Assembly (NCBI GenBank): GCA_050178385.1
Contig: JBFXGD010000050.1
Coordinates: forward strand, 1 to 21,763
DNA: 21,763 bases
Origin: Calditrichaceae bacterium
Lineage (GTDB): Bacteria > Calditrichota > Calditrichia > Calditrichales > JBFXGD01
Direction: 5' to 3'
Shown piece by piece: positions 1-21,763 of the stretch; position 1 is the stretch's first letter; every line of letters starts with the position of its first letter. The notes beneath the pieces were generated by a model, which was given only the letters and a program-made list of their open reading frames with translations, did no database searches and was not told the origin of the DNA. A program made the position numbers and the translations under genes.

Positions 1-2
1 AC

Positions 3-674
3 TCCCCGCGTTTTGATGGCTATGATATCGCCGGACAGAGCATTCCCGCGAAAGATGTAGGTGGCGATTACTATGATTTTATCAAAGTAGATGAATCACA
101 ACTGGCAATCTGCCTGGGAGATGTCTCCGGGAAGGGAATCCCGGCAGCGCTTCTGATGTCGAATCTCCAGGCGACTCTGCGTGGACAAACGATGATGCTG
201 GAATCGGGTCCCAGGGAATGTATTGGACGTTCAAATCAGCTTATTTTCAGAAGTACGGATCTGGATAAATTCGCGACGTTATTTTATGGAATTATAGATA
301 ATAAATCGAATAATTTGATTTATACAAACGCCGGTCATGATATTCCGTTTTTGCTAAGGGCAGACCGGGAATGTTCCAGATTGATGACCGGGGGAATTGT
401 AGTCGGATTCGTTGAAAAATATTCATATGACCAGGAACGGGTATCATTTGACCTGGGTGATGTGCTGATTCTCTATTCTGACGGGCTGACTGAAGCGATG
501 AATGAGGACGAGGAAGAGTTTGGTGAACAGAGGTTGTATGAAGTTGTTCAGAAAAACCGCAACCTGTCTGCCGCCGAACTGATTCAGGTCATCATGAAAA
601 ATATATACGAATTCAGCAGTGAAAGTACCCAGATGGATGATATGACGGTTGTTGTCGTAAGGCGAACAGGGTAG
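3..674 (+). CDS. SpoIIE/RsbU-family PP2C Ser/Thr phosphatase, C-terminal catalytic domain (5'-truncated by window edge)
   Basis: The frame is open from base 3 (SPRFDGYDIAGQSIPAKDVGGDYYDF...LGDVSGKGIPAALLM). It carries the SpoIIE motifs VGGDYYD, GDVSGKG, NAGH, LYSDGLTE and DDMT. Confidence 0.95.
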   Translation, partial: SPRFDGYDIAGQSIPAKDVGGDYYDFIKVDESQLAICLGDVSGKGIPAALLMSNLQATLRGQTMMLESGPRECIGRSNQLIFRSTDLDKFATLFYGIIDNKSNNLIYTNAGHDIPFLLRADRECSRLMTGGIVVGFVEKYSYDQERVSFDLGDVLILYSDGLTEAMNEDEEEFGEQRLYEVVQKNRNLSAAELIQVIMKNIYEFSSESTQMDDMTVVVVRRTG

Positions 675-738
675 AAATTTTAGTAAATTAACGGATTTTT
701 AAAAACATGCGGATCGCATAACATGGGGGGAACATAAA

Positions 739-1497
739 ATGTTCATGCGAATTCTTCAGATTAAAATAAATCCTGCTTTTGCGGAACCCTTCCGTAATTT
801 TTTCCAATATACCGTCATACCGGAAATTAAACAGCTTGAAGGCGCTTTGTTCATCGGATTGATTAAAAGCAGTACTCATAAAGATGAATTTATTTCATTT
901 AGTTTCTGGAATTCCAGTGACAACGCGGAACAATGCGAGAAAAAAGGGATATTTGCAAAACTGATGAAAAAATTCAGACCATACCTGGCGGAATCGACTG
1001 AGTGGAAGATCCAATTGTCGGAAAATCTGGAGCTGGAGTACAAACCGGTAACAAAGGAACCGATTCTTAAAGAATATTCGGTGTTGATAAATAAGGATGA
1101 AAACAAACAAATAGAAAATTATTCATCCAGGATGTATGTGAGGATAGTGTCACCGAAAATCCAGAAAGAGAAGCTGGAAGAATTTAAAAAAATCTACTCG
1201 GAAAAGATCATTCCCGCGCTTAGTAAAACTCCGGGGTGTCAGTACGCTTTTCTGATTGGAAATATAAGTGAAGACAATGACGTTTTGTCAGTAACCATCT
1301 GGGATAGCCGGGAAGATGCTGAAAAATATGAGAAAAATGGACAATTTGATGACCTTGTACATCTCGTAGAACATACCTTTTCAAGTTTTTATCAATGGAA
1401 GATGGCGCTTGAAAAGGATTTTAGAGGTGATATAAAGACGAGTGAGGACATTCAGGTTTCCCATTACAGCGTCGTAAGCGGAAAAAAATTCAAATAA
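739..1497 (+). CDS. Tandem antibiotic-biosynthesis-monooxygenase (ABM, dimeric alpha+beta barrel)-like protein
   Basis: There are two internally repeated halves (FISFSFWNSSDNAEQCEKKGIF / VLSVTIWDSREDAEKYEKNGQF; IIP...PGC), typical of ABM domains. A G-rich SD-like GGGGG lies at 725-730. Confidence 0.75.
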   Translation: MFMRILQIKINPAFAEPFRNFFQYTVIPEIKQLEGALFIGLIKSSTHKDEFISFSFWNSSDNAEQCEKKGIFAKLMKKFRPYLAESTEWKIQLSENLELEYKPVTKEPILKEYSVLINKDENKQIENYSSRMYVRIVSPKIQKEKLEEFKKIYSEKIIPALSKTPGCQYAFLIGNISEDNDVLSVTIWDSREDAEKYEKNGQFDDLVHLVEHTFSSFYQWKMALEKDFRGDIKTSEDIQVSHYSVVSGKKFK

Positions 1498-1528
1498 TTT
1501 TAATCTTTCCATACAAGAGTAGAAATCA

Positions 1529-4144
1529 ATGATTGGACAGTTGATAGCGCATTATAAAATAGTAGAGAAACTTGGTGAAGGAGGTATGGGTGTTGTTTAT
1601 AAGGCTGAAGATTCAAAACTCAAACGCCAGGTCGCTATAAAATTCCTTCCGCAAATGGTCGCGTCAATCCCCACCGACCGGGACAGATTCAAAATCGAAG
1701 CCCAGGCCGCCGCCGCGTTTAATCATCCAAATTCGGCCACAATCTATGCCATCGAAGAAGTGGACGAGACCATGTTTATCGTCATGGAATATCTTGAAGG
1801 CCAGGATTTAAAGAAAAAAATTCAATCGGGTACGCTTGATACAAAAGAAGTACTTTCCATCGCTATTCAGATAGCCGAAGGCCTCAGCGCCGCCCATGCC
1901 AAAGGAATCATCCACCGGGATATCAAGAGCGCTAATATTATGCTCGCGCCGGATAATAAAAACAATGTAAAAATTATGGATTTTGGTCTAGCGAAAATCG
2001 GCGGCGGGGCGCAGGTCACTCAAATTGGTTCGACTCTCGGAACAGTCGCCTACATGTCTCCCGAGCAGGCCATGGGGGAAGATGTTGACCTTAGAGCGGA
2101 TATTTGGTCGTTTGGTGTTGTGCTATACGAGATGCTTACCGGAGAACTTCCCTTTAAGGGAGAGTACGAATCAGCCGTCATGTACTCAATCATGCATGAA
2201 GAACCTGAACCGCCATCGGGTATCCGACCCGAAATTCCTGAATTTTTTGATCAAATTATTAAGAGCATGCTGACAAAGAACAGGGATGAACGGTACAGGC
2301 ATACTGAAGATTTGCTGGAAGATTTAAGAAAGCTGGAAAAATTTACAAATGACGGACAGGAAATCGAATTATCTGTCCGAAAGGATGTGACAAAACCCCA
2401 CGAGTTATCCACAAAGAAAGTGTTGGTTCCTTTCCTGCGAAAACGAATTTCCCTGATCGCGCTTGGGCTCCTGTTTATCGCGGTGATATTTATATCCGGG
2501 CGTTATTTGCTGCCCGGGGTTTCAATGCTTAGTTCCGTGCCCGAAGTTCTGCACATCGCCGTTATTCCGTTTACCAATATCGGAAACGATCCGTCAAACA
2601 AGGCCCTGAGTGACGGACTCGCGGAGACACTGACAAGCCAGCTCAATCAGCTTGAACAGTTTCAGGGGGCATTATGGGTTATCCCGGCCAGCGAGATGCG
2701 GGCAAATAATATCAGGACTGTGAGTGAAGCGAGACAAAAGTTCGGGGTCAATCTGGCAATCACCGGGAGTGTGCAAAGAAACAGTGAAGGTCTTCGTGTG
2801 ACCATGAATCTGGTGGAATCAAATTCGTTAAGACAACTTGATTCGAAAATGATTGATGACCCGATGAAGAATTCAAGTATCCTGCAGAATGAAGCGGTCA
2901 TAAAACTGGCGGATATGCTGAATATTGATCTTAAGCCGGATGTCCTGGAGAAATTACACGCCGGAAGGACCTCAAATCCCGGAGCTTATGAATTCTATCT
3001 GCAGGGACGTGGGTATATGCAGAACTATACAAAAGTGGAAAATTTAAATCTGGCAATCGAATTATTTGAACGCGCCATAAATGAGGATCCATCCTATGCC
3101 CTGGCTTTTGCCGGTCTGGGTGAGGCGTATCTGCGTAAATTTGAAGAGACGGAAGATGTTCAATGGATTGAAAAAGCCACAAATTATTGCAGCCGCGCGG
3201 TTGAACTTAACGCTCGGGTTGCCCCCATTTATGCGACCCTGGGAACGATCAATCTAAAAAAAGGGAATTATGAAAAGGCGCATTATGAATTTCAGCGCGC
3301 GCTGCAGATTGATCCCTTTAACGCGGATGCGCACAGGGGAAACGCGAATACTTATATGGCTGAAGGGCGTCTAAAGGAAGCTGAAGCCGTTTATAATAAA
3401 TCGATTGAATTAAAACCGGACTATTGGGGCGGATATAATGATCTCGGGGTTTTTTTATATCGTCACGGACGCTATGAGGACGCCATACAGCAATTTAAAC
3501 AGGTGGTGGACCTGACTCCGCAGAACGCCGGAGGATATAGAAATCTGGGCGCGATGTATTTCTATATCGAACGGCAGGATGAAGCCATAAGGATGTTTAA
3601 GAAGGCGCTGGAGATTCAACCGGATTACAGTATTTATTCCAATCTGGCGACCATGTATTTCTATGACGGAAATTTTAACGATGCCGCTCAGATGTATGAG
3701 AAAGCGCTTGGCATGCAGGATACCGATTTTAAGGTTTGGGGATATCTGGGAACCTCATGTCAGTTATCAACTCCCCCAAATCATGAATTGTCTATCAAAG
3801 CCTTTGCCCGCGCTGAGTCGATCGCCCGTGAACATCTCATAATTAATCCAAAAGACGCGGACATATTATCGCGCATGGCGACTTATTTTATCGAAAGCGG
3901 GCAGGTTGACAGTACTCTCGTATATTTAAACAGGACCATTGAATTGAATCCTAAAGAAATTAATATATGGTTCAGGATCGGCACATCGTATGAGCAGATC
4001 GGGAGAAGGGATTTGGCCATAAGATGGATAGAAAAGGCAGTCGGTAACGGGTATTCCATCGATGAAATCAATCGAAATCCGGTGCTGACCGGTTTAAGAA
4101 AAGACACAAGATACGCGGAGCTTGAGAAAAGATATAAAAATTAG
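1529..4144 (+). CDS. Hanks-type Ser/Thr protein kinase 1: kinase - TM - TolB-N/CsgG-like domain - TPR array
   Basis: Kinase motifs are GEGGMGVVY, VAIK, HRDIKSAN, DFG, GTVAYMSPE and DIWSFG. A hydrophobic segment (LIALGLLFIAVIFISG) is followed by IAVIPFTN and multiple TPR units (A...F.RAL.IDP, Y.NLG). Confidence 0.95.
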   Translation: MIGQLIAHYKIVEKLGEGGMGVVYKAEDSKLKRQVAIKFLPQMVASIPTDRDRFKIEAQAAAAFNHPNSATIYAIEEVDETMFIVMEYLEGQDLKKKIQSGTLDTKEVLSIAIQIAEGLSAAHAKGIIHRDIKSANIMLAPDNKNNVKIMDFGLAKIGGGAQVTQIGSTLGTVAYMSPEQAMGEDVDLRADIWSFGVVLYEMLTGELPFKGEYESAVMYSIMHEEPEPPSGIRPEIPEFFDQIIKSMLTKNRDERYRHTEDLLEDLRKLEKFTNDGQEIELSVRKDVTKPHELSTKKVLVPFLRKRISLIALGLLFIAVIFISGRYLLPGVSMLSSVPEVLHIAVIPFTNIGNDPSNKALSDGLAETLTSQLNQLEQFQGALWVIPASEMRANNIRTVSEARQKFGVNLAITGSVQRNSEGLRVTMNLVESNSLRQLDSKMIDDPMKNSSILQNEAVIKLADMLNIDLKPDVLEKLHAGRTSNPGAYEFYLQGRGYMQNYTKVENLNLAIELFERAINEDPSYALAFAGLGEAYLRKFEETEDVQWIEKATNYCSRAVELNARVAPIYATLGTINLKKGNYEKAHYEFQRALQIDPFNADAHRGNANTYMAEGRLKEAEAVYNKSIELKPDYWGGYNDLGVFLYRHGRYEDAIQQFKQVVDLTPQNAGGYRNLGAMYFYIERQDEAIRMFKKALEIQPDYSIYSNLATMYFYDGNFNDAAQMYEKALGMQDTDFKVWGYLGTSCQLSTPPNHELSIKAFARAESIAREHLIINPKDADILSRMATYFIESGQVDSTLVYLNRTIELNPKEINIWFRIGTSYEQIGRRDLAIRWIEKAVGNGYSIDEINRNPVLTGLRKDTRYAELEKRYKN

Positions 4145-4185
4145 TTGTTTAACCAGAATCATCATCTAATCACTCAGGGGGAAGT

Positions 4186-4485
4186 ATGTCAAAGGATGTC
4201 ACCATTACCAATTGCAATCCAAGTCCAATCACAATCGAAATTCCAAAGGGGAATAATATCCGGTTTAAATCGAATGATACTAATTCGTATACGGTAAACG
4301 CCGGAAGCAGTGACTCAATCCTATCATCGGATTTTCCTTTAACCGTTACGAATGACGGGAAATATCACAAGGCAACAATCAAAGATACGGTGCCGAATGG
4401 GACCTACGGATATACAATTACGCGGTCAAACGGAACCGCCTGCACAGGGGTTAAAAGAGAGACACCGGAAATGATCGTGCGTTAG
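4186..4485 (+). CDS. Small beta-rich protein, cupredoxin-like pattern without copper ligands (partner of kinase 1)
   Basis: SD CAGGGGG precedes the ATG. The sequence has the patterns ITIEIPKGNNIRF and GTYGYTI, ends in TPEMIVR, and contains two Cys. The fold call is by pattern only. Confidence 0.7.
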   Translation: MSKDVTITNCNPSPITIEIPKGNNIRFKSNDTNSYTVNAGSSDSILSSDFPLTVTNDGKYHKATIKDTVPNGTYGYTITRSNGTACTGVKRETPEMIVR

Positions 4486-4626
4486 ATCGCGTTGCCTCAG
4501 AAGTGACAGATTTATCATCAAAGCAGGTATAGGGATGAATGAAATCGAATCCTGAATAATCTCACGAACTGTTGTTCCCCCTCTCATGATTACGGCTGTT
4601 AAAATCTTTCATACGGGGCTAATTCT

Positions 4627-7230
4627 ATGATCAGATCAATCTCACATTATCATATCATCGAACAAATCGGTGAAGGCGGAATGGGAGTGGTTTATCTCGC
4701 CGAAGATACGAAGCTTGAGCGGCAGGTAGCCATTAAATTTTTACCGCGACAGGTGGGAATAGATCCTAAGGAAAAAGAACGATTCAAAACTGAAGCTAAA
4801 GCCGCTGCCTCGCTAAACAATCCAAATATTGCAACAATTCATGCCATTGAGGAAGTGGATGATGAAATATTTATCGTTATGGAGTATATCAACGGGCAGG
4901 AACTGAAAGATATCATTCATGACGGGCGGGAGAAATCAATTGATGACATCAAAACACCTCCCATCTCTCCCGAGGATATGATCAGTTACGCGATTCAGGC
5001 CGCCACCGGATTGAATACAGCGCATGAAAAGGGGATCATTCACCGCGATATAAAGAGCAGTAATATTATGCTCACTCGCGATGGAATTATAAAAATTATG
5101 GATTTCGGGCTGGCGAAGATTCGGGGAAATCCACAGCTTACCATTGTTGGATCCACGCTTGGCACGGCGGCTTATATGTCGCCTGAGCAGGCAAAAGGAG
5201 ACGAGGCGGATCAGCGTTCGGATATCTGGTCGTTTGGTGTGGTTTTGTACGAATTGGCAACCGGAGAAGTGCCGTTTAGCGGTTCCTATGAACAAGCCGT
5301 GATGTATTCCATTGTAAATGATGAACCGGTTCCGGTTTTAGAAATCAATCAGGATGTTCCACCCCGGCTGGCAAGGATAATTTCAAAGTGCCTGGAAAAA
5401 GAACCGGGATCCCGTTATCAGAACATGCGGGAAGTCCTGACCGACCTAAAGAATATTAACTCGGATGAGATCCCTGATACTCTGACCCGCGCTAAAGCGG
5501 CTAAAGGGGTTGGGCGGCCGGTTTCATTTAGCCCGAAAACCATAAAAATTTCGGCGATGGTTATCATTATAATTCTCGCGGGAATGATTCTTACGGGCAG
5601 ATTCGGTAAAATCAGCACCAATATTTTATCTTCCGACGTACCGGAGGCCCAGCATTTGCTCGTCCTGCCTTTGACGAATATCGGTGGAGACCCGGGTCAG
5701 GCGGCTCTTTGCGACGGCCTTGCGGAAATACTCACCAGCAACCTGTCCCAGCTTGAGCAGTTTCATGGATCGCTCTGGGTTGTGCCGTTTAGTGAAGTGC
5801 GTCGAAATGGTATCAGCAGTCCGGGGGAGGCGCGGCGGATTTTTGGGGCGAATATTGCCGTGACGGGTAGTCTGCAGCTACTGAAGGATGTTTTTCGTCT
5901 GACTCTTACACTGATTGATGCTTCAACCTTGAGGCAAATCAGCTCTACCGTCATTGATGTCAATGAATCGGATTTGACTCTATTGCAGGACCGGTCTGTA
6001 GGAAAGCTAATGACAATGCTAAATCTCAGACTCAATCCCGAATCACACAAAGTTCTAAGAGAAGGTGGAACGGGTGATCCGCTGGCATATGAATTTTATC
6101 TGCAGGGCCGCGGTTATCTCCAGCGATATGAAGAGTATGAAAATATAGATGCTGCGATCAGTTTATTCAGTCAGGCTTTGAAGCGTGATTCCCTGTACGC
6201 CCAGGCACATGCGGGTCTTGGGGAGGCCTACTGGAGAAAGTTTTATACGTCAAAGGAAGTTGAGTATGCAGATTTGGCTCTTGTTTCTTGTGAAAAGGCT
6301 TTCGCTCTTAATGCCCGTCTGGCGCCGGTAAATACAGCCTTAGGGATGGTTCATGCCGGTACCGGAAAATACGAAGAAGCGGTGGGTGATTTCAGCCGGG
6401 CATTAGAAATAAATCCGACCGATGCGGATGCTTACCGCGGTTTGGCGAATGCCTATGAATCACAGGAGCTTTTCAATGAAGCGGAGGTTACTTTTAAAAA
6501 AGCCATAGAACTGAAACCGGATTATTGGGCAGGCTACAATGATCTTGGAGTATATTATTACCGCCATGGTCGGTTTGAAGAAGCTATTCAGGAATTTCAG
6601 AATGTTATCAGGCTGACACCAGACAACAGTCGCGGGTACAACAATATTGGTGGTATTTATTATATGCAGGAAAAATGGGAAAAGGCCGAAGAAATGTTTG
6701 AGCAGTCTTTTAGGTTGCATAAGTCATATCTCGTAGCGTCAAACTTAGGAACTCTTTACTATATAGAAGGAAAATTTAAGCAAGCCGCGGAGATGTACAG
6801 GACAGCCCTGGAAATGAATGAGAATGATTTTTTAATCTGGGGGAATCTGGCATCCGCGATTTACTGGATTCCCGAAGAGAGAAAAAACGCGCGTAAATAT
6901 TATCAGAAAGCGATTGAACTGGCTGAGAAACAAAGATCGGTTAATCCAAATGATCCGAATGTCGTCTCGCGTCTGGCGGGATACTACGCAATGACGGGGA
7001 ACAGAAGCAAAGCCGAATTAATGATCGAATCGGCCATCAGACTCGCGCCGAATAGCATTAATGTCATGTATGAGGCCGGAACTGTTTACGAGCAATTGGG
7101 TGACAGGAAAAAAGCCATCGACTGGATTGGTATGGCGCTGGAAAACGGGTATTCGAAATCAGAAATCCTAAATCAACCGGAATTGCGTGAGTTGCTGGCT
7201 GATGACAGTTTTAAGCGTTATTTGAAATGA
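4627..7230 (+). CDS. Hanks-type Ser/Thr protein kinase 2 (paralog of kinase 1): kinase - TM - TolB-N-like - TPR array
   Basis: Kinase motifs are GEGGMGVVY, VAIK, HRDIKSSN, DFG and MSPE, followed by TM ISAMVIIIILAGMIL. It shares distinctive blocks with kinase 1 (DGLAE.LTS.L.QLEQF.G.LWV, AYEFYLQGRGY, IELKPDYW.GYNDLG). Confidence 0.95.
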   Translation: MIRSISHYHIIEQIGEGGMGVVYLAEDTKLERQVAIKFLPRQVGIDPKEKERFKTEAKAAASLNNPNIATIHAIEEVDDEIFIVMEYINGQELKDIIHDGREKSIDDIKTPPISPEDMISYAIQAATGLNTAHEKGIIHRDIKSSNIMLTRDGIIKIMDFGLAKIRGNPQLTIVGSTLGTAAYMSPEQAKGDEADQRSDIWSFGVVLYELATGEVPFSGSYEQAVMYSIVNDEPVPVLEINQDVPPRLARIISKCLEKEPGSRYQNMREVLTDLKNINSDEIPDTLTRAKAAKGVGRPVSFSPKTIKISAMVIIIILAGMILTGRFGKISTNILSSDVPEAQHLLVLPLTNIGGDPGQAALCDGLAEILTSNLSQLEQFHGSLWVVPFSEVRRNGISSPGEARRIFGANIAVTGSLQLLKDVFRLTLTLIDASTLRQISSTVIDVNESDLTLLQDRSVGKLMTMLNLRLNPESHKVLREGGTGDPLAYEFYLQGRGYLQRYEEYENIDAAISLFSQALKRDSLYAQAHAGLGEAYWRKFYTSKEVEYADLALVSCEKAFALNARLAPVNTALGMVHAGTGKYEEAVGDFSRALEINPTDADAYRGLANAYESQELFNEAEVTFKKAIELKPDYWAGYNDLGVYYYRHGRFEEAIQEFQNVIRLTPDNSRGYNNIGGIYYMQEKWEKAEEMFEQSFRLHKSYLVASNLGTLYYIEGKFKQAAEMYRTALEMNENDFLIWGNLASAIYWIPEERKNARKYYQKAIELAEKQRSVNPNDPNVVSRLAGYYAMTGNRSKAELMIESAIRLAPNSINVMYEAGTVYEQLGDRKKAIDWIGMALENGYSKSEILNQPELRELLADDSFKRYLK

Positions 7231-7261
7231 AATAAATGATTTATTTAAATCCGAGGGGGAT

Positions 7262-7687
7262 ATGATGAGACCGATTAGAATTTTCTATAGTATTATCGCT
7301 TTGCTGATCATCGCGGTTCTTTTTGCGGTGCTGCCCGAATCTTCATTTATGCTGCATGCTCAGAAACCGGATAAAGAACATCACCTTTCAATAATAAAAA
7401 TGAAGAAGGGATGGAAAGTCGTTGACGCCGCCGATACGACAAAAAGCACCATTGTTGTAGATAAAGGGGATAAAATCATCTGGACCGCATACGGATCGAA
7501 AGTGTATATGCAGTTTTTAGATCAGAAACTCGTTGGAAAATATACACACGTTATTGACAGCGGTGAAGAATTCCGGGTAACGGTGGGGAATCTCGCAAAA
7601 AAAGGACCAAATCCGTACGCTGTTTTTTGTCTGGCGGATCTGGAGTTCGCGACAGGAGATTCACCGCCTAAAATTGTTGTTAATTAA
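7262..7687 (+). CDS. Small secreted/membrane-anchored beta-rich protein, cupredoxin-like pattern (partner of kinase 2)
   Basis: SD GAGGGGG precedes the start. The N-terminus is signal-peptide-like (MMRPIRIFYSIIALLIIAVLFAVL). Other patterns are TIVVDKGDKIIW, GPNPYAVFC and C-terminal SPPKIVVN. Confidence 0.75.
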   Translation: MMRPIRIFYSIIALLIIAVLFAVLPESSFMLHAQKPDKEHHLSIIKMKKGWKVVDAADTTKSTIVVDKGDKIIWTAYGSKVYMQFLDQKLVGKYTHVIDSGEEFRVTVGNLAKKGPNPYAVFCLADLEFATGDSPPKIVVN

Positions 7688-7951
7688 TCTTTGAATGAAA
7701 GGGGAAAAATTCAATTGTTTACTTTGGCTGTTTTACTAATTAGATTCACTGCAGACAGGTTGATCAGGAACCGTCATTAATAAATATTTCTGTTGCTGAT
7801 GATATTTTGTTGATACAACCCTTCAGGCCTGATTACGATCTGCTGCCATTATCAACTCCTTCTGTTTGTTCTGTTAAAAAATAAAATTGACTATATGTTT
7901 TGGGTTCCAAAACACAATTCAGGAACATTAAATTTTTGTCGGGGAGGTCTC

Positions 7952-8296
7952 ATGAAAACCAAAGATAAAATTGATGGTGATGTGGGGATTTTGTGGTTAA
8001 AAGGGAAAATTATGGGTTACCCGGAAACCGATGATCTGCACAATGAAGTTAAAAGTTTACTTGGTGGAGGCGCAAAAAAAATCGTTATTGATCTTCAGGG
8101 AGTAAACTGGATGAACAGTATGGGGGTCGGGGCGCTGATGCGCAGCCTGACGACCGTTCGCAATGCCGGCGGAGAATTGTGTTTGTCCAGGCTGACGGAG
8201 AAGGTGCGCAGCATATTTGTCATGACTCAATTGGTGCGTGTTTTTGAAATTTATGAATCGGTTGACAAAGCCGTAGAACACTACAAATCTTCGTGA
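7952..8296 (+). CDS. STAS-domain anti-sigma factor antagonist (RsbV/SpoIIAA-like)
   Basis: Motifs are L.GKI, KKIVIDLQGVNWMNSMGVGAL (conserved phospho-Ser position) and VRSIFVMTQL...FEIY. The start is reassigned to ATG 7952 behind a strong SD (GGAGGT). Confidence 0.92.
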   Translation: MKTKDKIDGDVGILWLKGKIMGYPETDDLHNEVKSLLGGGAKKIVIDLQGVNWMNSMGVGALMRSLTTVRNAGGELCLSRLTEKVRSIFVMTQLVRVFEIYESVDKAVEHYKSS

Positions 8297-8362
8297 TTGC
8301 CGGAAAAGACGCTTATAAATCATCCGGGGAAGCCGGTTTATGTTTTTATGTCAGGGGGTGGA

Positions 8363-8744
8363 ATGGATCAATCCACCGCACAGCAAAAAATAGCAGATGA
8401 GCGGATGTCCGAATGCTTGATTATATATTACGTCCGGCGACTTCAGTGAAACAAAACCAGGAAATTATCTGCATTCATTAGAAAGCGGATTCCGGAGCCT
8501 GATTATTGGAGATATGTTGTGTTATCTCAGGATCCATCTTGAGCTCTCTATTTGCGCAAAGGGGCTTCTTCTGATGAAGGAGAACGGTTTTCCGGTGTTG
8601 TTTGATGATGAAATAAGCGAAAAATTGGAGGAACTGGATTTTTTGGGCAAAAACATTGGCAAAACGGGGAAACTGGCTCTATCTCCAATAATTCACCGGT
8701 CGAACCATGACCATTGGCAGTTAAGTGTACTTGTTGATAATTAA
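8363..8744 (+). pseudogene. Possible frameshifted small gene (28-aa ORF 8363-8449 overlapping an open +1 frame 8421-8744)
   Basis: SD-like AGGGGGTG precedes ATG 8363. The overlapping frame is open from 8421 (across a TTATATATTA tract) to the stop at 8744. No family was recognised. Confidence 0.25.
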
Positions 8745-9061
8745 TAGAATGATTTAAATGGAAGGATAGGAAAGTCGTCCTCACGAGATTATTATTTTTG
8801 TGTTGCAATACGGGATATTATTTGATATCGTTTTGGCAAAGAAAGTCTTCAGAATAAGGCTGTACATCTTAATATTCTTCTTAAAACTGCTGTTAAAATT
8901 TACACATCTTCTGCATATTAGTATTAAAATTACACTCCCGGTTTGGATTCTGCGAGTAATCATTTTTACATTGGAATATTCGGTTTTTAATTGGTTGAAT
9001 TTCCTGTGACGGCAAATCATAACAGACCCAAAAAGTTTTACTAACATAAAAGAACTCACTA

Positions 9062-11467
9062 ATGTCTGTTCGCGCCGGTGAAATCATTTCCCATTACCGC
9101 ATTCTGAAAAAGATCGGCGGAGGCGGAATGGGAATCGTTTATCAGGCGGAAGATATAAAGCTGGGACGTTTGGTGGCGCTAAAATTTCTCCCGCCGGAAT
9201 TGACAAGAGATGAAGAATCTAAAAAAAGATTTATTCACGAAGCCCTTACTGTATCAAAATTAGACCATACGAACATATGTAGTATATATGAGATAAATGA
9301 AACTGATGATGATCAGCTATATATTTGTATGACCTATTGCGAAGGTAATATTCTTAAAACCCTTCTCGGAAATGGTCATTTTGAAACAGATATGATTTTA
9401 AGAATTACCCGACAATTAGCCAGAGGATTAAACTGCGCGCACCGCGCGCGTATTATTCATCGTGATATAAAACCTTCCAATATCGTGATCAGTCCGGAGG
9501 GCGTGCTAAAAATACTGGATTTTGGCCTGGCAAAATTTTCGGGTCAGACAAAATTAACCAAAACGGGTATGGCGCTGGGAACAGCGTGCTATATGTCACC
9601 GGAACAAGCCAGAGGTGATCCGGTGGATCATCGAACCGATATCTGGTCATTTGGTGTTGTTTTGTATGAAATGTTGACCGGAGAGCTACCCTTTAGGGGA
9701 GATTATGAACAGGCCGTTATTTACTCGATCCTGCATGAAAAACCATCAAAAATGGATCCATCTAATCAAAGAGAAAGAATCCTTCTTGAAAAATTAAGTT
9801 TGCGTTGCCTGGAAAAAGATCCGGATCTGCGTCCGCAATCGATGATGGAAGTTTTGGAGCTGCTCGAGGGTGACTCAGCCGGACTAATGTATATGATAAA
9901 ACGCAGGTTGACTAAAAAGGCTACTTATTTTATCGCCGCGACTGTGATTATTCTGACTGTTCTTTGGGCGGTTTCCGGCAGGCTTTTTCTGACTTCAGCG
10001 CCGGCTGACGATCGATGGCGTGTGGGAGTGCTCCCATTCCGGGCCTTATCAGAAGATTCTGAATCCAGGGGACTCCCTGTGCTTGTTCAGAATCTGATAG
10101 TAAGGGAACTAACCGGCCTGAAAGAGTTGGGTGTTGTTGATCCCTTAAGTCTTAATGAGTTGATCAAAAGTTCGGAGGATGGAACGGCGCCTGTCAGAGA
10201 TGAGGCGCTCTTCCGAAAACTTAGGGAGATCGGGATCAAATATGTTATTGACGGTACCATTACACAATTTGGTAATAAGATGCTGATTCAGTCAAGTGTG
10301 GTTGAATCACAAACCGCCGAAATCCAGTTTTCGTATAACAGGTCATCGGTAGATGAAGATAATATCCTGAGTGAAATTGACAGTGTTGTGGTGAAAATTC
10401 TTGACCATTTACAGTTGAAATACATCTCATCAGATGAGGCTACAGATATTACACCCTGGTTCAGAGCGGCATCGCAAAATATACCGGCCATAAAAGCATT
10501 TATTCAGGCGGGGCAGTACAACTTGCGCATGGATCCGGCCGCGGAAAAATACCTGCGACGCGCCATCGAGCTGGATTCCACATTTTTATCACCCAGAATC
10601 TGGTTGATATCAAAACTGATACATCAGCAAAATCCGGAGGAGGCAAATATACACTATGAAATTCTGCGTAAACTGGAATTGAATGCTAATCCTTTTGAGG
10701 AGGTAATGATTGACTGGGCCGGCGCAATGATGGCAAATGACTACCCCGCGCAGGCGAGATATCTGCATGTCGCTCTGGAGTACTCTCCTGGAAACAATAT
10801 CCTCTTGTTCAGTCTTGCCAGAATATTGTTTATGTTGAATGACTATAGCGGAAGCGTTCAAACACTCGAAGATATTGTCGAGATGGAATGGGAGTATTCG
10901 CCTGCCTATTATTTGCTGGGCGCGAGTTATTTTCAGACCGGTGAGCATGACAAGGCAAAAGATGTATTGGAAAATTCCATCCGCATTAAACCCGTATATC
11001 CAGAGATTTACAGCTTGCTCTCAGTTCTTAGCCTGGAATCAGAAGACTCAGCCAAATCGCAGATCTACGAAGATCTCTATATCAAAAGCATGCAGGAACA
11101 GGGAACCAGGATTACAGATATTCACGCGGATCTGGCGTCTTATTATTTTGACGTGGGAATGTTCAGGATCGCCGCTGGCCACTATGAGAAGGCGTTATTT
11201 CTTGGAGACCCAAAAGCTGAATATCACAGCGGATTAGGGATGTCATTGTATTTTGCCGGTAAGCCGGATGCCGCGAAAGATGAATTTTACAAAACAATAA
11301 GTATTGATTCGGGGTTCAGTGATGCCTATTACATGTTGGGTATCATTTATGAAGAAGGAAATAATCCGGAGCTCGCCATCCAATACTTTAAAAATTGTCT
11401 AATAATTGACTCTTTGAGCCAAAACGCGCTAATTGCAGGAGAGCATCTTAAAAAATTAATGGATTAG
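9062..11467 (+). CDS. Hanks-type Ser/Thr protein kinase 3: kinase - TM - TolB-N-like - TPR array, with a C-terminal region divergent from kinases 1/2
   Basis: Kinase motifs are GGGGMGIVY, VALK, HRDIKPSN, DFG, GTACYMSPE and DIWSFG. TM ATYFIAATVIILTVLWAV is followed by VGVLPF and TPRs (AYYLLGASYFQTG, AYYMLGIIY). Confidence 0.95.
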   Translation: MSVRAGEIISHYRILKKIGGGGMGIVYQAEDIKLGRLVALKFLPPELTRDEESKKRFIHEALTVSKLDHTNICSIYEINETDDDQLYICMTYCEGNILKTLLGNGHFETDMILRITRQLARGLNCAHRARIIHRDIKPSNIVISPEGVLKILDFGLAKFSGQTKLTKTGMALGTACYMSPEQARGDPVDHRTDIWSFGVVLYEMLTGELPFRGDYEQAVIYSILHEKPSKMDPSNQRERILLEKLSLRCLEKDPDLRPQSMMEVLELLEGDSAGLMYMIKRRLTKKATYFIAATVIILTVLWAVSGRLFLTSAPADDRWRVGVLPFRALSEDSESRGLPVLVQNLIVRELTGLKELGVVDPLSLNELIKSSEDGTAPVRDEALFRKLREIGIKYVIDGTITQFGNKMLIQSSVVESQTAEIQFSYNRSSVDEDNILSEIDSVVVKILDHLQLKYISSDEATDITPWFRAASQNIPAIKAFIQAGQYNLRMDPAAEKYLRRAIELDSTFLSPRIWLISKLIHQQNPEEANIHYEILRKLELNANPFEEVMIDWAGAMMANDYPAQARYLHVALEYSPGNNILLFSLARILFMLNDYSGSVQTLEDIVEMEWEYSPAYYLLGASYFQTGEHDKAKDVLENSIRIKPVYPEIYSLLSVLSLESEDSAKSQIYEDLYIKSMQEQGTRITDIHADLASYYFDVGMFRIAAGHYEKALFLGDPKAEYHSGLGMSLYFAGKPDAAKDEFYKTISIDSGFSDAYYMLGIIYEEGNNPELAIQYFKNCLIIDSLSQNALIAGEHLKKLMD

Positions 11468-11499
11468 CCACTATTTATATTAATTTGAAAGGTGATTTT

Positions 11500-11799
11500 A
11501 TGGAATCGTCAGAAAACAAACTGGAAAAAATGTATCATCTGGCGCGAAGTGATCAGGAATTCCTGAATCTGCTTATAAAGAATCCGGATGAAGCGCTTCG
11601 GCACCGCGAACTCGGATTCAGCGCAGATGATATTCCCAAAGTCAAAATTCTGCTTAATGAAAAAAGGCCGACAAGCTTTATGCAGATTTTAAGGAACACA
11701 CGTGATCTTCTGGATCCGAAACCGCCGGGACCCCGTCCTCCGGATCCCTGGGAACCCTGGCCGGACTGGAGAAAAAGTCATAGTCCGGGGAAAATGTAG
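11500..11799 (+). CDS. Putative RiPP/peptide-signal precursor: NHLP-clan/ComX-like helical leader plus Pro/Trp-rich core
   Basis: ATG 11500 follows SD AAAGGTGA. The leader LEKMYHLARSDQEFLNLLIKNPDEAL matches the A..D.EF...L..NP..AL pattern of NHLP-clan leaders. The C-terminus is DPKPPGPRPPDPWEPWPDWRK. Confidence 0.75.
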   Translation: MESSENKLEKMYHLARSDQEFLNLLIKNPDEALRHRELGFSADDIPKVKILLNEKRPTSFMQILRNTRDLLDPKPPGPRPPDPWEPWPDWRKSHSPGKM

Positions 11800-11838
11800 A
11801 ATACCGTTTACTTTTTGGATATCGACGGTGATATTGTA

Positions 11839-12783
11839 ATGATTGACAATACGCAAAATTATAAGGCTGTGAATTCAATCGGGAACCGGCTGAATCAATT
11901 TACCAGGACCTTACCGGAAAATTTAAGGGAGACGATTGATTCATATCTGACAGTGCCCGGGAGTGAAATTTCAGACCTGGATATGTTTCAGATGCCGTTC
12001 TGGATGTTGCTGCCCGATATGTTTTCGATGGTCTGGCCAAAAGCAAAAAAAGATTCAAGGTTTTGTGAAGATATCCTCTGGGCGCAATTATCGGTGTTTT
12101 TACATTTCAGAATTGAAGATGATTTACTAGATGGAGATTCGGACAATGAGTTGTTGATGGATGCCGGTCAGCGGTTTTTGCATGAAGGTAAAATGATGTT
12201 TTTGAATTATTTTGATTCGGCATCCCATTTCCAGGCCATTTATAACAGCCTTCTGAAGGATTCAAGAATTGCACTATCAACAGTTGATAAACTGGAGAAA
12301 AATTTCAATACAGATCCCCACCTACTCAGAGAAAAGTATATAGAACTGGCCGGTTTATTAAATCTCGCCTCGGCCGCTTATTGCAGCAGATATAACCGTA
12401 TGAATGAATATGATGATTTAACTTGTTTCGGCGCAAAAATGACCATGGCCGGACAAATTTGTGATGATCTGAAGGATCTGGAACAGGATTTGAAAAGAAG
12501 CCGCTATAATTACGCGGGGAATATTCTCCTGAACCGGCTAAGAGAAATTGAACCACAGTGTGGCTCTTCACTGGACAGTGTCTGCAGGGCCATGATTCTC
12601 ACATCGGGTGTCGAAGAATTGTTCTCTGAGATTGAAGATGATTTACACTCGGCGGAGAATATTTGCCGCAAACTTGGTTTAAATGAGATGGTGTTGCTGA
12701 TTAATTTTTATCGCGAGCGTACAAGTCTAATCCGATGGCATTTTCATGGAAAAAGAGCGGACTATTTTTTTAACCGGATATGA
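11839..12783 (+). CDS. Class I isoprenoid-synthase-fold protein, candidate ComQ-like peptide (Trp) prenyltransferase
   Basis: Two Asp-rich motifs are present: RIEDDLLDGD (12118-12132) and GQICDDLKD (12463-12477). There is no RRG after the first motif and no KT motif. The start is taken at ATG 11839 behind GGTGA (alternative TTG 11815). Confidence 0.78.
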   Translation: MIDNTQNYKAVNSIGNRLNQFTRTLPENLRETIDSYLTVPGSEISDLDMFQMPFWMLLPDMFSMVWPKAKKDSRFCEDILWAQLSVFLHFRIEDDLLDGDSDNELLMDAGQRFLHEGKMMFLNYFDSASHFQAIYNSLLKDSRIALSTVDKLEKNFNTDPHLLREKYIELAGLLNLASAAYCSRYNRMNEYDDLTCFGAKMTMAGQICDDLKDLEQDLKRSRYNYAGNILLNRLREIEPQCGSSLDSVCRAMILTSGVEELFSEIEDDLHSAENICRKLGLNEMVLLINFYRERTSLIRWHFHGKRADYFFNRI

Positions 12784-13943
12784 TCAGCCTGGTGAGCATG
12801 CATTTTCGAAACGATTTTTGCGGCGCGTTCGGGGTAATCCGTCAGAATGCCGTTTATACCCATTTTGATCAGGCACTTCATCTCGCGCCGTCTGTTGATG
12901 GTCCAGCTGATAAGTTTATCAACCGGTACATAAGGCGATGATTGATTATGTTCTTCACGAAGAATCGTATCATGCGCTATGACGCGTCGGTAGGTTGTCC
13001 AGGGTCCAAGCTGCAGGATGGTGGGCCGTCCAACGGAGGCATAACTGTTTTGAAACAAAACCGCCGGTCTTACCGAGCTGTATTCCAGAGGATCAATCAC
13101 AATACCGGATGGCATTTCGATATCAAGCGCGAAATCGTGGCCCGGAAGGAATTCTTTCATGCGGCTTAATATATTTTCATCCGGTGTCAGCAAAATAACC
13201 GGAAATGATGGCGTGAAAGCATTGAGAATAAGCCTGATTCTCTGCATCATCGGCTCAATTAATTTGATATATTTGAACGGTGTTTTTATATCCAGAAACA
13301 GAGCTTTAATCCCGTTCTCTCCGGTACACCATTTCATTACATCCTCGAGAGTGGGTATTTTGGCGGGAGCCCATTGAGAATGATCATTTTTTAGAGTATA
13401 TCCGTAATGTGTTCTCAGAGTGTCAAGTGTGATCATGTGAACGGGTTTACGATACTCCGGGGATTGTGGAACAGACGGACGGTATTTCACATGGGGCTCC
13501 AGTCCCGACTGGCGGACAAGAGCAACGGTGTCATCCGGATCCCAGTCATGCCATAAAACGATCTGCCCGTCGGATGTCATGCTTATATCAATTTCCAAAG
13601 CATTTGCGCCGTGAGTATTAAGCGCTTTTTGAAGAGATGGAATCGTGTTTTCAATCTCATGCGCCGCTGCGCCCCGGTGACCTATAATTAAAAATCCGGA
13701 TTGGTCCTGATGGTCATCCGGGATTTCCGGGCAGTAGCGGAATAATTCATAGATCCAGAGGGGTAAAAACCGGATGAGAGCAAAAGCCATACAAAACAAG
13801 AATACAAGCCAGTTCAGAGATGATATGGCCGGTTCCGCCATTTTTGATGTGGCGCTCCGTTCTTTTTTCATATGCGCGGACGCGAAGGAATTTATTTTTA
13901 TTTTCCGGATCCCGGCCTTCTGTTTACAATAAGTAAGCGCCAA
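12762..13943 (-). CDS. Glycerophosphodiester phosphodiesterase (GDPD) family protein with N-terminal hydrophobic segment
   Basis: GDPD motifs are IIGHRGA, ENT, ALEIDI, VLWHD, IPTLEDV, LDIK, WTIN and GILTDYP. The start codon is uncertain (TTG 13943 with GGAGG, or a later ATG). Confidence 0.9.
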   Translation of the reverse strand: MALTYCKQKAGIRKIKINSFASAHMKKERSATSKMAEPAISSLNWLVFLFCMAFALIRFLPLWIYELFRYCPEIPDDHQDQSGFLIIGHRGAAAHEIENTIPSLQKALNTHGANALEIDISMTSDGQIVLWHDWDPDDTVALVRQSGLEPHVKYRPSVPQSPEYRKPVHMITLDTLRTHYGYTLKNDHSQWAPAKIPTLEDVMKWCTGENGIKALFLDIKTPFKYIKLIEPMMQRIRLILNAFTPSFPVILLTPDENILSRMKEFLPGHDFALDIEMPSGIVIDPLEYSSVRPAVLFQNSYASVGRPTILQLGPWTTYRRVIAHDTILREEHNQSSPYVPVDKLISWTINRRREMKCLIKMGINGILTDYPERAAKIVSKMHAHQADHIRLKK

Positions 13944-14217
13944 AATTCCTCCAAAATGATTTTATCTTAAGATAAATACTTAATTCAGAATTGGAAATAT
14001 GAAAAAAAATTAGAAATCTGTAGGTTTGATAAATTTATATTTGTACAAAAGCTAAGATATAATCTCATGAGTTTGTAAGATTGTGATATTGAATCTTTTT
14101 TCCTTTTTCTTTTACCTTTTTTCTTAAAATACAAACCTGATTGAATATTGAATTTGGAATATGTTATCGCTATCTTTATACATTGGAAAAATTTCAGCAT
14201 AAGGAGTCCGAAACACG

Positions 14218-15024
14218 ATGGAAAAGACAGATCCGGTAAAGAAAAATAACATGAAATCGAAACTGGATATCGCAAAAAACTGGCTTCCCCGATATACAGG
14301 CACCAATATTGATGACTTTGGCGATTATATCCTCCTGACAAATTTTCCCAATTATGTGGAAAAATTCGCGGAGCAGTTTAAATGCGATGTCAATGGAGTC
14401 GGACGTCCGATGCAGGCGGCGACAAACTCCAACGGTCTTTCCATAATCAATTATGGAATGGGTTCACCCAATGTGGCGACCATTATGGATCTTCTGACCG
14501 CGCGTCAGCCCAAGGGAGTGTTATTTCTTGGGAAATGCGGTGGCCTAAAAAACTCAGCGGAAATCGGACACTTTATACTGCCAATAGCGGCCATACGTGG
14601 AGAAGGAACAAGCAATGATTACATGCCGCTGGAAGTGCCCGCTTTGCCTTCATTCAAAATGCATAAATTTATTTCGGATAAAATTATAGAACACGGTCAG
14701 GATTACCGGACGGGTGTGGTTTACACCACCAACCGGCGGGTCTGGGAGTGGGATAAGGAGTTCAAACAATATCTGAAAAAGCTGTCGGTAATCGCGATTG
14801 ATATGGAGACGGCGACCATGTTTATTGTCGGTCACGTCAATGAGATTTCGCGCGGGGCGCTTCTTCTGGTATCCGATATGCCGCTTCTGCCCGAAGGGAT
14901 TAAGACCGAAGAATCGGACCGCATGGTCACCCGCAAATATGTGGATCTTCACCTTCAGATAGGAATTGAAGCCATGACCGAGATTGGCGGAAAAGGTGAA
15001 CAAATAAGGCATTTCAGATATTAG
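14218..15024 (+). CDS. amn: AMP nucleosidase (short, Bacteroidetes/Chlamydia-type; PNP/UDP phosphorylase family)
   Basis: Motifs are NWLPRYTG, YILLTNF, GMGSPN, FLGKCGGL, AIRGEGTS, TTNRRVWE and IDMETAT. The start is 14218 (AAGGAG upstream) or 14251. Confidence 0.9.
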   Translation: MEKTDPVKKNNMKSKLDIAKNWLPRYTGTNIDDFGDYILLTNFPNYVEKFAEQFKCDVNGVGRPMQAATNSNGLSIINYGMGSPNVATIMDLLTARQPKGVLFLGKCGGLKNSAEIGHFILPIAAIRGEGTSNDYMPLEVPALPSFKMHKFISDKIIEHGQDYRTGVVYTTNRRVWEWDKEFKQYLKKLSVIAIDMETATMFIVGHVNEISRGALLLVSDMPLLPEGIKTEESDRMVTRKYVDLHLQIGIEAMTEIGGKGEQIRHFRY

Positions 15025-15035
15025 CAGATCTGAAT

Positions 15036-18000
15036 TTATAGCGCGGATGGCCAGAGAACCAATTTATCTCCGTTGATTTCAAACCCCTTTTTGATGAATA
15101 TTTGAGCAACAAGGCTCTTTACAGCCGCTTTCCCGTCAATCAAACTGATTTCCATTCGCTGTCTGGATGTTAACGCCGCGGGCAGCTTTAACCAGTTTTT
15201 TATCACATCACATAACGCCTCAGACAAGTCGGGGGAGAAATTAGCGGTAGTGTGGATACGGTCGCCATACTGTTCGGTGTAGGCAATCACACGGCCGTTT
15301 AAAAATATTAAATGATTTGAAGCCTGCCTGGTGACCGGAATCGAATTCCCATTTTTGTTAAGTATATTCCATGAAACCGCTCCACCCAAAGGCATCGAAG
15401 GATCTGTCGCGCTAATCGATATGGCTGATGAATTATCTTCAAGCGGCTGCGCCTGAATTTTTTCAAGCAAATCTAAGGCTTCGGGTAAGGCGAATTGCAC
15501 ACCTGAAAGGCCTTTGATGAAATATCCGCGGCGGATTTCACCCTGCCATTCCAGCCGTTTTAGAACTTGAAATATGCGGTACCACGGCACAAGGCCTGCC
15601 TCCCTGCGGTACCATTCCTTTACCAGAATCCCATAACGCCGGAGCAGCATCCTCGCCTGCCGTTCCGCCCGGAGCGGATCATCGATATTTTTGCCCAGTA
15701 CAGCAAAGGAATCAAGAGTAAACCAGCGCCCTTTTTTCAGCTGAATTTGTCCGGAAACCATTTTCTTGATCGCGGATCTGTTCAAACGCGGACGTCTTTG
15801 AGATCGGGCCCAGGGAGGAGCCTCGGGCAGCTGACTGCTTCTTTCGGAGTTCTGGCCGGATTTCAGTATACCGTAAAGCGCGTCAGGATCGTCACAGGAA
15901 ATTAGACCCCTGTTTACCAGAACAGACAGAGCCTCCGTGAGATCACTATAGGCCAAATCCGCGCCTGCTTCCATGTCACGGAACAGACTGGCCCCGTTTT
16001 CCCTTAAAAAGGATAAAATAATCCGGGCCTGATCTGTGAGTTTCTCATTATTTGCGGTTAGAAATTCCCTTTCATAAAATAGATTTCCGCCTGATCGGGG
16101 AATGAACTGAATCATGCGGCGTCCGGTTTCCGCACCGCGAATTATTCTCAGGATAATTTCGCCATTATGGATAAAGCCATATAATTTCTCAATTGGCTCG
16201 CCCAGAGATGAAGGATTGGAAGGGCAGAATCTGGAATATAATATTTCCTGTTCAAAAAAGTTCAGTGGAAAATGATAGCCCTGATAATGATTTAGAATAT
16301 CCGCGACCGATTGACCGGGCTTATCGATACGGTGCCAGGCCAGCGAAAAAGGGAAGAAAAGTTCTGTCGGAACAGGGGATGCTGAGCGTCGTCGGCCGCC
16401 GATGGTCGTCCGATATAATTCAGCGAAATTTTGCCTGTCGCACCAGTAATCCTGATTTTCTCCAGCGATCAGTTTTCCCCTGACAAGCTCTTTCTCTTTA
16501 TGCAGCCGGTCTAATATTTCCAATACTTCTTTGTCAGAAAAAGAAATAGTCAGCAGGATCTCATCCTCTGTGACCGGTCCCCGGATTCTCATCAATTTCT
16601 GAATTCGTTTTCGAAGGTGCCCATTTTTCCCGGGATTCGAATATAATTTTTTATCAGATGTTGCTATCCAGCCGCCGGGATTGCCTTTTAACAGGAAAAT
16701 TCGATTTTCCGAATTCAAATCGTCAATCCAGTCCTGAAAACCATCCGCGGCCCGTTTTGCCAGTTCTTCACTGCTGACGGGTCCAAGTTTTTCGATGATA
16801 GAATAGAGCGCCTCTCTGTCATGGGCCTGAAACGCGAGGTCAAGGTGCTGCCAGCGGCGTTCAGCTTGTTCAACTATTGTTCGTGATACAACGGAAGGTA
16901 TTTTTTCGTTGTTGAGTATCTCATTTAATAACTCCCCGGCAGAAGCGTCCGGTTTTCCAGCCTGACGGCTGCGGTCGGATTCGTATATATTATCTGAGAG
17001 AAATTTAAAAAGGATTCCCGATGCCATCGGAGAAGGATAGGGTGTATTGACATAGCGAATCCGTATGCTTCCGTCCCGGATTTGTCCGATCACCTGTTTG
17101 AGGGAGTCCAGGTCAAATACATCGTTCAGGCAATCTCTGTATGTTTCCGCGATAATCGGAAAATCAGGATATTTTCTGACTGTTTGGAGCAGATCGGATG
17201 CCCGAAGACGCTGGAGCCAGAGTGGGATTCTTGTTCCGGGCCGGCTTCGGGGCAACAGCAGCGCGCGCGCCGCGTTATAACGAAAGCGGATAGAAAAAAT
17301 ATGCGTATCGATAAGCGACGAGACTAACAGCTCTTCAATATCCTCCGCGGTCAGCCGGAATAATGCTTCGAAGTCCGGGGCTTCTTCCGTATCGAGCAGA
17401 CGGATTAAAATATTATCGTCATCATATGTGTATTGCGCCTGGAGATTTGCCGTTCTTTCAATCGCGGTAGAAAGAGCGATAGCCCACGCGCCGTTCACTC
17501 TCGCTCCAAGCGGCGCGTGCAGCATCATCAAAGGCTCGCCGCTGGCGTCCGCGAACCATTCCAGCACAAAGGTTTTATCAGTCGCAATAACCGCGCTATG
17601 CTCTTTTTGTTTCTGATAATATTGGAGCAGATTTTTTGTGGTGAAGGGATCGGCATGGCACTCATTTTCAAGCCAAGTCTCAGCCGTATGATGTTCGATT
17701 TTTTCTGTGAGTTCACTGCGGAAGGCCGCAATCTGCAGGCTTGTGGAATAGCCCCGGTAAAGAATATCCCCTTTCCAGAACGGTGCTCTTGGTTTGATAT
17801 CCGAACGGGGGGAGACGATCATGCGATCCTGCCGGATTTCATTGATTTGCCATTCATTGTTGCCGAGGAAGAAAATATCACCGACGCGTGATTCAAATAC
17901 AAATTCTTCTTCCATTTCACCCAGCTTGACATTTTCACCATCGAGATAAACGCCATAATATCCACGGTCCGGGATGGTTCCGCCGTTCATCACCGCGGTG

Positions 18001-19535
18001 AGACGGCTGCCGCGGCGCGCGATAAGATTGTCATTAACCTTGTCCCAGTTCAGGCGTTGTTGAAGCGCCCGAAGCGGGGAATCGGCATACTGACCGGAGA
18101 GCATGTCAAGCACCCGGTTAAACGCGTTCTCTGTCAGATGGCGATAACAGTAACTGCTTGTCATCTGCCGGTATAGTTCGTGGCGCGGCCATTCCCGCAT
18201 GGAAACTTCGGCGGTGATTTGTTGTGCCAGAACGTCCAGCGCGTTTTCAGGAATGACGGTCTCTTCGATGGCCCCGGCGGCAGTGTTATATGCCATCGCT
18301 ACGGCGTCATCAATATCTGAGGGGTACAATGGAATGATCCGGCCTTTACTCGTGGCGTGAAGCAGATGTCCGCTCCTGCCAACTCGCTGTAAAGCCGTGG
18401 AAACGCTTTTTGGAGCTTCAAGCTGAATTACAAGATCGATACTACCAATATCGATTCCCAGTTCAAGCGAAGCGGTCGCGATGACCGCGGGGATCTGGCC
18501 GGCTTTTAAATCGCTTTCAATTTTATAGCGCTCTTCCCTGGAGATACTGCCATGATGCGCAAGAGCGATCACCGCGTCGGGATTGCCGGTCTCGTTCCGG
18601 TAGCGGTCGTTCAACTGCCGGGCGATTTTTTCCGTCTGCGCTCTCATATTGGCGAAAATCAAGGTGGTTCTGTGACGGCGGATCAAATCATACAAAGTAT
18701 TATAAACATCATGCCATACGGTAGCATCCGGCAAATCTCCAAATGATTCGACAGGAGATAAAACCCTGATATCCATGTCCTTTCTCAAGCCGCAATCTAT
18801 GATCTCTACCGGTCTTGGTTCGGGATGATTTTTCAGGAGAGCCGATTCTCTTCCGCCGAGAAATGCGGCAATCCGTTCGAGCGGTTTTTGGGTCGCCGAA
18901 AGACCGATCCGTATCGGGCTGGTCTCACAAAGGGCGTTCAGCCGCTCAAGTGAAAGGCTGAGGTGTACACCACGTTTGCTGCCGCTCAGATTGTGAATTT
19001 CATCGACGATTATGTACTTCAATCTTCTAAAGAGCATTCTCCCGCGGTCACTGGTAAGCAGAAGATACAGTGATTCAGGCGTGGTGATCAGAATATGCGG
19101 CGGCCGTTTAAGCATGGACTGACGCACATTGGCAGGTGTATCTCCGGTGCGTACCGCGGCGCGGATTTTTGGCGCCGTTATTCCCGCTTTGGCCGCATAT
19201 TTCGCGATACCTTGAAGAGGCGCCTGAAGATTCCGTTCGATATCATTATTCAGCGCTTTTAACGGAGAAATATAAAGCGTATGCACGCCACCGGGATTGG
19301 ATGAAAAAATTTCAGGGTCGGACTGGAGAGACAGACGAAACAGATGATCGATGCACCAGAGAAAAGCGGCAAGAGTTTTACCGGATCCCGTGGGCGCGAA
19401 GATAAGTGTATGTTTTCCTGACGCGATGACCGGCCACCCTTTGATCTGGGGTGGACTGGGTTTGGAAAAGGTATCATTAAACCAGGATGTAACGACCGGA
19501 TGAAACCCGGATTTTTCAAAAATTGATTTAGTCAT
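15036..19535 (-). CDS. lhr: Lhr-family SF2 DEAD/DEAH helicase, long form with C-terminal winged-helix/AlkZ-like region
   Basis: Helicase motifs are APTGSGKT, SPLKALNNDI, RTGDT, TTPESL, DEIH, GLSAT, HHGS, SLELGIDIG and QRVGRSGH. The C-terminus has LLRRYGI...GEIRRGYF...GVQFA, characteristic of long Lhr. Confidence 0.93.
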   Translation of the reverse strand: MTKSIFEKSGFHPVVTSWFNDTFSKPSPPQIKGWPVIASGKHTLIFAPTGSGKTLAAFLWCIDHLFRLSLQSDPEIFSSNPGGVHTLYISPLKALNNDIERNLQAPLQGIAKYAAKAGITAPKIRAAVRTGDTPANVRQSMLKRPPHILITTPESLYLLLTSDRGRMLFRRLKYIIVDEIHNLSGSKRGVHLSLSLERLNALCETSPIRIGLSATQKPLERIAAFLGGRESALLKNHPEPRPVEIIDCGLRKDMDIRVLSPVESFGDLPDATVWHDVYNTLYDLIRRHRTTLIFANMRAQTEKIARQLNDRYRNETGNPDAVIALAHHGSISREERYKIESDLKAGQIPAVIATASLELGIDIGSIDLVIQLEAPKSVSTALQRVGRSGHLLHATSKGRIIPLYPSDIDDAVAMAYNTAAGAIEETVIPENALDVLAQQITAEVSMREWPRHELYRQMTSSYCYRHLTENAFNRVLDMLSGQYADSPLRALQQRLNWDKVNDNLIARRGSRLTAVMNGGTIPDRGYYGVYLDGENVKLGEMEEEFVFESRVGDIFFLGNNEWQINEIRQDRMIVSPRSDIKPRAPFWKGDILYRGYSTSLQIAAFRSELTEKIEHHTAETWLENECHADPFTTKNLLQYYQKQKEHSAVIATDKTFVLEWFADASGEPLMMLHAPLGARVNGAWAIALSTAIERTANLQAQYTYDDDNILIRLLDTEEAPDFEALFRLTAEDIEELLVSSLIDTHIFSIRFRYNAARALLLPRSRPGTRIPLWLQRLRASDLLQTVRKYPDFPIIAETYRDCLNDVFDLDSLKQVIGQIRDGSIRIRYVNTPYPSPMASGILFKFLSDNIYESDRSRQAGKPDASAGELLNEILNNEKIPSVVSRTIVEQAERRWQHLDLAFQAHDREALYSIIEKLGPVSSEELAKRAADGFQDWIDDLNSENRIFLLKGNPGGWIATSDKKLYSNPGKNGHLRKRIQKLMRIRGPVTEDEILLTISFSDKEVLEILDRLHKEKELVRGKLIAGENQDYWCDRQNFAELYRTTIGGRRRSASPVPTELFFPFSLAWHRIDKPGQSVADILNHYQGYHFPLNFFEQEILYSRFCPSNPSSLGEPIEKLYGFIHNGEIILRIIRGAETGRRMIQFIPRSGGNLFYEREFLTANNEKLTDQARIILSFLRENGASLFRDMEAGADLAYSDLTEALSVLVNRGLISCDDPDALYGILKSGQNSERSSQLPEAPPWARSQRRPRLNRSAIKKMVSGQIQLKKGRWFTLDSFAVLGKNIDDPLRAERQARMLLRRYGILVKEWYRREAGLVPWYRIFQVLKRLEWQGEIRRGYFIKGLSGVQFALPEALDLLEKIQAQPLEDNSSAISISATDPSMPLGGAVSWNILNKNGNSIPVTRQASNHLIFLNGRVIAYTEQYGDRIHTTANFSPDLSEALCDVIKNWLKLPAALTSRQRMEISLIDGKAAVKSLVAQIFIKKGFEINGDKLVLWPSAL

Positions 19536-19540
19536 GGAAA

Positions 19541-19569
19541 AACATATCAGAATAAAGGGATTTTGTCAA
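19541..19569 (-). promoter_or_regulatory. Sigma70-type promoter of lhr (-35 TTGACA, 17 bp, extended -10 TGaTATGTT)
   Basis: The minus strand reads TTGACA (19569-19564), a 17-nt spacer, then TATGTT (19546-19541), ending 5 nt before the lhr ATG. Confidence 0.7.
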
Positions 19570-19574
19570 GGAGG

Positions 19575-20445
19575 AAAGAGGAAGTAGGAAGGTTAAGATA
19601 AAAGATAAAAGAAAAAAGAAAAAAGAGTTAAGATTTCCAGGCTGGTCATCCTGGAGGGATCTTCTGCTTGCTTGGGAGAAGAAAAGTAGGAAGTGAGAAG
19701 TAGGAATTTTAAGAAAAAAGAAAAAAGATAAAAGATAAGAAGTGGTCTGAACTGTGATGAAAATGATTAAATGATGAGTATGATTAAAACAATAAATTCC
19801 GCTGACCCCCATAGGTCATCCTGGAAGGATCTTTGGCTACCTTGGAAGGATTTAGAAAAAAAGATTCTTCGGGGCGAATATTCTGTTCCCGAAGTATGAT
19901 GTTATTTTCCCTTGATGGAAAAGAACCAAAAGATCAAGGCTGTCCAAAGAAAGTAAGAAGTAGGAAGTTGGAAGTAAGAATTTAAGAGCATTAAGAGAAA
20001 AGGGTTAAGGGTAGGGACTGACCGAATGCTGTCAACAGTGAAAAAGAAATTCGTCGGCAATCCCAATCCCGAAGGGATGAAATTTTTATAGAAAAACGGA
20101 TCCCGCAACATCCCATCCCGCGACCCCGTCGGGGTCGAACAATTTCACCGGGATTAAAATGATTAAATGATTCGGATGATTAAGAAATGGGAGTTCAGAG
20201 TCATCATTTAATCAGGCGAATCAGAGTTCAGACGAAGGAGTGGGAAGTAAGAAGTCTAAGAAAAAAGATTTCAGAGTCAGAATAGAATTGCGGACAAACC
20301 AGAAGATTCCTACGGAATGACAAATTGCGGATAGTTGCCTTTAAATGGCAGTCCCCCGCACAGGTCATCCAGGAGGGATCTTCTGCTTTCTTGGGAAAAG
20401 AAGTAAGAAGTAAAGAGCGTTAAGAGTGTAAGAGTTAAGAGTTGG
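19575..20445. repeat. Purine-skewed mosaic repeat tract: heptamer arrays, three ~38-bp dispersed repeats and multiple short hairpins
   Basis: GAAGT(A/T/G)(A/G) and AAAGA(T/A)A heptamer runs occur throughout. GGTCATCC(T/A)GGA(G/A)GGATCTT occurs at 19644, 19814 and 20363. Palindromes lie at 19867-19894, 20066-20078 and 20121-20137. Confidence 0.8.
19745..20233. mobile_element. MITE-like non-coding element bounded by 33-bp imperfect inverted repeats
   Basis: GTCTGAACTGTGAT-N5-TGATTAAATGATGA (19745-19777) is inverted at 20201-20233 (TCATCATTTAATCA-N5-ATCAGAGTTCAGAC), matching 27/33. There is no transposase and no clear target-site duplication. Confidence 0.45.
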
Positions 20446-20537
20446 GGAGCATTGCCCGGAAGTGTCATTTTTTATGTACAATAATCCGGCATTCCGGATG
20501 GCAGGGTGTTAAGGACTTATAATGTTAGGTTTTTACG

Positions 20538-20645
20538 TTATTGAATGATATAGCCGACAAAAATCTGAAATAGAAAGGCAATGGCTATCACCGTTAGGGT
20601 CAGCACTAAAAATTTAAAAGAGTCCAGTTTCTTTCCGCGTTTCAT
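20538..20645 (-). CDS. Small single-pass membrane peptide (35 aa, MKRGKKLDSFKFLVLTLTVIAIAFLFQIFVGYIIQ)
   Basis: A GGAG SD lies 6 nt upstream of ATG 20645. The peptide has a basic N-terminus followed by a ~22-aa hydrophobic helix. Confidence 0.5.
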   Translation of the reverse strand: MKRGKKLDSFKFLVLTLTVIAIAFLFQIFVGYIIQ

Positions 20646-21132
20646 AATTAACTCCATTTCCGTACTGGTCATTTTTAATATTTGATGAGCATTTGTGCTT
20701 AATGGTACAAAACAGATCATGGCATTTATTATTTTATCAGAAACCGTATTAGTGAACGGAGCGATGTTTTGGCGATCTGAGATCAGTGAAGCATAAATAT
20801 TCAGCTGTGCTGCCGGCGGCGCTAAGGATTTAAATAGAAGGTAGTATAAGTTAATGATTTCACTATATTGCACTAAATTTTTTCGGAATGTATATTAAGT
20901 ACGTTATTCTTCGTGTCTCATGGAATATAATTCTTGTCAGGATGACATATCGTAGTGGATACTGAGTTTGGATAGAATCAATTGCTTAGCTCTGAATCGT
21001 AAAAACAGCCATTTGCGGCGCCTTTATCGTTCAATAAATAAAATTTATCATTACAATATTTTAGTAACAATCGAGAACTTATGGCATTACTGCAATTGTT
21101 AAATTCAATTAATATTATCACGGGGTAAAATT

Positions 21133-21289
21133 ATGGGAAAAATATTTTCTATACAGCAAAACGATGAAATGATCATCAGTGCCGTACCGGCGGAATTTTC
21201 GCTTCAGGGGAACTATCCCAACCCGTTTAACCCGGTCACTACCATCCGATGAAAAAAGATTTATTAAAAAGATGCTGCTGGCAAAGTAA
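21133..21289 (+). pseudogene. Internally deleted T9SS type-A C-terminal sorting domain relic
   Basis: 21133-21252 encodes ...VPAEFSLQGNYPNPFNPVTTIR* (CTD start). The +1 frame at 21251-21289 encodes EKRFIKKMLLAK* (CTD end). Confidence 0.7.
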
Positions 21290-21309
21290 GTTTTCGGAAA
21301 TAAGAACAG

Positions 21310-21372
21310 AATGTGACCGATAGTTCACAAAATGTGATGTATCGGTCACAAAATGAGAACGATCGTTCACAT
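21310..21372. promoter_or_regulatory. Three tandem TGTGA-N8-TCACA palindromes at exact 21-bp period (candidate enhancer/UAS)
   Basis: The three units are AATGTGACCGATAGTTCACAA, AATGTGATGTATCGGTCACAA and AATGAGAACGATCGTTCACAT. Confidence 0.75.
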
Positions 21373-21449
21373 TGGAATGAATGGACTATATTTCCGTTTT
21401 AGAGCATAATTTATTGTTTATAAAGAAAATAAGCCTTGTTAAATATTTT

Positions 21450-21465
21450 TGGCACGGAAAATGCA
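21450..21465 (+). promoter_or_regulatory. Sigma54 (-24/-12) promoter
   Basis: TGGCACGGAAAATGCA matches the consensus TGGCACGNNNNTTGCW with one mismatch. The GG-N10-GC spacing is exact (21451-52 / 21463-64). Confidence 0.75.
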
Positions 21466-21763
21466 TCATAAAAATTGAATAGTCGAAATCATGTTTTTAG
21501 ATACTTAAACTACTGTTTCTTCTGAAGAATTTGTTCAAATACATAAATAAAAATTAGTTAAAGCATAAAAAAACGCTGTGTAACTTCACTGAGAATAAAA
21601 TTTATGAACATGTTCATTTCTAACGAAATACAGTTTAAAACCACCTTAACATCGGAAAATATTCGACGGTACGAAAAAATGTTTCAATGAAAAGATTTCT
21701 TCGATGAAATTTAGAAAGATAACAATATAAATGTTTAAATAGGATGTATAGTCTATGATTAAA

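Follow-up and report, generated by a model that had tools for sequence, protein, structure and literature searches.

A small gene in the middle of a three-gene cassette in the window (the whole 21,763 nt stretch of Calditrichaceae DNA analysed here) most likely specifies, by analogy with known systems, a Trp-prenylated peptide of the PalX/PalQ or ComX/ComQ kind, with an internal acceptor Trp and a polyproline spacer, its partner being a Hanks-type kinase and not a histidine kinase. The cassette carries, in order, a membrane Ser/Thr kinase with a TPR region, the putative precursor and an enzyme with a trans-IDS fold (Table 1). That the precursor is a substrate of the adjacent enzyme and is prenylated on Trp appears likely from sequence and model data, while its further cleavage, release and sensing by the kinase are somewhat more doubtful than not. 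The overall reading, a precursor of a Trp-prenylated ribosomal peptide, is favoured with moderate confidence. Counting against it are a leader that scores under the curated cut-offs, fold matches with Z-scores of at most 5.6 and the lack of a Gly-Gly site.

Table 1. Features of the cassette, in window coordinates.
Feature	Position	Strand	Details and basis
Ser/Thr kinase with a single hydrophobic segment (about aa 287–305) and TPR region; predicted receptor	9062..11467	+	801 aa; PF00069 (E 1.6e-54) and TPR families
Precursor gene (putative)	11500..11799	+	99 aa and stop; translation, dN/dS 0.10, homologues
Helical leader, aa 1–71; NHLP/Os1348-clan-like at about aa 9–54	11500..11712	+	HMM matches, model helices, fold match
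Pro-rich tract D72–W90 with W84, W87 and W90	11713..11769	+	9 Pro; translation, alignments
Short tail of basic character, differing among family members	11770..11799	+	Homologue comparison
trans-IDS-fold enzyme, predicted peptide Trp prenyltransferase	11839..12783	+	About 314 aa, from a start at ATG 11839 or GTG 11836; AF2 model, fold, motifs

The small gene is real and under selection. Its product is 88% identical to that of a same-genus copy (P0003, locus L001, source label Calditrichaceae), with a nucleotide identity of 84% and a dN/dS ratio that, at a dS of 0.73, is similar to the values for the genes on either side, 0.18 for the enzyme and 0.11 for the kinase. Codons 72–90 show four synonymous and no non-synonymous differences from L001 and the other 80 codons 21 and 12, a contrast that is not significant (Fisher p 0.12). 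An SD-like purine-rich sequence, GAAAGGTG, stands immediately 5' of the ATG in the window and in L001 alike. A promoter scan was uninformative (12 found, 10.6 expected). Word-indexed protein searches returned same-genus copies only, and the enzyme family was reached by a full HMMER search. A precursor profile search returned eight proteins, and these, together with the window gene and the small gene from each of L007, L008 and L009, make up the 12 sequences compared; among them, P0163 and the L007 sequence are one residue apart, L008 and L009 are close relatives, and L008 is partial. A Pfam scan of the precursor gave no family at E ≤ 1, and searches of plasmids and viral contigs gave no match. 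The best ESM Atlas match to the precursor (0.85) is a lead only, with Frankia_peptide and NHLP clusters among the rows under the bar.

The N-terminal part of the protein had been described in an earlier note as an NHLP-type leader, and the string given there, A15-RSDQEFLNLLIKNPDEAL followed by GFSADDI, is present in the translation. The window protein itself matched NF038399 (Os1348 NHLP clan; E 0.005, 16.9 bits) and TIGR03793 (E 0.006, 16.5 bits) under their cut-offs of 40 and 50.9. At E ≤ 0.1, nine of the ten members of the family alignment A5 matched NF038399 (best E 6.7e-9) and five of the ten matched TIGR03793. The AF2 model (mean pLDDT 67) shows a helical bundle over residues 4–53 (helices 4–17, 19–27, 29–33 and 45–53) and an extra helix at 60–71, while the Pro tract (72–87) is modelled without secondary structure and the C-terminal half with low confidence. 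The top fold match among 48,161 chains was the RiPP precursor SonA (Z 5.6, RMSD 2.2, 45 residues aligned), with weaker matches to LigA (Z 4.7), Os1348 (4.0) and a proteusin precursor (3.6), in the range of unrelated helical proteins (3.3–4.7). Foldseek also ranked SonA chains first, yet with an E of about 2. A profile search of the PDB returned an Os1348 chain (E 0.052) ranked below HisF and CopM rows, which were set aside as chance helix matches. These individually weak lines of sequence and model evidence agree, and they suggest a leader that is NHLP-clan-like though no formal clan member. NHLP proteusin-type precursors carry a double-glycine cleavage motif before the core. As previously noted, such a site and Cys are both missing here: Gly-Gly, Gly-Ala, Ala-Gly and Cys are absent from the entire protein, and the precursor homologues have no double-Gly at the leader–core boundary either.

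Translation bore out the reading frame and the Pro-rich segment with its nine Pro and three Trp, and also the period-3 spacing, P75, P78, P81, W84, W87 and W90 forming one i,i+3 ladder. The longest Pro run in the window precursor is two. Among 7287 six-frame ORFs (≥60 aa) of its own genome, the pattern PW..W..W or W.PW.PW occurs once, in the window precursor, a count that is a rough guide given that the pattern was chosen post hoc. A run of 7–10 Pro is present in eight of the 12 precursors, with Trp directly after it in seven and one residue later in one. The tail after the Trp in those eight is 10–46 residues long and ranges from acidic (P0166) to poly-Lys (P0165), the longest being that of P0168; in P0164 and P0168 another Trp follows 7–9 residues further on. 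The L006 precursor (nt 1272–1637) combines ten consecutive Pro with a 30-residue tail of almost pure Lys, Arg and Gly. None of the 12 ends in Trp, and the Trp residues of the window precursor are the 16th, 13th and 10th from the C-terminus. Judged from these sequences, what marks the family is a Pro tract and one Trp, with a variable tail behind them. The Trp position of the family corresponds to W84 in alignment A5, the first Trp after the Pro tract, and to W87 in alignment A4. The pattern of a conserved leader, variable core and invariant Pro-Trp that had been anticipated holds in that Pro-Trp is nearly invariant, but it is the Pro-Trp part that is best conserved and the tail after it that varies.

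Two of the precursors, those of L008 (nt 5–304) and L009 (nt 3403–3924), are divergent and longer, lack a Pro run and carry PWPD near the end, a motif that the window precursor also has. This small gene gave an hhalign probability of only 1.6% against the leader profile and was assigned as a precursor because of its position and the PWPD motif. Its C-P-W-P-D-C ending could possibly form a disulfide loop round the Trp.

The triple Trp had been put forward as the distinguishing feature of the precursor, a view that the homologues do not sustain. W-x-x-W is found in two of the 12 precursors (window and P0003), both from one genus, and the first two Trp codons of the window gene end adjacent 9-nt units (nt 11,743–11,760) that agree at eight of nine bases. 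The extra Trp residues of this genus have probably arisen by a short tandem duplication, and in the sequences compared the triple Trp is a local, genus-level elaboration, most relatives having one Trp there. Because W-x-x-W is limited to these two precursors and lies on a near-perfect 9-nt repeat, multi-site prenylation is no family property. The single Trp is probably the ancestral acceptor, and the extra two would be part of a specificity region that follows it.

The model of the downstream enzyme (AF2, pLDDT 94) matched octaprenyl-PP synthase (Z 22.9, RMSD 2.7, 269 residues aligned) and the Trp prenyltransferase Ord1 (Z 19.6). The enzyme is a single domain of about 315 aa spanned by the IDS fold, with no fused cyclase domain. 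Its family comprises 256 cluster representatives at E ≤ 0.001, and alignment A3 was built from 123 near-full-length sequences among the best 150 of these, plus the query. Both DDxxD motifs are present in 122 of the 124 rows, with a median family spacing of 115, and Gln207 in 119; the Gln before the second motif also occurs in ordinary synthases and is non-discriminating. RRG or RRN within 14 residues past the first DDxxD was seen in none of the 124 rows, and RRG was seen in an ordinary synthase of the same genome, the one that shows the first motif among two of the three compared. The genome has three ordinary PF00348 genes at other sites; PF00348 scored 16 bits against the window enzyme, under its cut-off of 27, and no fitting family was found in NCBIfam. 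Few homologues are named, and they come from uncultured bacteria, one of them from the Ignavibacteriales. Motifs and model point to a metal-dependent allylic-diphosphate enzyme, probably one that does not perform chain elongation, since the RRG loop is absent and ordinary synthases are encoded elsewhere in the genome.

Modelling of the precursor with this enzyme, as the earlier note had proposed, gave an ESMFold2 score of 0.60 against 0.01 for the best control, with a contact agreement between runs of at least 41% and a partner pLDDT of at least 64. Of 157 solved pairs 116 attain the mark, and of 215 mismatched pairs 2 do; those that attain it at scores of 0.60 or less are only 18 solved pairs and the two mismatched ones, so the model lends weak support to binding; it gives no interface and is silent on which Trp enters the active site. 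The idea of a RiPP-type precursor is supported by the NHLP-like leader, the conserved Trp after a Pro tract and a neighbouring enzyme with a fold used by Trp prenyltransferases. We propose that the helical leader would bind the adjacent enzyme and that the stiff Pro tract would act as a spacer, presenting the following Trp to the active site. Mg2+ bound by the DDxxD motifs would ionise geranyl or farnesyl diphosphate supplied by the ordinary synthases of the cell. The indole would then be alkylated, probably at C3 with pyrroloindoline closure by analogy with PalQ and ComQ; we infer alkylation of Trp because of the fold, the motifs and the invariant Trp. The leader would be removed by a protease encoded outside the cassette, and the lipopeptide would exit the cytoplasm. 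Given the genetic linkage, the likely sensor would be the membrane Ser/Thr kinase inherited along with the precursor, its TPR region perceiving the lipopeptide and its cytoplasmic kinase domain relaying the signal.

The linkage is consistent. The small gene lies immediately 5' of the enzyme gene in all seven loci with DNA (window, L001, L005, L006, L007, L008 and L009), and an orthologous kinase gene lies upstream in six of them, the contig of L008 ending before it and L009 having one gene in between. The membrane topology of the kinase is predicted from one hydrophobic segment (KD 2.0). The region after this segment in the window kinase shares 82% identity with that of L001, 42–44% with those of L005, L006 and L007, and 28.5% with that of L009. 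Because these values exceed the approximately 22–24% shared with the other kinases of the window and L007, one kinase lineage appears to travel with the cassette; the genome has seven kinase-domain paralogs at E<1e-30. The cassette is patchily distributed. The precursor profile matched three of 86 genomes from the phylum, the same three that gave a strong enzyme match; these sequences were themselves part of the profiles, and related genomes are not independent. A scan of genome contigs with the single enzyme query returned one locus. Gene context covers seven loci against 256 enzyme clusters, P0166–P0169 being without context. The cassette has no protease gene, no transporter gene and no signal peptide.

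The gene between kinase and precursor in L009 (nt 2399–3193) specifies a 264-aa protein resembling DUF5648 and Lectin_C_term, with papain-type motifs seen by eye, and is a candidate local maturation protease; as a general maturation protease it was rejected, with no homologue in the genome of the window at E ≤ 0.01. Weak enzyme-profile matches in two genomes (G040 and G041) represent another cluster type and were excluded from all counts. That cluster (L021, nt 2631–12,267, in G040; also L013 in G041) carries a radical-SAM-like gene, a peptide of 55 aa containing four Cys and a single Trp, ABC transporters, a membrane protease-like gene and a distant IDS-like enzyme (hhalign probability of 77% to A3). 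From its gene content it could possibly make a prenylated, cross-linked RiPP.

Each of the three kinase-TPR genes of the window is followed by a small gene, namely nt 4186–4485 and nt 7262–7687 (both for beta-rich proteins without a confident family) and the precursor. The first two are conserved in another genome, G038. The small genes may specify cognate ligands or partners. At nt 8397–8404, about 8.2 kb of G038 (L022, nt 3639–11,824) is missing from the window, with gene stubs on both sides, and this gap is either a deletion or a misassembly. The missing segment, which had no BLASTn match elsewhere in the assembly, specifies (labels by reading the sequences) a PP2C-type phosphatase, an anti-sigma pair, an ECF sigma and anti-sigma factor, a repeat protein, a 978-aa protein and most of a PrsW-like gene. 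Next to the ECF sigma pair lies a gene (L022, nt 7466–8341, minus strand) for a membrane protein of 291 aa in which a 9-residue repeat recurs many times in tandem.

Other explanations of the cassette were considered. The precursor might be prenylated yet neither cleaved nor exported. It would then stay in the cytoplasm on a lipid anchor, as a partner of the kinase domain or as its substrate, the Pro tract providing a rigid tether and the basic tail aiding membrane binding. The lack of a protease, an exporter and a Gly-Gly site would suit such a role, as would the long or very basic tails of some homologues (P0168 and P0165). The acidic tail of P0166 shows, however, that tails are not always basic, the NHLP-type leader of PalX is cleaved without a Gly-Gly site (PMC10853753), and in the kinase it is the region after the membrane segment that is conserved and particular to the cassette, which points to an outside ligand; we regard this explanation as unlikely. 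It is also improbable that the enzyme prenylates a small molecule or makes a terpenoid and has the small protein as a subunit, accessory or regulatory, whose Pro-Trp tail serves for docking and not as a substrate. Ord1, which acts on free Trp, is among the structural matches of the enzyme, the Pro-Trp part does not vary but is conserved, and the predicted complex suits a subunit equally well. The nearest relatives of the leader, on the other hand, are RiPP precursors, the C-terminal half has a low model confidence with residues 72–87 lacking secondary structure, and trans-IDS-like peptide prenyltransferases require just such an invariant Trp.

Consecutive prolines stall ribosomes, and PPW-type motifs cause such stalling, so the Pro tract could conceivably be an EF-P-dependent element coupling translation of the small gene to that of the downstream enzyme. 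This would leave a folded NHLP-like leader unexplained and has to reckon with a longest Pro run of two in the window precursor; it is highly improbable. The proposal that all three Trp, on one face of a polyproline-II helix, are prenylated, or form a triple-Trp epitope for a TPR groove, and so define the system, draws on a real i,i+3 ladder, on the retention of all three Trp in the same-genus copy and on the second Trp of P0164 and P0168. The scarcity of W-x-x-W among the precursors, the pairing of orthologous enzymes and kinases with single-Trp cores and the resemblance of the repeat to a 9-nt duplication speak against it, and in MppE only one of two nearby Trp is geranylated, in a leader-dependent manner and by an enzyme of another fold (PMC12715784, available part). 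We consider it very unlikely.

A broader version of the preferred reading, of a prenylated, cleaved and sensed peptide, would posit a class of polyproline-Trp prenylated signals in Gram-negatives that the TPR ectodomain of a eukaryote-like receptor Ser/Thr kinase recognises, the tail after the Trp acting as a pherotype code, and in the window genus an acceptor motif triplicated on one helix face that may take more than one prenyl group; this remains tentative and, taken whole, rather doubtful. If the prenylated-peptide reading is correct, the cassette provides a named, genetically encoded ligand candidate for one among the numerous orphan kinase-TM-TPR receptors in these bacteria, and what these receptors sense becomes testable with three genes. 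The uncharacterised family of 256 enzyme clusters may prenylate internal Trp after Pro, a specificity unlike that of PalQ and of use for peptide lipidation. The triple Trp offers a ready-made way to tell single from multiple prenylation and is not the source of the novelty.

The closest parallel is the PalP–PalX–PalQ system of Paenibacillus alvei, which consists of a histidine kinase, an NHLP precursor and an IDS-fold enzyme that prenylates a C-terminal Trp at C3 (PMC10853753). Here too there are three genes, specifying a kinase, an NHLP-type precursor with a conserved Trp and no Gly-Gly, and an IDS-fold enzyme. As in PalQ, both Asp-rich motifs are present, with a Gln three residues before the second and a spacing close to the 111 of PalQ (paper numbering); this likeness is one of motifs, fold and gene order taken from the description in that paper. 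PalQ needs a terminal Trp, prefers Gly before it and is inactive with C-terminal extensions (PMC10853753; PMC13290415, available part). Unlike in PalX, the acceptor Trp here is internal (10–16 residues from the C-terminus) and follows a Pro tract, and unlike PalP the adjacent kinase is a Hanks-type Ser/Thr kinase (PF00069) with TPR, in Gram-negative hosts.

The ComQXPA system of Bacillus likewise has an IDS-derived enzyme, an adjacent precursor with an internal Trp, an adjacent membrane kinase and no dedicated protease. A likeness of the precursor itself to ComX, suggested earlier, was not upheld. ComX is given as 53–58 aa with Trp third or fourth from the C-terminus, against 99 aa and Trp 10–16 residues from the end here, the natto form (73 aa) being an exception, in which even a Trp placed 20th from the end can carry the modification (PMC5331326, available part). 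PF05952 (ComX) had no match at E ≤ 1 in the precursor or the genome, the genome-level scan being insensitive, as control genomes including B. subtilis also failed the cut-off. ComX has no NHLP leader and ComQ no second Asp-rich motif (PMC10853753), whereas both are found here, the leader in NHLP-like form; the cassette, unlike ComQXPA, has no response regulator and no histidine kinase. All characterised trans-IDS-like peptide prenyltransferases covered in the available part of PMC13290415 target Trp, and ComQ and ChrPC take an internal Trp. The P domain of ChrPC, which uses C10–C20 donors, resembles the present enzyme in this, but ChrPC has a fused cyclase and the window enzyme is a single 314-aa domain (same source and part).

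The leader appears to share with the Os1348/NHLP clan (NF038399, TIGR03793) and with the borosin precursor SonA a helical N-terminal bundle and the pattern A..D..F...L...P..AL. It differs from them in falling under the cut-offs, in having no Gly-Gly and no Cys/Ser/Thr-rich core, and in having no YcaO, LanM, rSAM or methyltransferase partner. In the literature searched, which covered main texts and, for ChrPC, a secondary source, no account was found of a Ser/Thr kinase-TPR gene accompanying a polyproline-Trp precursor.
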